Source: a virus
Strand: one strand, 5' to 3'
IMG/VR virus record: IMGVR_UViG_3300028827_000102
Location: 44,581 to 108,580 of that record
DNA: 64,000 nucleotides
Within the stretch, counting starts at the first letter, position 1. The number at the start of each line of letters is the position of its first letter. Below, one piece after another: positions 1 through 64,000 of this stretch. Below the pieces are notes generated by a model, which saw only the letters and a program-made list of their open reading frames with translations, ran no database searches and was not told where the DNA came from. The position numbers were made by a program, and so were the translations under genes.

Positions 1-416
1 TCGCGTACCAGCACTTTTTCGCCGCCAATAGTCTGCATAGACCATGTGCTTCCATCGGTAGAAGCAAACCTACCGGCACCTACAGGAAGCATACTATTAG
101 CCTTATATGCCGGAAGAGGAAGACGTACTTCTTCGCATATAGCTGTTATAGCATTTAGGTCCTTGTGGCTTCTAAAGGAGGCCACAAGTGGACGTAGGTT
201 ACCATTGAACGTGGTAGTAACCCACTCCATCATTTGTGTTTGTGTGGGTGTGCCGCGCTCGGGAGAGTACTCCACCATGATACGGTATTCCGTGTCACCA
301 ATGCGTTCGTAGTCTGCCAAGCGCATATCAAGACGACCGCATCTAGTAAGCCTCTCATCACGCTCGATTTTTTCTTTGAGCTTTTTAGCTATTTTAGTTG
401 CAATGATCTTATTCAT
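1..416 (-). CDS. Hypothetical, probably virion protein; partial, runs off the left edge; absent from the ORF track
   Basis: ATG at 416 preceded by SD GAAGGAGAGG. Frame MNKIIATKIAKKLKEKIERDERLTRCGRLDMRLADYERIGD... stays open to position 1. Candidate late promoter at 454-467 upstream. Confidence 0.8.
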   Translation of the reverse strand, partial: MNKIIATKIAKKLKEKIERDERLTRCGRLDMRLADYERIGDTEYRIMVEYSPERGTPTQTQMMEWVTTTFNGNLRPLVASFRSHKDLNAITAICEEVRLPLPAYKANSMLPVGAGRFASTDGSTWSMQTIGGEKVLVR

Positions 417-453
417 AACACCTCTCCTTCTGCGGAGTAAAGAATAATCTGTC

Positions 454-467
454 CTACTAAATGTTAA
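454..467 (-). promoter_or_regulatory. Candidate late promoter TTAA-N4-TAGTAG
   Basis: Minus strand reads TTAACATTTAGTAG; the same motif recurs upstream of 7 other genes. Confidence 0.6.
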
Positions 468-1273
468 GATGTAGAGCTAATAAAATCTGGAGGTGTTATG
501 TTATGTTTTTCTAATAATGCGCGTAATTCTGCCGAATTCAGTCCTAAAGCATTATTCAGCTTTCGTTTCCCATGAAAGCTAGTTATTGCAATTTCAAGTA
601 ATTTCTTTGTAGGGATGCCGAATTCAGATTCTAATCTAAGCTCACTGGGACGTTTGTGTTTGAAACACGACTGACTGCAATAAACAAATCCGTCAGTAAG
701 TTTATAGATATTACCTGTATTTCCACAAACCGAACAACCTGTATCGTATATTTTTACCGTATCTGCAGCAGCATCTGAAGCGGCTTTGCGAAGAGCCAAT
801 TTTTGTAATTTTGTTATAGCGGAGTTTGTTATTCTTCTAAATTGCGCTTGTGTGATACCTAACAAAAAACGTATCTCATTTACATCTAAATCCTGTTTGT
901 TTTGGCTATATATGTAACGTATTATACAGTTTCCTGTCCATCTATTCATTGTATGAAACATGCACGACGAAACTGTACATGGTACATATATATCTAAATC
1001 TATTTCGGTACATTTAAATGGTTTTACATCTTCTAGACTGTAAACACCTGGGTCTGGGAGATATGCGCCTATGTATTCTAATACAGTTTCTACCGAAGCC
1101 GGGCTAATGGCTTCTCCTATATACTGCAATCTAGACAGCAACTCGAAGCACGGACCAGATTTTGTACACGTTTGAATAGTGTCATTTCTTTTGGATAGCT
1201 TTTCAACAAGTTTACTTACACTTGTACATATGTCGGTAAACTCACAGCGCATATCTCCCAGACCACCTGACAT
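464..1273 (-). CDS. Cys-rich putative DNA-binding protein (sigma region 4-like HTH, TRASH/MYM-like Zn finger, C-terminal HTH)
   Basis: DVNEIRFLLGITQAQFRRITNSAITKLQK; CSVC...YCSQSC; KLNNALGLNSAELRALLEKHNI. Confidence 0.45.
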   Translation of the reverse strand: MSGGLGDMRCEFTDICTSVSKLVEKLSKRNDTIQTCTKSGPCFELLSRLQYIGEAISPASVETVLEYIGAYLPDPGVYSLEDVKPFKCTEIDLDIYVPCTVSSCMFHTMNRWTGNCIIRYIYSQNKQDLDVNEIRFLLGITQAQFRRITNSAITKLQKLALRKAASDAAADTVKIYDTGCSVCGNTGNIYKLTDGFVYCSQSCFKHKRPSELRLESEFGIPTKKLLEIAITSFHGKRKLNNALGLNSAELRALLEKHNITPPDFISSTS

Positions 1274-1280
1274 GGTTTAA

Positions 1281-2000
1281 CTATAGATCATCAAGATCTA
1301 GATCGTCGTCAGACCACGGTAAATCGTCCAGGTCGTCATCATTCTCGTCAGCATCATCAAGATCAAAGTCATCCAGGTCATTCAAATCGTCGTCATCTTC
1401 TGTATTATTGTCATCGGCATCATCGAGATCAAGTTCATCTAGATCATCATTGTCTTCATCTAAGCCAAAATCGTCCGAGTCAGCAGCATCGCTTTCGTCT
1501 GCCTTGGTTTTTGCGTCCGAATTACTACCCTGATCAGACACATCATTAAAATCCAAATCGTCCAAATCATCCAGATCATCTATGCCCAAACCATCATCGT
1601 CGTCCAATACCAAATTTGTCTGACTGTCCTTTTTGTTTACATTCTTTTCGTCGTCTTTCTTCTTTGCCTCTTCATCGTCCTTCTTCGCCTTACGCTTACG
1701 TCCACGCTTACCCTTGGTCTTCTTCTCCTGCTCTTCCTCATCCTTCTTCGCTTTACGCTTACGTCCACGCTTACCCTTGGTCTTCTTTTCGGTTTTCTCA
1801 GCCCTTTCTTCCTTTTTCTCTGTTTCTACCCTAACATTCTCCTCTACCAACGCAGGAGCAGGCGAAATAGGAAAAGTATATATCTTTACACCTTCTCCAA
1901 TGTCACCAGAAATGGTAAACATTGCGTCTTTTACTGCTACTACCTTGCCTTTTGTAAGTAGTGTTTCTACCTGACTAGAAGACAAAACAATCATAGACAT
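1281..2000 (-). CDS. Disordered polyampholyte protein (duplicated basic block, long Asp/Leu acidic tail)
   Basis: SD GGAGGT. EKKTKGKRGRKRKAKKD occurs twice; the last ~100 aa are dominated by Asp. Confidence 0.75.
   Translation of the reverse strand: MSMIVLSSSQVETLLTKGKVVAVKDAMFTISGDIGEGVKIYTFPISPAPALVEENVRVETEKKEERAEKTEKKTKGKRGRKRKAKKDEEEQEKKTKGKRGRKRKAKKDDEEAKKKDDEKNVNKKDSQTNLVLDDDDGLGIDDLDDLDDLDFNDVSDQGSNSDAKTKADESDAADSDDFGLDEDNDDLDELDLDDADDNNTEDDDDLNDLDDFDLDDADENDDDLDDLPWSDDDLDLDDL
1678..1787. repeat. 47-bp direct repeat x2 (63-bp period) encoding the basic block
   Basis: tccttcttcgc(c/t)ttacgcttacgtccacgcttacccttggtcttctt at 1678 and 1741, one mismatch. Confidence 0.9.
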
Positions 2001-2012
2001 GAAATACCTCCA

Positions 2013-3539
2013 CTATAGATCGTCTCGCAGACGAACAAATCTGTTGAAACGCCCAACAGCAACTTTATTTGGATCACTTTGACTTATGTAATCAATTTTC
2101 TTTCCCACTAATTTGGACCTGTTTTTCCATAATTGTTCCCTTTCTTTATCCTTTATCCCTCCTCCTATACGTATTTTGTCTCCATTAGAAGTTACAGCCA
2201 TAAAATAACCTAGACGAGGACCATATCTAAAATATATACGATTGTTTTTAACCGTTAGTCTCCTATCTGTGCTGTCACCAATAATTTTGCGTAGTTTCTT
2301 TGCCACTTGGACGCACTTAGAAGAGTCATTAAATTCGCATATTAAATATATATCTGTTTTCTTTACTTTGCCATACTTTTTAAGCGTTTGCAGTACGGTT
2401 TGTACCGTCTCCTTGTCTGCTTCTGCGTGCTTTCCTTTCCCGCATACAACTTCTACTATAGTAGCAGTGTCTTCGTCTTCTGGTTTTACTTTTAGTATAT
2501 CTTTTGTCCTTTTTACTTCATAACCTGCTTCCATGCTTTTTAGCATTATACCTTCAAAGCCATTATCAACCATCTTCTCATAATATAGCATCGCAGTTTT
2601 TTCGTCACGTAAGATACGATGTCCTATTATTGCTATATTATCTGAAAACTTGATTGTTTTTGTGTGCTTATCAGCACCTATAGCTTTGAACAAAGACGTT
2701 TTCCTGTCTTTCCATGGTTTAGCGGATGAATTTACATAATCTTCATAAGGCAACCAATCCCACACATATAAACACACATCAGACAAAAATTTGTCTTCGT
2801 CGAAGTTTTTTGTTCTACGTATTATTTTTGAAGTAGAATTCCAGTCTTTAGCTAAAAACTCTCCGTCTAAAAACACTTCGTTTTCCGGCAAAACACTAGC
2901 CAGTTGCAAAATTTGCTGTACAAATCGTTTTGATTGTTCAATCGGATCTCTTCTTTTTCCGCTCCGAGTAAAAACATAAACATTATCACCAGAAACAAAA
3001 ATTAATGCCCGTTCTCCGTCCAGTTTTGGTTCTCCAGCCATTGGCCAAGTTAATTTACTCGACTCTATGTCTGAATACTTCTTTGCTAAAGCACAACCAC
3101 GAAATACTATATCACCCTCTGATCTTTTAAAAACATCAGGCCATATATTAGATATTGTTTGTGCTGCTACACCTACTCTAAGATCGTGTAGCATGATACG
3201 TACAAACCATTTTGCCATCTTCGGCTTTGTCACCGACAATAGCTTAGAGGTTTCTTCTTTTGCTTTTTTACCTGTTATTGTTCTAGTACGTAGTCTATCC
3301 AACAGCATTAAAAAAGCATTCCAAGCTTCTTGTGCTGTTAAAGACGGGGTAAAAGTTTCTGGTAATTTCGGTCGCACGTAATAACGAGTATCACCAAAAG
3401 ATAATGAGAATATATCCTTTAAAACGTCATTATCCTTAAATTTATGTAATAATGCTTCTTTTTCTTTTCTTTTATCCAATGTTTCTAGCTTATTAAGTAC
3501 TGCTATTGCTATGATTATTTTATCATCCATATCAATCAT
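2013..3539 (-). CDS. lig: ATP-dependent DNA ligase
   Basis: Motif I EPKLDGER, III FLDGEF, IV EGIMLK, V ILKVK; OB domain with an insertion. Confidence 0.95.
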   Translation of the reverse strand: MIDMDDKIIIAIAVLNKLETLDKRKEKEALLHKFKDNDVLKDIFSLSFGDTRYYVRPKLPETFTPSLTAQEAWNAFLMLLDRLRTRTITGKKAKEETSKLLSVTKPKMAKWFVRIMLHDLRVGVAAQTISNIWPDVFKRSEGDIVFRGCALAKKYSDIESSKLTWPMAGEPKLDGERALIFVSGDNVYVFTRSGKRRDPIEQSKRFVQQILQLASVLPENEVFLDGEFLAKDWNSTSKIIRRTKNFDEDKFLSDVCLYVWDWLPYEDYVNSSAKPWKDRKTSLFKAIGADKHTKTIKFSDNIAIIGHRILRDEKTAMLYYEKMVDNGFEGIMLKSMEAGYEVKRTKDILKVKPEDEDTATIVEVVCGKGKHAEADKETVQTVLQTLKKYGKVKKTDIYLICEFNDSSKCVQVAKKLRKIIGDSTDRRLTVKNNRIYFRYGPRLGYFMAVTSNGDKIRIGGGIKDKEREQLWKNRSKLVGKKIDYISQSDPNKVAVGRFNRFVRLRDDL

Positions 3540-4278
3540 CCCTTGCTATAAGCTTAACGTTCATCTTATACAAATCCCTAAACCTGAACTTCTTTATCAT
3601 CTTTGGGGTTGAATCGGGCGATGCTTTTACAGCCTTATAATAGTAGTCTGGATCGAAAAATTCTAAGTCTTTGCCAACAATAAGCACTTTGATCCAGTGT
3701 GAATTTTTTGCCGTCTTTTTTACAATACCAGATATATATCTATCACCTTTTCTCCATTCTATCTCATCTCCAATACGTAGTCGTACCATATCTTTTTTCT
3801 TTAGTAATAGCAATCTATTTATTATCGGGGTCAAAGATGCAGCAAGAAACCTCGCATCAGTTTTACTCATTTTTAGTGCTAACAGCAAAGCGTGCCGCAT
3901 TTCGGTTTGCATGCGTACTCCACCCTGTCTTGTTCCCCAATTCCGAAGAACATCTAATGTATTTACTATCATCATCCATTTCCGTGACATAAACCTTATA
4001 GCGGTTAAAATTGGCACGGATTCGTATTTTCCAGAAGGTAAAATTTCATTTATATCAAAATAATATGGAATATAACACTTCTTACAGCTCCATGTATTTT
4101 TATCCATAGGCTCATCTAGCTTAGACCCTAAAAATGTTTGCGCGCCTTGACAACATAACAACTTGCCATGTATTATTTTTTCCCACATGGCACAGGTGCT
4201 ACATATTATAGGTATATCTTCTCCGGTTTTGGGGTGAGTGTAATATTTATTTTTAATACGAGGCAGCTGAGGCATCAT
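3532..4278 (-). CDS. Hypothetical protein (N-terminal Cys cluster, C-terminal KOW/SH3-like)
   Basis: CSTC...CC...CKKC; LRIGDEIEW; overlaps both neighbours. Confidence 0.6.
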   Translation of the reverse strand: MMPQLPRIKNKYYTHPKTGEDIPIICSTCAMWEKIIHGKLLCCQGAQTFLGSKLDEPMDKNTWSCKKCYIPYYFDINEILPSGKYESVPILTAIRFMSRKWMMIVNTLDVLRNWGTRQGGVRMQTEMRHALLLALKMSKTDARFLAASLTPIINRLLLLKKKDMVRLRIGDEIEWRKGDRYISGIVKKTAKNSHWIKVLIVGKDLEFFDPDYYYKAVKASPDSTPKMIKKFRFRDLYKMNVKLIARDD

Positions 4279-5039
4279 TCTACCTCCTTAGCTGTCGAAT
4301 ACAAAAGGATAAGATCATCTGGCTCTACATCGTATTTCTCTGCTATATCATAAATATCAGCTTCTGTATCAGCCATAAAAGATAAATAAGCTTTCGACAA
4401 GGACTTGCCATCATCACCTATCAACCACTTAAAGAAATAAGTAGCAGCTTTTTTCGTTTTTTCGTTGTTTATGATGCGTTTTATATCTGCTTTTAAAGAC
4501 TCTTTATCCGACAAAGCGGCTAAAAACATAAATGTAGGTATTTCAACAGTTTCTTGAAAATCTACATCTTTTGATACAAGTTTTTCCAACAATGACAACC
4601 AAGCATCATATGTTTCAGGCCATCCTTTGTTAGGAGATTTGACAGCGGAGTGTGTTTTTTCTCTGTCTACAAGCGTTAGATCAGATGACTTCTTTTCTAT
4701 TAATTCTATATATTCTGCTGGGGTACGACTGTCCTTTAATTGTAATCTACCATCAACAATATCGGCATCTAATATTGGAATACCTAGTGTGCGCGCTTCT
4801 GATGCTTTTCCGTCTACATACAACAATAAATACTTTATTTTGTCAGCATATTTATATAAACTATCTTTCTTCGACATATTTGGCAGTATAACTACATTAT
4901 TCCCATCCGACACCAACATCAATGTTTTAGGATCACCGCTGTAGATAGATACACGGTATCCTCTGTTTGCCAATACAATGCGCAGCGCATCTGGACCTAA
5001 AAAAGCAAAGGCTGCCGCTTTAACCGTTTTCGTGTTCAT
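4275..5039 (-). CDS. Hypothetical protein (possible divergent clamp-loader accessory subunit)
   Basis: SD AGAGGT; coupled in the operon with dnaX-like gene. Function is inference only. Confidence 0.5.
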   Translation of the reverse strand: MNTKTVKAAAFAFLGPDALRIVLANRGYRVSIYSGDPKTLMLVSDGNNVVILPNMSKKDSLYKYADKIKYLLLYVDGKASEARTLGIPILDADIVDGRLQLKDSRTPAEYIELIEKKSSDLTLVDREKTHSAVKSPNKGWPETYDAWLSLLEKLVSKDVDFQETVEIPTFMFLAALSDKESLKADIKRIINNEKTKKAATYFFKWLIGDDGKSLSKAYLSFMADTEADIYDIAEKYDVEPDDLILLYSTAKEVE

Positions 5040-5535
5040 ACTCTACCTCTTTTTTTAACCGACGATACAGTATTGTATGTAGCCATTTACAAGGAGGCAA
5101 TGCTACTAAAACATTGTCTCCTTTATCTACGAATTTTAGATTCTTTATCTTAATTCTATTAGGAAAGCTGTCCCATACCGATATAAATTTGTTTATCGAG
5201 CTATCGTAGAAAAACCTATTTACATACTTTGTCGGTATTTTTAATTTATTTGCCAGCATTGTGGCTACATAGTAGCCAGTATCATCATGTATGTCATAAT
5301 CACAACATAAACACCACAACAACACGCAAGACAGTCTTAAATGCTTTCCTTCAGTATGCTGCTTTAGTTTTTTCATAAACAATCCGGCACTCAAATACAC
5401 TCGTTCATCGTGAATGTCAAGGACAATATTACCGTCTTTTATATGATATGAACGTACATCTCCATATGTATTTATCACCCAATCTTTAAGTGGTGTGTCT
5501 TCCATTCTATGATATAATCTATGTATTAGCATCAC
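5020..5535 (-). CDS. Hypothetical protein
   Basis: 171 aa ORF with an overlapping start at the sbcC-like stop. Confidence 0.6.
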   Translation of the reverse strand: MMLIHRLYHRMEDTPLKDWVINTYGDVRSYHIKDGNIVLDIHDERVYLSAGLFMKKLKQHTEGKHLRLSCVLLWCLCCDYDIHDDTGYYVATMLANKLKIPTKYVNRFFYDSSINKFISVWDSFPNRIKIKNLKFVDKGDNVLVALPPCKWLHTILYRRLKKEVEYEHENG

Positions 5536-7982
5536 ACCAACATTGACTTGTCCAGATACGGTTTAAATTTTTCTGGTAGTCCTGTTTTGTACAATTCCGC
5601 TACATGTTCGTTTCGTACAGCCCACCATACCTGATCAAACATATCTTCGTGAACAAACACATCGCGTTGATTGCCAATAACTATTATTGTACCAATTCTT
5701 TTGCGTAGATCATGCAGTATACGTAAAAGACTACTGGTACCCTGCGGATCAAGGTTAGAGAACGGTTCATCTACGACTAATAGATTGGTACTTGTTCCTG
5801 TATATATTTCTTTTAAATCTCTGATACCAAATAGTAAAGCTAAACCGGCCTTGTTCCTTTCGCCACCACTAAACAACCTGCTTACTACTTCAGGACCACC
5901 GTCTTTTCGTCTAAGAGCCACCTTTACGTCTGTACCCGACGCCACTAAATCAAGCACCACATTGCGCTTTGGCCACATTAATTCACTATAGCGAGGGACG
6001 GTTTTAGTCACAGCATCTGTAAGTATTCGCTCAAATCGTATACGTTTAAGACCTTTCGCACCAAAAGCCTTTTTTAGTGCTTCTAAACATTTATAACGTT
6101 TGCGCACCTCTGTCATTTTAGCAAGACCTGATACAATCTTTTCTTTACGCTTCATCATAGCATCGTATCTATCTACACTAGCACCTAAATTACCTACCAT
6201 ACGGTCAGCTTCTGTTTTGCTTTCACGTATACGGTCCAGCTTCAGTTTTGTGTTATGTATAACTTCTCTTAGCTGTTCTATATCACCTGAAGGTAAATCT
6301 TTAATCCTATTCCTTTTGGAAATCATTTCTGTGGCAGCTTCTATCAATGTTTTCTTTTCTTTTATTACTTTTTCATACCGTTTCTTATCTTTTGTTATTT
6401 TATGCTGATCGTTTCCAGACGGAAGTTCTGCCAATTTTGCTTGTATAGTCATCCTAGAAGCCGCAGCTTCTAATTCTTCCACCAAATTTTGCTCTTTTAC
6501 CATAAGAGAATTAAGCATTGTACGAAGAGCTGGCGCATTTTTAGGTGGTTTTGGTATATTCTGAAGTTTTTCTTTTAGCTTGGAATGCTTGTCTGCTGTT
6601 TTCAGCGCTTTTGATATTTCATTTTCCTGGCGAACAAGCTTTTCTAAATATGCACGACGTTTAGCAAGCCTATGTTTCTTTACTGAAACTTCTTTGTCAG
6701 ACATATTAAATGGACGATGACACGTCGGGCACACATCACTCTTTAGGGCTCTATTAAGATCATCTATCTCTTTTTCAGTCTTTGCTATTTCGCCTGTTAA
6801 ATCTTTCCATTGTGCCCTTAGTGCCGTTATATCCATGTCAGGAATAGGACCAAGAGCTTTAATTTCTTCAGCAATCTCTATTCTACGCTCTGCGTTGGGT
6901 ATATAAACATCTTCTATTTTTTGTATTTTCTTTCTAACGCTTTTTAAATCATCTTCTATTTCGTCTTTATCTCTTGAATCGGGCAATGCTTCTAATCTTG
7001 TCTTCAGTGTAGCAACTCTTCCTATGGCATCTAAAGCAGCTTTGCATTGTTCTACTTGCTTTATTGCATTTTCATAGCTGACCGACAATTTTTCAACATA
7101 TTCGTCATCTATATCATCTACAGAACCTACACCAAAATCAACACTGCTCCATATTTCTTCTATTTCTTTTTGTATTTGATTATATTCTTTTACTTCACGT
7201 AATCTATGCTGTAAACGATTCAACCGTTTTGTTCCGACAGAAAATTCTTTATCTAGACGTTCTGCTTCTTTTCTATAGTAAGCCAGATCCTCTACCAGAT
7301 CGTACATAGACTTCCCAAAGCTATCCAAGGCTGCATTAACATCTTCCAACTCTCGTTCGAGTTTTTCGGCATCCCTGAGTACTATTTTGTCGGTAACTAA
7401 CATAGATTTAGTCTTCTCTAGTAAATCATCATATACATCTAGAGAAAACATTCTCATCAGACTTTGTTGTCTTTCACTATCTGTTCCTGACAGCAAAACA
7501 TTATTATAATCTTGCGGTAAATAAACAAGACTGAACAAAGATCTGTCATCTAATTTTGTAATGTTATCTACCAACCATTTGGTAGGGTGTTTTCTTGCAG
7601 AAGAAGGTAGTATATTATCGCCTGTGGCAAGATCTATTATACGAAAGGAATTTCCATATTTTCCGTGGTTTCTGTACTGAACAATTTCGTATTTATGTCC
7701 ATCTACAGATAAATGTAAATGTGCCTCATAGTTTCCGCCAGATTGTACATTTATCACATCAGATACAAATGTGCGTTCGCTTCTACCAGTACCTTTTCCG
7801 CTTTTTCCTACTAGTAAATGAGAAAAAATTTCAAATGGGCTGGTTTTACCGGCTCCTAGAAACCCACCATCATCTACATTCAATCCACGTAAAAGCACCA
7901 ACCCCTGATTCTGCAGCGGAATATCACATGTTTTGTACGCATAACCATTATTAAACCAAAGCTTTGTGTATTCTACTCTCAT
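5532..7982 (-). CDS. sbcC: SbcC/Rad50/gp46-like recombination ATPase
   Basis: Walker A GAGKT, Q-loop YLPQ, zinc hook CPTC mid coiled coil, signature FSGGE, Walker B LVVDEPF. Confidence 0.93.
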   Translation of the reverse strand: MRVEYTKLWFNNGYAYKTCDIPLQNQGLVLLRGLNVDDGGFLGAGKTSPFEIFSHLLVGKSGKGTGRSERTFVSDVINVQSGGNYEAHLHLSVDGHKYEIVQYRNHGKYGNSFRIIDLATGDNILPSSARKHPTKWLVDNITKLDDRSLFSLVYLPQDYNNVLLSGTDSERQQSLMRMFSLDVYDDLLEKTKSMLVTDKIVLRDAEKLERELEDVNAALDSFGKSMYDLVEDLAYYRKEAERLDKEFSVGTKRLNRLQHRLREVKEYNQIQKEIEEIWSSVDFGVGSVDDIDDEYVEKLSVSYENAIKQVEQCKAALDAIGRVATLKTRLEALPDSRDKDEIEDDLKSVRKKIQKIEDVYIPNAERRIEIAEEIKALGPIPDMDITALRAQWKDLTGEIAKTEKEIDDLNRALKSDVCPTCHRPFNMSDKEVSVKKHRLAKRRAYLEKLVRQENEISKALKTADKHSKLKEKLQNIPKPPKNAPALRTMLNSLMVKEQNLVEELEAAASRMTIQAKLAELPSGNDQHKITKDKKRYEKVIKEKKTLIEAATEMISKRNRIKDLPSGDIEQLREVIHNTKLKLDRIRESKTEADRMVGNLGASVDRYDAMMKRKEKIVSGLAKMTEVRKRYKCLEALKKAFGAKGLKRIRFERILTDAVTKTVPRYSELMWPKRNVVLDLVASGTDVKVALRRKDGGPEVVSRLFSGGERNKAGLALLFGIRDLKEIYTGTSTNLLVVDEPFSNLDPQGTSSLLRILHDLRKRIGTIIVIGNQRDVFVHEDMFDQVWWAVRNEHVAELYKTGLPEKFKPYLDKSMLV

Positions 7983-9091
7983 AGGTCTTTTGCCAAATTC
8001 GCCAGTTTAACCGCTAACACTTCCAATATAACTTTATTGTTTGTGTAATATGTCTTTATTCTTTCCTGCTCTCTGGTACAAAGATCAAGCATTTCTGCTA
8101 TTATACTGGCCTTAGTAGTAATATTTCCGGATTTGCGGTCAGGTAGTGGGACATTTTTTAACATGAATTTCTTTGTCTCGTCCATTAAATTTGGTGAAAT
8201 CAAATATAATAACAATTGTTCCAACACTACTATAATTTGTCCGATAAAGTAATCATGTGCAGTTACTTCAGTGCTATAAGCTATAGCTTTACCGAACTTT
8301 CCAGACAACACTGAAGCAACATAATGCTGTACAGCTACATAGGTTTTTGTAGCGTCAGATTGCTTGATTATAGCAGGTAGAGCCTTGACTAGATCTTCCC
8401 CTGTCTTACCTGCTGAAGCAACCTGTGATAGCAAATTTAGAGCGTCTCTAGGATGTCCGTCAACAGCCCGGGCAATCTGTAAAGTTGCTTTAGGAGGTAT
8501 AGCTATACCTTCCTTTTTTGCTACAGGCAACAGTAATTTTTTGGCCAAAACTTCTGGCTTAACTGTTTTCAGATAGTATATTAAAGCCCTACTACGTATT
8601 GTGGTGGGAAGTACCTCCGGATTGGTGGTACATAATATAAATCTGGCTTGACTATGAGGTTTCTCAAAAAGACGCAAAGCTGCATCAAACGCCTGCCTGG
8701 TTAGATTATGTGCTTCATCGATTATAAAAAACCGATATTTATGTGGAGATCGGTACTTGGCTTGTTGTTCTAAAGCCCGTATAGCATCTATCCCTCTTTC
8801 GGATACCTGTTTTTCTACTACAGAAGTAGTATCACCACCATAACGAATAGCTTTTATGGTTTGTTTGCAAGAATCACACTTGCCACAAATTTCTCCGTCT
8901 GTCCTATTTGTACAGTTAGCATATAACGCTATCAACCACGCCAATGTGGTTTTCCCTACACCATGAGGACCACACAACAAAATAGTTGGATTGATTTCAT
9001 CTTCCAAAGACCCACGAAGAGACGATACTACGGCATCTTGCCCAACTACTTGAGAAAATTTTATAGGTCTATACTTTGCTGTAAAATTCAT
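7979..9091 (-). CDS. dnaX: DNA polymerase III gamma/tau-like clamp loader ATPase
   Basis: KYRP...VVGQ, GPHGVGKTT, Zn C...CGKCDSC, IIDEAH, TIRSR, DGHPRDALNLL. Confidence 0.93.
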   Translation of the reverse strand: MNFTAKYRPIKFSQVVGQDAVVSSLRGSLEDEINPTILLCGPHGVGKTTLAWLIALYANCTNRTDGEICGKCDSCKQTIKAIRYGGDTTSVVEKQVSERGIDAIRALEQQAKYRSPHKYRFFIIDEAHNLTRQAFDAALRLFEKPHSQARFILCTTNPEVLPTTIRSRALIYYLKTVKPEVLAKKLLLPVAKKEGIAIPPKATLQIARAVDGHPRDALNLLSQVASAGKTGEDLVKALPAIIKQSDATKTYVAVQHYVASVLSGKFGKAIAYSTEVTAHDYFIGQIIVVLEQLLLYLISPNLMDETKKFMLKNVPLPDRKSGNITTKASIIAEMLDLCTREQERIKTYYTNNKVILEVLAVKLANLAKDL

Positions 9092-10089
9092 TCATTCACC
9101 TCTATCAACATTTTTCTGGCTATTTTTTCTGCCATAATAATCATATCTTGTTGTAGGTTTTCTTTTTCTAAGAACTCGTGGAGGTGCATAAGCGGATCTT
9201 CAAAAGACGATTCATACTTGCCATGCACCTTAACTGGAGGTTCATAGATTATATTGTCAGGCAAGACTACATTAGGATCAAGCTCTTTTTGTGGCTTTAA
9301 TTTTAAGAATTCAGGTAAATCATCACCTTTAAATTCATCCCAAACAACTAGAGGATATGGATGGTTGATGCGAACAAATTTTGGTTTTGCTTTGCCTGTG
9401 TCTACGATAAGAACGCCTTTATTTTCATCCTCACCAAAATTTACCTGATGTGGCGATCCTGGATAATAAGCGTTGTCAGATATCTTCTGCCTTTTGTGTA
9501 TATCACCAAGAGCCCAGTATACTATATCTGGCACATGGGGTATTTTGATTTGATTTGATTTTATTACCTTTGTACCATTATCCGTCACGGCTCCTGTAAC
9601 AGCTTCGTGCATAACCGCAATTATAGGTTTATTGCTTCTTGTCCTTATCTTTTCCACCATAGATTTTACTACTATATCAAAGTCATATCCAGACCAACCA
9701 TGAAAAGGTAACAATAAAAACACAACATCATTTATTTCGACAAAATCAGGCAGACCGTCACATATAACATGTTTACCAATAGGTAAATGAGACAGATAAT
9801 TAAGAGCCGTATCACCAAACTTATGTGATACTCTTTGATCATGATTGCCAGAAATAGCTATAACCGGTATAGGACAAGAATGCAACCAACCAGAAAATAA
9901 CAATCTTTCGCTGTTTGTTAAATCCGGTCTATCCCAAATATCGCCAGATATAACTATAGCTTCTGCTTTGTATCTATTTGCTATGGCTGTTATTTTGTTT
10001 AGTGTAAATTTGTGTCTTATAAGGTATTTACCAGGAAACTTTGCCCTTAGACAGTTTAAATGTAAATCTGCAGTGTGTAAAAATCTCAT
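9088..10089 (-). CDS. sbcD: SbcD/Mre11/gp47-like nuclease
   Basis: HTADLH, SGDIWD, GNHD, ALGDIH, YPGSP. Confidence 0.93.
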   Translation of the reverse strand: MRFLHTADLHLNCLRAKFPGKYLIRHKFTLNKITAIANRYKAEAIVISGDIWDRPDLTNSERLLFSGWLHSCPIPVIAISGNHDQRVSHKFGDTALNYLSHLPIGKHVICDGLPDFVEINDVVFLLLPFHGWSGYDFDIVVKSMVEKIRTRSNKPIIAVMHEAVTGAVTDNGTKVIKSNQIKIPHVPDIVYWALGDIHKRQKISDNAYYPGSPHQVNFGEDENKGVLIVDTGKAKPKFVRINHPYPLVVWDEFKGDDLPEFLKLKPQKELDPNVVLPDNIIYEPPVKVHGKYESSFEDPLMHLHEFLEKENLQQDMIIMAEKIARKMLIEVNE

Positions 10090-10343
10090 AGGTCATTTTT
10101 ACGTATGGCTGTACGGTAGTTGTCAATACTACGCAAGGCCGCTTTTGTTATCAGTTTGTGTACTATTCTAGCCAATTCATCATAAAATTCGTCATCTAGT
10201 ACCCTCATGCCCATACTATGCAACAAAGAGTTAACTTTACTTTTATTAATTAAACGTGATACATTTCCATCTTTGGCCCATTTTTTAGAATGGCGTTTTA
10301 CGGTTACTCTGTCTTTTATTTTTTTCTGTTCTGAACCATTCAT
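10086..10343 (-). CDS. Bacterial-type (alpha3) histone-fold protein with basic N-terminal tail
   Basis: LINKSKVNSLL...GMRV...FYDELARIVHKLITKAALRSIDNYRTAIRKNDL matches the LI/VxxSKV start and R...D clamp end of Bdellovibrio/Leptospira histones. ATGA overlaps on both sides. Confidence 0.8.
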   Translation of the reverse strand: MNGSEQKKIKDRVTVKRHSKKWAKDGNVSRLINKSKVNSLLHSMGMRVLDDEFYDELARIVHKLITKAALRSIDNYRTAIRKNDL

Positions 10344-10546
10344 TGTATTTTTTGCTTGAATTCTCTATACGTAGTTATAAGACTACGTATTTCATTTTCT
10401 TTAGATAAGACAAATGCTAGTGTTAATACCGAAGCGGCTACGGACATCAAACCAGTACGTACCTTATCAAACAACTCAAACGGAGATGGATTGTGGTACA
10501 TATTTATTGCATAAGATGGAAATGTATGCGATTGTTTATCAGACAT
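10340..10546 (-). CDS. Small membrane-anchored hypothetical protein
   Basis: One hydrophobic segment (GLMSVAASVLTLAFVL); coupled to recA and the histone gene. Confidence 0.55.
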   Translation of the reverse strand: MSDKQSHTFPSYAINMYHNPSPFELFDKVRTGLMSVAASVLTLAFVLSKENEIRSLITTYREFKQKIQ

Positions 10547-10547
10547 G

Positions 10548-11702
10548 CTATTCTCCCTCTACTTCTACAGAATCATCTGTGCCGTCTAAAGCGTAGTTTT
10601 TATATCCTAGTAGCTTAAAATGTCGTCTATATACAGCATCCTTTTTTAGTAGAGAAAAACAATAATTTCGGAATTCGTCGCTCTCAGCTACTTTTCTAAA
10701 TGCATCCCAAGCTAGATATTTGTCTGTAAAAAACTTTTTAAGCAGTATTTTATTTTTTCCCTGTTTTCTTTCCACCATTCCTATTGCTTCTAGGAAATCT
10801 AGACCGTCTTGAGCTTTATCTATGCCCTTGCCCATTATAATGTCTAATTCAAACTCTTGAAAAGCGGGGAAAGTCTTGTTTTTTATTGTCCTTACCCATA
10901 CATGTTGGCGATACATACCAACTTTATCTTCTTCGGCTTTCTTTCTACCGTGTACTCTAATTGCATAATCAGGATAATACTTCCAAGCCTGCCCTCCTGT
11001 AGGTGCTTCCGGATTAGCACCAGGCATACGCATATTTATATTCATACGTATCTGATTAGAAGCTATCATTATGGCGCCTTTGTGTGCCAGTAATGATTTA
11101 GTTACGCCAAGAAAACGAGAATGCATTCTAGCTTCTAATCCAGCTGCACCTTCTCCCGTTTCCACATCTCTACTCTTAGAAAACATGGCAGCGACACTAT
11201 CCAACAAAATCAAACAACTTGGTTTATTTATATCATGCAAATTCACATCCGGTAGACGTCTAAGAAATCTATGTAGATGTTTATATACCCCTTCACCTGT
11301 TTCTGGTTGAGCATAAAAATACGCAGGAACATTCTTTCCGTTTATTTCTATTGTTTTGTGTATATCTAATCCTTGTGTACGCATATAAACAGGATCGGCT
11401 GAATGTTCTGTATCATAATGAACAATCGGAATATCTAACTTTTGTCCAGATATCGCACAAGCTTGTAAAAATGTACTTTTTCCGGAAGCTTCTGGACCGT
11501 ATATATGCACTAGCCTGCCACACTGAAAACCTCCACCTAACTTCAGATCTGCTATGAGAGATCCAGTAGACAGGGCTTTATCTACACGATGTGCTTCTCC
11601 CAACGAAACGCAACGTATTTCATCTTTTGTATCATTAAATGCATCTACTATAGCTGTTACCGGATCGGTAAATTCTATATCAGACTTTTTCTTTCTCGGC
11701 AT
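10548..11702 (-). CDS. recA: RecA/UvsX recombinase
   Basis: STGSL.AD..LGGG, GPEASGKST, YDTEH, LDSVAAM, NQIR, GGQAWKYY, IKNK. Confidence 0.95.
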   Translation of the reverse strand: MPRKKKSDIEFTDPVTAIVDAFNDTKDEIRCVSLGEAHRVDKALSTGSLIADLKLGGGFQCGRLVHIYGPEASGKSTFLQACAISGQKLDIPIVHYDTEHSADPVYMRTQGLDIHKTIEINGKNVPAYFYAQPETGEGVYKHLHRFLRRLPDVNLHDINKPSCLILLDSVAAMFSKSRDVETGEGAAGLEARMHSRFLGVTKSLLAHKGAIMIASNQIRMNINMRMPGANPEAPTGGQAWKYYPDYAIRVHGRKKAEEDKVGMYRQHVWVRTIKNKTFPAFQEFELDIIMGKGIDKAQDGLDFLEAIGMVERKQGKNKILLKKFFTDKYLAWDAFRKVAESDEFRNYCFSLLKKDAVYRRHFKLLGYKNYALDGTDDSVEVEGE

Positions 11703-11806
11703 TACACTACCTTATCATTTTCTAGATCTATGCACATCGGTAGCCAGAAGCAATTGGCGCATACTTCTTCTTCTCTATACCTGCCATAACAAGCAGGTTT
11801 ACCCCT
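11702..11806 (-). other. In-frame 34-codon Cys4 extension after the SSB UGA stop (candidate readthrough domain)
   Basis: Reads RGKPACYGRYREEEVCANCFWLPMCIDLENDKVV*; its TAA overlaps the recA ATG (TAATG). Confidence 0.6.
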
Positions 11807-12889
11807 TCAATCAAAAGTTAGATCGTCATCGTCATCGAAAGAAAAATCATCAAGGTCGTCAGAAGAATCGGAAGAATCATCGTCATCATCATCGAAAGAA
11901 AGGTCATCGTCATCATCATCGAAAGAAAGGTCATCGTCATCATTCTTATTTTTTGCCTTCTTTTTATTGCCCTTATTGCTTTTATTGCTCTTATTGCCTC
12001 TTTTTCTGCTGCTATTTTTCTTAGTATTTGTCTTCTCTTCGTCTACAGTATCTTCGTCATCAAAAGAAATGTCATCAAGATCATCATCATTGTCAGTATC
12101 AAATTCAATATCGTCAGAAGACGTGCCAGACACAGATACAGACACAGGAGCCCCAGTAGCTTTAGCTAAAGCAGCGTAACACCCCAACGAGTGTAACTTC
12201 TGTTCCAACACATCTGAATCTATGGTTTCTATTGAATCAAGCAAATCTACTAGTACGCCTTTATGTACCTTCCCCCCTAGCTTACATACATAAGCATCCT
12301 TATTTTCAATGTATTTCACGGGGAGACGTTTTCCTGTGGATACGAATTTGTATTCTACTCCACTCATATATGGATTGCTGCTCTTTTGTGCTAGCCATGT
12401 GAGCACTACACCACGCTTGTCGTCGTCAACAGAAGAACCTATTGCTTCTGCTATTCCCTTAAGTTCCTTCCACTCCAATACGTTCATATTTACCAGGCCC
12501 CACTGCTCGTCCGCGTTTTTCTTTATATTTGTGATGTGGAAAGCATGAGCCAAGTATCTGAAACTCTGAGGCATACGCAACCACTCAAAATCATTTCTCA
12601 CGTCTATATACTTGTGGAAATTGGCGCATATGGGGCAACCATTATCGACACTGGTAGCCTCAGCTATATCCCAATTTGGACATAAAGTATAGAATCCCTT
12701 TAGATCGTTTGATCCCTTTGGAACAAACTTGACGTAGTGTGTAACTATGGTAGCAAATCCACCTACCAGCCTAATCTGTACCGGCTTTCCAATAGACGGT
12801 CTAGAAAGCAGAGGAAGCATTTCATCCCAACGTGAATCCGACTGCTGCCCAGGAACCTCTCCCATAGAACGGAAACCCTTTTTTCTCAT
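11807..12889 (-). CDS. ssb: Single-stranded DNA-binding protein (gp32-like) with acidic tail
   Basis: SD AAGGAG; H...C...CPIC Zn site, OB-like core, acidic tail ending DDDDLTFD; adjacent to recA. Confidence 0.75.
   Translation of the reverse strand: MRKKGFRSMGEVPGQQSDSRWDEMLPLLSRPSIGKPVQIRLVGGFATIVTHYVKFVPKGSNDLKGFYTLCPNWDIAEATSVDNGCPICANFHKYIDVRNDFEWLRMPQSFRYLAHAFHITNIKKNADEQWGLVNMNVLEWKELKGIAEAIGSSVDDDKRGVVLTWLAQKSSNPYMSGVEYKFVSTGKRLPVKYIENKDAYVCKLGGKVHKGVLVDLLDSIETIDSDVLEQKLHSLGCYAALAKATGAPVSVSVSGTSSDDIEFDTDNDDDLDDISFDDEDTVDEEKTNTKKNSSRKRGNKSNKSNKGNKKKAKNKNDDDDLSFDDDDDDLSFDDDDDDSSDSSDDLDDFSFDDDDDLTFD
11877..11944. repeat. 27-bp tandem repeat (about 2.5 copies) encoding LSFDDDDDD
   Basis: tcatcgtcatcatcatcgaaagaaagg at 11877 and 11904, partial third copy. 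Confidence 0.85.
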
Positions 12890-12907
12890 GTCTGACTCCT
12901 TGTTTGT

Positions 12908-14269
12908 TTAAATATTGTCGATACGATTGGCCATTTCTTTTGCCACTTGTACCTTACACGCTAACTGTCGAAGTGTTTCTGAATATACTTCAGCCATATC
13001 TAATCCAGAATTATCTATGCCATCTAGAAGACCATTACGTAAACATAATACCCTACACTCATCTTTTGTCAAGTGCTTTAACATCTTTAGAATGAAATCC
13101 TTCGTTTCATCATTTACAGTAAAAGTATGCTCTTCATCTGGGACATATACAAGCTTATCTTTATCATATACAGAAACTTCTTTCCATTCTGCATCTTCCT
13201 TTTGATCTTGGTCATAACTTACCACCTGCGAAGCTTGTACTTCTCTTAATGTATCTTCTATTTTCTGTACACTACACCCTACTTCCTCTGCCAGCATATC
13301 ATTAGTTGGTTCAAAGATATTTAGTTCTGAAGCTAACTTACCAGCAGCTGATTGAATCTTTTGGTACATTCTCCATGTAGATGATGGTATTTTTATTAGT
13401 GGACCTCCACTAGATTTTCTGTATGCTTGTATTCTCTGTACTACCCACTGACGGGCAAAAGTGGGAAAAGACATGCGTTGTCTATAATCATAGTCAGAAA
13501 CAGCTCTCCATAAGCCAAAAGAACCAGCTTGTAGCATATCACTGGCATGTAGGTCAGAATAAGCATATTTACGTACTTCTACTACCACTAATTTCATGTA
13601 TGATTGCACAATGCGATTCTGTATTGTAGAAATACGTTTCACTATATTATTCACTATGCCGACAACTCCGTATAAATAGTTTGGGTACATTATTCCAGCT
13701 CTCTGTTCAATAAGCCTTTTTTTATCCGTAAGTTTGCTTATTCTCTTCATTATTGACACAATCTCATCGTTGTCAGTAGACAACGAAACCTTTGTCTTTA
13801 AGGTTGCCAGTTCTAATTCTATTTGCTGGTAGTTAGAAGTAATGGCATCAAATGTACGCAATATTGCTTCATATCTGCTATTACGTAAACGTAGCCTTTC
13901 TAAAACAGCCTTAGTTTCTTTTTCTGCTACATCTCTCGGAGATGCTGCTAGCCTGAATAGACTATAACCGGTACTTAGTATCTGCAAATTTCCTGTACCG
14001 ATTTGTACATCGTTGATAGTAGTAAAACCTTTGCACGATTCATCGTATATACTATATTTTTCGTTTTTGACAGCACCTCCAGCAATCCTGTAAAGAATAT
14101 AACATATATTGTCTTCCACAAATGTGGTGTATTTTACCAATTCTTGTATGCCGATACTTGTGTATATTTCTATATCTTTAAACAAGGAATCCAATGTATG
14201 GTAATCTATATCCGGGGCAGATAATATTTGCTTTGCAATGCTATTGAACATTTCAAATTTATCGGACAT
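12908..14269 (-). CDS. Phage sigma-70 (RpoD-like) factor
   Basis: Region 2 LVVVEVRKY...DMLQAGSFGLWRAVSDYD...FPTFARQWV; region 3 EPTNDMLAEEVG; region 4.1 LTKDECRVLCLRNGL. Confidence 0.88.
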   Translation of the reverse strand: MSDKFEMFNSIAKQILSAPDIDYHTLDSLFKDIEIYTSIGIQELVKYTTFVEDNICYILYRIAGGAVKNEKYSIYDESCKGFTTINDVQIGTGNLQILSTGYSLFRLAASPRDVAEKETKAVLERLRLRNSRYEAILRTFDAITSNYQQIELELATLKTKVSLSTDNDEIVSIMKRISKLTDKKRLIEQRAGIMYPNYLYGVVGIVNNIVKRISTIQNRIVQSYMKLVVVEVRKYAYSDLHASDMLQAGSFGLWRAVSDYDYRQRMSFPTFARQWVVQRIQAYRKSSGGPLIKIPSSTWRMYQKIQSAAGKLASELNIFEPTNDMLAEEVGCSVQKIEDTLREVQASQVVSYDQDQKEDAEWKEVSVYDKDKLVYVPDEEHTFTVNDETKDFILKMLKHLTKDECRVLCLRNGLLDGIDNSGLDMAEVYSETLRQLACKVQVAKEMANRIDNI

Positions 14270-14280
14270 ACCAATGATCC

Positions 14281-14294
14281 TTATTTTTTAGTAG
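14281..14294 (+). promoter_or_regulatory. Candidate late promoter
   Basis: TTATTTTTTAGTAG, 15 nt before the ATG at 14310. Confidence 0.5.
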
Positions 14295-14309
14295 AATAGG
14301 ATATATAAC

Positions 14310-14915
14310 ATGCCAATAACAAAAAAATTTGATATACCGCAACTCACACTAAAACATATACTAAAATATTCAAATGTGAGTCCTGTTAAAAGTACAAGCG
14401 GACAGCGACTTAAATCGCCCGCGTCTAGAGTGTCTGAATGTACCTTGATATCTCATCAATATAGTACAGGTTCGCGCGATGGTTTCAGACGAACTAGACA
14501 TAAATATCCTACCATGTACAACGAATTTCGCGGTCTTGTACGTTGCAGCGGAAGCGGTAAGAAACGTTACACATATATCCGTTTCTATGGGCCTCCATCT
14601 CTAGACACTCCTGTTTGGGTGTGGTGTAGCTGTGAACATTTTGCTTACACCTATGAATGGGTTTTAGCAAAATATAAATCCAGTACTATTAGTGCGGGAT
14701 ACAATTCTGTAGGTGTGTCGATACGCCCAGAACCGCCACAAATACGTAACCCAAATAAGTACCCAGGAGCGTGCAAGCATATATTGCTAAGTGCCAAATA
14801 TGCTTTGACCAAAAAGGACCTTATAGAGCAAAGGGAAGCATATGTGGCGGATCTGAAGCGGGCACGCCGCAATAAGATTTTACAGCGTGCCCGCCCCATC
14901 AAGCTTATCCGTTAA
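14310..14915 (+). CDS. SWIM zinc-finger protein
   Basis: VWCSCEHF...GACKH. Confidence 0.75.
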   Translation: MPITKKFDIPQLTLKHILKYSNVSPVKSTSGQRLKSPASRVSECTLISHQYSTGSRDGFRRTRHKYPTMYNEFRGLVRCSGSGKKRYTYIRFYGPPSLDTPVWVWCSCEHFAYTYEWVLAKYKSSTISAGYNSVGVSIRPEPPQIRNPNKYPGACKHILLSAKYALTKKDLIEQREAYVADLKRARRNKILQRARPIKLIR

Positions 14916-15237
14916 CCGACGTCATATCATCATTTGCCAAATCGATACGAATGGAGTGCGAACGGACAAGAGGACCGAGCATAGCCTTCACCACTGTTCG
15001 CAAAGAACGAATGGTTCTACCGTCGCCACCAAGAAACGGACCCCTATCCTTTGGATGCAAATCAAACTCCAGAACCGTCACTCTGCTAGTGCGCATGATA
15101 CGCACGGTAGCGTCCTCTGGATGCTTGGCGATATGATATGCTAGCAACATTACGATCTTTGCAAGGCTAAGGTTGCGCATATCTTCAGTAACCATGTCCT
15201 CAAGTCGGTAAACACCATCAGTAATAGTATCAGTCAT
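14905..15237 (-). CDS. khpA: KhpA/YlqC-like single KH-domain RNA-binding protein
   Basis: AKHPEDATV...LEFDLHPKDRGPFLGGDGRTIRSLRTVV matches KhpA PEDV...D.G.vIGK.GRT..alRT; SD GGAGAGG. Confidence 0.8.
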   Translation of the reverse strand: MTDTITDGVYRLEDMVTEDMRNLSLAKIVMLLAYHIAKHPEDATVRIMRTSRVTVLEFDLHPKDRGPFLGGDGRTIRSLRTVVKAMLGPLVRSHSIRIDLANDDMTSVNG

Positions 15238-16190
15238 TGTACCTCTCCTTCGTCTATTTTCTGAGAAGTTTCGATTTTCCGTTCCGCTGTCCTATCTTGC
15301 GGTCTCTTGTCTTCTGGATACACCTCGTCGTGCAAAAGGGTTTCAAGCAAAGGGGAAAAGCACATCTGATTAACTTCACAATATCTCGCTGTTGGGTCTC
15401 CCTGACTAGTACATACACCTATCGGAGCGTTTGGTTGTTTCAAACTGTCTTCCGCTGTTTTTATCAGGGCCATTGTCTCTCTGTAAACCCTACGAGATAC
15501 CGGCATCTGTATCGGTACCCACCCTTTCCAATTCCAAGGTGTACCTCTGTCAATATACACTATCACAACACTGTTTATTTTTTCTACTTTTCCTAGATCT
15601 TGACCTCCTATGTTTATTGCATTGGCATAGCAATTAACTTGCACATAGTGCTTTGGGTACGCACTTCTACTATTACGTATCTCGGCTAGCTTGTCAAGGG
15701 AAGATCCCTTAAAATCGACCAGCACATTGTGTCGATAGCTGTCAAAACTAAGAATCATATCTATGTGTCCGGTGAAAGGAACTTTACGATTTTTTGTGAT
15801 TGCATATTCATGGTACATCATTTCTTTTCCACACACCGAACATTTTTGTATACCTAGTTTATGCTTTTTTATCTTCTTACATTTTCGACAGACCCAACAA
15901 CCATAAGCATTGTTAGGCAACATTATTCCGAACCATCGTTGTAGAGCTATGTGTAAAGCCGTGCCTTCTAATGTGGCTGCGTCGCTTATAAACGTATCCT
16001 CTGTTTTCGGTCTTTTACTTAATGGCAAATGTCTATAAATATAGTATTTACGCGGACAGATTGGTAAACTACTTGCTCTCTTTTCCACCCTAAAGGGTAC
16101 ATCGCTTTGCCGTCTTCCCTTTCTTACACGCTCTAGGGCTTGCGCTACCCTACCATCCAATGCTATACTACCCGGTAGTTGGATTTCCAT
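15234..16190 (-). CDS. Cas4-like PD-(D/E)XK exonuclease with Fe-S cysteines and an inserted Zn ribbon
   Basis: SSLPICPRKYY, GTALH, GHID, VDFK, QVNCYA, C-terminal C...C...C; insert CRKC...CSVC. Confidence 0.8.
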   Translation of the reverse strand: MEIQLPGSIALDGRVAQALERVRKGRRQSDVPFRVEKRASSLPICPRKYYIYRHLPLSKRPKTEDTFISDAATLEGTALHIALQRWFGIMLPNNAYGCWVCRKCKKIKKHKLGIQKCSVCGKEMMYHEYAITKNRKVPFTGHIDMILSFDSYRHNVLVDFKGSSLDKLAEIRNSRSAYPKHYVQVNCYANAINIGGQDLGKVEKINSVVIVYIDRGTPWNWKGWVPIQMPVSRRVYRETMALIKTAEDSLKQPNAPIGVCTSQGDPTARYCEVNQMCFSPLLETLLHDEVYPEDKRPQDRTAERKIETSQKIDEGEVQ

Positions 16191-16215
16191 TTCTCACCTT
16201 TCAGGCAAAAATACA

Positions 16216-17097
16216 ATGAACGATCTTACTACTATAATCCTTGCGGAACTGGCAAAACACGGAATAAAAGTAGCAAATATAAATGACAATTCTAGAAATA
16301 TTCAAGCTTTCTGTTTCAACGGACATGATCATGATACACCATCCCTATCAATACGCAAGAGCGATGGTGCTTTTTTCTGCTTTGGCTGTGGCACAAAAGG
16401 ACCAAATTGGAATGTACTAGCTGAAAAAATAGGGGCAAAAACCATCGACGACGGTGAAATGCCAAATCCTTTTGGCATCATGTATGAATATATAGAAAAA
16501 GCTATGACTGACTCTGGTGATGTTACCCTACCTATGGGAGCCATTCCTTGGGCGAAGGGAGCATGGCGATCATTACCAGAAAAATTTTTGAAAATGTTAG
16601 GTGCGTACTTTTGGTATGATTCTGGAGTACATGCAGATAGAATTCTTTTTCCCATTATACAGCTAGGTTCATTAGCCGGTTGGGTAGCTAGACGGCTAGA
16701 TGACGGGCGCATGAAATACAGGAATTCATCCGATCTAAGAAGCAGGGAAATATTGTATCCATATGACTTTGTGTATGATAGAGACCCGCGTACAATAGTA
16801 TTGGTGGAAGGACCATTCGATGCTTTACGATTATTACGTTTTCGTATACCGGCTTTAGCTTTTATGGGAACCAATAATTTTACAGAAGAAAATGCCATCA
16901 TGCTTTCGTCTTTTGTATCGGAAGTTATAGTGTGTACGGATAATGATGATGCTGGCAACAAATGTAGAAAAAATATAGTAACACCAATATGCAAAGACTA
17001 TGGATTAAAAGTAAGCCATTTCTTTCCCCCTAAAGGTTCTGACCCAGGAGACATGCCATTGCGTTATATACGAAAGCTAAAAGAGATTTGTTCTTAG
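16216..17097 (+). CDS. dnaG: DnaG-type DNA primase (CHC2 Zn finger plus TOPRIM)
   Basis: CFNGHDHDTPS...FCFGCG; LVEGPFD; TDNDDAG; GSDPGD. Confidence 0.92.
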   Translation: MNDLTTIILAELAKHGIKVANINDNSRNIQAFCFNGHDHDTPSLSIRKSDGAFFCFGCGTKGPNWNVLAEKIGAKTIDDGEMPNPFGIMYEYIEKAMTDSGDVTLPMGAIPWAKGAWRSLPEKFLKMLGAYFWYDSGVHADRILFPIIQLGSLAGWVARRLDDGRMKYRNSSDLRSREILYPYDFVYDRDPRTIVLVEGPFDALRLLRFRIPALAFMGTNNFTEENAIMLSSFVSEVIVCTDNDDAGNKCRKNIVTPICKDYGLKVSHFFPPKGSDPGDMPLRYIRKLKEICS

Positions 17098-17888
17098 TTT
17101 GTATATTTTTCTTCCACGCCTTTTGACATAAACTGAAACATTTTTTCTACAGATGCCTGCGTCGTTTCAATATCAAAACCTTCCAAAATATCCAGCAACA
17201 TCATTATTATACTAGATATACGAATTATATCTTTACATGCCTGTTCCATGTAAAACAGTCGAATAGTAGTATTCGACGTTTCATAGGCTATCACGTTGGA
17301 CTGTAAAGAATCCAATGCGTCATCAATACGTAAAATACTGAGTGAAGGTCTGAATAAACTTTGATATTCTTTTATGTCATCAAAGTTTTTATATCGAAAA
17401 TCTTTGTCATCTAAAACAGCTTTATACAAAAAACGCACGAATTCGTCAACATACGTAGATATACTCTTCTTGTTACCGTTTATTGTAATATCAGAATAAA
17501 TATACAACCAAAATAGACCTGACAAAGCCATATCTAAAACGGCCAATGCGGATAAACGTTCATGCTCTATAATTACATCCGTTGTTCTTTTACTATTTCC
17601 GTTTACTCCGAAAGATGGGTAATCTGTAGATAAAATTATACACGATTTACGCAAATCTTCTGCACGTAACAACGATGCTACAGATACATATAAAGTTGAA
17701 AAAGATCCTGTTGTTTTGTTTATATTGAAATCCTTATCTATTTTTTCTGCATACTTACCCATGTATGTATGCAGTTTTTTGGTTACTTCTTCCGCCCATC
17801 TCTGCATTGACACATTTTCTGGTCTACTTAGAAAGGCGTTCAACCGCGATACCAAAGTCTTTACCAAAATCAATTGTACACTCCACAC
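17094..17888 (-). CDS. Hypothetical all-alpha protein (true start probably near 17807-17813)
   Basis: Long ORF in the operon; no recognised motif. Confidence 0.55.
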   Translation of the reverse strand: MWSVQLILVKTLVSRLNAFLSRPENVSMQRWAEEVTKKLHTYMGKYAEKIDKDFNINKTTGSFSTLYVSVASLLRAEDLRKSCIILSTDYPSFGVNGNSKRTTDVIIEHERLSALAVLDMALSGLFWLYIYSDITINGNKKSISTYVDEFVRFLYKAVLDDKDFRYKNFDDIKEYQSLFRPSLSILRIDDALDSLQSNVIAYETSNTTIRLFYMEQACKDIIRISSIIMMLLDILEGFDIETTQASVEKMFQFMSKGVEEKYTN

Positions 17889-18291
17889 TGATATTAAGGT
17901 TTCCTATATTAGCTGGAAGATCAAACAATAAATCGAATCCTTCCAATTGCCTGCTAGATTTAGACGGTATCTTAGTCTTGGCTACATAAGGCGTACCTAG
18001 AACACCATCATCTACGGTGTATATACATTTTATCGCTACATTTAATGATGATGTAGTTGGGTTATGTATTACTACCGTTGTTCCCGCCCAATAACTGCAT
18101 AGATTATTGGTACACCCTCTATCTCTAAGTGTCATGTCTTTTACTACCATATAAGGCTTATTGACATCAGGTTTACCTGTATAGGATGTAGGAGCCCGCG
18201 CGACAGTATCACACGAAGCTAAAGAACAACCATTGTCCCCACAAGAAATGGCAAATAGCAGACTTACTACCACAAACACAATTTTTCTCAT
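17824..18291 (-). CDS. Lipoprotein
   Basis: SD GAGGT; MRK, hydrophobic stretch, lipobox AISC; beta-rich mature part. Confidence 0.7.
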   Translation of the reverse strand: MRKIVFVVVSLLFAISCGDNGCSLASCDTVARAPTSYTGKPDVNKPYMVVKDMTLRDRGCTNNLCSYWAGTTVVIHNPTTSSLNVAIKCIYTVDDGVLGTPYVAKTKIPSKSSRQLEGFDLLFDLPANIGNLNISVECTIDFGKDFGIAVERLSK

Positions 18292-18298
18292 TTTTACC

Positions 18299-18964
18299 TC
18301 ACTTTGATACCCTTGGCAACATCATTTCGGGTACCCATTGACGTTTCTTTGCCTCCATATCTAAAATCGGATCGTAGTTACCTGACAAATTTTGATATAA
18401 TTCAGATTTGCTTGTAAGCATAAAACTTATTTGAGCTATTCTTGCTCCTACCAACAATACAACTACATGATATTTACTAGTATTTGTTATCTCCATGGTC
18501 CATCTGTTGCAATATCCATGATCTCCCCAACCACCGGAACCACACACATCCAAAAAATTACGTACAGTGGTAGACCTACTATGCATTTCTGGAATAATGG
18601 TATTACAAGCAGATCCGATGAATTCTTCGGTATGGGCAAGAATCATAGATCTAGGAGGAATAAAAATAACTTTATCTTCACCATCTAATCCATCTAAATA
18701 TCTTTCATCAACTGTTGATAAAGATATTAGATCTTTTACTTTTGCTGCTTTTCCTTTGCGCCATACACTACCAATCGATTTAGCACTGTAAGGATTGTAT
18801 ATGTTCATCATCTTAGAATCTTTATCGGGTATTTGTTCATACCAAAAATGTTCTCCCAGGCGCACATCATAGCTAGCGCTGGTGACACAACTTTGGTCAT
18901 AAGGTTCTATTATAATCATACCCGCTTTATATGCTTCTATGATCTGATCATGTACTAATAGCAT
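18299..18964 (-). CDS. dcd: dCTP deaminase
   Basis: SASYDVRLG, LAHTEE, SRSTTVR, GDHGY, TMEITN, GARIAQISF. Confidence 0.92.
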   Translation of the reverse strand: MLLVHDQIIEAYKAGMIIIEPYDQSCVTSASYDVRLGEHFWYEQIPDKDSKMMNIYNPYSAKSIGSVWRKGKAAKVKDLISLSTVDERYLDGLDGEDKVIFIPPRSMILAHTEEFIGSACNTIIPEMHSRSTTVRNFLDVCGSGGWGDHGYCNRWTMEITNTSKYHVVVLLVGARIAQISFMLTSKSELYQNLSGNYDPILDMEAKKRQWVPEMMLPRVSK

Positions 18965-21134
18965 AATATACTTTTACTTCCTTTCTTTTTATTGCTGAGA
19001 TTGTATCTGATAAGCTTAATACTTTTCTTTTTCCATCTAAAAATACCACAAAATTCTTATTTCCTGCGACTGACAAATTCTTTCTTGTGGTTATTGATAA
19101 CTGTTCGACCCTTCTACCATTATCGGATAATAACACATTTCCAGGAGAAAGTACAAGCACTTTCTTTACATCGGATCTACCGATCCTTTTAGGAAGAACA
19201 TTTGGTCTCGTTACTTTTAGATTAGAGACTTCCGTTTTTATTATTCTTCCATTCTTACATATTATTAATATAGTGTCTTCATCGTTTACACCCACAGCAA
19301 ACAAAGGATTATCGTCTTTTTTGAACGCCTTAAATATTTTTCGTCGTTGGTCTGAAGGAAACAAAACATAATTGCGCGTTGACAACACTAAGCAATATTT
19401 TTTTGTACTAATACCAACTATTGATCCAGGTTGCTTTTCATATCTGTCAGCATATGATGTGTCTAAAACAGACACTATATTAGTGTCGTACACAACAACG
19501 GCTCTTTCACTTGCCTTCTCAAAAGATGTATAAGACCATGCTGCTTTTGTGTTTGTAGGTATTTCTTTAAAAACAGATACTGTTTCTTGTCCTGCTCCCA
19601 CCCAATACTGTATGTTTTCTATGGTAGAAATAGACACAGGTTTAACGCATAGCTTGGTGCCGCGTTTCTTTCCTAAAGGTTTTATCTCAAGTAAGTGTCT
19701 CTTGATGACATCATCAATATTAGCCAAATCTTCACGCAAAGCATTGATTTTTTGCTTTGTTTTCTTTATTTCACTTACTATTTTATCTATATCTGAACGC
19801 AGTAATGTAGAAATATTTGCATTTAGTATTATATCGGCCTGTTGTTTTGTTACACCAAGGTTTGTACATAACGACTCAATTGCATCTGTTTTGCCCTCGG
19901 CTGTCTGTAATATTTTCACCACTTCTTTAGCATGTTTAGCTGCTTTGTATTTAGCTATCTGTGTTGCTAGTAATTTACGTTGCGCCAAGATAGACCGTGT
20001 GAGTCTGCCAGACTCAATCTCACGCCTAAATACAATAAATTCTACAAGAAGGGAACGTAAATTATATTTTTTTGGTTTACCGTTTATATCTAAACAATAC
20101 CATTTGTACGAAATTTTACTGTCCAGAAGAGGAAGTATCCTGTCTTTTACCGCTCTACCATCAGAAAATTTTATTGTAAATCTTTGTCCGTTTTCTAACG
20201 TGGTTTCGTCAGTAATCGGACTATCTATTAATCCAGCCTTGAAGCAGCTTATTGATGTGTCTAACAACTTAGATCTGCGTCCACGCATTTCTGGCGCAAA
20301 AGCGGTTATCACCAATAGTTGCTCATCGTCATTAGTTTCTATATGATACTCAGACGAATAATGTAACGATCCCTCTCCTGTTTCATATAAACGTAACAGA
20401 TCCCCTTCAGACGACAACAATACGCCAGAACCGTAATCTGGTCCTTTTATAAATTTCAACAGATCTTTAGTAGTAGCATCGGGATTATCTATAAGATGAC
20501 AACAAGCATCTATAACTTCATGTAAATTATGTGGAGGTATGTTAGTAGATAAACCTACAGCTATACCGTCTGTCCCCTTTATAAGGGATAAAGGTATTCT
20601 GACAGGAAGGATAACGGGTTCATCTAACGTAGCGTCGTAGTTTTTTGTCTTCTGTACTATATCTATATCAATAAACAACGACTCTGCTAATTTTGATAAT
20701 CTGCATTCAGTGTATCTGCTACTAGCCGCCGGTCTCTTTTGATAAGACGAAAAATCTCCAAAATTGCCGTCTGGTATTATAAGCCGGTCTTTGTCATGAG
20801 CCAGTAACACCAAAGCTTGATACACTGCTGCATCGCCGTGTGGATGATATTTACCTATCGTTTCTCCTACTATTCTTCCACTTTTTACAGGAGGCCGGGA
20901 AGACAGAGCATTTAGATTATACATAGCCCATAAAATACGTCGCACGCTGGGCTTTAATCCATCTCTGGCATCTGGAAGGGCTCTGTTTTCTATAGCATAT
21001 TTACCATATTCTACAATACAGTCTTTTACTATTTCTTGAGTAGATTTAAACGTTACATTTCCATCCTTTCCAGCTGTTTTAGTTTTTCGTCCAAGTCTGC
21101 CAGTTGGCGTTCTATTTCTTTTTTTGGTACCCAT
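18948..21134 (-). CDS. gyrA: Type IIA topoisomerase subunit A (GyrA/ParC-like; no GyrA box seen)
   Basis: RALPDARDGLKP, GKYHPHGD, GNFG, catalytic SRYTE, GIAVG.STNIPPHN, GPDY; degenerate pinwheel CTD. Confidence 0.95.
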   Translation of the reverse strand: MGTKKRNRTPTGRLGRKTKTAGKDGNVTFKSTQEIVKDCIVEYGKYAIENRALPDARDGLKPSVRRILWAMYNLNALSSRPPVKSGRIVGETIGKYHPHGDAAVYQALVLLAHDKDRLIIPDGNFGDFSSYQKRPAASSRYTECRLSKLAESLFIDIDIVQKTKNYDATLDEPVILPVRIPLSLIKGTDGIAVGLSTNIPPHNLHEVIDACCHLIDNPDATTKDLLKFIKGPDYGSGVLLSSEGDLLRLYETGEGSLHYSSEYHIETNDDEQLLVITAFAPEMRGRRSKLLDTSISCFKAGLIDSPITDETTLENGQRFTIKFSDGRAVKDRILPLLDSKISYKWYCLDINGKPKKYNLRSLLVEFIVFRREIESGRLTRSILAQRKLLATQIAKYKAAKHAKEVVKILQTAEGKTDAIESLCTNLGVTKQQADIILNANISTLLRSDIDKIVSEIKKTKQKINALREDLANIDDVIKRHLLEIKPLGKKRGTKLCVKPVSISTIENIQYWVGAGQETVSVFKEIPTNTKAAWSYTSFEKASERAVVVYDTNIVSVLDTSYADRYEKQPGSIVGISTKKYCLVLSTRNYVLFPSDQRRKIFKAFKKDDNPLFAVGVNDEDTILIICKNGRIIKTEVSNLKVTRPNVLPKRIGRSDVKKVLVLSPGNVLLSDNGRRVEQLSITTRKNLSVAGNKNFVVFLDGKRKVLSLSDTISAIKRKEVKVYYAIST

Positions 21135-21295
21135 TTGCGCTTTATTGGACCACTACCTTTTACTATATGTTTTACTCTTGCGTTCAATCGTTCTTTTATC
21201 TTTTTTTCGTTTTCCTCTAACTTTTTCAACTCTTTCTCTGTAAAATACACGCTGTCAATATCAGGAAAGACAAAATCATCTGGATTTACAGACAC
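21053..21295 (-). CDS. Small coiled-coil hypothetical protein
   Basis: GTG start with SD GAGG; overlaps the gyrA 5' end by 82 nt. Confidence 0.6.
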   Translation of the reverse strand: MSVNPDDFVFPDIDSVYFTEKELKKLEENEKKIKERLNARVKHIVKGSGPIKRKWVPKKEIERQLADLDEKLKQLERMEM

Positions 21296-21534
21296 CGGTA
21301 CCTCTCTCCTGCAGCCTGAAGAGCTGCGTTCTCTTTTAAACGTATATCGTCAAGCTGCCTATTATAGGCAGAATCCATACGTACAGGATAAGCCCAACGT
21401 CCCTTTTTTATATGCTCGTCAAAAGCTTTGTCGTATTTAGCACGATAGTACCTATACCATTTATCTATCTTTTGTTGTTCTTCTTGTGTGAATATAGGCA
21501 AATCCGCCATCATTTCTGGAGCCAATTTAAGCAT
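21286..21534 (-). CDS. Small hypothetical protein
   Basis: SD AGAGGTG before the ATG. Confidence 0.65.
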   Translation of the reverse strand: MLKLAPEMMADLPIFTQEEQQKIDKWYRYYRAKYDKAFDEHIKKGRWAYPVRMDSAYNRQLDDIRLKENAALQAAGERYRCL

Positions 21535-21566
21535 ATTATCACCTCTTGTATCAGTTGTATCGACAT

Positions 21567-23396
21567 TTATACATTAAGCAATAACTTACGTACACCAACA
21601 TCATCTCCCATGTACGAAATAACCGCATCTTGCGTGCGATCATCCCAAACTACATCCAACACTTTTCTGGTTTTACTATTCATAGCATAGTCCTGCAATT
21701 CCTGTGGATTCGACTCACCCAAACCTTTAAATCTGCGTATCACCACCTTTTCTTTTGGAAGAAATGCTTTGTTCACTTCTTCTATAGAGTCTCCGTAAAC
21801 ACGTTTTTTACCAGAGACACCCATAAACAATGGATTTTGTATCACTGCCACTTTTCCGGCTTTTATTATATCCGGAACATAAACGACAAACAAGGATAAA
21901 AGCAGCGCTACTATATGTCTTCCGTCTGGATCAGCGTCAGCAAGCAAGTATATCTTACTATACCTGCACTTGTCAAGAGAAAACGAGCGACCTACACCAG
22001 TACCTATCGCAGTAAACAAATCACGTACCACCTCATTTTTTGTTACAATATCCATATTTGAACTACGTGCCGCATTAGGTAATTTTCCTCTTAATGGATA
22101 CACTTCCTGAAAATGTACCATTCTGTTGTTAACTTTTCTCATCAACCTAGCTTTAGTGACTATACCTTCAGCACTATCACCTTCACAAATAAACAGTTCT
22201 CTAAATTTATCTGGACAATCAGGTGCTTCAATCAATTTGCCAGGTAATATACCAGATGCACCCTTTTTTACTTTTACACTTTTTATTGCTGTACGTTCTG
22301 CCAAATATTTCTTTTTTGCTGATGCTACACTTTTCGCTATGGCTACGATTGATTCCAGATACTGTTTATTTTTTACCCAATATTTTACTAGAAAATCATT
22401 GGCCTGTTGGTAAATACTATCATAGATATCTTTGTTCTCAAGCCTTGTCTTGGTTTGCCCTCTAAATTGTGGGTTTGTTACTCTTGCGTGTATGACAGCT
22501 ATTATACCTGTACGTATATAATTTCCTTTTATTTTTGTACCAGCAACAGTATTTATACTGTCTTGAATTGCTTTTTTAAGGCCAGATACATGAGTACCAT
22601 GATCTGGTGTATTTACAACATTAACAAAACTATTCCAATCTTCTCCCTCCCCAATAGTCCAGGCAAACACAGCCTCAAAATCATTAGATTTTATCTCTAT
22701 ATATTTATCATTTACTACATCTACTTTTGGTAAAATATCACACAAGCTATTTTCAGAAAATGATTCGTGTTTATCATCTACTAATAAGTCTATTCTTAAT
22801 CCTGGACATAGACAAGAAATAGTATACAACCAATCTCTTATTCTGTTTATATCCCAACGGGCATCTCCGAATACATCAACATCAGGAACAAATCTAACCA
22901 ATGTACCCTTTCGTAGTTTTTTCTTACTGTGATGTATTTTTCTGTGTACTTTACCCCGTACAAAAGATATATGCCACGTAGCAGATCTTCTATTTGTCCA
23001 AACATCAAAACTGGACGATAACGCATTTACAGCCTTCACACCTATACCATGTAAACCTACAATAGCCCCCGTATATGCACCTTTGCCAAATTTGCCGCCA
23101 GCATGAAGTCTAGAAAACACTGCCTCTAATGTTGACACACCTGCTTTTGGATGTTTAGATATAGGTATTCCACGTCCGTTGTCGTATATTTCTGCAGTAT
23201 TGCTTCTTGTATCTATTTTTATTTTTATTTTCGTTACATATTTATCAAGATATTCATCGATGGCATTATCAACCACTTCCCGTAAAAGATGGTGCATACC
23301 ATCAATATCGGTGCTACCGATATACATATGCGGTCTTTTGCGTATATGCTCAAGACCCTCCAGTATTTGTATATCTTTTGACGAGTAACTCATCAC
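21567..23396 (-). CDS. gyrB: Type IIA topoisomerase subunit B (GyrB/ParE-like)
   Basis: LEGLEHIRKRPHMYIG, EVVDNAIDE, DNGRGIP, LHAGGKF, EGDSA, PLRGK, DADPDG, RFKGLGE. Confidence 0.96.
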   Translation of the reverse strand: MMSYSSKDIQILEGLEHIRKRPHMYIGSTDIDGMHHLLREVVDNAIDEYLDKYVTKIKIKIDTRSNTAEIYDNGRGIPISKHPKAGVSTLEAVFSRLHAGGKFGKGAYTGAIVGLHGIGVKAVNALSSSFDVWTNRRSATWHISFVRGKVHRKIHHSKKKLRKGTLVRFVPDVDVFGDARWDINRIRDWLYTISCLCPGLRIDLLVDDKHESFSENSLCDILPKVDVVNDKYIEIKSNDFEAVFAWTIGEGEDWNSFVNVVNTPDHGTHVSGLKKAIQDSINTVAGTKIKGNYIRTGIIAVIHARVTNPQFRGQTKTRLENKDIYDSIYQQANDFLVKYWVKNKQYLESIVAIAKSVASAKKKYLAERTAIKSVKVKKGASGILPGKLIEAPDCPDKFRELFICEGDSAEGIVTKARLMRKVNNRMVHFQEVYPLRGKLPNAARSSNMDIVTKNEVVRDLFTAIGTGVGRSFSLDKCRYSKIYLLADADPDGRHIVALLLSLFVVYVPDIIKAGKVAVIQNPLFMGVSGKKRVYGDSIEEVNKAFLPKEKVVIRRFKGLGESNPQELQDYAMNSKTRKVLDVVWDDRTQDAVISYMGDDVGVRKLLLNV

Positions 23397-23584
23397 ACTC
23401 TCGTAAAAGAGCCTAAAATATACACCATGAACAAAGATGTGATGACAATCAAGAGCACTGAGAACATGGTTTCTTTTACTGCATTATCCATCTCCCTGCA
23501 TCTTTCAAGTCCCTTTTTAATTGCCATATTAGCTTTTCTATCTTCCCTTCTACTATTTTTATCCGGACATCCTTGCTTCCGCAT
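23393..23584 (-). CDS. Small membrane protein overlapping the polymerase 3' end
   Basis: SD AGAGGTG; C-terminal TM; stop coupled to the gyrB start. Confidence 0.5.
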   Translation of the reverse strand: MRKQGCPDKNSRREDRKANMAIKKGLERCREMDNAVKETMFSVLLIVITSLFMVYILGSFTRV

Positions 23585-26367
23585 GATTCACACCTCTTGT
23601 TATTTGGTTTTTCGCTTTCTGTCCGTGTAGAAGAACACTCATTACATTCTACTTTCCACGTCTCTTCGTGTTCTACTACGTCATATTGGTCGCCCCAATT
23701 TACACCAACAGAAAAATCTGCAGCAAAAGGCACCTTTGGTTTTATTCCAAACGGTTTGAACAGTTTTGGTGACTCCATTATTCTCCTAGCTATATTGATA
23801 CATTCTTTTGTATCCTCATATGGGACCTCAATCATGATAGAATCATATACAGTATTTATTAACTTCCATTTTTTATCTTTTGCTCTACAATATTCTATAA
23901 TTTTTGCGCACGCTAACAAATTTGTATCAGAAGCCACACCCTGAATGGGGGCATTTCTACAAACACGCGATTCGTAATTATAATGAGAACGTAGGCTTTT
24001 ATATATATTGTCAGTGTTATCCCCAACAAGCAGCCATGAACTGATAATCTTTCTTCTTCCGGTTGGACTTATCACCCTTCCTGTAACAAAGCCAGTTTCT
24101 TCGATATAATTTAGCCACTGTTCTGCTTTAGGGAAACGATCAAAAAATTTACGGATAAATTTCTCTGCCTCAGCGGGTTTTACATTCAACCGAGCGGCCA
24201 GACCGATGGTGCTCATTCCATACACCAGACCAAAGACAATGGCTTTTGCGGCTTGTCTTTGCTCTGAAGTAACATCTACTATTTCCACACCATTCATCAT
24301 AGAAGCAGTGTGCCTATGGAAATCCCCTTCGTATTTCAGCTTATAAGCATTTTCTTTGGATGGGTTTTTAGAATAGTTCACTCTAGCTTTATAAGTCAGA
24401 TTAAATGCTTTGATAAGATTTGGATCACCAGTGATTTCTGCCAGCCAGCGCACTTCTGCCTGACTGTAGTCAGCAACTACCAATACATTACCAGGGTCAC
24501 AGATAAACAACCGTTTTATCGCTTTTGCAGCTTCAGTCTTTTGTCTAGATGGTATATTTAACATGTTAGGATCACTGGATGACAATCTTCCAGTAATAGT
24601 ACCAGTAGGATTAAACGACGGTCTGACCCTTCCATCTTGCATGTCAGGATGCTCATGTATAAATTTATATACAGGTTTTATATACGTACTATGTATTTTC
24701 GTAAGTTTTGACCATTCATCAAACAGCATCACTTCTTGTACATGAGAATACCTAGACTTAAATGCCGAGTCTACTGAAGGCTTGCCGGTCTTTTTGCTTG
24801 TATTAACCGGATCCAAACCGAGAACATCGAAAAACAAAGTTGCTTTACTGTCAGGTTTGTTTATATGGAACAATTTTGGTTTGCTGGCAGACGCAAACAA
24901 ACTATTGGTGGGTATACCAGCTTTTTTCAAAAGAATATCATTTGCTTTTATTACAGAAGGCAAAGAATAAAATTCATCTTCCACTTCTTTCATTCTATTG
25001 GTTATGGGACTAGTGTCTCCCATTAAATGACGTATCTGGTCTACATCTACACGTAATCCGTTTACCTCCATAGTAGATAAAACATCTGTTATAGGTCCAT
25101 GGAGATATAAACCAACAGAACTTAGCTTATTGTAATCTTCAAGAGAGGCCCAGATTTTTTGAAATTCATATAGTCTATATGTAACATAACAATCTACAGC
25201 ATTGTAACGTGCCAATTCATGCAAAGGTACGTCTCTTAAACTCCCCTCACTTCTCGCCTCCAATGTATCACCCATCTGCTCGTAACCATAAAAACCAAGA
25301 TATTCTTTTACAAGTGTTTTCAAACCATAAGCCTCAGATACAATTCCCTTTCTTTCTTCATTTAAAGCATGGGCTCTAAGCATTGTATCTTCTGTAGGCA
25401 TACAGATAGGTACACCAAGTTGTGTGTACGTTATCATTCGCTCGAACTTTAAATTATGAGCAACCAAGGCTTTGAATGATGGGTTTTTTAAAGAAAAGAA
25501 TTTTTTAAGAAGACGTACTACTTCTTTTTTCTCTTTTCCTACCCAAGGTGTTTCATGATGTTCTAACGGAATCACATAACCTATATCACTACACCACGAA
25601 AAGCCTAAACACAGAATAGAATTATGTACTCTACCAAGGCCGTCTGTTTCATAGTCAAACGCAACTATATCATTCTTTGTTAAACCATTTACCATCTTAC
25701 CCAAAAGCTTTCTAAGCTTTGGTATGGTGTCTATCATTACCGCATCTTTGCCTAATTTACTATAATCCGGTAAAGCACCTGTAGCCCTACGTACAGTACG
25801 CAAAATATCGTCTTTCCAAACAGAGGCGACCGTCGGTTTTCTGTGTACATAAGAAAAATGCCATGTTATTGTGGCGGGGATACCAAAAACAGTATAATCT
25901 TTGCCTCTAAGAAAATCTATGGGAGCATTGGAATCAATGTCCGAACCGTCTATATTTTTTGCCAGAGACTTGGCAGGGGTGCTTCCTAACAATACGATTC
26001 TTTTAGGCTTGAGCTTTTTTATATCTCTGGTCAGGTTCTGCCGACATGCAGATATTTCTTCGTTTGTCGGTTTTCTGTCTCTGTGAATATCATTCTTTCT
26101 GGTTGCTCTACATCTTATAGTGTTTCCGATAGCATAGCCTATATTAGGAGCGTACTTTTTTATTAGTCTGCGCAAAATCATGCCGGTCATCCCTACACAA
26201 GGACGACCAGAAACATTTTCTTGCTGTCCTGGGCCTTCAGCAATAAACATTACATCTATTTTTCCGTCTTTATTGGGCTTGTATTCAGTAGAAACTTGCC
26301 GAAGGACGGCTTTGTGTTGATACAAAGGACAGTCGCAGTTTTTTGCCAGAGATGTTAGTTTTGCCAT
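23476..26367 (-). CDS. polA: Family A DNA polymerase with N-terminal UDG family 4-like domain, 3'-5' exonuclease and C-terminal Zn ribbon
   Basis: AEGPG..E...GRP.VG; FDYET, HNLKFE, YNAVD; TGRLSS.DPN..NIP; DYSQAEVR; RQAAKAIVFGLVYG; NAPIQG; VYDS; CNEC..CESC. Confidence 0.95.
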   Translation of the reverse strand: MAKLTSLAKNCDCPLYQHKAVLRQVSTEYKPNKDGKIDVMFIAEGPGQQENVSGRPCVGMTGMILRRLIKKYAPNIGYAIGNTIRCRATRKNDIHRDRKPTNEEISACRQNLTRDIKKLKPKRIVLLGSTPAKSLAKNIDGSDIDSNAPIDFLRGKDYTVFGIPATITWHFSYVHRKPTVASVWKDDILRTVRRATGALPDYSKLGKDAVMIDTIPKLRKLLGKMVNGLTKNDIVAFDYETDGLGRVHNSILCLGFSWCSDIGYVIPLEHHETPWVGKEKKEVVRLLKKFFSLKNPSFKALVAHNLKFERMITYTQLGVPICMPTEDTMLRAHALNEERKGIVSEAYGLKTLVKEYLGFYGYEQMGDTLEARSEGSLRDVPLHELARYNAVDCYVTYRLYEFQKIWASLEDYNKLSSVGLYLHGPITDVLSTMEVNGLRVDVDQIRHLMGDTSPITNRMKEVEDEFYSLPSVIKANDILLKKAGIPTNSLFASASKPKLFHINKPDSKATLFFDVLGLDPVNTSKKTGKPSVDSAFKSRYSHVQEVMLFDEWSKLTKIHSTYIKPVYKFIHEHPDMQDGRVRPSFNPTGTITGRLSSSDPNMLNIPSRQKTEAAKAIKRLFICDPGNVLVVADYSQAEVRWLAEITGDPNLIKAFNLTYKARVNYSKNPSKENAYKLKYEGDFHRHTASMMNGVEIVDVTSEQRQAAKAIVFGLVYGMSTIGLAARLNVKPAEAEKFIRKFFDRFPKAEQWLNYIEETGFVTGRVISPTGRRKIISSWLLVGDNTDNIYKSLRSHYNYESRVCRNAPIQGVASDTNLLACAKIIEYCRAKDKKWKLINTVYDSIMIEVPYEDTKECINIARRIMESPKLFKPFGIKPKVPFAADFSVGVNWGDQYDVVEHEETWKVECNECSSTRTESEKPNNKRCESCGSKDVRIKIVEGKIEKLIWQLKRDLKDAGRWIMQ

Positions 26368-26681
26368 TATTTTTTACTAAGCTGTAAAGCTTGTCCTATT
26401 GATATACCCGTTTTTGTATATTTATTTAGTATACCTGGAGATATGTTTTCCAGAGATGATACATTTCTCGCCAAAAGGGACGTAACTGGACCGGTACAGC
26501 CAAATACAGATAAAAAAGAAGAGAGGGGCAAAAATCCTTGTGCATCTGTTTTTATAGCTAAAACAATTCCGGTGTTTGTCACCTTTGGCCAAAGAATATA
26601 GCTGGCACCAGCTCGCTCGATTTTTTCGCATTCAGCTGGTTGGCGAGGTAGTTTTAAACTTCTTCCTCTACAACAACCCAT
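26367..26681 (-). CDS. Hypothetical protein, first gene of the polymerase operon
   Basis: TAATG coupling to pol; no SD; promoter immediately upstream. Confidence 0.6.
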   Translation of the reverse strand: MGCCRGRSLKLPRQPAECEKIERAGASYILWPKVTNTGIVLAIKTDAQGFLPLSSFLSVFGCTGPVTSLLARNVSSLENISPGILNKYTKTGISIGQALQLSKK

Positions 26682-26689
26682 AACTTATG

Positions 26690-26717
26690 ATACTACCAGA
26701 TAATAATGAGATGTCAA
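26690..26717 (-). promoter_or_regulatory. Host sigma-70-type promoter
   Basis: TTGACA-16 nt-TAGTAT with extended TG; the -10 ends 8 nt before ATG 26681. Confidence 0.65.
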
Positions 26718-26724
26718 GGAGTAA

Positions 26725-27165
26725 TCAGATGGAAGGTATACGCTGCCACGGAAAAATGCAATAATAATTGTCAAACCTTCGTTCTTTTACCGGATTGTCG
26801 CGTGTGACAGTATATGACTTATAGTCACCTAAACCAAATCGAGCGATTACCATTTTTTCTGCTTTAGCAGTATCAAAAGGTTTGCATGAGAAAATATCCA
26901 TCATTAACAGTTTACGCAACGGCCAACAGTGCGCTGATATATGACTTGTAGTTATTGGTGCTATTATACTTATACCACCCTCGTCATTGTATGTATCAAT
27001 TTCGCTCTGATCATACGGTACAGTTTGTATGATAGGTTTACATAGATATTTCATACCTAAAGTAGTAACCAGATCGTCTATAATAGACAACAAACTCTCT
27101 TCTACAAACACTTGATCTGACTTTACATAACCATCAATCATTAAATGTGTTCCTAGAGTTTTCAT
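26725..27165 (-). CDS. speD: S-adenosylmethionine decarboxylase-family proenzyme (atypical TSH cleavage site)
   Basis: GTHLMIDG, GGIS...ITTSHISAHCWP, DIFSCKPF. Confidence 0.85.
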   Translation of the reverse strand: MKTLGTHLMIDGYVKSDQVFVEESLLSIIDDLVTTLGMKYLCKPIIQTVPYDQSEIDTYNDEGGISIIAPITTSHISAHCWPLRKLLMMDIFSCKPFDTAKAEKMVIARFGLGDYKSYTVTRDNPVKERRFDNYYCIFPWQRIPSI

Positions 27166-27166
27166 T

Positions 27167-27616
27167 TTAATAATCCTCTATCGGCCACTCACTAGTGCCT
27201 CCATGTACTACTATGATCGCATTTAATGCGTACCTTCCTGACGTCTTATGTTTATTTATCAAATGCCTTTTTATCGGAGTTGGGCATACCCACGGATGCC
27301 CAGGTTTGTCTGGTAACATCATTAGTACATTATTTCTTCTCACAATAGTAAACGAACCTGGAAACAAAAACAATATTTCTTGTCTTCCATTTTTATATGG
27401 TAAAGGTTTTAACGGATTAAGTACAAATACACCACGTTCAGTTCCATGACCCACTTCCTTTAGAATATCACAATACCACCATTCATTGTGTTTTGGTTGT
27501 ACTTCTATCCCTTTAGGAAGTACACCAAGTTTTCCCAGTGTTCTACTAATAAGTTTATTTGAACTTGTCTCTTTATAGTTACGAATGAATTTTACCAGAG
27601 TTATCATTTTTATCAA
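27167..27616 (-). CDS. Hypothetical protein
   Basis: 149 aa ORF within the operon. Confidence 0.55.
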   Translation of the reverse strand: MIKMITLVKFIRNYKETSSNKLISRTLGKLGVLPKGIEVQPKHNEWWYCDILKEVGHGTERGVFVLNPLKPLPYKNGRQEILFLFPGSFTIVRRNNVLMMLPDKPGHPWVCPTPIKRHLINKHKTSGRYALNAIIVVHGGTSEWPIEDY

Positions 27617-27618
27617 AA

Positions 27619-28545
27619 TTATGGGTATGGCCAGAAGTTAGCTAACAATCTAGATAGTTTTATTTCTTGTCCTACATCTACACTAAATGTAAGCCTAAGC
27701 TCATACGGTTTTCCGCTATCAAATACTCCACTATTGCTATCAACGGTTATCTGAGCAGACGACCAACCACCAGTAGATGTTATGGGGCTACCACTAATGG
27801 TGGTAATATTTAAATCCGTGTCTCTAAGCTCGACTGACAAACTAGCACCAGATCCTACATCAACATAAAGATCATAAGACACAGGTCTTACGCCAGTGGA
27901 ATAAAATTGAATATGCTGTACAAATGTTTCTGCTCCTACAGGTCCAGCAGCCTTTTTTACAGACTGATATACAACAAAATTTGTAGTATCAAATTGCACA
28001 TCGCTTGCTGTAATACCTTTTACCGTGATATTCGCTCCCATAGACGCTGTATCCGAATATGTTCGTGTAAATGGCGCTACGATCTCTACCGGAAGGGTTG
28101 ATGTAACTTCTGACACATACACTTGTGTCTGCATTTTGGGAGCATTTTGTATATGATCAGAACTAAGGGCAACACCTCCTCCTGGATGTCTGATCCATCC
28201 AAGAATGACACCATTAGATACATCTGTCAAGATGCCTGTGCTCACATGATACTCAACTGGAGCACCACCAAATATTTCTACATTATCGTGAGTAGCATAG
28301 ACTGTATAATCAGTGGCTGTGCTAGGTGGAGTAAATGTACCACCAATTTCTCGCACATCTGTTTCGTACCATACTATACCATTATGCTGTACCCCGTAAC
28401 CAGTAGACAGTTCTATATTTCCAGAAGCATTTACACCTAGATCAAAGCCACGATATACACCTTTTGATGCTATAGTGTATCTGGCTGCATTGTCTAACGT
28501 TGCTTCTACTACCGCTCCGTAGTTATATACACGTTGTTGTGCCAT
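27619..28545 (-). CDS. Putative virion structural (tail/baseplate) protein
   Basis: SD AAGGTG; T/S/G/V-rich beta composition; GVYRGFD motif. Confidence 0.6.
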   Translation of the reverse strand: MAQQRVYNYGAVVEATLDNAARYTIASKGVYRGFDLGVNASGNIELSTGYGVQHNGIVWYETDVREIGGTFTPPSTATDYTVYATHDNVEIFGGAPVEYHVSTGILTDVSNGVILGWIRHPGGGVALSSDHIQNAPKMQTQVYVSEVTSTLPVEIVAPFTRTYSDTASMGANITVKGITASDVQFDTTNFVVYQSVKKAAGPVGAETFVQHIQFYSTGVRPVSYDLYVDVGSGASLSVELRDTDLNITTISGSPITSTGGWSSAQITVDSNSGVFDSGKPYELRLTFSVDVGQEIKLSRLLANFWPYP

Positions 28546-28554
28546 AATATCACC

Positions 28555-30768
28555 TTATCCATACAAAGCCATACCGTTGGCTCTTCCAGGATAAAAATAT
28601 ACACGTACTTTTTCAGGTACGTATGTTATAGACGTTTCAAATGTTCTATTTACCCCAGACACAGCAAACATGTCGTGAGCATTCCAAGATGAACCATCAT
28701 ACGCCAACAGTTTTGGTACATTCTTGTACCATGTATCTACAGTATCATTCTCCCCAAATAAACTTAATCGCCACACTTTTCCAGAACCAGAAAATACAGG
28801 GAATGTTATTGAACGATAGAAACCATGTACACCATGACGAAGTTTGGTCATACCTAAAGTAGAGAACTCTTTTGTATAGCTAACATATGTCTTTATATCG
28901 TTAGCTATTTCTTCATATGTTAACAAGCTATGGTACTTTGGAGCCCTAAAATCGTCTACAAATAATGTAGCATTGCCTCCAGCTGCCAGTTTAAACAAAT
29001 ACTTATAAGAATCTATTGTTAAATCAGAATTTATAAAATCTTTTATTGTTGTAGTTATGATCCTTTTATCGAATACTGTAGACATTCGCGTACCGTCCCA
29101 ATCTACGGTAGCGATATGAGCCGCGTTTTTTAGTTTGCTGTATGGGTTATATGGCGTATTCGCCATCCATACCATAATAGCAGAATTGGGACCATCATCG
29201 GTACGCTGAAGAATAGATATATCTGTTAGAGTAGCAAATACCTTTGTGCCAAATCTAACAGAATCAGAAACAAGAGATGGTACCATGGGAACAGGAGAAG
29301 GATTAGTCCACTCAGATTGCTTAAAGTAAAATTCTTCTTCTATATTTGTACCACTAGTATCTGTTCCTCTTATCTTTATCTTTACTTCCATAGTGGAAGC
29401 AGAAGATGCTTCCACCAGACCGACTATTAACCTAGCCTCACCATAAGGAGTTATAGAAAATGAATCTGTGGTACCAATATCGTCCAATTTTTTTCTACAA
29501 TAAACTACTTGTGGTGTTTTTAATATATTCCCATCACCATCTATTAGTATATCATAGCGCATCGGAAACATTCCAGCATCAGAAAATGTTTCCTCTGTTA
29601 CATTTAATTGTGTGTGTCCTTGTCCGCCTGCAATAACCAGCTCACCTTCTCCAGGACCTTCAATAGTGAAATTTATATTTCCAGACAATGGCGGTTCTGC
29701 TGCTTGTGCTCTTGTATATTTAACAGTTATTGTATCTCCAACTGGTGGTGTTTCAGTAGGGAAGACTATCCTATTTGTTTCTGGTACATGTAACCCCGCT
29801 AACTCAACACCCGAATTTGTCCATACTCTTCCCACACGTACTGGAAAATAAGGTAATTCTATGTACGATGCGTTTGCATAACCTGTAAGAGTGCCTATAG
29901 CATCATCCGTAAATACATCCGTAACAGCAGAAGTACAAAGAAAACCAGGAACCCTGGCAACATTTTTATCTTTTGATATTATTATTCCATGATCTAAATA
30001 CAGATCAAACATGGTCAGATCGCCAATAATCAAATCATCTGGACCTATACCATGCGGATTACTATCCGATACAGTACCGGTGCCTGTTTTATTTCTATGC
30101 TCTATATCAACAGAAGAGAACCACGGTCTATTAAAATCATAACTGTTTCTAGTGTGATCTATTGATAATTCCGTACTAGTAGTACCTGTACCACTATCAA
30201 CAACAGTCTGAGACGTAACTATAGCCAAGGAACAGTATTCTTCTTTGGTAGAAGAAGACAGTGCGTTCCATGCGTCTACTGTCATGGAACCAACCAAAAC
30301 AGTTTCAGAGGATACTGTACCTTCATTATTTGGATCACCAAATCTATAAGTATAAGGCACAGAAATAGTTTGTTTGTAGTAATTTGGTACAGGATCACCA
30401 CTAGCCAACAAAAATCTGATATAAATAACGTTTGGAATACCTATAGACGGATCTGACAGTTCTATTCCTCTTACTGTATCGTGTAGTTCTAAATATGATC
30501 CTGATTGAAACACAACAATACCAGGATTGATATCAACTGTGGTGCTATCAACAAGATTAACTGACACAGCTAAAGGCGACGAACTTCCTGCAGAATGTCC
30601 AGATGGATCGTCTGATGACACTATACCATATGATGAGCTTGTTATATTGGGATGACCAAACAACAGCTTTCTAGTAGTAATTATTTCGTCTTCGATATAG
30701 TCCTGTTGCCGCATCAGCCTATCGGCAGAATGGGTTACTGTAAAACTTAATCCTGGTATCTTATTCAT
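28555..30768 (-). CDS. Putative tail/baseplate protein
   Basis: 737 aa, T/S/D-rich; EHR...GTG....NPHG motif typical of phage fibre/baseplate proteins. Confidence 0.6.
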   Translation of the reverse strand: MNKIPGLSFTVTHSADRLMRQQDYIEDEIITTRKLLFGHPNITSSSYGIVSSDDPSGHSAGSSSPLAVSVNLVDSTTVDINPGIVVFQSGSYLELHDTVRGIELSDPSIGIPNVIYIRFLLASGDPVPNYYKQTISVPYTYRFGDPNNEGTVSSETVLVGSMTVDAWNALSSSTKEEYCSLAIVTSQTVVDSGTGTTSTELSIDHTRNSYDFNRPWFSSVDIEHRNKTGTGTVSDSNPHGIGPDDLIIGDLTMFDLYLDHGIIISKDKNVARVPGFLCTSAVTDVFTDDAIGTLTGYANASYIELPYFPVRVGRVWTNSGVELAGLHVPETNRIVFPTETPPVGDTITVKYTRAQAAEPPLSGNINFTIEGPGEGELVIAGGQGHTQLNVTEETFSDAGMFPMRYDILIDGDGNILKTPQVVYCRKKLDDIGTTDSFSITPYGEARLIVGLVEASSASTMEVKIKIRGTDTSGTNIEEEFYFKQSEWTNPSPVPMVPSLVSDSVRFGTKVFATLTDISILQRTDDGPNSAIMVWMANTPYNPYSKLKNAAHIATVDWDGTRMSTVFDKRIITTTIKDFINSDLTIDSYKYLFKLAAGGNATLFVDDFRAPKYHSLLTYEEIANDIKTYVSYTKEFSTLGMTKLRHGVHGFYRSITFPVFSGSGKVWRLSLFGENDTVDTWYKNVPKLLAYDGSSWNAHDMFAVSGVNRTFETSITYVPEKVRVYFYPGRANGMALYG

Positions 30769-30771
30769 TTA

Positions 30772-32865
30772 TCATAACCTCATATGACCTGTATTCATAC
30801 CTATTCCTTTGTCTAAATAGGTTTTCAGGTCGTCCAATGACGGAAACAACGGCTTTAGTATTAAAGTGCTAGAAGCAAAGTTTCTCTCGCCAAATACCCT
30901 GGCAACATATGAATGCTGTATAGCAGACACTCTATCACCATTAATGGTCCAATCATACAGATACACTTTTGTATTAGGTGTACCATTTATCAAAATATCT
31001 ATACGCTCTACATTACTGTCGGTTGGAGATAAAATCACTGGTATTGATACAGTAGAACCGCCGGATACAGTATAATCGCTGAAATCATTTGGAAACAGTC
31101 TAACTCTTATGGTTATATCTTGATCTGGAGAAACACGGAAATTCCACTGAGCGCCACCAGAACCGCCTGACATACCACTAACAACAAAGCCAGAATTCGC
31201 TACCGACTCTACTATTGGAATGTTTCCAAGTGTTCCTTTATCGCCGCTCACCAGATTTACAGACGGTGCTATTCCAGGCCATTCAGCAGATATATTCAAT
31301 TTACTGCTATTTATAGCAGCAGCCGTGAATTTCGCTACGTCCAAGTCAGAAGAAGAAGTACTTATATCAACAGTAATTACAGCTTCTGTTCCACCAATAA
31401 ATTGTTGTGTTATTGATAAAGCGGAACTGGATACTATAATGGTTGTATTGCCTCTTTGACTTATATTGTCGTTAGTTAAACCTAGAACTGGCCCTACGTT
31501 ATTTGCTGTTATCTGTAACGTAGATACAGCATTGATAGCTTGTTCCATTGCTATAGCCACATCTGTAGTCAATACTGATGTGGTTATATCTACCGTTTTA
31601 TATGACACATCTGAAGGAGAGAAACTGCCAGTACGTTTAAACTCAAAAGTAACTACAGAACCAAAACCATCATCCAACGTAAATGTATCATTGTCTGATG
31701 GTATTCCTGTAACAGTTATTTCTCCGGTTGCTGCTGCAGAAGCTATAGGAGTATAACTAGCATCTACTTTGTAGTCAAAAATGATACTATCGTAAGCGTC
31801 TGACAACTTAAAATAATCGTTATTTACCATCAATGATGGGTCTATACATATTATATAGCCTTTAGCATATGTATAAGGAACTTCTACTTTTGGAATACAT
31901 GTATATTTAAACCACCAATTTCCATCATCATCTAATTCAGCCACGGCTGCTTTTTTAGAATTGTCGTAATTTATAGTACCAGAAACTTTGTCCCAAAAAA
32001 GCAGCTGATCCGCTCTTATGGGTACATGCAAAACTTGATGGTTTTTATTTACTGTTATAGGAGTATTTACAGGCAACAATGCACTATTATACTCCTGAAT
32101 TGTCTGCACTTCTGTTATATCCAACCCAGCCAATAAATTTCCGGAGATCCAATCTACTAAAAACGGACCAACTAGAGGAAAGTCTGAACCGACTGTAGGT
32201 ATATGTAGTATATTTGAAAAATATGCTGGATACGCTATTAGTTGTATTTCTTCTTCGTCTTCCAAATCTCTGTGGATTGGATTATTAAGAGTGATCTGAT
32301 ACTGTATGGTGTTGCCAGAGGAACCTGTTTGTGTTATTTCTTCTACTATATATTCTACAAAAAACGTATCTAAATCTTCTGATGAGGATATACCTATTAC
32401 ATCACCCACTGTCATTTTATATGGTGTATCTACATTTATAATGGTTTTACCTGAAACATAATTCCCTTCTACTATTATAGAACTGCTATAATGATATACT
32501 AATTGTCCTTGTGGATGATCTGCCAACAATACATCACTAATTATGATTGTAGAATCGACTACATCTGTTACTTTATGCAGTTCTGTGTTTCCGACTTTTA
32601 TGTAACCACCACTAGAAATCCATTGTGAATATCTATCCACTTCTATCTGATTGGTACCATACACCGCATCAGAAGCAAGCGTATACATATTATCTGGAGC
32701 TATTAATGGCATTATATAGCCGACTTTTTTGGCAAATCTAACAGTACCAGTAGCAAACTGATCGATGGGATGTATTGTCCCCCTTGGCATTATACGTACA
32801 GACGTACCAAGTGTTAATGTTTTGTTTACGATACGCTCTATACGAGTGAGTATATTATCTTTCAT
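30772..32865 (-). CDS. Putative virion structural protein
   Basis: Two sheath-insertion-like repeats (ND.F.L.D...V.F..K...VDI.T....DVA.....AIN). Confidence 0.6.
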   Translation of the reverse strand: MKDNILTRIERIVNKTLTLGTSVRIMPRGTIHPIDQFATGTVRFAKKVGYIMPLIAPDNMYTLASDAVYGTNQIEVDRYSQWISSGGYIKVGNTELHKVTDVVDSTIIISDVLLADHPQGQLVYHYSSSIIVEGNYVSGKTIINVDTPYKMTVGDVIGISSSEDLDTFFVEYIVEEITQTGSSGNTIQYQITLNNPIHRDLEDEEEIQLIAYPAYFSNILHIPTVGSDFPLVGPFLVDWISGNLLAGLDITEVQTIQEYNSALLPVNTPITVNKNHQVLHVPIRADQLLFWDKVSGTINYDNSKKAAVAELDDDGNWWFKYTCIPKVEVPYTYAKGYIICIDPSLMVNNDYFKLSDAYDSIIFDYKVDASYTPIASAAATGEITVTGIPSDNDTFTLDDGFGSVVTFEFKRTGSFSPSDVSYKTVDITTSVLTTDVAIAMEQAINAVSTLQITANNVGPVLGLTNDNISQRGNTTIIVSSSALSITQQFIGGTEAVITVDISTSSSDLDVAKFTAAAINSSKLNISAEWPGIAPSVNLVSGDKGTLGNIPIVESVANSGFVVSGMSGGSGGAQWNFRVSPDQDITIRVRLFPNDFSDYTVSGGSTVSIPVILSPTDSNVERIDILINGTPNTKVYLYDWTINGDRVSAIQHSYVARVFGERNFASSTLILKPLFPSLDDLKTYLDKGIGMNTGHMRL

Positions 32866-33304
32866 TATTTTCTAGCTTTATTAAAAGTAGATTAAATACA
32901 TACACACAAGTTGCTACAAATAAATCTACTACTAACACAAAAAGTGTTATCTCCCACCAAGCACGAAATATTATATTTCTAAGTACACCATTACCAGTAA
33001 CGTCAAAAGCTATGTCTACTATTAATATAGATATTACGCCTAACCATACAGATAAGCAAAAATAACACCCAAATAGCATACGTATATATTCATTTTGCAG
33101 CAGCTTCTGTCTGATTTTAAATATTCCTGTTCTATCTCTTTTTAGGAATTCGTTCAAGGCTTTGTCATTTTCTCCAAAATATTTGGTAGTTAATGTATCA
33201 ATACCAAATATGTGGGCGTCAGATACTAAAAAGCATAGAGCCCAACAAACTCCTATAGTTACCCCAACAAATAACACTAATGTTGTTAATGGCATATCTG
33301 ACAC
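32855..33304 (-). CDS. DUF1360-like membrane protein
   Basis: Three TM segments; LFGCYFCLSVW (CxxCxxxW). Confidence 0.6.
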   Translation of the reverse strand: MSDMPLTTLVLFVGVTIGVCWALCFLVSDAHIFGIDTLTTKYFGENDKALNEFLKRDRTGIFKIRQKLLQNEYIRMLFGCYFCLSVWLGVISILIVDIAFDVTGNGVLRNIIFRAWWEITLFVLVVDLFVATCVYVFNLLLIKLENNER

Positions 33305-33498
33305 TAATGAACAAAACCGGTATTGTTGTCGCTATTAGATGTTATTATATCATTTACTGTGTCAACCACAGCTGTAAATTGTTCTAATGACATTCGTACT
33401 ATTACGCCATAATCGTCTTTTATTTCTATAGTGTTGTCGTTTATCCTAACTTCAGGACAAGCAGACGCCCTGCCTCTACAACAAGAAGTCCACATCAT
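33304..33498 (-). CDS. Small DUF397-like protein
   Basis: CPEVRINDNTIEIKDDYG...MSLEQF resembles CVEV....V.VRDSK...F....W. Confidence 0.45.
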   Translation of the reverse strand: MMWTSCCRGRASACPEVRINDNTIEIKDDYGVIVRMSLEQFTAVVDTVNDIITSNSDNNTGFVH

Positions 33499-33499
33499 A

Positions 33500-34009
33500 T
33501 TACCTCGTTGTGGTGGAAGTATTTAACGATTTCCCACCTGTAAGAATATACATTACACCAGTCACTATACCCATACCAACAACAGCTCCAATCGAAAAGA
33601 ACAAAGCGGGCCCATGTTTATCCATCCAACTACGTTTAGCCTTCTCTGCTAAATTTCTATAAGTAGCTTCTCTTATTATTCTATTAGTTTTGTTTCTTAA
33701 TATCTCCGCATCTAACTCATTTCTAAGTCTATCTCTTTCAGCTTCTATCGCCTTCAAACATGTGGCTCTGTCTGTAGTAAACAATAAACCAGTATATGGT
33801 ACATTTGTACCCTTTTTCAAAACAATCGGCTTATCATCACATTTTAACCCAAGACGAACCTCTGCTTTAGGTTGAATAAATGGGGCCTCTTTAATAGCCT
33901 GTTTACGTGCTTCTTCGTAGGTAGGAATTTTATTTGTTTTTATGCCACCAGCACAACCAGCGCTAAAACATATCAGCAAGACGCTTAGCTCTCTCTTCTT
34001 CATCATCAA
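33500..34009 (-). CDS. Lipoprotein with C-terminal TM (unimolecular spanin-like)
   Basis: SD AAGGAG; MKKR, hydrophobic stretch, lipobox SAGC; coiled coil; TM ALFFSIGAVVGMGIVTGVMYIL. Confidence 0.55.
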   Translation of the reverse strand: MMMKKRELSVLLICFSAGCAGGIKTNKIPTYEEARKQAIKEAPFIQPKAEVRLGLKCDDKPIVLKKGTNVPYTGLLFTTDRATCLKAIEAERDRLRNELDAEILRNKTNRIIREATYRNLAEKAKRSWMDKHGPALFFSIGAVVGMGIVTGVMYILTGGKSLNTSTTTR

Positions 34010-34286
34010 TCTCCTTTATTTCTTTCAATTTATCCAATACTTCTTTCTCTGCTATCAATGCTTCAGCTTTACGTATCTTTGCTTCTATGTCAGCTTTTGC
34101 AGATGCGTCTTTGGCCAGCCTCAACGTGGATGCTACTGCCTCAGATGGACCAGTCTTGCGTACTGCCATAATAATAGCAATACCCAATAATGTAATTATA
34201 CCTAATATCGCTCCGCTCCATATAAGGATCTTTTTCCATACAGGAGCTTTAGCTTTTTCGATACGTTGTTTAGTTTCTTTATCCAT
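33963..34286 (-). CDS. N-terminal TM plus coiled-coil protein (i-spanin/Rz-like)
   Basis: TM ILIWSGAILGIITLLGIAIIMAV then an A/K/E coiled coil; overlaps the lipoprotein gene. Confidence 0.45.
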   Translation of the reverse strand: MDKETKQRIEKAKAPVWKKILIWSGAILGIITLLGIAIIMAVRKTGPSEAVASTLRLAKDASAKADIEAKIRKAEALIAEKEVLDKLKEIKEIDDEEERAKRLADMF

Positions 34287-34292
34287 AACAAT

Positions 34293-34329
34293 AAAAAGCC
34301 GGGTGTGATAAAAACTACCACACCCGGCT
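34293..34329 (-). terminator. Rho-independent terminator
   Basis: Stem AGCCGGGTGTG/CACACCCGGCT followed by a T-run on the minus strand. Confidence 0.8.
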
Positions 34330-34335
34330 ATTCGT

Positions 34336-34845
34336 TTATTGGTCTTCCTCAGTGGTATCTGCTACCTTATCAGCAGAAGCATCTTCTGCTGGTTCATCCT
34401 TTTCCTCTTCATCCTCAGAAACATCGTCTCCCAACAAGTCACGCTTGCGTACTTCCACAATCTTCTTCACCGTAGCCACTTCCTCATCACTCAAATCACC
34501 CAAACGAGCAGCAACTGCTTCCAAGATAGCGGCAACAATGTCGTCCCATTTAGCATCACTCTTCTGAGCATAATCCTTAAACCAGCTGATAGCATTGTCT
34601 GCTACCTTTAGCACCATCTTGAAGCGTTCGTTCTTGGCCCACTTGGTATAACCAAAAGCACCGAGGATTGTAAACACTAATCCCAGCACACCTGATCCTA
34701 CCATGATCCAAAACGATGGATCTTTATAAGTCGGTGTACCTGCTCCACCTACTGGAGTTGCATCGCTAGTAGAAGCCAACGCTAAGCCAGACGCTACAAG
34801 CAAAAAACACACGAAGGAAACCATTGTTGCTACAACCTTTCTCAT
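34336..34845 (-). CDS. Membrane protein, possible holin
   Basis: SD AAGGAG; two hydrophobic segments and an acidic tail; next to spanin-like genes. Confidence 0.45.
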   Translation of the reverse strand: MRKVVATMVSFVCFLLVASGLALASTSDATPVGGAGTPTYKDPSFWIMVGSGVLGLVFTILGAFGYTKWAKNERFKMVLKVADNAISWFKDYAQKSDAKWDDIVAAILEAVAARLGDLSDEEVATVKKIVEVRKRDLLGDDVSEDEEEKDEPAEDASADKVADTTEEDQ

Positions 34846-34865
34846 TTTTACTTCTCCTTGTTTGG

Positions 34866-35621
34866 TTATACGTGGTTATATGTACAAATCCACGTATCTG
34901 TTCCATTTATTGTTATTTTTACCATCCGATGCAACGTCCATGAAGCATCAGTTGGGCCTATAACAGACCCAGCACCAAAGTCAACACTTTCTGTTGAGTT
35001 ACTCAAAGACAAACTAGAAAACGTTCCCTTTCCTCCTGCTTCTATATTACGTCCTATGTAAACATCTCTAGGACGCATTTTAGTAGAACCACCATCACTG
35101 CTACCTATATCATATTCAGAATCTTTTTCATATTTAATGTGCGTCCCAAGAGATAATATACTTCCTTTTTCCAGAGAAAACAATACTCTTTCTGTAGTAT
35201 CGGTATCTGTTGTGATTTTAAAATAGTCTATAGTCGTGTCGTCTAAGTAACTTATCTTTATCGGTCCAGATGAATGAGATAATGCTATCGAACTACCATC
35301 ATTATATGCTGCCTGTAGAGGAAATACAAGACTTCCACTCGTATGAGTATGACCAACACCCCCATTCACCCCATCTTCGGTACTAAACTGAACATTTAAA
35401 TAGTAAGTACGTAACATACCCACCATTCCAGTAGAAGTAAGCTCAGCACCAATATAATACATATTTTCGTCTAGGCCAGCTTTTGCTAAAATGTCCTTAT
35501 AAACAACGGACGATCCTACGTATGCTACAGGATCAGAAATTGTATCGTAAGATGATAAACTTACCTTTACTTCATATGTAGACGTACCGGCAGAAGATAT
35601 TGTAGATATGTTAATAGACAT
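34866..35621 (-). CDS. Putative tail fibre/virion protein
   Basis: S/G/T-rich; YDIGS.....RPRDVY fibre-like motif. Confidence 0.5.
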   Translation of the reverse strand: MSINISTISSAGTSTYEVKVSLSSYDTISDPVAYVGSSVVYKDILAKAGLDENMYYIGAELTSTGMVGMLRTYYLNVQFSTEDGVNGGVGHTHTSGSLVFPLQAAYNDGSSIALSHSSGPIKISYLDDTTIDYFKITTDTDTTERVLFSLEKGSILSLGTHIKYEKDSEYDIGSSDGGSTKMRPRDVYIGRNIEAGGKGTFSSLSLSNSTESVDFGAGSVIGPTDASWTLHRMVKITINGTDTWICTYNHV

Positions 35622-35623
35622 AA

Positions 35624-35902
35624 TTAACTCACTGCTGCCTCTAAAACATATACATAATGATCTGTATATGTTTTTGTTTCAAGTAAGCCATACGATGATA
35701 AACTTACTTCTTCGTCCAGACCGGCTATACTAATCACTTCGTGCTCTAAGCCATTATCTGTTATAAATGTTGTAGGACTAGAAAGCGAAGTTTTTGTTTT
35801 GATAAATATTTTCAGCTTTATTACCTCACCCTCATCTAAAGATGAGGCTATCGCCATATCAATGGTACCACTAGCAACTGGGACGTAATCTATATATTCC
35901 AT
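35624..35902 (-). CDS. Small hypothetical (virion) protein
   Basis: 92 aa ORF in the operon. Confidence 0.5.
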   Translation of the reverse strand: MEYIDYVPVASGTIDMAIASSLDEGEVIKLKIFIKTKTSLSSPTTFITDNGLEHEVISIAGLDEEVSLSSYGLLETKTYTDHYVYVLEAAVS

Positions 35903-35910
35903 GATTCTGC

Positions 35911-37440
35911 CTATGCCATTTTACCAAAAACAAGTAATTTATCGATAGACCAAGACTGATCTATCATTTTTACATCGCTTAATTTGCCTTGCAATCTAAA
36001 CTGAAATGTCTTTGATTCTTCAGTCATACCTTCTTGTGGTAGGTTTTGAAATTGGTCTGTTTGAGAGGTACGGTATTGTACTGAAATTATATCAAGTGGT
36101 ACGTTTCCATTAATTCCCCACCCCGTTATAACTATTGGCACATCATAGCTAATCCAGTCAAAATTGACAAAATTGTTGTCTGTATATACATCTAGATTAA
36201 ATCTATGTATCCTACCATTTTGATAATCTGTTACAACTAATACATTGGTATCTTGTTCATCAATAGTAACAGTATCTACTAACACACCATACGGTGAAGC
36301 AAGAGCCCCAAAAACGTATTGTGATGGTCTCGTGTACGAACCTATATTATCTTCAAGAGCACGGATACCGTATGTCTTTAAATGTTTAAATGTAACTCCA
36401 TCAAACTCTTCTACTGTACCATTTACCATATTAGCTATATATAAACGTTTGAACCCGCCCACAAGATCACGTATGTATATCTGCTGTGGTGTACGCAGAG
36501 TATAGTTTACACCACTTGGTTCTATATAACGCACGCACAAAGGCGAAGAGCCTGACATATCAAAAGCACCAACTTCGCTGCGTACAGAATTTACCACCCA
36601 TAAATTATCACCATCATGAAATACATCTACAGGAGTATTTACCTGATTATCTAGAACGGCTCCTGTTCCGCTGTAATATAATGGAATACTAGTAAATACG
36701 GGCGAATTAACTGTAGATACATCCCAAACAGCCACGAAACCATTTGAAGCTGTGGCTCCAGCAGGTTGACCATCCTCACAGGAAATATATAAAGTATTAT
36801 TGTTAAATGCCAATCCATTTGGTTTGGACAAATGTGTTGCGTCAGCTCCAGCATTTCCTACTGTACCTATGGTAGCCTGATGTGTTCCATCATAGGTATA
36901 TAATAATACAACATGATTGGTGTAATCTGCTATAGCTATATAATCAGAACCACCCACACTGAATAATATAGCAGCAGAGGGATCTGCATATTCCCCTCCG
37001 GCTACATTTGTACCAAAATTTGGAAACCTTCTCAAAATCTCCATGTCTTGGTTCAAAACCAAGACACCATTAGCTGTACCACCCAAACCTCCATCAGCTA
37101 AAAGGTACTTGGCGCCGTCACTTTTGGCCGAGGACATATTAAACAGTCTACGCGGAGAATTTATGCTACCTTCTCTGTACTCTGATATAGGTATATCAAA
37201 ACCTTTTGGCGCAAAAGAAATGGTACGTTCTTGAATGTTTTGTGTAAGAAGACCTAAACTGCTTATGATGTCAGAATAGTCGTTGTAGATAATTATATCG
37301 CCAGTAAGCGCTTCCACTCTAGAAGTAACCAAAGACAAGTATGAACTATCTTGTAACAATGAATTTTTACGTATAAAATCTGTATCCTGAACTGCCTGAG
37401 ACAGCAACAATTTAAAATGGTCAAACTGTGTTGTACTCAT
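35911..37440 (-). CDS. NHL-repeat beta-propeller protein (probably virion)
   Basis: IADYTNHVV, LSKPNGLAF, LRTPQQIY, ASPYGVLVD, VTDYQNGRI. Confidence 0.75.
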   Translation of the reverse strand: MSTTQFDHFKLLLSQAVQDTDFIRKNSLLQDSSYLSLVTSRVEALTGDIIIYNDYSDIISSLGLLTQNIQERTISFAPKGFDIPISEYREGSINSPRRLFNMSSAKSDGAKYLLADGGLGGTANGVLVLNQDMEILRRFPNFGTNVAGGEYADPSAAILFSVGGSDYIAIADYTNHVVLLYTYDGTHQATIGTVGNAGADATHLSKPNGLAFNNNTLYISCEDGQPAGATASNGFVAVWDVSTVNSPVFTSIPLYYSGTGAVLDNQVNTPVDVFHDGDNLWVVNSVRSEVGAFDMSGSSPLCVRYIEPSGVNYTLRTPQQIYIRDLVGGFKRLYIANMVNGTVEEFDGVTFKHLKTYGIRALEDNIGSYTRPSQYVFGALASPYGVLVDTVTIDEQDTNVLVVTDYQNGRIHRFNLDVYTDNNFVNFDWISYDVPIVITGWGINGNVPLDIISVQYRTSQTDQFQNLPQEGMTEESKTFQFRLQGKLSDVKMIDQSWSIDKLLVFGKMA

Positions 37441-37534
37441 ATTTTCACTCGCTATTTCTGTTAAACTGTATTGTTTACAGTACCTTATTGTATATACGTT
37501 CTAACGCTTACAGGTACTGTGCTACCATTAAACA

Positions 37535-37548
37535 TTAAGGTTTAGTAG
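37535..37548 (+). promoter_or_regulatory. Candidate late promoter for the terminase/portal operon
   Basis: TTAAGGTTTAGTAG in the divergent intergenic region. Confidence 0.6.
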
Positions 37549-37575
37549 GGACCATCAAGGTTAAGAGGTATAGCT

Positions 37576-37800
37576 ATGCCAAGTTACACAATATTGTTGG
37601 ACAACAAAGAAATAGAAGTTGGAGATATTTTTGATACTTTAGACGAAGCTATGATGCTAGCAGAAGAAACACAGAAAGAGATTACCATTCTTAAAAACGG
37701 AAAACCGTATTCTAAAGTATCGCCACCTCAATACGAAGAATGCGATGACGGTACAATGTATTCTGTACACGATGTTGATAGTATAAATATGGAGCTTTAA
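37576..37800 (+). CDS. Small hypothetical protein
   Basis: SD AGAGGT; EITILKNGKP resembles a Phd-like motif (weak). Confidence 0.6.
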   Translation: MPSYTILLDNKEIEVGDIFDTLDEAMMLAEETQKEITILKNGKPYSKVSPPQYEECDDGTMYSVHDVDSINMEL

Positions 37801-37801
37801 A

Positions 37802-38410
37802 ATGAATTTTATCGATGAAGTAAGAGATAGACTATTGTTACGTTTTCCTCGTACAGCTATAAAAGAAAGAATAAAAGGAACTGACACAATAATAGAATAC
37901 ATCGTGAAGATTCCTAAGAATGACGAGTCCGTCATTACGGATGTTATACACGAGGTTGAACCTATATTTCCCTGGTTGAATATAAAAACTAAAAGAACTA
38001 AAAAGGGTGCAGTAAAAATAACTGCTGAGCCAAAAACCGACGACATACCAAGAAGTACAGATCAGGTGAGACCCATCCCAATTACTTTTTACGTTGGAGA
38101 TGATGTAATAAGTCTTGCAATGGATGGCGATACATTTGCAATTCTCAAAAACGGAGATATTCTGGAAACCGATTTTCCCAGTCCGGGTTTTGCTTTAGGC
38201 GCAATGGTAAAATATGTAGCCGAAAGCATGATATCTCTGGAAAATGATGGATCTATACCTAGCAGCCCAAACAGTGATCTTGTTGCCGGTATGGCAGAAC
38301 TGCTGGTAGATCTTCCTGACGTAAGCAAAGAAGCGAAAAACCATTTCATAAAATTCTACGAAATGGTAACATTAAAAGATTTCGCATCTACCGTGAAAAA
38401 TGAAGATTAG
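37802..38410 (+). CDS. Hypothetical protein
   Basis: SD GGAG; 202 aa. Confidence 0.6.
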   Translation: MNFIDEVRDRLLLRFPRTAIKERIKGTDTIIEYIVKIPKNDESVITDVIHEVEPIFPWLNIKTKRTKKGAVKITAEPKTDDIPRSTDQVRPIPITFYVGDDVISLAMDGDTFAILKNGDILETDFPSPGFALGAMVKYVAESMISLENDGSIPSSPNSDLVAGMAELLVDLPDVSKEAKNHFIKFYEMVTLKDFASTVKNED

Positions 38411-38891
38411 TGCTGAGATAATAGTTGCAGCAGTCAGTGCAATTACTGCATTGGTTAGCCTTTTCTTCTCTTTACGAAAAGAGTCCAGACAGGAGGCAAA
38501 AGAGAGAAAGGATAAAGAAGATAAAGTACGCAACAAAGTACTAGATATACAAAATAAATTAAATAGAATGCGCGAGGATGTGGACAAGATAACATCTAAA
38601 ACTAACACAATAAAAGCAAATTGTAAAGCACATGAAGCACTATCAAATACGGCTGACATAGAAGAATTAAAAACTGAATTGAGGGAAGAGATAAGTAAAA
38701 TAAATGCTACTATATCTCGCGTAGGAGATAACGCCCAAAATACGCGAGAAAAACTTATGGAACGTTATGTTACTAGAGAAGTACATGACAAAGACATGGA
38801 TAATATAAAAGAATATATTAATGCAATGGCCGAGCAGTGGAAATTGGCCGACAAGTTGGCCGAAGCGCTAAAGAGGCGCAACGGTGATTAG
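38400..38891 (+). CDS. N-terminal TM plus coiled-coil protein
   Basis: IIVAAVSAITALVSLFF; YVTREVH coiled coil. Confidence 0.6.
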   Translation: MKISAEIIVAAVSAITALVSLFFSLRKESRQEAKERKDKEDKVRNKVLDIQNKLNRMREDVDKITSKTNTIKANCKAHEALSNTADIEELKTELREEISKINATISRVGDNAQNTREKLMERYVTREVHDKDMDNIKEYINAMAEQWKLADKLAEALKRRNGD

Positions 38892-39095
38892 ATGGAGACC
38901 ATGATGACAGTAACAAAACCTAGTAATGACTATGTAGATTATTCTACAGGCGGGCGCACCATTACAGACGTGATAGACATTTACGAAGCAGAGGGGGATA
39001 ATGTCAGAGCGTCATTGTATAAGGTTATGCGCCAAACACTTAAAGACATGCGAAAGACAATTAAAACGCTTCAAGAATTAGTAGAAGACATGTAG
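38892..39095 (+). CDS. Small hypothetical protein
   Basis: 67 aa ORF abutting the upstream stop. Confidence 0.45.
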   Translation: METMMTVTKPSNDYVDYSTGGRTITDVIDIYEAEGDNVRASLYKVMRQTLKDMRKTIKTLQELVEDM

Positions 39096-39133
39096 TCTGC
39101 CCAGTACATACCACAAACCTGGCAGAGGAAAAT

Positions 39134-41098
39134 ATGGATAACGAAGAACTTGACCTTATCGCATTGGTCAACAAAGCTATTGATGCAGATTTAGACAGTT
39201 CAGTTTTCACTGAAAAAGAGTTCGATACGGCTCCAAATTCTATAGCATGGTGTCTTGAAAGAAAATACCTCAATGCTTCTGCGACTCCATGGCCCAGACA
39301 AATAGAAGTAATAGCAAGATTCTTTGAAGATGTGTGTTATTTTTGTAGTGATGTAGAATACGTACATAATGTAAAAGTAGATGACTCAGTAGACGAGTGC
39401 TTAGACCGCTTTGTGTTATTACAGCACGGAATCTGTCCAAAATGCAAACGAAATAGATTAGAAATGTTGGAAGAATGGATCAAAGATCCAAGATATGCGA
39501 AATACCACAATTGGGACAACGATATAGTTGTCCGACCAGTACCTCCGAACGAGTTTACTGGTATATGGGGACAACGCTCAGGGAAATCCTTTACCACAGC
39601 CTCTTTCATTTGGACGTATGTACTACACCGATATTTGGCTTTGCCAAGCTTGCCTCGTTATTTCAGGATGCCGATGAACACGGTACTTGAGGCAGCTTTT
39701 GTTGCTCCTACTAAAGAGCAGGTTAATACATATATGTGGCAGCCTTTTTTCAACGCATATGATTCATCTCCATGGTTCAAGGAGATGGTCAGCTATTTGC
39801 AAGACGAAGGAAAACGATTAGGCATACCCACATATCACAGACAGACCACGTTTGTCGCTTTTCCGTACAAACGATTAGTTGTATATATGAAAGCAGCCAG
39901 TTCTACCAATCTACGAGGCGGGACACGTATATGGGCCTCTTTAGACGAATTAGGCTGGTTCAACGTATCTGACAAAGGTTCTAGAAAATCTTATGTAAAA
40001 GATGGAACGGAAGTATTTACAGCATTAAATAGATCACTGAGAACTGTAAGAAGCAAAGCCAATAGACGTAGAAAACAGCTTGGTGATTTCAATGCTTTAG
40101 ACGGTTACATGTGTTGCATTTCTTCGCCTTCTTCGATGACTGATCCCATAGAGCAGAGAGCGGCGATAGCTTCCAGGTCTCCGAGGATGTTTTTCACTAG
40201 GTACGCCACTTGGGAGGTAAACCCAGACGAAGACGAAGACACAATAGTAGAAGAGGAAGGAGCCGATCCTATTAAACTGAAAAGGGATTACTATGCACAA
40301 CCTCCAAGGGCGTCTGCTCCTTTTATCGAACCGTCTGAAAACATCAAAGAATTGATTTTAAAACAAGATAGACCATTATTTTCTTATAGTATCAAGACAG
40401 CGGAAGATTCTGATACCGGAATACAACTATTACGTCCTGTATTAAACACTATTACGGCAGATAAAGTCACCCCAAGAGTACTTACTGTAGACAACGGAGA
40501 AAAGAACAATAGCTTTTCTGTCTGTTTGGCACGGTTTTTCCCAGAACAATCTGGTGTGGTTTTAGAAGAATTCATCGAAGTATCACCTTACCATGGTCAT
40601 CATGTAGACATACAATGGGTATATGATGAAGTAATAGTAAGGCTAGTAACAGCATACAATATAATACATGTAGTGTATGATAGATGGGAGTCTGCATATG
40701 CTATCAGAGACCTTCGTACAAACCATAATGTCAATGCCTTAAGATACACTTTAAAATGGAAAGAGTTTACTGATTTCAGGAATGCTATAAAAGACAGCAG
40801 AATTTATTTCCCACAACCAGAAGTGGATCCTGAAGATCTGTTAAAGATAAATCCACACGAACGAGCGAAGTATCCAAAAGCGAACTTTCAGGTGCAAATG
40901 ACTACAGTAAACGAATTTCACAAAAAAGTGACTAAACCTGATAACGGAGAGGATGACCTATTTCGTTGTGGTGTTTTAGCTTACTGGGCTATAACTAAAC
41001 ACTCAAAAGAATATCAATTCACCAAAGCAAAGAAGAGGCGTCGAAGAGCAGGAGGTTTTTACGGCTCACGACGCTTTTCTTATTCCAGGAGACGGTAA
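39134..41098 (+). CDS. terL: Terminase large subunit
   Basis: PWPRQ Q-motif, Walker A GQRSGKS, APTKEQ, Walker B SLDELG, ISSP, nuclease VDNG...YDRW...DDLF; Zn insert CYFC/CPKC. Confidence 0.9.
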   Translation: MDNEELDLIALVNKAIDADLDSSVFTEKEFDTAPNSIAWCLERKYLNASATPWPRQIEVIARFFEDVCYFCSDVEYVHNVKVDDSVDECLDRFVLLQHGICPKCKRNRLEMLEEWIKDPRYAKYHNWDNDIVVRPVPPNEFTGIWGQRSGKSFTTASFIWTYVLHRYLALPSLPRYFRMPMNTVLEAAFVAPTKEQVNTYMWQPFFNAYDSSPWFKEMVSYLQDEGKRLGIPTYHRQTTFVAFPYKRLVVYMKAASSTNLRGGTRIWASLDELGWFNVSDKGSRKSYVKDGTEVFTALNRSLRTVRSKANRRRKQLGDFNALDGYMCCISSPSSMTDPIEQRAAIASRSPRMFFTRYATWEVNPDEDEDTIVEEEGADPIKLKRDYYAQPPRASAPFIEPSENIKELILKQDRPLFSYSIKTAEDSDTGIQLLRPVLNTITADKVTPRVLTVDNGEKNNSFSVCLARFFPEQSGVVLEEFIEVSPYHGHHVDIQWVYDEVIVRLVTAYNIIHVVYDRWESAYAIRDLRTNHNVNALRYTLKWKEFTDFRNAIKDSRIYFPQPEVDPEDLLKINPHERAKYPKANFQVQMTTVNEFHKKVTKPDNGEDDLFRCGVLAYWAITKHSKEYQFTKAKKRRRRAGGFYGSRRFSYSRRR

Positions 41099-41448
41099 TG
41101 AATATAACAAAAACAGTAAGACAGGCAGCTATTAAAAGCGGAAAAGATATACCTGAGACAGTTATACGCAAGATAGTATCTACTATTCGCACGGCTGGAG
41201 ATCTACCTATCGACTTAATGCTGGATCTTATCAACGAAGAGATCAGCAAATATGGAAAACAGCAACAGAGAACGAATGAAGGAACACAAGAGCACAACGA
41301 AGAGACCTTCACCAAGGTGGATGCTGCTCTAGAGAATGGTACATGTCCAATTTGCGGACAAAAAATGTCAGACGTAAAACTAGCTGACTATACTCCTGCC
41401 AAGTACTGCACTGGAGAGTGTAGGGTCACTCTATGGAGTAAAGATTAA
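41098..41448 (+). CDS. Zn-ribbon protein between terminase and portal
   Basis: CPICG...YCTGEC; TAATG coupling. Confidence 0.65.
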   Translation: MNITKTVRQAAIKSGKDIPETVIRKIVSTIRTAGDLPIDLMLDLINEEISKYGKQQQRTNEGTQEHNEETFTKVDAALENGTCPICGQKMSDVKLADYTPAKYCTGECRVTLWSKD

Positions 41449-41450
41449 TA

Positions 41451-43613
41451 ATGTTTTACCCAAAATACCGTTTCGGAAATTATAGTATGATCAGTCAAGG
41501 TAGAAGGCGCACGTCTATGTTGCATAAAAGAGACAACAAAAAACGTGTGGCTTTTAACGCAGGTACAGGAGGGTTTTTAGGTGCTGGTGGAGGTCATTTT
41601 ATACCATACACTCCTGTATATGAAAGAGCCGAAGCACCGACATTAATAGAAGATTTTCTTCCTACAGACAGGCAGACTCAAAACAAAATATTCCGTAATA
41701 TTATGCTTTTCGATCCGATTGCAGGTCCTGCAGTAGATTACTATTGCGACATGACTTTCGGAAAATACGTCCATCTTTCTGGTTTGGAAGACTCTTCTAT
41801 AATAAAGTTTTACAATGATGCTATAAAAGCTTCTGGCATCGAGTCTCTTTTTCCCCTTCTACTTAAATCATTTTTGGTATTTGGTAATTATACACTACAT
41901 CAAAATTGGAATAGAAAATACGGCTATTGGGATGGTACTGTTATACATGATCCAGATTATGTAGAGGTAAAGGTAGCGCCTTTTCCTGGAGAAGCACCTA
42001 TTATAAATCTGCAGCCGAATAACGAATGGAAGGAGTGGGCCTCTTCTCAAGATCCCAGGATAATGGAACAGCGCAAAAAATACGATCCTACTATGATTCA
42101 GCTTATGCAATCGGGATCGCCTTTTCCTTTACCCTCTGAGCATACGCTATTTGTACCTCGTATGGCTTTTCCCACAGACTATTACGGCACGTCTTTTCTC
42201 ACCAGAATACTACCGATAAAGATATACGAAAAAGCCATCATGGATGCGTCTATTTCAGCTTCAAGAAGATTTGCCGGTCCTACCTGGATAGTTCAGGTAC
42301 CTGAAGACTACGAAGCAGAAGAAATACAGGAAATAATAGACAATTTGTTTGCGGCAGAAGAAGACCCAATAGGCAGCAAGGTAGCAGTAAGAGAGGGGGT
42401 AACTATTAATCAATTGGGTGCAGGCGGCTCAAACAATTTTTGGAACATATCTTCTGAGTGGGAATTTATAAAGTCGGTAAAGCTAGCAGCTTTGGGAATT
42501 ACAGAAGATTTTGTATCTGGCGGTGCTTCTTATAATTCAATGGACAAGAGTCTACAGATTTTCCTGGAACGTCTCCGGGCAATTAGGTATAAGTTTACGT
42601 ATGACGTGATTATAAATCATATGATAAAACAGCTTGCTAAACAGCACAAGTTCTTTAAGAAGCCAAAGACAGAGGTTACTCATGGTTATAGAATAGCACG
42701 AAAGAACGTGCCAGATTCCGAATTGCTTATACCGAAGGTAGAGTGGGACAGACCTTTGGAGCCCACAGCCGACGTAGAGTATTTAGAATTGCTAGAACGA
42801 CTGGAAGAAAAGGGTATACCCATTCCAAAGAGGAAGTACGCTCAGGTTGCAGGTTACGACATAAATGAAACCTTTGACACAGCGGAAGCGGAGATATTAG
42901 ACAGAGAGCGTTTGTATTCTATCAAGAGGGCTTTGATAGAGCAAGCAGAGCAACTTGGTTTTGATCCTAGCGGCAATTATGTAGGTGAAGATATCATGGC
43001 TTCTTCTTTAGGGGGAGGATTAGAAACAACTTCACCGACCATGAATTTTTTAGAGGAGGAGCCAGGTTTTGGCAATGGACCGTCTTTGGAGGGTATAGAA
43101 AGACCGGAGATACCAGAGCTGCCAGAGTTACCGGAAGGAATGGGAGCAGCTTTAGAGCGTTCTCGTTTTCCGGCTCCCAAGCAACCTGCTATTTTACGCA
43201 CAGCTAATTTGGACAATGTAGCTATTTTTGACGAGGATGGAAAAGCCTATGGGTTACATCGCAAGATGGTAGAGAGGCTAGTGGACATGATAGCCAACGC
43301 CAAATCTCTGCACAAGATCAACGATATTCTTGTAGAGAACGGGCTTACGCGCACGCAAGCAGAGATAGTACAGTACTGCGCTGCAAGGTTAGGCAAGATC
43401 AAAAAGCCGGTCATTTCGTCCAATACTATTAAGTATATAGAGAAAGATTTACTAGCCAAGGCCGAGCGAAACGGACTACACAAAGATATTTTGACAGAGA
43501 TGGAGGCTTTGGCCAATATAGACAGGACAAGAGACGCTAGGACGGTACCGGTTAAGGTACTTACAAAAGATGCCAGGATAGACGATACTCAGGTATTATC
43601 TGGCGTTCTTTAG
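41451..43613 (+). CDS. Portal protein
   Basis: Position after terL; DPIAGPAVD, YGTSFLTRIL, ALGI.E.FVSG.ASY portal-like motifs. Confidence 0.75.
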   Translation: MFYPKYRFGNYSMISQGRRRTSMLHKRDNKKRVAFNAGTGGFLGAGGGHFIPYTPVYERAEAPTLIEDFLPTDRQTQNKIFRNIMLFDPIAGPAVDYYCDMTFGKYVHLSGLEDSSIIKFYNDAIKASGIESLFPLLLKSFLVFGNYTLHQNWNRKYGYWDGTVIHDPDYVEVKVAPFPGEAPIINLQPNNEWKEWASSQDPRIMEQRKKYDPTMIQLMQSGSPFPLPSEHTLFVPRMAFPTDYYGTSFLTRILPIKIYEKAIMDASISASRRFAGPTWIVQVPEDYEAEEIQEIIDNLFAAEEDPIGSKVAVREGVTINQLGAGGSNNFWNISSEWEFIKSVKLAALGITEDFVSGGASYNSMDKSLQIFLERLRAIRYKFTYDVIINHMIKQLAKQHKFFKKPKTEVTHGYRIARKNVPDSELLIPKVEWDRPLEPTADVEYLELLERLEEKGIPIPKRKYAQVAGYDINETFDTAEAEILDRERLYSIKRALIEQAEQLGFDPSGNYVGEDIMASSLGGGLETTSPTMNFLEEEPGFGNGPSLEGIERPEIPELPELPEGMGAALERSRFPAPKQPAILRTANLDNVAIFDEDGKAYGLHRKMVERLVDMIANAKSLHKINDILVENGLTRTQAEIVQYCAARLGKIKKPVISSNTIKYIEKDLLAKAERNGLHKDILTEMEALANIDRTRDARTVPVKVLTKDARIDDTQVLSGVL

Positions 43614-43619
43614 GAGCTA

Positions 43620-44162
43620 TTACAGGACAGAAGACAGTCTTTGGTAGGTCGAGAGGAAGATATGTTCTGCCCATTTAGGGTTATGGCAGCTAATAATTAC
43701 AATATCTTCATCGGTCATATCATTCAGGTTAGGCAAGTCATAGGCCCAACTATGGGTTTGCATCAGGCTGATAGCTTCTATACGCAGGACCATATCATCG
43801 GCTAATACTATTTTCTTCGCGTCCGCATCGGACAATTTCTCCAACCCAAAGAATTCCAGCATACTTTCCCATATTTCTTTTTCTAGCTTTTTTATCTCTG
43901 GAAACATGGCTTTTACTGGTCTAGGCAAGTCACTAATGTAGGCTTCTGTCGCGTCGTGTAAGAGACCATAGTACGCCAAACGTTTGCCCCACAGGTGTTC
44001 ACACACAGCACTTACGTTTACCGAGTGCTCGGCCACGCTGTAAAATCTTTGGGTGTGTCCGTTGAAACGACAAATTTGGCTAAGAGAATGGGCTATGTCA
44101 TTTAGTCTATAAACTGGATCGCTGAAGTCATACCATCCACTATATACGGCAATATCAGTCAT
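43620..44162 (-). CDS. HD-domain 5'-deoxynucleotidase (YfdR/YfbR-like)
   Basis: IAHSLS..CRFNGH, YSVAEHS, LLHDATEAY.SD.P.PVK, LAD...L..E. Confidence 0.88.
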   Translation of the reverse strand: MTDIAVYSGWYDFSDPVYRLNDIAHSLSQICRFNGHTQRFYSVAEHSVNVSAVCEHLWGKRLAYYGLLHDATEAYISDLPRPVKAMFPEIKKLEKEIWESMLEFFGLEKLSDADAKKIVLADDMVLRIEAISLMQTHSWAYDLPNLNDMTDEDIVIISCHNPKWAEHIFLSTYQRLSSVL

Positions 44163-44355
44163 TGTCTTCCAAGCTCCTTAGTACAAGACGATAGGTTCTG
44201 TCTTCTATTACTGTGTCTACGTGTTCGTCGTCTACGTTTTCTCTAGACCATTCCAAGTCTCTCCCGGTGGCTTTCCACCCGTTTTCTGTTTCCTGAATTT
44301 GTATTCGTGTGCTTAGCCACACCTTTCCGCGTTTTACTTTTACTATTCCTTTCAT
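44155..44355 (-). CDS. Small hypothetical protein
   Basis: SD AAGGAG. Confidence 0.6.
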   Translation of the reverse strand: MKGIVKVKRGKVWLSTRIQIQETENGWKATGRDLEWSRENVDDEHVDTVIEDRTYRLVLRSLEDND

Positions 44356-44390
44356 TTTTCAATCTCCTTCTAAAATTACAACGAAGCGGA

Positions 44391-44404
44391 TTAATTTTTA
44401 GTAG
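44391..44404 (+). promoter_or_regulatory. Candidate late promoter
   Basis: TTAATTTTTAGTAG upstream of the response regulator. Confidence 0.6.
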
Positions 44405-44419
44405 AAAGGGGAAAATTTC

Positions 44420-44953
44420 ATGTGTTATGTTATTCCAGTTTCTGTTTTGTGTATAGAAGATAATTCTGGCGTAGCAGAAGTCATCAAGCAGCTACTTATC
44501 TATTCTAAAGCCAGACTAAAGTACCGCAATGTACCAACACTAAAGATAGCTCTTCGGGAACTAAAGAAGCACAAGTTTGACATAATTTTGTTAGATCTGA
44601 AGCTACCTGATTCTGTTGGTACAGACACGTATCGTGCAATAGCAGAGGCAACGGATTTGCCGGTAATAGTTATTACCGGAACAGCGTCAGAAGAAGAAAG
44701 ACAAAAAATTTTAGAAATGGGGGCAAAGGATTGTATTCGTAAGGATGAAATTACTTCTGACAATTTATGGCGAGCCATTCGATACGTATTGATAGAAAAA
44801 CTCCATGAGGAAGAGATAGCTAATGTAATGAAGGAAATAAAAGAGATAAAGGAACACGTACGTCTGGCCTTTGCCAAGATCCATGCAGTGACAGATCGGT
44901 TAGACAACATCATGCTACCTTTTTCTTCCAACGATGACGCCACGCAGAAATAG
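44420..44953 (+). CDS. CheY-like response regulator receiver with coiled-coil tail
   Basis: IEDN, LLDLKLPDS.G, PVIVITG, GAKDCIRK. Confidence 0.92.
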   Translation: MCYVIPVSVLCIEDNSGVAEVIKQLLIYSKARLKYRNVPTLKIALRELKKHKFDIILLDLKLPDSVGTDTYRAIAEATDLPVIVITGTASEEERQKILEMGAKDCIRKDEITSDNLWRAIRYVLIEKLHEEEIANVMKEIKEIKEHVRLAFAKIHAVTDRLDNIMLPFSSNDDATQK

Positions 44954-46085
44954 GTATGGGCGGTCCTCTAGACGGGCGGGAGCGCATTCTGTAGTCTAAA
45001 AAGGACTGTGGCGGCTCTGTTTCTTCCAAGTGTCGGTATCTGGTTAAAGGTCGGTCGTACAGACTGATACCTTGTCCACTTCTAGCATATTTTTGGATAC
45101 TCTTCCATATTACCGGAAAATAGCGGCTACCATCATAGCCAAATAGGTCACACAACCCAACGCTTAGTATTTTTCGCAAAGGTTCGGCCAATGGAGTACG
45201 GATGAACCACGTTTTAGCCACTCTTCTAGCGCTGGCATAGTCGTAAGCTGGCTCCATTCCTTCTATTTTTGACAGTTTTTTATAGTAGTAGAAAGCCTTT
45301 TTGTACCTTGCATTGCTACGGAGCTTGTCTTCTCTGAAAGCTACGTGAAAGACCATGTAAAACGGGCTTTTGGCTGCGGTATTATTTATTATTTTCTTTA
45401 AGTCTGAGAAACGGACGCTTCTTGTTTGACCTAAGATAGCTTTCAGTCGTTTGTGTCGGCATACTACTTCAATTCGGCATACCATGTCTTCTGGGTTCAT
45501 AAGGTCTGGGTCTACATAGTATTCTCTTCTCTTTTTAAGTGTTTCTTCTTGCTTGTCGTAGATACGTACTGGGCCTTTACCCTTCAGTTTGCCATATCTC
45601 TTCCAGTTTCTATGTCTGGTACCGGTATGAGTTCTTACAAAATGACGGTTAACTAGGGGAAGAAGGTCCGGACGGTTCTCTGGAGTAAGAAAATCAACAA
45701 AGAAATCACATCTTACCATTATTAGTAGGTCCAAAGAAGGACACTTCACTACTCGGTTAATGGCCGCTAACAGTTCTTCCTGTGTTACATAACGTTCTGT
45801 TAATTTTCTTATTCTTATGTAGGCTCTGTCTAGAACACGGGAGTAGTATAATGTTAATGGTGCAAAGTCTTTGTCATACGTGTTCCATACACCCTTGTAC
45901 ATACCTTTCGGGTATATGTTATATACACGGAATATGTCTACTTCCGGATGTAACTTCGTCTTCCGTACAACGTATCCCCCTTTTCTGTAAGAATTACGGT
46001 AAAGCATAGACTTATGGCGTAAAGGAAACCGGTTAAGGTTTACCTCAAAAAGTATGTCGTCTATGCCGGATAAGACTGGTTTCAT
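44910..46085 (-). CDS. Rep_trans/Phage_CRI-like replication initiation protein (ATG 46085 preferred over 46151)
   Basis: GIDDILF, VRCDFFVD, VRIYDKQEE, CRIEV match the iD, R.D.a.D, YxK and R.E motifs of the family. Confidence 0.65.
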   Translation of the reverse strand: MKPVLSGIDDILFEVNLNRFPLRHKSMLYRNSYRKGGYVVRKTKLHPEVDIFRVYNIYPKGMYKGVWNTYDKDFAPLTLYYSRVLDRAYIRIRKLTERYVTQEELLAAINRVVKCPSLDLLIMVRCDFFVDFLTPENRPDLLPLVNRHFVRTHTGTRHRNWKRYGKLKGKGPVRIYDKQEETLKKRREYYVDPDLMNPEDMVCRIEVVCRHKRLKAILGQTRSVRFSDLKKIINNTAAKSPFYMVFHVAFREDKLRSNARYKKAFYYYKKLSKIEGMEPAYDYASARRVAKTWFIRTPLAEPLRKILSVGLCDLFGYDGSRYFPVIWKSIQKYARSGQGISLYDRPLTRYRHLEETEPPQSFLDYRMRSRPSRGPPIPISAWRHRWKKKVA

Positions 46086-46149
46086 CACTAAAATACTAAG
46101 CCCGTAGAAGGTACTGATGTAGAGTATACCGGGAGAGAAGGAGGATGTC

Positions 46150-46500
46150 ACTAAAAAACTATTCTAATAACTCTTACGCTTAATCTTAGTGCATAATTAT
46201 GTTTATTATTGATTCCATTAACTTAGTTAATTAAGTCACGGATACACTGAAGTAGGTAGTACGGCTAAATAACGGTGATTTAATAACTACGGATATACAG
46301 AAATACAAATGGAATACGTAGAAGGAAGTACGGAAGTAGGGAGTACTAGGAGTATGGAGTGAGGGAGTACTGGGAAAGGAAGTACGGAAGTAGGGAGTAC
46401 AGGGAAGAGAGTTAGAAGGGTCCATGTTTCCGTAATTACACGGAAAGTTGTAAGGAAGTACGTAGGGAAGGTGACGGAGGGGGGAGGAGGGAAGCCCAGC
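46150..46500. repeat. Putative replication origin: AT-rich tract, palindromes, 25-bp direct repeats, hairpin
   Basis: AAGGAAGTACGGAAGTAGGGAGTAC at 46322 and 46376, partial at 46452; TTTCCGT-aattac-ACGGAAA at 46427-46446; AT-rich 46150-46235. Confidence 0.55.
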
Positions 46501-46501
46501 C

Positions 46502-46515
46502 TTAATTTTTAGAGA
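46502..46515 (+). promoter_or_regulatory. Candidate late promoter (variant)
   Basis: TTAATTTTTAGAGA; overlaps the SD of the next gene. Confidence 0.35.
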
Positions 46516-46524
46516 GGTGACTAG

Positions 46525-47298
46525 ATGTCTAAACCAGAGAAAGAGCTTGAGCGTTTGTTGCGTGTTGTACTTCCTGGGACTGAATTTGAGCATCGTGTTT
46601 TTGCGGTGGGTGGATATGTTCGTGATGAGTTACTGGGCGAAGAGGCTCATGATTTAGATGTAGTGGTGGAGATGCAATACGGTGCTCAACGGTTTGGTGA
46701 ATTTCTTGTAGACTTTTTTGGTGACGAAATTGTATTGGGGCCGATACCCCTTAGTTTACGGTATCCGGTATGGCGTGTCAAGTTTGCCGATGACGTATTA
46801 GTCGGTAATAATGTATATGGCACTAAGGGGGCTTATTTAGACATGGCGGACACTCAATCTGTAGTAGACGGTACATACTCTTTATTCGGTCCGCTGAGCG
46901 ATGATTTTCGCAGGCGTGATTTTACCGTAAATATGGTATTTAAGGATCTCACCGATGGTACATTGGTCGATCCTTCTGGTTTGGGTTTGGCTGATATAGA
47001 GCGAGGTATACTACGCACATTACCAAGCTACAATGAGCATGAAGACCTTGTTGCGAACCCAAAGAAGATTCTCAGGGCTATACGTTTTGCACTTAAGTAT
47101 GATTGGGGACTAGAGCCGTCTTTAGTGGAGACGATTAAACAGTCCGAGGACGTCATAAGTAGCATTGATGCTAAAGCGATCCGTAGAGAGCTACGAAAAA
47201 TAAGGGACGATGGCAATTTGACTAAAGCCGTCGGTATGTTTAAGGAGCTTGGTTTATGGGACGCTATACTAAAGACGTTAAGTGCAAGCGAGCACTAA
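46525..47298 (+). CDS. Class II tRNA nucleotidyltransferase/poly(A) polymerase-family protein (degenerate)
   Basis: VGGYVRD...DLD, RRDFTVN, LRAIRF; the EDxxR motif is replaced. Confidence 0.85.
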   Translation: MSKPEKELERLLRVVLPGTEFEHRVFAVGGYVRDELLGEEAHDLDVVVEMQYGAQRFGEFLVDFFGDEIVLGPIPLSLRYPVWRVKFADDVLVGNNVYGTKGAYLDMADTQSVVDGTYSLFGPLSDDFRRRDFTVNMVFKDLTDGTLVDPSGLGLADIERGILRTLPSYNEHEDLVANPKKILRAIRFALKYDWGLEPSLVETIKQSEDVISSIDAKAIRRELRKIRDDGNLTKAVGMFKELGLWDAILKTLSASEH

Positions 47299-47936
47299 AG
47301 CGGACGTTTCTCTTTAGTGGCACCAGACTAAAGGGACAACAGGCACTAAAGCGGACGTTTCTCTTTAGTGGCACCAGACTAAAGGGACAACAGGCACTAA
47401 AGCGGACGTTTCTCTTTAGTGGCTTCTTGTTGTCTTTAGTGGTCTCGTGTCCACCTAAGCGTTATCCGATATACTTCCTTAATGTCACTTCGTATAAGGT
47501 GTATACAGATCGTGTGACTAAAGACGGAATACGGTTTAGGGTACCATACAACGTAGATGCCGATAAGTTTGCTGTTGCTGTAGATCAAAAAGTACGGGAG
47601 CTGGAAACATGTTTGGGAAAAAAGATTCGTAGGGATTGGTTTGCGGTATTTGTTCCAGATGATTGGTATGTGTCTAAGTGCAGTGGTGAGCAGTTGGTTC
47701 CTAGCAAAGCAGACCCTAAATTATGCAGAACGAAGGGATTGGTGCTGCCTCCGGAGTGTGAGTGGGTAATATATCCCAACGATAAGTGTCCTTGTGTGTG
47801 TAATTTTCGTGCGGTTACTCAGGACAATTATTATATAGTAACAGCGCCCAATCTAAAATTGTTTAAGAATGAGTTAGCTAGCATAGTATTGAATAACAGA
47901 AACTTGTGGGTGACAGAGTGGGCGAAGTGTTTATAA
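47256..47936 (+). CDS. Cys-rich lipoprotein with tandem-repeat N-terminus
   Basis: SD AAGGAG; FLLSLVVSC lipobox; several Cys in the mature part. Confidence 0.6.
   Translation: MGRYTKDVKCKRALKRTFLFSGTRLKGQQALKRTFLFSGTRLKGQQALKRTFLFSGFLLSLVVSCPPKRYPIYFLNVTSYKVYTDRVTKDGIRFRVPYNVDADKFAVAVDQKVRELETCLGKKIRRDWFAVFVPDDWYVSKCSGEQLVPSKADPKLCRTKGLVLPPECEWVIYPNDKCPCVCNFRAVTQDNYYIVTAPNLKLFKNELASIVLNNRNLWVTEWAKCL
47292..47423. repeat. 51-bp tandem repeat (2.6 copies) with internal palindrome
   Basis: gcactaaagcggacgtttctctttagtggc at 47292, 47343 and 47394, separated by an identical accagactaaagggacaacag. Confidence 0.95.
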
Positions 47937-47948
47937 ACGAGGCGAGCG

Positions 47949-48308
47949 ATGTTGGGATCACATGTACTGGTAGATATGTATGGAATATCTAATCATGATA
48001 TGATTGATGACAACACCAAATTATTTTCTCTTTTTAAAGAAGCAATAGATATAAGCGGAGCGACTTACGTGTCTCATAAATTTTCTCCGCAAGGTGTCAG
48101 CGGAGCTATAATTATATCAGAGTCACATTTGACTTGGCATACTTGGCCAGAGCTAAATTTCCTTAGTTTCGATTATTTTATGTGTGGCGATCATGTTCGG
48201 ATCGATATAGCAGTGGATCATATTACCGAAAAATTATGTCCTGAGAAGATAGATAAAAATATATATGTTAGGGGAGCATATTTTCCGTCTGCTGCTATTA
48301 GCGGATAA
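47949..48308 (+). CDS. speD: S-adenosylmethionine decarboxylase proenzyme (SpeD/SpeH type)
   Basis: GSHVLVD, HKFSPQGVSG, ISESHLTWHTWPE, DYFMCG. Confidence 0.92.
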   Translation: MLGSHVLVDMYGISNHDMIDDNTKLFSLFKEAIDISGATYVSHKFSPQGVSGAIIISESHLTWHTWPELNFLSFDYFMCGDHVRIDIAVDHITEKLCPEKIDKNIYVRGAYFPSAAISG

Positions 48309-48320
48309 TTGGAGGTGCAG

Positions 48321-48578
48321 ATGGACCATACACATAGAGTAGTTGCTATAAATAAGCTACGCGAGCTATTAGACAGTCTTGCGTCTGAAGCAGCTGCTCA
48401 ATCTAGAGAAATACATACACTTAAAGAAAAAATTACTGTTCTTACGAAGGATTTGGAAGAAAATTGGAAAGAGATACAGAAGATACGTAAACAGTTGGTG
48501 ACAGAGATGGATACATTTTTGACTCCTGTTCCTTTGCCTAAAGAGGAGATACCAAATGCGGGAAATTATAAAGTATAG
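48321..48578 (+). CDS. Coiled-coil hypothetical protein
   Basis: SD GGAGGT before ATG 48321. Confidence 0.6.
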   Translation: MDHTHRVVAINKLRELLDSLASEAAAQSREIHTLKEKITVLTKDLEENWKEIQKIRKQLVTEMDTFLTPVPLPKEEIPNAGNYKV

Positions 48579-48921
48579 GGGACACACGTATATAGCAGCC
48601 GAAGAGAGTGTTGTGGAAACAAAGGAGGACGTTTTTGAACGTTTGGAAAAATCTCCGAGTATAGACTGGGAAGATAAATATCTACACCCTATACTTGTTG
48701 TTTTGCGCGAAATGTTTGATGTAGAACAGGAACAAATTTCTATCGATAATTACCGGAAAATAAGTCCATTCGGAGATGATAGATTTGGTTTTGCTATAGT
48801 GGGGACTGTAATATTCAAAGATTTTCTTCCAGAAGATTATGGTAATCCTCCGTATATGTTTTTTGCACAGATTTCGCCTGATGGTGAACTTATGCTTCCG
48901 ATAGAAGTAGAAGGGAATTAA
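48556..48921 (+). CDS. Hypothetical (head-associated) protein
   Basis: SD GAGGAG; IKYRGHTYIAA. Confidence 0.6.
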   Translation: MREIIKYRGHTYIAAEESVVETKEDVFERLEKSPSIDWEDKYLHPILVVLREMFDVEQEQISIDNYRKISPFGDDRFGFAIVGTVIFKDFLPEDYGNPPYMFFAQISPDGELMLPIEVEGN

Positions 48922-49161
48922 TTGTCTAATTTAACCGAATCAAATAGGAATTTGTTATTATCAGAATTGCGTAGACTTAATTTACGCATGACTGAGCTAG
49001 AGATGCAGCTTACTTCGGTCCGTTCTGATATGGTATCTCTTGAATCTGCTTTTTGTGAACTTAAATCGGCCATGTCTGAAATAGAACAAATAGATGTAAT
49101 AAAATTAGCAATTGCAGCTTTGGAGACAGAAATAAACAAGTTAGTCACCAAACTAACTTAA
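48922..49161 (+). CDS. Coiled-coil hypothetical protein
   Basis: Leucine heptads; TTG start. Confidence 0.5.
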   Translation: MSNLTESNRNLLLSELRRLNLRMTELEMQLTSVRSDMVSLESAFCELKSAMSEIEQIDVIKLAIAALETEINKLVTKLT

Positions 49162-49171
49162 TATTTAGTGG
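49158..49171 (+). promoter_or_regulatory. Candidate late promoter
   Basis: TTAATATTTAGTGG upstream of 49198 and the scaffold gene. Confidence 0.5.
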
Positions 49172-49197
49172 TGAAGATATATCTGGGTTGAGGTCTA

Positions 49198-49590
49198 ATG
49201 GCTAATTGGAATAGAGTATGGTCTTCTCAGTGCAATAATTCGTGTTCAACGGATTGTTTTAATATACGTGGACCATCTGATGTATCCAGCGGTAAGCCTA
49301 CTGCTTTTGATGGTCTCACCACTAATATAACTTCTTTGGCTGATGTGACGGCTTTTTATGCCGAGGAAATAAAAAAGAGAACCAGCGCTAGCAGATATGT
49401 AATAACAGGAACAACCAGCACGTCATTTGTTGTTGTATTTAAGATACACAGACAAAATGACAAAATACTGACCATACAATATAGTAGTGCTGAAGGAACA
49501 ATGCCGGTGGCTGTCACATTTTCCGGTGGTTATTCTGCTAATATTTATAGTATGACCCAGATGGTAGATTGGGTTGTCGATAAAATGTAG
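49198..49590 (+). CDS. Hypothetical protein
   Basis: SD GAGGT. Confidence 0.6.
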   Translation: MANWNRVWSSQCNNSCSTDCFNIRGPSDVSSGKPTAFDGLTTNITSLADVTAFYAEEIKKRTSASRYVITGTTSTSFVVVFKIHRQNDKILTIQYSSAEGTMPVAVTFSGGYSANIYSMTQMVDWVVDKM

Positions 49591-49650
49591 TGCGCTCTCA
49601 CCGATAGACAAAACAGGCTGCACTTCATAGATTACCTATTGGAGGAAAAA

Positions 49651-50871
49651 ATGAAAGTTTCAAAGCGCAATGACAGGTTACATGCTATTCGTCGTTCTCG
49701 TGCTCGTGAGGCTGCACGTATTCTGCGAGCCCGTAGAATACGAAGAGCTTTGGAAGATCTAGATATGGACATAAATCTAGATGAAATTTTGGATGAGGAC
49801 GTTGAGGAGCTATCGGAAGATGAGTTCGAGCCGGTAGAGTGCCCGGTAGGTTGTGTGCCGGAAGAGGAGAAAGAGGAAGAGAGGGAAGAGGAAAAGAAAG
49901 AAGAAGAGGCTGAAGAAGCAGAAGAGAAGGAAGAATCAGAAGAAGAGGAAAAGGAAGAAGTAGAGGCAAGCGTGTCTGATGTTTCTGAGGAGCAGGGAGA
50001 GACATCTGATACTACTGAAGATGTGGTTACAGCTACAAACGCCGAGGAAGATGTAACCACAACAGACCGTGTGGCCACTATTGTTCCCAAGACAGCTCTT
50101 TCAGACGTGGATCCGAATACTATCAATTTGGTTCTGCATAACACCGATAAGCCACACTATGTTATCATGGCTTCTGGTCATCCAGTAGGTGAAATTCATC
50201 TCGAAGATATGGATATTCCAGAAGACATGCAAGATCTATTTGCTTCCGATCAGTTTACTAATGGGTTGTTGGACAGCATTCAGCATTTTGGTGTGTCGGC
50301 TGCTCTACATGATATGCCTGTACGTTATTATGAGGATGCTGTTTCTGTTCCACAGGCAGAGGACAGGGGCCGCAAGGCAGCTTTGCAGGATCTAGAGGAA
50401 GCATACCAACGTAAGGTTGCTGCTATCAAAGACGAAATGTTCAACAAGGTTCATTTGGCGTTTGAGGCTTCTTTGAAAAACGTTCTTCTCAGTAACCCAC
50501 TGCGTGATGCTTTCCGTCAGGCTGCCACAGCTTATGGTATGACTGATTCTGCTGCTGTTGAGGTGTTTGAGCAAGCTATGCAGACAGCTGGCGCAGACTA
50601 TTTTGCCTCTTTGTTCCAGAAGGCCGATGAATGGTTGGGCTTCCAGCCTGAAGCAATGCAGCAAATTGAGGCTACTATACGAGAAGCAGAGTATAGTCAT
50701 CCTGTAGATCGTGGGCTCGAAGTAGCTGAGGAAGAGGTACAACCCGAGCGTGTGGCATCTATTCCACGTACTATGATGCCAAAGCAGGCACCACAGGCGG
50801 AAAAGACAGCTGCTGTAAATGGTGAGGAGATACTGCGCAATTACCTACGGGGGATAGGCTTCCGTAAGTAA
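49651..50871 (+). CDS. Putative prohead scaffold/core protein
   Basis: SD GGAGG; basic N-terminus, Glu-rich tract, helical body; directly before the protease gene. Confidence 0.6.
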   Translation: MKVSKRNDRLHAIRRSRAREAARILRARRIRRALEDLDMDINLDEILDEDVEELSEDEFEPVECPVGCVPEEEKEEEREEEKKEEEAEEAEEKEESEEEEKEEVEASVSDVSEEQGETSDTTEDVVTATNAEEDVTTTDRVATIVPKTALSDVDPNTINLVLHNTDKPHYVIMASGHPVGEIHLEDMDIPEDMQDLFASDQFTNGLLDSIQHFGVSAALHDMPVRYYEDAVSVPQAEDRGRKAALQDLEEAYQRKVAAIKDEMFNKVHLAFEASLKNVLLSNPLRDAFRQAATAYGMTDSAAVEVFEQAMQTAGADYFASLFQKADEWLGFQPEAMQQIEATIREAEYSHPVDRGLEVAEEEVQPERVASIPRTMMPKQAPQAEKTAAVNGEEILRNYLRGIGFRK

Positions 50872-50881
50872 TACGTTAGTT

Positions 50882-50924
50882 AGTCTCTTGGGGAGATGTT
50901 TCCCCAAGAGACTCATTTTTCTTT
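50882..50924 (+). terminator. Rho-independent terminator
   Basis: AGTCTCTTGGGGA-gatgtt-TCCCCAAGAGACT then a T-rich tail. Confidence 0.85.
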
Positions 50925-50940
50925 TCAAAGTGAATAAAAT

Positions 50941-51723
50941 ATGAAATCTGTTTCCTATGGTCCTGGTCTTCATTTAGGTACTCCGGTATTAGCCCATACG
51001 ATAGATAAAGATAGGGTAGTGGAAAAGAAGCCCAAGGTAATAATGGGCCATAAATTGGACATTGTAACCCACAAAACTTTAGGCAAAATAGCCGTCGGAG
51101 ATGCGTTAGATTCGTGTGCTTGCAATCAACTAAGAATCGACTGGTTGCCTTTTGCATCTGAATCGTATCATATATCTCCCAAAATAGAAGACTATGTTTT
51201 AGTGGAGGTGCCGATTGTAGTAGAAATGTATCCTAACAGAAATATGGATGCTTTTCCGTTTTCTGAGCTTACTGCTTGGCGACCAATGATTGGTCGTACA
51301 GCCTGGCAAACATTTATAGGAAAACCGGTACATCAGGACCACCAAAATGAAGATCCCACTAAGGCCAAGGGTGTAATATTCGACGCTTCTCTGTCCAAAT
51401 TTCGGGGCAGGTGGCATGTTAAGATTTTAAAGGGGTTTGATCGTACAAAAGACCCTGCTTTAGCGAAAAAGGTTCAGAAAAAAGATCGAGTTGGTCATTC
51501 GATGGGTACCTTGGTTGATCGTGCTGAATGCTCGCTTCCTTGGTGCCGCTACTTGTCTGATAATGTTAATACATGTGAGCATATAGCTCAAGGTAGCGGT
51601 AAGGGTATGGTAATTAGAGGGCATTTAGTGTATGAATTATTAAGAGACTTCAATTTCATAGAGTCTTCTAGTGTAGAAGATCCTGCATATGCTGTAGCTT
51701 TAACAGATTATTTTATAGGATAA
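50941..51723 (+). CDS. Prohead (maturation) protease, HK97/assemblin fold
   Basis: PNRNMDAF, TFIGKPVHQDH, KGVIFD, catalytic-like HSMG, C...C...CEH, FIESSSVEDPA. Confidence 0.75.
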   Translation: MKSVSYGPGLHLGTPVLAHTIDKDRVVEKKPKVIMGHKLDIVTHKTLGKIAVGDALDSCACNQLRIDWLPFASESYHISPKIEDYVLVEVPIVVEMYPNRNMDAFPFSELTAWRPMIGRTAWQTFIGKPVHQDHQNEDPTKAKGVIFDASLSKFRGRWHVKILKGFDRTKDPALAKKVQKKDRVGHSMGTLVDRAECSLPWCRYLSDNVNTCEHIAQGSGKGMVIRGHLVYELLRDFNFIESSSVEDPAYAVALTDYFIG

Positions 51724-51725
51724 CA

Positions 51726-52670
51726 ATGAAACTTTACAGCGTTAATTTTGATATATGTGTAGACGACTTAGATTTATTAGATGATCCAAATTCGTACTAT
51801 AAAATCCAGAGAGCCGCATTAACAGAATTTAGCCGTCGTACTGGTTTGGCGGCAGTAATAGTCGGCTCTGTTACAGATAATTGTTTTCTTGGACAAATAA
51901 AAGGTTTAGTTAGTGTTGAGGACATAATTAGTTTGTACGATTGGGTTACTAAAAATAGTGCTGTAATAGATGGTACCGTTTTCAGCGATAAATATCCAGT
52001 ATACTTTAGTGATTTTACGGCTACAGAAATGACTGGTTCCGGAAAACCTATACCATTAAGCATAGGACAGTGGGAAGATAATATTTTCCCGGATATAAGT
52101 GCCGATGAGGTGCTATTAACAGAAGCTCGTTATGAGCAAAGGAGTGGTATCATGACCCGGAGAATGAGTAAGGCCCGTAGAAGAGAAATGGCCCGTCGTT
52201 TGGCTGCTGCACGCAGAGCAGCTAGAAGAAAGGCAGAGCGCAGAGCACGCGACATCGATGCTACAGATCTACGCAAGCGTATTGCCAAGCTACGTGCTCG
52301 TCTCGATGAGATGGAGGTAGAGGAACGTAGTGCAGGGCGCAAGAAGACTTCCGAGACAGTTAAACGTGCAACCAAATTGGCTGCTGCAGAAGACAGAGTA
52401 AAGGTTCTACGTCGTTTACTTAGACGCGCAGAAAAAGAATATAAAGAGCTACGTCAAAATGGTGCAGAGATAGTAGATAAGCGTCGTGCGGCTTTACGTA
52501 AACGTAGACTAGAGCAAAAGAAAGCTGAGATACGTCGTCGCAAGATGTTGGCAGCTCTACGTGCGCGTAGAAAGGCGTTTAGTGCGCGGAAAGCTGACGC
52601 TGAAAATGAGGCGCCGCGTATGATTCGTCGCAAGCGCGATGGTAAGCTGTTCCTGCGTACTGATATATAG
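51726..52670 (+). CDS. Two-domain head protein with Arg-rich C-terminal half; internal start at 52152
   Basis: Acidic globular N-half; C-half 172 aa with 44 Arg and 20 Lys. Confidence 0.7.
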   Translation: MKLYSVNFDICVDDLDLLDDPNSYYKIQRAALTEFSRRTGLAAVIVGSVTDNCFLGQIKGLVSVEDIISLYDWVTKNSAVIDGTVFSDKYPVYFSDFTATEMTGSGKPIPLSIGQWEDNIFPDISADEVLLTEARYEQRSGIMTRRMSKARRREMARRLAAARRAARRKAERRARDIDATDLRKRIAKLRARLDEMEVEERSAGRKKTSETVKRATKLAAAEDRVKVLRRLLRRAEKEYKELRQNGAEIVDKRRAALRKRRLEQKKAEIRRRKMLAALRARRKAFSARKADAENEAPRMIRRKRDGKLFLRTDI

Positions 52671-52681
52671 TAAAACATTAC

Positions 52682-52713
52682 AGCCTGCACGGAAATTTTC
52701 CGTGCAGGCTTTT
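52682..52713 (+). terminator. Rho-independent terminator
   Basis: AGCCTGCACGGAAATTTTCCGTGCAGGCT followed by TTT. Confidence 0.85.
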
Positions 52714-52723
52714 AGGTGGTCAC

Positions 52724-53227
52724 ATGGATTATTCTATTCTATTGCCAGAAGAAGAAAAACAACCAGGCGAGGTACATCCACAACTTCGTAAACGTATGGG
52801 TGTGGCACTAGCGGATCTTTTTGATGAGCATGGACCACAAATATATAGCAGCATAGTATCTTCTTTGAAAAAGATAGCTGTAAAGGCTTTTAGTGATGGT
52901 ATAGATGATTTAGAAGCCGCTGTTGAATCGGAACTTGGTAATAGGGGATTGGAAGAATCAAAAAAGCATATACGTGATTGGATGGAAAGCATAGTCGAAG
53001 ATGTATTGTATTATGGAATAAATGAGCTTGCTCTTGCATTGGGAAACATGGCCAATGATCTTGTAGCAGAATATATTCAGGATGATGTGGATGATGTATC
53101 TCCCAGTGATATTGATGATCTTTTACCTTCGATAAATATGGATTCTGATATACCGGAAGAAGTGCAAGATGATTTAGACGAGACTGAGGAAGAAGAGAAA
53201 GAAGAAGAAGAAGGATTAATCGGATGA
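52724..53227 (+). CDS. Acidic hypothetical protein
   Basis: SD AGGTGG; D/E-rich tail. Confidence 0.6.
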   Translation: MDYSILLPEEEKQPGEVHPQLRKRMGVALADLFDEHGPQIYSSIVSSLKKIAVKAFSDGIDDLEAAVESELGNRGLEESKKHIRDWMESIVEDVLYYGINELALALGNMANDLVAEYIQDDVDDVSPSDIDDLLPSINMDSDIPEEVQDDLDETEEEEKEEEEGLIG

Positions 53228-53670
53228 TCAATCCTCACGAAGTAGTAAATTTTCTTCTTGGAAGGAAAGCTTCTTTGGGGGTAAAAATATCTACTGATGT
53301 TGATAAACAGCAGGCTAGAAAAGTGCTATCACGTATGGCACATAGGTACGGTGGTTATGTACCTACAAAATGGCTGAAATATATAAATACAAATTATGAC
53401 ATAAACAGTGATGCAATTAAACTTCAGCCAGGTATGACTGTACCAGTCACTATAGGTGGCGTAGAGACTACGATGTATATAGAATCACTACGTCGTCTAA
53501 ATTTCCGTGGTTTACCGTGGTATGTCCAAATGCGTGTAAATCTGGACACAGAAAATATGCCTGTATTCATTGGTAATGAAAGTCGTTGCGCGTGTAGGTA
53601 TTGTGGTACAAATCCAAAAGGTAACGAAACAAGTTGCCTTTCTTGCGGAGCGCCGCTCCCACATTGTTAA
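53224..53670 (+). CDS. Hypothetical protein with C-terminal Zn ribbon
   Basis: CRYCG...CLSCGAP; ATGA overlap. Confidence 0.6.
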   Translation: MINPHEVVNFLLGRKASLGVKISTDVDKQQARKVLSRMAHRYGGYVPTKWLKYINTNYDINSDAIKLQPGMTVPVTIGGVETTMYIESLRRLNFRGLPWYVQMRVNLDTENMPVFIGNESRCACRYCGTNPKGNETSCLSCGAPLPHC

Positions 53671-53678
53671 ATATAGCT

Positions 53679-53981
53679 ATGGCAAAAATAAACGTCCCAA
53701 CATATTTACTTCCATCTTACATAGAAAGACTTAGATGGGAGACTAGACAACAAAAAGCATTATTAGATTTAGCTGAACGTAGATTAGATCCAATGATAAA
53801 TTGGGATGGTTTATTGGAGCATTATAAAGTATTTTTTCATGAGGACTTGCCGTCAGATTTAGTATTTAGACGGTATTTTGATGAGCTGAAAACTTTAAGT
53901 GAAGATGAATCACTTAAAGGAAAAAAGTTCATAGAAGTATCTTCTGATTTAGCTAGAGCGGTAAAAGAAATTGCGCAGTAA
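53679..53981 (+). CDS. Hypothetical protein
   Basis: ATG 53679 after the upstream stop. Confidence 0.55.
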   Translation: MAKINVPTYLLPSYIERLRWETRQQKALLDLAERRLDPMINWDGLLEHYKVFFHEDLPSDLVFRRYFDELKTLSEDESLKGKKFIEVSSDLARAVKEIAQ

Positions 53982-54285
53982 ACTAAAAGACTGGATTCGG
54001 CTACTTGAGTCGATAGATTTCGGTCTGGCTAGCATGTCGGAACGTGCTGAAGATAGTATGTTAAGAGTATTAGAGCACGTTTCGGAAGAAATGTCTGATT
54101 TAGGGTTTGATACTTCAAAGATAGATTTGGCCATCCGCACTTTTAGAACTAGTCCTGAAGAGTCTAGAGGATATTTATTTGGTCCGGCTAATACTGGAAA
54201 TGGCGCAGGTGTAATAGATGACTTAAAAAAGTCACTGCACAGCTCTGTAATTTATATGGGTCATCTATACAGTCCGGTGGATTAA
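53971..54285 (+). CDS. Hypothetical protein
   Basis: Overlapping TTG start; 104 aa. Confidence 0.5.
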   Translation: MRSKLKDWIRLLESIDFGLASMSERAEDSMLRVLEHVSEEMSDLGFDTSKIDLAIRTFRTSPEESRGYLFGPANTGNGAGVIDDLKKSLHSSVIYMGHLYSPVD

Positions 54286-54322
54286 AAATCCGTCACATTC
54301 ATCACATTTTGGCGAAATAGTC

Positions 54323-54336
54323 TTAAATTATAGTAG
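54323..54336 (+). promoter_or_regulatory. Candidate late promoter for the capsid operon
   Basis: TTAAATTATAGTAG about 160 nt before ATG 54496. Confidence 0.6.
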
Positions 54337-54495
54337 AAGATTTAATCATCTCTTACTAATCACACCTTACGTAAATCATCTGGTCGTAAATCACCGATAG
54401 AAAAATAACGTATTAGCTGTAATGGTGCAGTTAATGCGAATAAAGTAACCGGTTCGCGTTTTTTACGAATCGAATCATGGTTATGGAGGTTAACA

Positions 54496-55281
54496 ATGGC
54501 AATTCAACCAGTAGGAAGCGTTCGGTCGAAGTACGACCTCACGCGATCCCGCTTCCAGTTTCGTGATGAGTACGAACTGGTATCGGGGACAAATCTGACT
54601 GAGGAAGGTCAGTGGATGATCGCGGGCGGGTCGTCAAGCCAGCAAGTGACCACATCTGCTGGTAGTGCCAATGAGGTACCCATGGGGGCAGCTCTTATGG
54701 GTAAGATTCTTGGTGCTACTTTTACCAACTATGAAGAGGGGACGGTTCCCGCTTCTCCAGGTCCATATACCTATACCTTAGAGTATAGTAACCTTGTTAC
54801 CAACTCTTACACCAGTCTGGCGGATGCCTATATCTACGACACCACAGCTGGTAGTGAGGTTGGTGTAGCAGGTAGCGTTTCTAGCGGTAATGCGACTGTA
54901 AACGTATCGACGGGCGTGGTTACTTTCCACAGTGACGAGGCCGGTCATGAGTTTTACATTCGTTATCGCTTCAATTTAACAGTGGCACAGGCTCGTGCCA
55001 TTTTGAAGCAGTCTGCGGTAGGTGCTGGCAGCGAAGACACCTTTTCTAAGGTATTCGTCGGTCGTGGACACTGTGTGATTTACACAACCATGTTCGACTG
55101 CGATGCTGCTTGGGTACTGAATCAGCAGACATTTGCTGCTGCTAGCGGTAACCCTGTATTGGGAGCCGGTGGCGTGTTGACTATTTACGACAACAACAAT
55201 GCCGGTACTCGTTTTGGTCGTGTTGTGTCGCTTCCGTCCACAGACGACCCGTACCTCGGCGTAGAGTACGAGACCCCATAA
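54496..55281 (+). CDS. Capsid decoration/minor head protein
   Basis: SD GGAGGT; immediately upstream of the MCP; G/S/T-rich; ends PSTDDPYLGVE. Confidence 0.6.
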   Translation: MAIQPVGSVRSKYDLTRSRFQFRDEYELVSGTNLTEEGQWMIAGGSSSQQVTTSAGSANEVPMGAALMGKILGATFTNYEEGTVPASPGPYTYTLEYSNLVTNSYTSLADAYIYDTTAGSEVGVAGSVSSGNATVNVSTGVVTFHSDEAGHEFYIRYRFNLTVAQARAILKQSAVGAGSEDTFSKVFVGRGHCVIYTTMFDCDAAWVLNQQTFAAASGNPVLGAGGVLTIYDNNNAGTRFGRVVSLPSTDDPYLGVEYETP

Positions 55282-55299
55282 TAGAGGAGGGATGAAGAA

Positions 55300-56403
55300 A
55301 TGAAGTTCAAGTTTGTTGATAAGCAAGGACAAGACATCTCCCAGGGGCCTAAGTACTGGCGTACTCGTTCCGGAAAGTTCGAGGCAACAGACACGCCTCT
55401 GGTAGATAAACACGGTAACTACAATGCTACGTCCAAAAAGGACCTTATTGAGACCGTAGCCACCATCGTAGCTATGCTGCAGTCCGGTGATCTTCAGCAC
55501 GAGTCCGAGCCGGATGTAAACGAGAAGGCTGCTCTTAATAAGCTGGTAGAGGCTGCTCTTGGCGATCCATCTGAACGGGGCGGGGCTTTCGAGCGTCTCG
55601 GTCAGGTTTTCGTAGATGTAGTCTCCGAGACCATGGGACGTCAGGCGTTTACTGATAAGATCATGGCTCAGCTGGACATACCTGAGAGAGGTATTCCAAA
55701 GGTCGAGATCGATCAGTTTGACGTGGTTACTTGGCATATGACCAGTGCTGGTGCTGTAAAGGAAGTGGTATCCAAGCCACGTTTCCACTTCCCTGAAGGC
55801 TTCTGGCTCAATTGTATGCTAGTAATCGAGGAGCAAGATCTACATTTCGCAGGCGAGCAGTTCCTGGAGCGTAAGTATAATACTGCGTTGCAGTCGCTTA
55901 TGGTACGCGAAGATAACGTTACCAAGTTCCTGCTTGATCAGGCAGCTCCTATTGCCAACGATGTTATTTCTTTCTCGGCATTTACACCTGTTGTATTTGC
56001 TCTTCTAAGAGAGCAAGTATGGCAGCATGGGCTTACAGCTACCACAGCGTTGGTATCGGTAGATCTGCAGAATGATATTCTGGCGGATACAGACTGGCAC
56101 AATATCTATTCTCCTGTTGAGAAGCACATTCTTCTCACAGAAGGAAAACTTGGTAGTCTAGCCGGTATCGAAGTATTCACGGATGGTTATCGTATGGACA
56201 CCCTGCGTGTGCTGGATAGCGGTGAAGTATACATGCTTGCCGCTCCCCAGACACTGGGTGTAAAGGGCGTGATGCGTCCGCTATACTCTGATCCCATCAA
56301 CCTGCATGTATTCGGTCGTCCTGCTCGTGGTTGGTTCCTCGGGCAGTACGAGGTGATCGACGTAACCAACCATCGTGCTGTCGCTCGCGGCACGAAGCTG
56401 TAA
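55300..56403 (+). CDS. Major capsid protein (HK97 fold)
   Basis: Strong SD, codon usage typical of highly expressed genes, 367 aa; NATSKKDL, MVREDN, EGKLGSLAGIEV.TDGYR; terminator follows. Confidence 0.8.
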   Translation: MKFKFVDKQGQDISQGPKYWRTRSGKFEATDTPLVDKHGNYNATSKKDLIETVATIVAMLQSGDLQHESEPDVNEKAALNKLVEAALGDPSERGGAFERLGQVFVDVVSETMGRQAFTDKIMAQLDIPERGIPKVEIDQFDVVTWHMTSAGAVKEVVSKPRFHFPEGFWLNCMLVIEEQDLHFAGEQFLERKYNTALQSLMVREDNVTKFLLDQAAPIANDVISFSAFTPVVFALLREQVWQHGLTATTALVSVDLQNDILADTDWHNIYSPVEKHILLTEGKLGSLAGIEVFTDGYRMDTLRVLDSGEVYMLAAPQTLGVKGVMRPLYSDPINLHVFGRPARGWFLGQYEVIDVTNHRAVARGTKL

Positions 56404-56440
56404 TCTACCATGACTCCTTCCTAGTGTCCCCTCCTACAAG

Positions 56441-56470
56441 CGGACGAGTAGTTATCTACTCGTCCGTTTC
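56441..56470 (+). terminator. Rho-independent terminator after the MCP
   Basis: CGGACGAGTAG-ttat-CTACTCGTCCG followed by TTTC. Confidence 0.8.
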
Positions 56471-56498
56471 ATTGAGTGGATACTTGCGGGGTCGGTGA

Positions 56499-57338
56499 AT
56501 GCCAAAAAAAGTAAACGACAATTTTTACCGAAAAGGACAATTTGTATTGTCCTTTAATGTGTCTTGTCCATCCGAAAAGGCTTTGGATAAGGATGTAGTT
56601 TTACGAGCAATTGGTGTATTTATTTCCGATCTGCGTGATAATACAAAATTAAAGGCATCAGAATATTTTGATATAGAACCAATTAAGGATAAAAAGAAAG
56701 ATTACGGTGACGACAAATTAATGCAAATGGTGGATAAGCAAGGCACAGAATATGTTCAGTGCTATAAAGTTGATTTTATAATTTATAATAAACTAGGCGT
56801 AACAAATTTACGCACATTAACAAGATATTTCACCGACCGTACAGAAAGTACATACCTGAGAGTTATTGACCCGCAAACCAAAATTAGGGTGAGGTTGTCC
56901 AACTTCACCATAACATTCTATTTCATAGATTTTGTTTTTAGTCCTTATGGTTCTTTCACTTGGTCTGTTCTACAAGACTTATTAGGTGAAAGAAACAGAG
57001 GATACGAAAAGTTAAAAATAATGTATAATCAGCAACACAGCCAAAGGAGGAACGCCATGCGGCGCACAGCTATTACTAACCCAGCTATTACTTTACTAAC
57101 AAACGCTACTAAGCGTTTGCAGACAACACAGGACAAAGATGAGGCGGTTTTGGCCATTAATGATATCATTGATGCCGCCAATGATATTCTTGATGATATC
57201 ACAAGATCTGCTTCTTACGAACGAGTAACTCGTAGAAAGCGCATAAGCGAGAAAGACTTTAACGAAGCAACACAGCGTCGAGTACTTCGGCGCATTTTAG
57301 CTGAGCGTCGTGAACGTAGAGAGTGCAAATGCCGTTAG
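56499..57338 (+). CDS. Hypothetical head-region protein; internal start at 57057
   Basis: AAGGAGG-6 nt-ATG in frame at 57057. Confidence 0.6.
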   Translation: MPKKVNDNFYRKGQFVLSFNVSCPSEKALDKDVVLRAIGVFISDLRDNTKLKASEYFDIEPIKDKKKDYGDDKLMQMVDKQGTEYVQCYKVDFIIYNKLGVTNLRTLTRYFTDRTESTYLRVIDPQTKIRVRLSNFTITFYFIDFVFSPYGSFTWSVLQDLLGERNRGYEKLKIMYNQQHSQRRNAMRRTAITNPAITLLTNATKRLQTTQDKDEAVLAINDIIDAANDILDDITRSASYERVTRRKRISEKDFNEATQRRVLRRILAERRERRECKCR

Positions 57339-57355
57339 TAAAATAAAGGTTTATC

Positions 57356-58075
57356 ATGCCAGATTTGTATGAATCGCTTTCTGTGTTTCGCGATAAAGCG
57401 CTAAGTGTATACGAACAGATAGAACGTGATTTGTCTCGTTTGTCTCGTTTGGCTGATACTATAGAACGTATGGCAGATAAATTTAATGAATTTTGGGTTG
57501 ACGGGGATAAATGGGAAGGCTACTCTGACGCATATGGTTCTGTGGGCACACAGTTGATAGAAATAGCAGAACGTTTTAGAGAGCCAGTTAATTATGCTGC
57601 CAGAGTAAAAAAGATGCTTAATTCTCTTTCGCGTGTACCAATGAACGAGGCAGAGGAAGGTATATATGACGAAATAGCTTCTGTTTTTGGAAGTAGATTA
57701 GCTTTACGTGCAAAGAAATCAGTGGACTGGGATATAGCTGCAGAAAGTTTTAAGCGTAAAGGTTTAGATATTTATTCGTCGGCAAAGGATACTGTAGAGG
57801 GCGCATCATTATTTGCTGTCAACTCAATTGATAAAGTAATAAAAACCTTATCAGAAAATAATTTTTCCGTTGATGTATTAGATGATTTGGCTGAATCTGG
57901 ATTAGGTTTAGTTGATGCTTCTATTACTATGGAAAATCTTGGACAACAAGCTGATGCTTTATGGGCGCTTTTAGATGATTATATCGATAGATTATCAAAT
58001 AATCCGACCAAAAACGATAGATATATAGAAAAATTAGAAGGTGCGGCTAGAGCTTTATTCTATGGAGAAAAGTAG
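57356..58075 (+). CDS. Helical hypothetical protein
   Basis: SD AAGGT; 239 aa. Confidence 0.6.
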   Translation: MPDLYESLSVFRDKALSVYEQIERDLSRLSRLADTIERMADKFNEFWVDGDKWEGYSDAYGSVGTQLIEIAERFREPVNYAARVKKMLNSLSRVPMNEAEEGIYDEIASVFGSRLALRAKKSVDWDIAAESFKRKGLDIYSSAKDTVEGASLFAVNSIDKVIKTLSENNFSVDVLDDLAESGLGLVDASITMENLGQQADALWALLDDYIDRLSNNPTKNDRYIEKLEGAARALFYGEK

Positions 58076-58450
58076 ATGTTTACACTAGACGATGCGATTT
58101 CTGTGGGAAGAGAAATTGGTATAGATTGGGACAGCGCAGATTTTTCTCCAGATGATTTACTAAAAGGAATGGAAGTAGAATTGGAACATGGAACAGCGTT
58201 AGATGAAAGAGTAAATATAACTGATGATGACCCCGTTTTAACAGCAAAGATAGCTTGGGCTCATTTAATGGAATCGCCTTTATACTATGAATTTTTAGAG
58301 CAGATGGAAAGAAATATGGAAGCCGTGTCTTCGTATATATCTGGAGATGCAAGAGAGAAAGCAGCAGGAATGATTAAGATAGCTGAGTCTAGTGATAGTG
58401 CTGTTGCTCATATTTTACTAGAAGCGGCAGAAAAACTACTTGATCTATGA
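58076..58450 (+). CDS. DUF5661-like protein
   Basis: GMEVELEHG...TDDD...TAKIA.AHL.E.P.YY..L..ME. Confidence 0.7.
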   Translation: MFTLDDAISVGREIGIDWDSADFSPDDLLKGMEVELEHGTALDERVNITDDDPVLTAKIAWAHLMESPLYYEFLEQMERNMEAVSSYISGDAREKAAGMIKIAESSDSAVAHILLEAAEKLLDL

Positions 58451-60162
58451 AAAAAGTAGCAATAATTAAACCTTGTGAAAAGCGTGATATTGATCCGGAT
58501 CGTCCTTTAAAAGACCAAAAAGTGTGTCTATACGCACACCCTAAGACACCAAAAGAAAAGAAAAAGGGGCATGGAAAATTATTAGGTAGGCATCCAAACG
58601 AGGAGTCAGCAGTGAAGCAAGAAAAAGCAATAAAAGCTAGACAATCCGCAATTAGAAGATATGTATCGACCGCATTGTTGGATGAATTTTCTGTGCTCAA
58701 TGGTGGGTCTGATTTTACACGTATTGCTGATATATGTGTAAATTCAGCGATGGTGCGCAAACGGAGAGATCTGAAAGAAGCATCTGAAACGGTAGCACTC
58801 AAATATGGTATTTCGTCTTTTCCAGTTGATGCTATGTACAATAGAGCGATATACCTTATTAATGCTGCTGAGAAAAAATTAGACGACGTACACACAGTTT
58901 TAGCCGAAGATACTTCTGATGATACTATACAATCGTCTGATAAGTATTCGATATGGTGGAATGGTGCGGATGAAGTATGGGTAGTATCATCCCAGGATGA
59001 TCAAATATCCATACCACTAGAAATGGATAAACATTCCACCACAACAGAATTGATATCTGCTGCTTTAAGTCTGGATCTGCCTGGTGATCCAAGCAGAAAA
59101 GATTTTCTTGTTATACCGTTCTCGGGCGATACAATATATGGAGAGGTTTTGGGGGAGGATGAAGACATGCACAAAAAACAAGCTTCCGGTTGGGAAGGCG
59201 AACCCAAAGGATGGACAAATAAGTCCAAAGAACAATTTTTTGAGTCTCTGGGCGGATCAGTAAGCGAATGTATAAAAAAGATGGAAGGGGACGTTGACGA
59301 TCCCGAGGCTTTTTGTGCGTCGCTAGCTGATGAAGTGGAAGGCACTGCTTGGAGACACAAACCAAGGAAGGGTAACATGAAAAAGAAGGCAGAAGTAATT
59401 GTAGTAAACGGTGTGCGCTATGTTGAGGCACATGGTGCAACAGTTACAGACAAAGTAAAAGACTTTTTTAAGTCTCTGAGTTCGAGTAAAAGTGACGCGG
59501 CTGAAGGTGGGACAAAAAGTTGTGGTTGTGGCCGCAGAAGCGGTGGAAAGGTGGTGAAGCTTCCTACCGATTGTGTAGAAGAAGTGATAGGGGTTGCTTT
59601 TGGCGACTCCGATACCACTGTGTTTGAAAAGAAAGGTGATACGTGGTTAGTTAACAATGTAGATAGCAATGGTGTTATTGACGATCCACTTATCATGGCT
59701 TTGGTAAGCTATTGTGAGATGAACAAAACAGCCAATCATTTTGCTCGGCTCGCCCCAGATGGTTTCATGCGTCCAGAGATAGTAAAGGATACATTTTATC
59801 TGTTAACAGACGACACCGGTGAAACCATTTATGTACCGGCAGAATTTCTGGACAGCAAAGATGTAGAGCAGGCAAAATCTGTTGTAGAAGACGGTAGAGA
59901 CTTTAATGTAAAAGGAACCAGCTTGGAAGATTTCGTGCTTGGTGATATGATTACAGATATTAGTGAAGAAAAAGGCTGGTTTGCTCGTTTGTCTGCTCCC
60001 GGTTATCTGGATGCTACAGAGTGGTCTGGTCCGTTTGATTCCGAAAAAGAGGCAGAAGAATATTTAGATGAGATGTACGGTGAGGATGAATGGGTAGACG
60101 AGGATGAATACGGTCTTCCTCCGGTGGACGAGGAAAAACAGGAAATGCCTTTTGAAAAATAA
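58447..60162 (+). CDS. Mosaic multidomain head (internal) protein
   Basis: KLLGRHP.EE.A..QE.AI module, CIKKM...DPEAFCAS module, GWFARLSAPGYLD.TEW.GPF module. Confidence 0.65.
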   Translation: MKKVAIIKPCEKRDIDPDRPLKDQKVCLYAHPKTPKEKKKGHGKLLGRHPNEESAVKQEKAIKARQSAIRRYVSTALLDEFSVLNGGSDFTRIADICVNSAMVRKRRDLKEASETVALKYGISSFPVDAMYNRAIYLINAAEKKLDDVHTVLAEDTSDDTIQSSDKYSIWWNGADEVWVVSSQDDQISIPLEMDKHSTTTELISAALSLDLPGDPSRKDFLVIPFSGDTIYGEVLGEDEDMHKKQASGWEGEPKGWTNKSKEQFFESLGGSVSECIKKMEGDVDDPEAFCASLADEVEGTAWRHKPRKGNMKKKAEVIVVNGVRYVEAHGATVTDKVKDFFKSLSSSKSDAAEGGTKSCGCGRRSGGKVVKLPTDCVEEVIGVAFGDSDTTVFEKKGDTWLVNNVDSNGVIDDPLIMALVSYCEMNKTANHFARLAPDGFMRPEIVKDTFYLLTDDTGETIYVPAEFLDSKDVEQAKSVVEDGRDFNVKGTSLEDFVLGDMITDISEEKGWFARLSAPGYLDATEWSGPFDSEKEAEEYLDEMYGEDEWVDEDEYGLPPVDEEKQEMPFEK

Positions 60163-60167
60163 TTTGC

Positions 60168-60410
60168 ATGAATGATTTGTTGGACAATGTAATTAAAAAT
60201 GCAGATGTGTCTAGGCTTCTGTGTGTTGCTATAGCAACAGAAGCAGTAAAAATGAATATATCAGATTTATCATATAAAGACATATCTCGTGCATTTAGAT
60301 CGATAGTACGCAGCTTACAACGCAAACCTTTTACGGAAGAGTGTCGTCTGTTGGTGCGTTTAGGTCCAGCAGATTATTTAAGACAAATAAGTAGGCAACT
60401 AAACAGATGA
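60168..60410 (+). CDS. Small hypothetical protein
   Basis: 80 aa; ATGA overlap with the next gene. Confidence 0.5.
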   Translation: MNDLLDNVIKNADVSRLLCVAIATEAVKMNISDLSYKDISRAFRSIVRSLQRKPFTEECRLLVRLGPADYLRQISRQLNR

Positions 60411-60736
60411 AAACTGATCAGATACCGATACGTTCGGTACCTCTTTTTCATGTTGGTTCTATCGTAGAGACGGATGAAGGATTAGGGGAGATTATAGATA
60501 TAGTTATACAGGCAGGAAAGTATGATAGATGGGAATTAGATCCACCCAAATTGGTAATCATGTTGGAAAATGGATCTATTTTAAATGCTTGTATGTGTTC
60601 AATAAGAATACCAGAATCAGAAAAAGCTACTGAATTGCTTCACCGCGAATATGATAGATTATGGCCACCAGTAGATGTGGATGGTGGTTATATTTATGAG
60701 GAAGATGATAATACAGTGATACGAGAAGGTGAATAA
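60407..60736 (+). CDS. SH3/KOW-like hypothetical protein
   Basis: FHVGSIVET..G.GEII.I. Confidence 0.55.
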   Translation: MKTDQIPIRSVPLFHVGSIVETDEGLGEIIDIVIQAGKYDRWELDPPKLVIMLENGSILNACMCSIRIPESEKATELLHREYDRLWPPVDVDGGYIYEEDDNTVIREGE

Positions 60737-61428
60737 TGAAGGTTGGCGATAGAATAAAAGAGCTTGGTGGGATTGATTTTGGTTCTGGTGCTGTTGTCGA
60801 GAGCATAGATAACGATATTATTTATCTTAAACTGGATTCTGGCGAACGTATAAAAGTTGATATGTCAGATTTTGGTGCTTCGGTATCTGACGACGACATC
60901 ATACCTGATAATTCTTTTTACGATTCTGACGCTTTACATAGCCCAGAATTACATAATATCAGAAGTTTGCCGTTGTGGTGGGGACCAAGGGATCCTAATA
61001 TGCCAAGCTCGATTACAAGGGTAATATGGCAGCCTATAAATTACATAAATCGTAATTGGCAGAGAAGGTGGGGTATGAATAAAACAGCTTATAGTAATAT
61101 ACGTGTACTGCCGAGACGTATGCGAATAGATAAGTGGGTAGAAGAAAAAGACCATCCTCTTAATACAGAAGATCTGATTGCACTTACAGAAACTTTGTGG
61201 GAAGAATATAAAGATAAACAAAATACGTATTTACCTGAAAGAGGAAAAGCTGGTAGTTTGCCGCTTTATCTATTTGCTATAGCTTTTATGCGTAGACATA
61301 ACCTTTCTCCAGAAGAATTGTTATTATTGTTTGAATTTATGGTTGCTACAGGTCTCATATTGTATACAGAATATCAGTATGTTTTAGATACTATTGACGG
61401 TGCTCTAGCTTATTACTTGGACAAGTAG
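60736..61428 (+). CDS. Hypothetical protein with N-terminal SH3-like domain
   Basis: MKVGDRIK...G.G.V..I; TAATG coupling. Confidence 0.6.
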   Translation: MKVGDRIKELGGIDFGSGAVVESIDNDIIYLKLDSGERIKVDMSDFGASVSDDDIIPDNSFYDSDALHSPELHNIRSLPLWWGPRDPNMPSSITRVIWQPINYINRNWQRRWGMNKTAYSNIRVLPRRMRIDKWVEEKDHPLNTEDLIALTETLWEEYKDKQNTYLPERGKAGSLPLYLFAIAFMRRHNLSPEELLLLFEFMVATGLILYTEYQYVLDTIDGALAYYLDK

Positions 61429-61429
61429 T

Positions 61430-62698
61430 ATGCCCAGACCATTCTATCTCAGGAAAGCGGATATAAAAGGAATTGAAAAGGCTAAAGAATCTGGCTACAC
61501 CGATAATGATATAGCTAAAGCTATAGAAGTATCAGAAAAATTGCTAGTATCGGCTGGATTATCTCCCACTGTTGTATCTATAGAAGCAGAAGAAGATGGG
61601 TTAGATGTGCAAATGGCGATAAAATCGCCGTTTAATATAGTTATAACTGTTGATCTGTCGGCAAAGAGACGGAAGATACAAGAATTACAAGCAAGAATTT
61701 GTGATGCGATATATACAGCACATAAAAAAGATATAATTGGTCTGCTTGATGCAATTACGTTTATCATAACCAATAAAATCAGACCAATGGAAAGAATTAA
61801 CCCCGATGATGAAAATATAGAGAAAAATGACGCAAAGGAATGGTTAATTTATACTATTACCACAGACTGGAACAGTTTGGATATTGATATATTTAGCAGG
61901 AATCGATTTATCAGTCAGATGACAGAGGCTTTGTTAAATGATGGTGAATTACCTAATGATGCAGGTAAAGTGGCACCAAAAGACGCGCAAGCAGCGATAG
62001 AGGTGGCACAAAGTTTATCTGACAAGGATTGGGAAGACGTAGTAAAGGAAATAAAAAGTTCTGGAGGTATAGCATACGTACCTACCAAAAAACTAATAGA
62101 TAAAGCAGTGAAAGAACTTACCTCGCATGAGGGTAACATTACAATGTACGATGTAGTGGTTGTAGACGACGAGGTAATGGTAAGTATACCCACAAAGTAC
62201 AGATATGTTTATTACGTTCTTCAACGTACTCCTGGCAATAAAATGAATCCGGTTGATGGTATGTTGGTAGTGTGTGATAGTACAATTCACACCGGACCGG
62301 ATTTAAATAAGATGAAGAAACTTATAACAGTTGCCATAGATCTAGATATAGGAAGAGATAATACACCTAGAAGTGAGATAAATCGTCCTAAACGCCCTGA
62401 CAAGCAGAAAAAAGATACCGTCGATTCGCAACTGCTGGAAAACAGTTTGGTGTTTTATTATAATGCTGACGATAATTCTATAACATATAAGTATAAGTTT
62501 GGTTCTGGAACGATTTCGTTTGATGAATATGCTCGATTGTGGTTCCCGGATAAAGAAACGATGAAATCTAGGTGGTTTACTATGATGCAACAGGGTGGCG
62601 TAAAAGACGCACTCTTAGTACAAGACGGAAAGGTATTCTTGCTAGATTCTGCTACCGGCAAACCTGTCCGTGACCTTGGTTACCTACCTGAAAAATAA
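61430..62698 (+). CDS. Hypothetical protein
   Basis: 422 aa ORF. Confidence 0.65.
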   Translation: MPRPFYLRKADIKGIEKAKESGYTDNDIAKAIEVSEKLLVSAGLSPTVVSIEAEEDGLDVQMAIKSPFNIVITVDLSAKRRKIQELQARICDAIYTAHKKDIIGLLDAITFIITNKIRPMERINPDDENIEKNDAKEWLIYTITTDWNSLDIDIFSRNRFISQMTEALLNDGELPNDAGKVAPKDAQAAIEVAQSLSDKDWEDVVKEIKSSGGIAYVPTKKLIDKAVKELTSHEGNITMYDVVVVDDEVMVSIPTKYRYVYYVLQRTPGNKMNPVDGMLVVCDSTIHTGPDLNKMKKLITVAIDLDIGRDNTPRSEINRPKRPDKQKKDTVDSQLLENSLVFYYNADDNSITYKYKFGSGTISFDEYARLWFPDKETMKSRWFTMMQQGGVKDALLVQDGKVFLLDSATGKPVRDLGYLPEK

Positions 62699-62723
62699 GC
62701 CATTTCAAAGTCCCTCCTTCTCC

Positions 62724-62737
62724 TTAACTTTTAATAG
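62724..62737 (+). promoter_or_regulatory. Candidate late promoter
   Basis: TTAACTTTTAATAG upstream of a structural gene. Confidence 0.5.
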
Positions 62738-62782
62738 GACAGGTTTTATCATTTACCATTTTCTGGTAGAGGTTTATTTTCC

Positions 62783-63991
62783 ATGTTAAAATCTACAGTC
62801 ATATCAAGGGATGTTTCTGGTAATACCACACTTACACACAATGTAAGCGGTGGCACATATTCAGGTGAACCGTCTGGTACTTCTGCGGGGTTTTGGATAA
62901 AAGCACAAGGTAATCAGACATATGATGCTTACGAAATGACCTATACGGTAAGTGGAGGTGATGCTACCACTACTGTTAGTTTCAGGCCATGGTATTATAT
63001 GGTTGATCATCTTACAGGCGGATCGCCTGGTTGGGTAGCTGGTACAGCTATGGAGGACTTACCTGTTTCTTCTGCTTCAGGTGGTTCCGCTCCTGTACAA
63101 CGTATTAATTCTGTTCCAACAGCTGCTTTACGAATGTATATTCAGGTAACAGGTACAGATGGCACAGCTCCAACGGATGTATATATAACAGTTTATGGTA
63201 TAGAAGGGATGGTGGCTGATGTTTCTAGCGGCACTTCTTCTGGAGGTGGAGGTAGTTCTTCTGCTTCTGCTAGTGCTTCTGCGGGTGGTGGAGACGCTTT
63301 ATACATATCTCCGGAAGATTTTGTGGTGACTTATACAAGTGCAACCACTTTAACCCTTACTGGCCTGCCTTATACTCCTGATATAGAACAGTTTGTTTCT
63401 GTTTCTGTATTTGATTCAACAGGCAAAGAAACGGTTTATACCCCTTCGTCCAATGCATTTTCATACAATAGTTCTACAGGGGTATTAACAGTATCTGGGG
63501 CAACTTTTTCTGCTACTGATGGTGGTTATAGAGTATTAGTATGGGGACCGGATAAAGCATACAGTCAGTCAATAGACGCTAAACAAGAATTATTGGTAAA
63601 TCCTCCTTGGGATCATTACAGTACTGGAGTACTTTTAGAAAAAACGTCTTATGCCGATACAACTGGAGATTATTATTATTTAGATATGTCTGGCTTTACC
63701 AATGGAAGCTTTCAGCTAATACTGGATGGGGGTTCAGGTACAATTACAGCCACTCTTGAAGGAACGATACAGGATGACGGTACTGCTCCTTCTGCTTGTT
63801 CTTATGCAGACATAACCAATGCTACTTTTGGTACAGCATCTTTTAGTGCTACCACACCTGCTAGTACTTTTATGGCCATAGATAATACTAGTAAGTTGGG
63901 TGGGTATAAATACCTACGTTGGAAAATAGTAGTAAATACCGGTGGTGCGAATGATGCTAGTGCTGATATTTACTACAAACTGTGGTATTAA
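62783..63991 (+). CDS. Virion structural protein (fibre/decoration-like, beta-rich)
   Basis: SD AGAGGT; T/S/G-rich beta domains with a GS linker; ends KYLRWK...ADIY. Confidence 0.6.
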   Translation: MLKSTVISRDVSGNTTLTHNVSGGTYSGEPSGTSAGFWIKAQGNQTYDAYEMTYTVSGGDATTTVSFRPWYYMVDHLTGGSPGWVAGTAMEDLPVSSASGGSAPVQRINSVPTAALRMYIQVTGTDGTAPTDVYITVYGIEGMVADVSSGTSSGGGGSSSASASASAGGGDALYISPEDFVVTYTSATTLTLTGLPYTPDIEQFVSVSVFDSTGKETVYTPSSNAFSYNSSTGVLTVSGATFSATDGGYRVLVWGPDKAYSQSIDAKQELLVNPPWDHYSTGVLLEKTSYADTTGDYYYLDMSGFTNGSFQLILDGGSGTITATLEGTIQDDGTAPSACSYADITNATFGTASFSATTPASTFMAIDNTSKLGGYKYLRWKIVVNTGGANDASADIYYKLWY

Positions 63992-64000
63992 TACTGTGAG

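Follow-up and report, generated by a model that had tools for sequence, protein, structure and literature searches.

The window, a stretch of 64,000 nucleotides from IMG/VR record IMGVR_UViG_3300028827_000102, contains at 10086..10343 on the minus strand an open reading frame of 85 codons plus a TGA stop, which encodes a face-to-face (FtF; alpha3-type) histone with an N-terminal helix. The translation is identical to the sequence quoted in an earlier note on this DNA. The plus strand reads 'tcat' at 10086-10089 and again at 10340-10343, which gives ATGA start/stop overlaps at both ends of the gene, as had been reported before: the stop of a 68-codon frame (orf68, 10340..10546, minus strand) overlaps the histone start, and the ATG of sbcD overlaps the histone stop. 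The whole protein has a pI of 10.2 and a net charge of +10; residues 1-28 include nine Lys or Arg residues and have a net charge of +6. The C-terminus is R77-T78-A79-I80-R81-K82-N83-D84-L85. A spurious frame was ruled out by conserved homologues (16 further members of the clade described below) together with an AF2 model of pLDDT 95. The 85-codon frame is thus a genuine gene for a bacterial-type histone in an uncultured large tailed phage.

The histone gene is embedded in a series of genes on the minus strand. The conserved block begins with the gene for a phage sigma-70-family factor (12908..14269; Sigma70_r2 6.2e-10, r3 4.9e-6), followed by that for a 360-aa protein (11807..12889), which has a long, acidic tail at its C-terminus and is SSB-like by position only; no family match was found for it, and an SSB identity was not recovered by sequence. 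The next gene encodes a RecA/UvsX-like recombinase (10548..11702; Pfam RecA 1.8e-35; PHROG 97, UvsX-like, 9.6e-50). Downstream of the histone gene follow an SbcD/gp47-like nuclease subunit (9088..10089; Metallophos 6.3e-11; PHROG 100, SbcD-like, 9.3e-25), a clamp-loader (DnaX/gp44-like) AAA+ subunit (7979..9091; DNA_pol3_delta2 9.8e-26) and an SbcC/Rad50-like ATPase (5532..7982), whose matches to SMC_N, AAA_23 and SbcC_Walker_B are all below the Pfam cut-offs and which shows 33-45% identity over up to ~820 residues to the product of the same-position gene in related loci. The histone gene had been placed between recA and sbcD; sbcD does adjoin it, whereas orf68 intervenes on the side of recA. 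The product of orf68 has one hydrophobic stretch; searches of Pfam, PHROG and NCBIfam gave it no passing family, and related loci lack an equivalent. The position upstream of the histone gene varies among the relatives. By its start/stop overlaps the histone gene is chained into the block of RecA, orf68, histone, SbcD, clamp loader and SbcC, so that the histone is probably co-produced with the replication and recombination proteins. No terminator-like site was found on the coding strand from recA to the clamp-loader gene, and promoter-like sites occurred at chance level (32 found vs 34.6 expected). Regarding the sequencing runs listed, four DNA rows stem from one 2015 metagenome study (shares 0.15-0.28), and there are no RNA runs among them.

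Genes for a polymerase, topoisomerase II, ligase, terminase and portal show that the record comes from a phage; the terminase-portal block is located on the strand opposite to the replication/recombination block with the histone gene. CheckV puts the completeness of the 108.6-kb record at 31%, and sizes of 260-390 kb occur among relatives. A viral search for homologues in the same synteny, as proposed in the earlier note, found the histone gene directly upstream of sbcD in 10 phage contigs, within a module of RecA, SbcD, clamp loader and SbcC (sbcD-adjoining loci L002, L003, L004, L015 and L031-L035; contigs up to 350 kb). (Note that the IMG/VR relatives were reached only via the SbcD alignment.) Homologues of the 360-aa protein are encoded at the corresponding place in, among others, L003 and L032-L035, and the sigma factor gene is syntenic in, among others, L003 and L032-L034. 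Three relatives, L015, L034 and L035, encode an HNH nuclease in the same open frame as the histone; a fusion, a histone started separately at the internal SD+ATG, or both may be made there. More distant relatives (L036-L040) have the same order from sigma factor and RecA to SbcD without the histone. Synteny is not proof of a functional link, as large phages can retain a gene order through common descent alone.

Searches of Pfam, PHROGs and NCBIfam with the single histone protein yielded no family at a significant level, the best being DUF2767 (E 0.097); the histone fold is visible only by profiles or structure. A word-index homologue search with the single protein returned the self-match only. 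A single-sequence search of the PDB gave weak matches, and both of those listed were FtF histones, namely HLp of Leptospira perolatii (9QT0, E 0.33) and HTkC of Thermococcus kodakarensis (9F2C, E 0.53). With a profile of four sequences the E values were 2.8e-9 for HLp, 5.8e-7 for HTkC and 0.02 for HBb (Bd0055) of Bdellovibrio bacteriovorus, and with a profile of 15 sequences 5.5e-11, 3e-6 and 1.9e-3, respectively, HLp and HTkC being ahead of HBb by 3-8 orders of magnitude. A 7-sequence profile matched 1171 proteins; among the matches listed, many carried PF00808, PF00125 or PF09123 or the source name 'histone H3/H4'. Together with the 16 further members gathered (29-47% identity in the alignments made), the histone forms a phage-only clade of 17 members, to which the counts out of 17 given below refer. 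On a core-fold tree this clade is separate from the bacterial and short groups sampled. Of two scans of genome contigs, the first yielded no match and the second one uncultured MAG, and no donor lineage is named. The presence of the gene had been taken as a hint at a histone-bearing host; with the phage clade apart on the tree and no donor or host named, that hint is unsupported. Shine-Dalgarno use was moderate and uninformative for host inference. Searches of INPHARED (GenBank phages) by tblastn with the window histone and the L032 copy produced nothing meaningful, and scans of IMG/VR with histone-derived patterns gave no match; no cultured phage in INPHARED carries the histone gene.

In the AF2 model (pTM 0.80), codons 27-85 (10089..10265) adopt a histone fold, as seen in the predicted secondary structure and by superposition on HLp, HTkC and HBb. 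In it, loop L1 joins alpha1 (34-43) to alpha2 (52-74), which loop L2 connects to an alpha3 stub of three residues (82-84); residue 85 is the last of the chain. The top Foldseek matches were HLp (TM by target 0.91, rmsd 0.8 Å) and HTkC, followed by HBb. VIA gave Z 7.1 for HLp (rmsd 1.0 Å over 57/57 residues), Z 6.7 for HTkC and Z 6.3-6.6 for HBb; the rmsd of the HTkC superposition was 1.2 Å over 57 residues. The same outcome was obtained with the clade member L032 (HLp Z 7.8). HMfA/B were weaker structural matches (Z 4.8-5.0, rmsd ~2 Å). Profiles, AF2 model and superposition thus uphold the core of the earlier note, namely that the phage encodes a histone of bacterial type extended by basic residues at its N-terminus, and the outcome that would have spoken against it, a structure other than a histone fold or handshake dimer, did not occur in the AF2 and four-copy models. 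The likeness to Bd0055 drawn there gives way to the tetramer-forming FtF/HLp type, in view of the profile scores and the presence of R71, N75 and R77.

The three-residue alpha3 and the shortened alpha2 place the protein in the alpha3-truncated class (alpha3 of 3-4 residues, shortened alpha2; Schwab et al. 2024). Three other classes were rejected: the nucleosomal (HMf-type) class, in which alpha3 is full-length (about 10 residues) and a four-helix bundle forms the tetramer, by the three-residue alpha3 and the weaker match to HMfA/B; the bacterial dimer (HBb-type) class by the presence of R71 and N75 and the weaker profile match; and the 'phage histone'/VTTHFP class of Schwab et al. 2024 because the chain stops at the alpha3 stub, R77...D84 is kept and the extra helix is N-terminal. 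The models strongly support the gene product as a phage version of the bacterial/archaeal FtF alpha3 histone.

FtF histones conserve R48 and N52 in the contact between dimers (numbered by the HMM; R49 and N53 in HLp), plus R54, whereas bacterial dimer histones are without R48/N52 (Schwab et al. 2024, PMC11390915). Residues R49, N53, R55 and D62 of HLp correspond to R71, N75, R77 and D84 of the phage histone; N75, R77 and D84 are invariant in the clade (17/17), and R71 is found in 16/17. Modelling of the dimer and tetramer, as suggested before, predicted a handshake dimer plus FtF dimer-dimer contacts. The four-copy model scored 0.86 (best of three controls 0.16), a value which is dominated by the handshake dimer, since the partner is scored against all other chains together and the dimer-dimer interface has no score of its own, and which may reflect likeness, since the HLp and HTkC tetramers are already solved. 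The score mark of this test was reached by 20/30 proteins solved as one-chain pairs and by 1/23 solved single-chain. The four-copy runs had at least 96% of contacts in common, with a partner pLDDT of at least 89, and confident cross-dimer contacts were located at residues 70-71, 74-75, 81 and 83-84. The predicted face-to-face pairing of handshake dimers into a tetramer, with the RD clamp (R77-D84) and R71/N75/R77 kept, is strongly supported in silico.

Regarding the residues that contact DNA, N38 stands in place of the conserved alpha1 Lys (FtF HMM K16 = HLp K17), which is present in 16/17 clade members, and A79 in place of the L2 Thr (HMM T56 = HLp T57), which is present in 15/17; the closest homologue, P0002, also has Ala at position 79. 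The RxTxxxxD motif therefore retains R77 and D84 with Ala79 for Thr, exactly as previously described. K34 and K36, near N38, are retained, K34-S35-K36 being the equivalent of the paired-ends motif A13-S14-K15 of HLp. HLp K21, T27 and G29 are replaced by H42, V48 and D50, and loop L1, which is one residue longer than in HLp, is acidic (D50-D51-E52). By alignment, the two positions lost in this copy (K to N38, T to A79) are among the best-conserved DNA-contact positions of FtF histones. With its charge and its partly conserved contact residues, the phage histone is a candidate for non-specific DNA binding.

The N-terminal extension was described in the earlier note as a lysine-rich tail. Its basic character is confirmed; it is not a floppy tail, as codons 3-24 (10272..10337, minus strand) form a confidently predicted amphipathic basic helix, here termed alphaN (block pLDDT 87-97). 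In the four-copy model, residues 11, 14-15, 18-19 and 21-22 of alphaN contact the dimer partner; position 15 is V, I or M in 15/17 clade members, and position 22 is aromatic in 17/17. Conservation of alphaN in the phage-only clade and its predicted placement on the dimer partner are strongly supported in silico. A tail that carries modifications, as envisaged before, is less likely in this copy, because the extension is mostly a conserved, predicted-ordered helix that touches the partner. [quoted passage not shown] 2024) and occur in viral ones (Liu et al. 2025).

Tailed viral FtF histone-fold proteins (VFFHFPs) have been described computationally from metagenomes (Liu et al. 2025, hLife, PMC13681535); they come from IMG/VR phage contigs, have AlphaFold-predicted tetramers and bear a Lys-rich N-terminal extension of 5-40 residues. 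The protein described here shares the IMG/VR origin, the FtF-like alpha3 fold, the predicted tetramer and the N-terminal basic extension (28 residues), and is encoded by a Caudoviricetes genome. It differs in that Liu et al. describe a tail, whereas the extension here is mostly a conserved predicted-ordered helix, and in its fixed place upstream of sbcD, the accessible text of that paper containing nothing on gene neighbourhood, RecA/SbcCD or HNH. As VFFHFPs were already published, the novelty was over-rated in the earlier note; the phage histone belongs to an already catalogued class, and the finding is incremental, with some new details.

HLp (PDB 9QT0/9QT1/9QT2; Hu et al. 2025, PMC12701072), which wraps ~60 bp as a tetramer, is the best match of the phage histone in both sequence and structure, with the short alpha2, the alpha3 stub, the RD clamp and the tetramer residues in common. 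It is a cellular protein of 63 aa with a short disordered N-terminus and a DNA-wrapping tetramer established by experiment, whereas the phage histone adds a 22-residue helix and its tetramer is predicted. The second-best match, HTkC (Schwab et al. 2024, PMC11390915), is a torus-shaped FtF tetramer that is archaeal, tail-less and without alphaN. HBb (PDB 8CMP, 8FVX) shares the alpha3-truncated fold and the RD clamp, but it is a dimer from the group without R48/N52, both of which have equivalents in the phage histone, and its profile match is much weaker. The 'phage histones' of Schwab et al. 2024 (e.g. A0A2E7QIQ9), which Liu et al. 2025 name VTTHFPs, likewise have an alpha3-type fold and come from tailed phages, but they carry a C-terminal tetramerisation helix and no RxTxxxxD motif, in contrast to the N-terminal extension, alpha3-stub end and kept R...D found here. 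Eukaryotic H3 (~42-124) and NF-YC/HapE superpose on alphaN plus fold of the model with Z ~5 and rmsd 3.3-5 Å over 68-74 residues; with a full-length alpha3, other assemblies and 10-18% identity, this is a loose topological likeness and no evidence of kinship beyond the fold. The 'moraphage' protein (PMC12619734) was discarded as a comparison, being H1/Hc1-like and not of the histone fold.

The preferred reading, to which we assign a probability of roughly 55%, is that of an HLp-like, DNA-wrapping FtF histone with alphaN, which would act as a nucleoid-associated protein encoded by the phage and coat or compact the phage DNA during replication. As an HLp-like tetramer it would bind DNA without sequence preference and bend or wrap some 50-60 bp. 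Further DNA contacts, which may compensate for the lost alpha1 Lys (N38) and L2 Thr (A79), would come from the basic outer face of alphaN.

A tetramer of this kind could instead be directed mainly at the host chromosome and not at organising phage DNA, condensing the nucleoid and shutting down host transcription or replication early in infection; HLp expressed in E. coli reorganises the nucleoid (PMC12701072). The strongly basic character of the histone and the position of its gene in the replication/recombination block, not among structural genes, are compatible with such a take-over. A non-specific binder, however, needs a DNA modification or a compartment to discriminate between host and phage DNA, and none was identified here; known phage disruptors of the nucleoid are unrelated proteins, and we consider this role unlikely. 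Quite unlikely, in our estimate, is a dedicated partner of RecA/UvsX or SbcCD at DNA ends or branched DNA, in place of a general chromatin or packaging protein. The histone would then be built into the machinery of recombination-dependent replication and end processing, with alphaN docking or binding DNA ends and, in some relatives, with an HNH nuclease fused to the histone and tethered to DNA by the tetramer. The histone-fold MHF (CENP-S/X) tetramer assists FANCM, an analogy from general knowledge that extends to the fold class only. The position just upstream of sbcD, fixed in the 10 contigs next to a variable upstream slot, the start/stop overlaps, which suggest translational coupling, the HNH nuclease in the open frame of three relatives and the canonical contacts lost in this copy all point towards such a cofactor, whereas L036-L040 keep the gene order without a histone.

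That the protein is instead an HBb-like DNA bender acting as a dimer only, in which alphaN would block the face-to-face contact or take its place, is very unlikely: HBb does match in structure, alphaN enlarges the dimer interface and most of the complex score stems from the dimer, but R71 and N75 are the equivalents of the residues missing in bacterial dimer histones (Schwab et al. 2024), the HLp and HTkC profile scores are better by the orders of magnitude given above, and the residues with confident cross-dimer contacts are those expected. There is only a slight chance of a virion role, with the histone entering a very large capsid along with the genome and serving there for charge neutralisation; the large genome and the basic protein would suit a DNA-condensing virion component, but the gene belongs to the replication/recombination block, opposite in strand to the terminase-portal block.

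To our knowledge, no viral FtF histone has been studied at the bench so far. Bacterial and viral histones are a young field, in which HLp was solved only in 2025, and the copy described here, which belongs to a lineage of uncultured phages of very large size, is a concrete candidate with a good model. Absent from the literature examined are the conserved N-terminal helix in place of the expected floppy tail, the fixed gene position inside the RecA-SbcCD-clamp loader block, and natural variants that are without the canonical Lys/Thr or in frame with an HNH nuclease. If the cofactor role with HNH tethering were true, a virus of bacteria would possess a histone-fold cofactor of DNA repair that parallels eukaryotic MHF-FANCM in function. 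The helix, the gene position and the variants could show how a minimal histone adapts to viral DNA metabolism.

The ORF at 10086..10343 on the minus strand translates to 85 residues, identical to the sequence quoted in the earlier note, which had proposed a phage-encoded histone with a lysine-rich tail. Searched as a single sequence, the protein gave nothing significant against Pfam, PHROGs or NCBIfam, because it is too short and too divergent for these curated libraries. Against the PDB sequences only hits with E-values of 0.33 and 0.53 were obtained, to 9QT0 (HLp of Leptospira perolatii) and 9F2C (HTkC of Thermococcus kodakarensis), respectively, the two face-to-face (FtF) histones of solved structure. 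An exhaustive HMMER search over 1.8 billion representatives returned three small homologues (78-84 aa), from which profiles were built together with homologues found later. The 4-sequence profile matched HLp at 2.8e-9, HTkC at 5.8e-7 and the Bdellovibrio histone HBb (Bd0055) at 0.02; the corresponding values for the 15-sequence profile were 5.5e-11, 3e-6 and 1.9e-3. The 7-sequence profile matched 1171 proteins, and among the matches listed many carried PF00808, PF00125, PF09123 or the source name 'histone H3/H4'.

The AlphaFold2 model, computed from a 33-row alignment (pLDDT 95, pTM 0.80), has helices at residues 3-24, 28-31, 34-43 and 52-74 and a three-residue turn at 82-84. In the comparison with solved histones that the earlier note had proposed, Foldseek ranked HLp first (TM by target 0.91, rmsd 0.8 Å over 55 residues), followed by HTkC, HBb and eukaryotic H4 and H3. 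VIA-align gave Z 7.1 for HLp (rmsd 1.0 Å, 57/57 residues), 6.7 for HTkC and 6.3-6.6 for HBb, values kept modest by the small size of the domain. The HLp match nevertheless spans the whole target at about 1 Å, and the sequence profiles concur. A relative from contig L032, modelled independently, gave the same picture (HLp Z 7.8), and leads from the ESM Atlas pointed in the same direction. The proposal of a phage-encoded histone is borne out by the profile matches, the confident model and both structure comparisons.

The earlier note had compared the protein with both Bd0055 and Leptospira histones; of these, the Bd0055 type did not hold. [quoted passage not shown] 2024, PMC11390915). In HLp the dimer-dimer interface is formed by R49, N53 and R55, and R55-D62 form the RD clamp (Hu et al. 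2025, PMC12701072). By the PDB-sequence and profile alignments, HLp R49/N53/R55/D62 are shared as R71/N75/R77/D84; N75, R77 and D84 are invariant in the clade of 17 phage histones that includes the window's copy, and R71 is present in 16. Judged from these residues, the protein is of the HLp/FtF type; the presence of R71 and N75 argues against the HBb dimer type, and the 15-sequence profile likewise favors HLp. It also differs from what Schwab et al. 2024 (PMC11390915) call 'phage histones': these lack the RxTxxxxD motif and carry their tetramerisation helix at the C-terminus.

Oligomer modelling, also proposed earlier, predicted a handshake dimer and contacts at the FtF position. The four-copy model scored 0.86 (best control 0.16), a mark that 20 of the 30 proteins solved as pairs of one chain attained, against one of the 23 solved as single chains; this score is dominated by the dimer, and the solved HLp and HTkC tetramers may in part have shaped the result. 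At least 96% of contacts were common to the runs, with a partner pLDDT of at least 89. The confident contacts comprise the handshake dimer via alpha1 and alpha2 (e.g., 57-61-65) and a second interface (70-71, 74-75, 81, 83-84) at the expected FtF site.

Regarding DNA contacts, the two best conserved FtF residues are lost from this copy: the alpha1 lysine is N38 (K in 16/17 clade members) and the L2 threonine is A79 (T in 15/17). HLp K21, T27 and G29 are replaced by H42, V48 and D50. Retained are the paired-ends motif K34-S35-K36 and T78; an arginine in L1 (R47) is also conserved within the clade, in 14 of the 17. The loss of the lysine and threonine weakens a plain transfer of the HLp mechanism. 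Speculatively, the strongly basic N-terminal helix, here called alphaN, may compensate; among the 17 N-extensions it is the most basic except for the long tail of the homologous protein P0049.

The N-terminal tail claimed earlier is basic as stated (residues 1-28 contain 9 K/R, net +6), but according to the model it is almost wholly helix rather than tail: residues 3-24 form a confident AlphaFold2 helix (block pLDDT 87-97). One face of alphaN (11, 14-15, 18-19, 21-22) contacts the dimer partner in the four-copy model, and clade conservation coincides with the contacting positions. Position 15 is V/I/M in 15/17 members and position 22 aromatic in all 17; small residues at 18 and 19, a lysine at 21 and an acidic residue at 25 are also conserved. 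In L032 a 19-residue lysine-rich stretch predicted to be disordered (pLDDT 54-58) precedes the conserved helix, and true K-rich tails before the helix occur also in L031, L033, L035 and P0049, so that the extension consists of a variable basic tail followed by the conserved alphaN. Within the clade the tail differs greatly in length and charge: P0049 (106 aa, from a 4.8-kb Logan contig) has an extreme lysine tail (K/R 21/49 residues), and L035:5621-5992(+) has AKKKKKK runs, each ahead of the helix. In bacterial FtF histones, tails are frequent and carry positive charge, but their sequence is not conserved (Schwab et al. 2024, PMC11390915); the conserved helix therefore marks off this phage clade. 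In a tree of the last 57 residues only, with the extension left out, a branch with support 92/89, present in 90% of bootstrap trees, has the N-extended proteins together on one side.

The window covers the 3' 64 kb of an IMG/VR record of 108.6 kb (CheckV completeness 31%) and belongs to a large tailed phage, as it encodes a DNA polymerase, a DNA ligase and both subunits of topoisomerase II as well as a portal and a large terminase. All genes of the block lie on the minus strand, in the order RecA/UvsX (10548-11702), orf68 (10340-10546), histone (10086-10343), SbcD-like (9088-10089), DnaX-like clamp-loader subunit (7979-9091) and SbcC/Rad50 (5532-7982). The histone gene had been placed between recA and sbcD; sbcD adjoins it directly, but recA is separated by orf68, a 68-codon ORF that contains a single hydrophobic stretch, matches no family and has no counterpart in the related loci. 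On the plus strand, 'tcat' stands at both 10086-10089 and 10340-10343, so the histone start overlaps the orf68 stop and its stop overlaps the SbcD-like start, both as ATGA, in agreement with the coupling described earlier. Successive 4-nt overlaps (10340-10343, 10086-10089, 9088-9091, 7979-7982) chain orf68 to sbcC across 5532-10546. The usually adjacent sbcD and sbcC are split by the clamp-loader gene, in the same order in relatives. The 360-aa protein encoded at 11807-12889 (-) carries a very long C-terminal tail, acidic and D/S-rich with repeated 'DDDDDLSFD' units, and has no family or PDB sequence match; its homologues are next to recA in relatives, an SSB/gp32-like position.

The viral-database search suggested earlier found five IMG/VR contigs (L031-L035, records of 54 to 350 kb) with a clade member directly upstream of sbcD, as in metagenome contigs L002, L003, L004 and L015. 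On contigs long enough to show it, sbcD is followed by the clamp loader and sbcC, and sigma, the 360-aa protein and recA lie upstream. Neighbor proteins are only 30-50% identical to those of the window, so the arrangement is old. All clade members with readable context sit in this block; placed copies without the extension are on high-GC contigs (0.71-0.74) without RecA-SbcD synteny and are presumably bacterial. The histone is absent from five more distant phage relatives (L036-L040), although RecA, SbcD and a homologue of sigma or of the 360-aa protein keep the same order there; in L037-L040 (~5360-6000 (+)) a conserved neutral protein of ~200-213 aa occupies its place directly upstream of sbcD. 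No copy was detectable in the INPHARED GenBank phage records. The hint of a histone-bearing host lineage found no support.

Between recA and the histone gene lies a variable insertion point, which holds orf68 in the window; L003 and L035 have a ~350-aa ORF there, and L015, L034 and L035 an HNH gene. In the latter three the histone domain forms the C-terminus of an open frame of 274-321 aa (L015:2060-3022, L034:5158-5979 and L035:5078-5989, all on the plus strand), whose N-terminal part is a zinc-finger and HNH endonuclease (PF01844, E 4e-7 to 7e-8), with no stop codon between the parts. The frames are only 38-41% identical overall, their linkers vary in length, and each has an SD-like motif and ATG just ahead of the histone part; such a frame may yield a genuine HNH-histone fusion, a separate nested histone or the two together. 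No mention of such frames was found in two survey papers.

HLp is a tetramer that binds DNA non-specifically and wraps ~60 bp (Hu et al. 2025, PMC12701072), and by homology the phage protein, too, would most likely bind DNA non-specifically as a tetramer and bend or wrap it. The overlap chain with replication and recombination genes suggests co-expression with them, and the histone would then act on replicating phage DNA. As to other roles, HLp reorganizes the E. coli nucleoid (Hu et al. 2025, PMC12701072); shut-off of the host nucleoid by the phage histone is unlikely, though the foremost of the alternatives. Service as a dedicated recombination cofactor, next to the SbcD-like gene, is somewhat less probable still. 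A DNA bender acting only as a dimer is improbable, given the second interface predicted in the four-copy model, and a virion protein is the most doubtful of all.

The protein is of the kind described by Liu et al. 2025 (PMC13681535) from IMG/VR phage contigs as viral FtF histone-fold proteins (VFFHFPs), with AlphaFold-predicted tetramers and a lysine-rich N-terminal extension of 5-40 residues, so that the class is already published; RecA, recombination, synteny, HNH and nucleases are not mentioned in the text of that paper. The observation in the earlier note is thus confirmed and its interpretation right in substance, with type, tail and host corrected. To be carried forward are the conserved alphaN, the constant location of the gene within the RecA-SbcCD block across a lineage of very large phages, the missing canonical Lys/Thr contacts of this copy and the HNH-histone frames of three relatives.

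Follow-up and report, generated by a model that had tools for sequence, protein, structure and literature searches.

Programmed readthrough is familiar from RNA viruses, and to our knowledge very few cases have been described in double-stranded DNA phages. In the coat/A1 gene of Q-beta, a conserved and leaky UGA is occasionally decoded as Trp, and the same gene thereby gives a minor, C-terminally extended isoform whose extension has no start codon of its own. Our literature search found no programmed readthrough reported for a single-stranded DNA-binding protein (SSB). Two products with a shared N-terminus are also made by T7 10A/10B, the tail chaperone G/GT and dnaX tau/gamma, where a stable stem-loop lies a few nucleotides 3' of the recoding site. 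For tail assembly chaperones the strategy is conserved and the type of shift differs between phages (PMC5009743). The stop codon with the highest leakiness in E. coli is TGA, which is decoded mainly as Trp and is read through more often when the sequence 3' of it is rich in G (PMC11126739).

Here we analysed a stretch of 64,000 nucleotides (hereafter the window) from the IMG/VR virus record IMGVR_UViG_3300028827_000102, in which a gene for a gp32-type SSB is followed, behind its UGA stop codon, by a conserved module of four cysteines that is probably made by ribosomes ignoring or slipping past the SSB stop (Table 1). For this phage we favour, at a probability of roughly 0.5, readthrough at UGA-A, which would yield a minor SSB-Cys4 isoform carrying an ancestral C-terminal domain. 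As in Q-beta coat/A1, the stop is conserved, the extension lacks its own start, and occasional decoding of UGA would give a minor extended isoform from one gene. The differences are that the genome is that of a large dsDNA phage, that the protein serves replication and recombination and not the capsid, that readthrough is here something we infer, that the extension is a 34-residue Cys4 module, and that in sister lineages the module lies in the -1 or +1 frame, sometimes behind UAG.

Table 1 Features of the SSB locus in the window.
Feature	Coordinates	Strand	Evidence
RecA/UvsX-like recombinase, downstream neighbour	10548..11702	-	Pfam RecA 1.8e-35; PHROG UvsX-like 1e-49
Extension stop TAA, sharing its last A with the recA ATG (TAATG)	11702..11704	-	Sequence
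Cys4 module, 34 codons, without own start codon	11705..11806	-	Conserved in 7 lineages; fused in 4 distant SSBs
Hairpin, 7 bp with 6-nt loop, 8 nt after UGA	11779..11798	-	dG about -10 kcal/mol
SSB stop UGA, followed by A and a G-rich run	11807..11809	-	Sequence; TGA in 5/7 lineages
Disordered SSB tail: acidic blocks, Lys-rich block, four tip-like repeats	11810..12136	-	Translation
gp32-type SSB core, predicted OB fold and His/Cys3 metal site	12137..12889	-	AF2, Foldseek, invariant residues
Sigma-70-family factor, upstream neighbour	12908..14269	-	Pfam Sigma70_r2/r3

The SSB is encoded by a minus-strand open reading frame (11807-12889). Its core was modelled by AF2 with a pLDDT of 92, and gp32 chains took the first six places among the Foldseek hits, five with E values of 2e-6 to 3e-4; the best matches were the RB69 and T4 gp32 cores, 2a1k and 1gpc (E 2e-6 to 4e-5). 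Four residues, H51, C70, C85 and C88, are invariant across 16 homologues and form a putative metal site of one His and three Cys. By its modelled fold and this predicted site, the window protein is a gp32-type phage SSB. It shares with T4 and RB69 gp32 the core fold, the His/Cys3 site and an acidic C-terminal tail, but sequence-level similarity is missing: Pfam and PHROGs gave no match for the SSB with or without the extension, and a PDB sequence search returned low-complexity noise only. The window tail is also much longer, with repeated aromatic tips, and gp32 has no Cys4 module. Binding to single-stranded DNA would be assigned by analogy through annotation, in that a remote relative matches gp377 of Bacillus phage G, a protein with the annotation SSB.

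The C-terminal tip of bacterial SSB combines acidic residues with an aromatic one and is bound by its partners via the free carboxylate. The window SSB contains four repeats of the form D-[LF]-[ST]-F-D, the last of which forms the C-terminus (...DDDDLTFD, then TGA); close to this junction the tail has no tryptic sites. Most homologues end in tips of the same type, rich in D/E and with W or F as the last residue or adjacent to it, and the acidic/aromatic end that had been pointed out from the sequence alone is thus the normal C-terminus of the family. A difference from the bacterial tip is that here up to four tip-like repeats stand within the tail, and a function of the tip is suggested by analogy only. 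A free acidic/aromatic tip would be a reason to keep the stop where it is.

Past the UGA the SSB frame stays open for 34 sense codons, with Cys at codons 6, 16, 19 and 25, and no ATG, GTG or TTG stands in frame ahead of the first Cys, the sole in-frame ATG being codon 24. The sequence-only reading had described this same end in TGA-A, the same-frame Cys4 extension, its TAATG junction with recA and the lack of a start before the Cys pattern, and each of these was confirmed. An open frame of 34 codons is by length alone not rare in this genome: extensions of 32-38 codons crossing seemingly only non-coding DNA were found behind three other ORFs of 115, and the 104-nt gap between SSB and recA is the ninth largest. 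The significance of the extension therefore comes from the comparison with relatives and not from the window alone.

In that comparison, seven divergent lineages were found to carry the Cys4 module 10-21 nt behind the SSB stop (measured to the first Cys in all seven), with the pattern P-x-C-[YF]-x2-[YF]-x5-C-x2-C-x5-C-[IV]-D. Their SSBs are 34-39% identical where measurable, and the modules of the window and L004 are 57% identical, above the value for the SSB itself. The SSB stop at the tip is kept in all seven lineages, as TGA in five and as UAG in L010 and L013. Four more distant SSBs (P0031, P0022, L011 and L014) carry the module fused at the C-terminus without a stop; the SSB profile matches L011 at 4e-31 and L014 at 4e-24. 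The same stop and module in divergent lineages led us to reject a recent nonsense mutation, which had been offered as an alternative, and the TGA junction is reproduced by near-identical contigs from separate metagenomes (L001 and L002; L004 and L005).

The split type of module was absent from every protein in a collection of 5.8 billion predicted proteins. A DNA pattern for the motif matched six stretches in IMG/VR: three at the 3' end of a confirmed SSB, two behind SSB-like tails truncated by the contig end, and a random one. IMG/VR searched with a single SSB or RecA and GTDB genome contigs gave no matches, and GenBank phages, queried at the nucleotide and the protein level with either SSB or module, gave no useful one. 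The RecA/UvsX gene occupies the same position in L001, L003, L004/5, L008 and L010, and the sigma-70-family gene in L001, L005 and L008. A clamp loader and SbcCD proteins are also encoded downstream. Readthrough might, as had been suggested, tune recA translation, but the TAATG junction is not conserved: elsewhere the two genes are 3 to about 60 nt apart or overlap by 20 nt.

The module is under clear purifying selection. Its synonymous sites are saturated (pS 0.75-1.0) against a pN of 0.22-0.42, dN/dS is 0.11-0.77 where measurable (0.20 for L003-L008), and of 28 codons, 17, 16 and 27 vary at positions 1, 2 and 3, respectively. With the conserved stop and the structure downstream, every comparative check proposed beforehand thus came out positive, and comparison supports the extension as a genuine coding module with four Cys, conserved and linked to the SSB. 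The window could still hold a silent relic, with the SSB ending at UGA and the 104 nt serving as spacer, hairpin and recA ribosome-binding region; the unexceptional length of the frame and the missing long hairpin of the relatives would agree with this. We consider it improbable, since all 11 residues that never vary among the five closest loci are still present in the window and the other two frames of the same stretch hold stops, while an unselected frame, with synonymous sites saturated against every relative, would have decayed and gained stops.

A hairpin with the stem ACCUGCU/GGCAGGU follows the window stop, as had been noted, and structure also follows the stop in five GC-rich relatives, where hairpins of 25-31 bp begin 4-7 nt after it (25-27 bp and 4-6 nt in L003, L008 and L010). 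Compared with the 3' ends of 114 genes, the fold of the 36 nt behind the window SSB stop ranks third in stability, and the stability of the region exceeds that of GC-matched synonymous recodings (z -2.3, p 0.02). The window hairpin is short and its excess stability modest. Against the same kind of null, the hairpins of the five relatives reach z -3.8 to -6.9. By synonymous and by GC-matched nulls, a hairpin that is a by-product of the peptide sequence was accordingly rejected for the GC-rich loci; for the window the exclusion is only weak. A long hairpin is missing from the AT-rich window and from L013, hairpin sequences vary between lineages, and RNAalifold on the seven loci gave no useful consensus; because the register shifts by 1-2 nt and two loci have no long stem, we make no claim of column-wise covariation.

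With 25-31 bp, the hairpins have sufficient length to serve as substrates of RNase III. The conserved element might then be RNA structure only, which could be cut by RNase III, stabilise the SSB mRNA at its 3' end or act as an attenuator ahead of recA, with the apparent coding signal as a by-product. The hairpins do sit between a highly expressed and a less expressed gene, and one register pairs wobble with wobble positions and could mimic codon periodicity. We nevertheless regard this as very unlikely, since the window and L013, without a long hairpin, keep the amino acids but use other codons for them, the fused SSBs contain this domain within ordinary ORFs, Arg and Leu codons change family while the residue is kept, and the hairpins have no following U-tract.

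As to the nature of the domain, the metal-binding motif proposed earlier stands as a conserved Cys4 pattern, and its naming as a Zn finger is a guess only, with a Cys spacing that would also suit an Fe-S site. Pfam gave no match up to E 10, Whib included; Foldseek, VIA-align and ESM Atlas gave no fold or feature match for the 34-mer, whose AF2 model is only moderately confident (pLDDT 74). WhiB-like Fe-S proteins have the pattern C-Xn-C-X2-C-X5-C. The last three Cys of the module are spaced identically, which is a lead only; the module is much shorter, and homology is not inferred.

TGA is an ordinary stop in this genome, ending 22 of 115 ORFs; with a coding density of 95% under table 11 and TGG as the Trp codon of the SSB, an alternative genetic code was rejected. 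A phage suppressor tRNA is disfavoured, as no tRNA gene was found in the window or the 108.6-kb record. Bacterial selenoprotein genes have an in-frame UGA with a hairpin at once after it, within a continuing reading frame, and such a layout is present in the window, L001 and L004, so that the UGA might encode selenocysteine with the hairpin as a bacterial SECIS. No SECIS or other Rfam match was obtained for the window, L001, L003, L004 and L008 at permissive E-values. L010 has UAG with an equivalent hairpin, and it is out of frame together with L003 and L008; the fused homologues have neither Cys nor Sec at the equivalent position, and the hairpin sequence is not the same between lineages. Selenocysteine, rated less likely from the outset, is by this evidence extremely improbable.

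Under the readthrough that we favour, the 34 codons past the stop would be the ancestral C-terminal Cys4 domain of the gp32-type SSB family. The SSB of this lineage would have gained a long acidic tail with an aromatic tip that depends on a free C-terminus, and the stop codon would now part that tip from the Cys4 domain. A fraction of ribosomes at UGA-A would insert an amino acid, most likely Trp, rather than terminate, giving a major SSB of 360 residues and a minor SSB-Cys4 isoform of 395; the G-rich context and the hairpin would favour this. Since the module has no start codon, it would here be made only via decoding of UGA-A. The same arrangement, a leaky-type stop (TGA-A) in frame with a start-less downstream ORF, is found in all three frame-0 lineages, namely the window, L001 and L004/5.

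The module is not in frame with the SSB across all relatives, however. It lies in the -1 frame in L003, L008 and L010 and in the +1 frame in L013, so four of the seven lineages are out of frame, two of them with UAG, and the distribution (3/7 in frame 0) looks close to random. For this reason UGA readthrough, while it fits this phage, cannot be a family-wide mechanism; sister lineages would use different mechanisms, or else readthrough is not the mechanism at all. From the proposal of readthrough and two isoforms, the module, the conserved stop and the structure therefore stand, and readthrough as a general mechanism falls.

A differing mechanism could come from one conserved cassette that drives frame-agnostic recoding on the SSB stop, with readthrough here, -1/+1 shifts in sister phages and no classical slippery site in any of them, a tentative reading that we hold to be possible but doubtful. 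The cassette would consist of the SSB stop, a spacer of 4-8 nt and a strong hairpin that the coding sequence of the Cys4 module itself forms. Such a "shifty stop", maintained across a family of large phages, would recode in the direction set by the need of each lineage, and a set fraction of SSB molecules would carry the Cys4 domain with the acidic tip capped. L003, L008 and L010 do have stable structure at the 5-9 nt downstream that belongs to a frameshift cassette. No slippery motif (heptamer X_XXY_YYZ or tetramer Z_ZZN; PMC4066793) occurs at the frame -1 junctions (C UGG GAY and the stop), which sets them apart from T7 10A/10B, G/GT and dnaX, and a shift there would consequently have to happen on the stop codon itself. 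For these junctions, hopping with take-off and landing codons and tandem slippage were also dismissed, as inspection showed no matching codons or slippery motif.

The module might instead be a separate micro-protein of ~3.5-4 kDa that arose by fission from the C-terminus of the ancestral SSB and is made by termination-coupled reinitiation. Ribosomes would restart near the SSB stop at a non-canonical codon, and the hairpin would block free 30S entry and so enforce coupling. That all three frames are represented in seven lineages is what an independent cistron would give, and the constant proximity of the stop to the first Cys fits coupling. Candidate start signals exist as well: AUA directly after UGA in L004/5, AUU overlapping UGA in L003 and L008, CUG in the three frame -1 loci, an SD-like AGGGG immediately 3' of the window UGA, and upstream GUG in L003 (17 codons) and ATG in L013 (33 codons). 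Against this, the window and L001 have no in-frame AUG, GUG, UUG, CUG, AUN or other near-cognate start between the stop and the first Cys, and starts further downstream would remove conserved residues. Five of the seven lineages have no canonical start codon for the module, and not one of the five has gained an ATG, though one or two mutations would suffice; where fused, moreover, the module works in cis with the SSB. Reinitiation is on balance an unlikely, if serious, candidate.

A conserved domain that is invisible to gene callers means that standard annotation overlooks real coding capacity at the 3' ends of genes. Should the long isoform exist, one gene would give two SSB species, one with a free partner-binding tip and the other with its tip capped by a Cys4 domain resembling a metal site, and the phage would thereby have simple means, directly upstream of recA, of fixing how much SSB is of the replication type and how much of the recombination type. 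With mixed frames in sister lineages and a very strong hairpin after the stop, the locus offers a compact, testable system, which bears on what decides, for a ribosome paused at a stop codon, whether it terminates, reads through, shifts or reinitiates.

Re-reading the ORF on the minus strand confirmed every sequence statement of the sequence-only reading on the end of the single-stranded-DNA-binding protein (SSB), on the open extension behind it, hereafter the module, and on the TAATG in which the closing TAA shares sequence with the ATG of the next gene. No in-frame ATG, GTG or TTG precedes the first Cys of the module in the window, and the stop stands in the context UGA-AGGGG. The gene upstream of SSB encodes a sigma-70-family factor and the gene downstream a RecA/UvsX recombinase (Pfam RecA 1.8e-35; PHROG UvsX-like 1e-49). 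Searches of Pfam and PHROGs with SSB gave no match and a PDB sequence search returned low-complexity noise only; an exhaustive HMMER search brought up 31 proteins with E no higher than 0.001, query counted, and H51, C70, C85 and C88 are invariant across 16 aligned SSB sequences. The AF2 model of residues 1-251 (pLDDT 92) has the RB69 and T4 gp32 cores as its best structural matches (2a1k, 1gpc; E 2e-6 to 4e-5), a remote relative hits gp377 of Bacillus phage G, which carries an SSB annotation, and on the predicted structure the gene is a gp32-type SSB. Most homologues carry a long acidic/basic low-complexity tail leading to an acidic tip whose last or neighbouring residue is W or F, and because most end in this type of tip, the UGA lies at the family's normal end. 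The tail in the window also contains tip-like repeats and a basic block; several candidate partner-binding tips on one SSB tail would be unusual.

Features of the window and of related loci (contigs L001-L021); the frame tally is based on seven lineages
Feature	Position	Strand	Module frame vs SSB	SSB stop	Hairpin behind stop	Remark
Window, SSB ORF, 360 aa	11807-12889	minus		TGA-A		acidic tip before stop
Window, module, 34 sense codons	11705-11806	minus	0		7 bp	Cys at 6, 16, 19, 25
Window, SSB tail	11810-12136	minus				four D-[LF]-[ST]-F-D repeats, poly-Asp runs between; Lys/Asn/Ser-rich block
Window, first stem	11779-11798					8 nt 3' of UGA
Window, second stem-loop	11724-11768	minus				within module, near second and third Cys codons; GAAGAAG pairs with CUUCU
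L001 (=L002)			0	TGA-A	31 bp	
L004 (=L005-L007)			0	TGA-A	30 bp	
L003			-1	TGA	27 bp	C-UGA-UU
L008			-1	TGA	25 bp	C-UGA-UU
L010			-1	TAG	25 bp	contig end
L013			+1	TAG	none	contig end
L003, +1-frame UAA	2640-2645					6-8 nt 3' of SSB stop
L008, +1-frame UAA	2496-2501					6-8 nt 3' of SSB stop
L010, +1-frame UAA		reverse				6-8 nt 3' of SSB stop
L013, open +1 frame	about 1-430	reverse				>140 codons
L004 vs L007, SSB tail	672-711 vs 1233-1234					38-nt difference
L017-L021, behind SSB TAG	about 3700-4100					similar protein in several loci

Judged on the window alone, the case is weak. TGA is a normal stop in this genome, since 22 of 115 simple ORFs end in it (TAA 63, TAG 30), and the Trp codons of SSB are TGG. 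Extensions of 32-38 codons, apparently not entering the next gene, stand behind three other ORFs of the 115; an open extension of 34 codons is by itself not remarkable. The 104-nt gap behind SSB ranks ninth by size in this genome, and the fold of the 36 nt 3' of the stop is third in stability among 114 gene 3' ends. The virus contig (108,580 bp) is 95% coding under table 11, and no tRNA genes were found in it; since a 163,170-bp contig of another collection encodes the identical SSB protein, the record is probably partial, and tRNA genes could sit elsewhere in the genome.

Loci with the sigma-SSB-RecA order were recovered by metagenome and IMG/VR scans, and the motif P-x-C-[YF]-x2-[YF]-x5-C-x2-C-x5-C-[IV]-D occurs in seven distinct lineages, its first Cys 10-21 nt 3' of the SSB stop. 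A conserved stop between SSB and module had been proposed as support for readthrough, and it is present in all seven. SSB identity to the window is only 34-39% in the module-bearing lineages, the cores being missing in L010 and L013, and the assignment of L013 to the family is by tail type only because the contig end removes the core; the modules of the window and L004 are 57% identical. L001 and L002, like L004 and L005, derive from separate metagenomes; the pairs are 99.7-100% identical and reproduce the same junction, which is therefore no assembly artefact in these lineages. In a subfamily whose tip ends in G-W before a TAG (L017-L021) the module is absent downstream of SSB, so parts of the wider family lack it; the sequence directly behind that TAG suggests a conserved ORF of another type. 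The IMG/VR contigs of L010, L013 (at their ends) and L023 (at its start), 79-222 kb long, are broken inside the poly-Asp/Lys tail of SSB, whose repeat is an assembly breakpoint, and L010 and L023, from one sample, may be two pieces of a single jumbo phage of >275 kb. Apart from a 38-nt stretch in the SSB tail, the contigs L004 and L007 are identical; the neighbouring alignment piece contains a gap of 1 nt, and the difference suggests that tail length varies within a population.

Alignment of homologous loci also bore out the expected dN/dS below 1. Over 28 aligned module codons, synonymous sites are saturated (pS 0.75-1.0; pN 0.22-0.42) and dN/dS is 0.11-0.77 wherever dS is estimable (0.20 for the closest pair, L003-L008); codon positions 1, 2 and 3 vary in 17, 16 and 27 of the 28 columns, and Arg and Leu residues are kept despite codon-family switches. 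Within these 28 codons the module frame contains no stop in any locus, while stops interrupt one of the other two frames in every locus and the remaining frame in three of seven. Selection acts on the module at the protein level, and as judged from these comparisons it must therefore be translated somewhere. That it is a silent relic, that the UGA specifies selenocysteine or that the element acts only as RNA are all unlikely readings.

The comparative test for a hairpin behind the stop was likewise positive. In the five GC-rich split loci the module coding sequence forms a very long hairpin from 4-7 nt 3' of the stop (-40 to -48 kcal/mol), with z of -3.6 to -6.5 against dinucleotide shuffles, -3.8 to -5.9 against recodings preserving the peptide and local codon usage, and -3.8 to -6.9 against GC-matched recodings, of which 0/400 were equally stable; fused controls gave -2.0 and -1.4 against the last. 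The window has only a short stem and a second local one (z -2.3, p 0.02), and L013 has none. The sequence of the apical hairpin halves varies among lineages with self-complementarity kept, column-wise covariation is not scorable because the pairing register shifts 1-2 nt between loci, and no Rfam family matched. The module always lies directly behind the SSB stop, usually with strong structure at a distance typical of recoding stimulators.

The module has no normal start. In the window and L001, no codon from the stop to the first Cys is a canonical or near-cognate start, so that decoding of the UGA by a near-cognate tRNA would be the only conventional route to the module in the window; we give this reading a probability of about 0.5. 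Of the stops in E. coli, TGA leaks most and is decoded mainly as Trp; readthrough is raised by G-rich downstream sequence and lowered by T after the stop (PMC11126739). The main rival, in which termination-coupled reinitiation yields the module as a separate micro-protein, would account for the mixed frames among lineages and for the near-cognate codons at some junctions (AUA only at L004/L005, AUU or CUG at L003 and L008, CUG only at L010), but lacks a start codon in the window and L001, and we regard it as rather improbable. L003 additionally has a GUG 17 codons upstream. In L013 the +1 frame is open across the entire poly-Asp tail, leads straight into the module and has an ATG 33 codons upstream; ATG codons abound in this frame (ATG ACG out of GAT GAC), and L013 is the only lineage in which an overlapping ORF could have a normal start. 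The data would be united by a device, shared across the family, that recodes at the stop codon in all three directions. This reading overlaps with near-cognate decoding of the UGA, the best explanation for the window; it is nevertheless doubtful, as no slippery motif occurs at the three frame -1 junctions, which all read C UGG GAY before the stop.

The arrangement would work like Q-beta A1 readthrough and is similar to the recoding known at the 3' ends of T7 gene 10, phage tail chaperones and dnaX. It differs from simple readthrough in that the frame is not conserved among lineages, and from -1 frameshifting in the missing slippery site. Full-text searches found no paper in which gp32, SSB, readthrough and bacteriophage occur together, and no case of SSB recoding is described in a large review of recoding or in a survey of jumbo phages.

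The module is functionally part of SSB. Its alignment matched nothing among 5.8 billion predicted proteins, searched at short and long lengths, nor did Pfam give a hit (E up to 10), and its AF2 model (pLDDT 74) had no fold match; its four Cys may bind Zn or Fe-S. The same Cys spacing stands, stop-free, at the C-terminus of four distant members, namely the SSB proteins P0031 and P0022 and the ORFs of L011 and L014 (4e-31 and 4e-24 against the SSB profile); the module profile aligns without gaps to the last 37 residues of P0031 (hhalign, E 0.004), and the last Cys of L011 and L014 precedes I-D and a short acidic tip, an arrangement shared with the split forms. Across the whole of IMG/VR, a degenerate DNA pattern of the motif hit no more than six stretches: confirmed SSB 3' ends account for three (L008, L011, L014), two lie behind SSB-like tails with cores lost at the contig end (L010, L013) and one is random. 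On this evidence the module appears to be an ancestral domain from the C-terminus of the SSB family, which a stop now separates from SSB in the subfamily that evolved acidic/aromatic tips.
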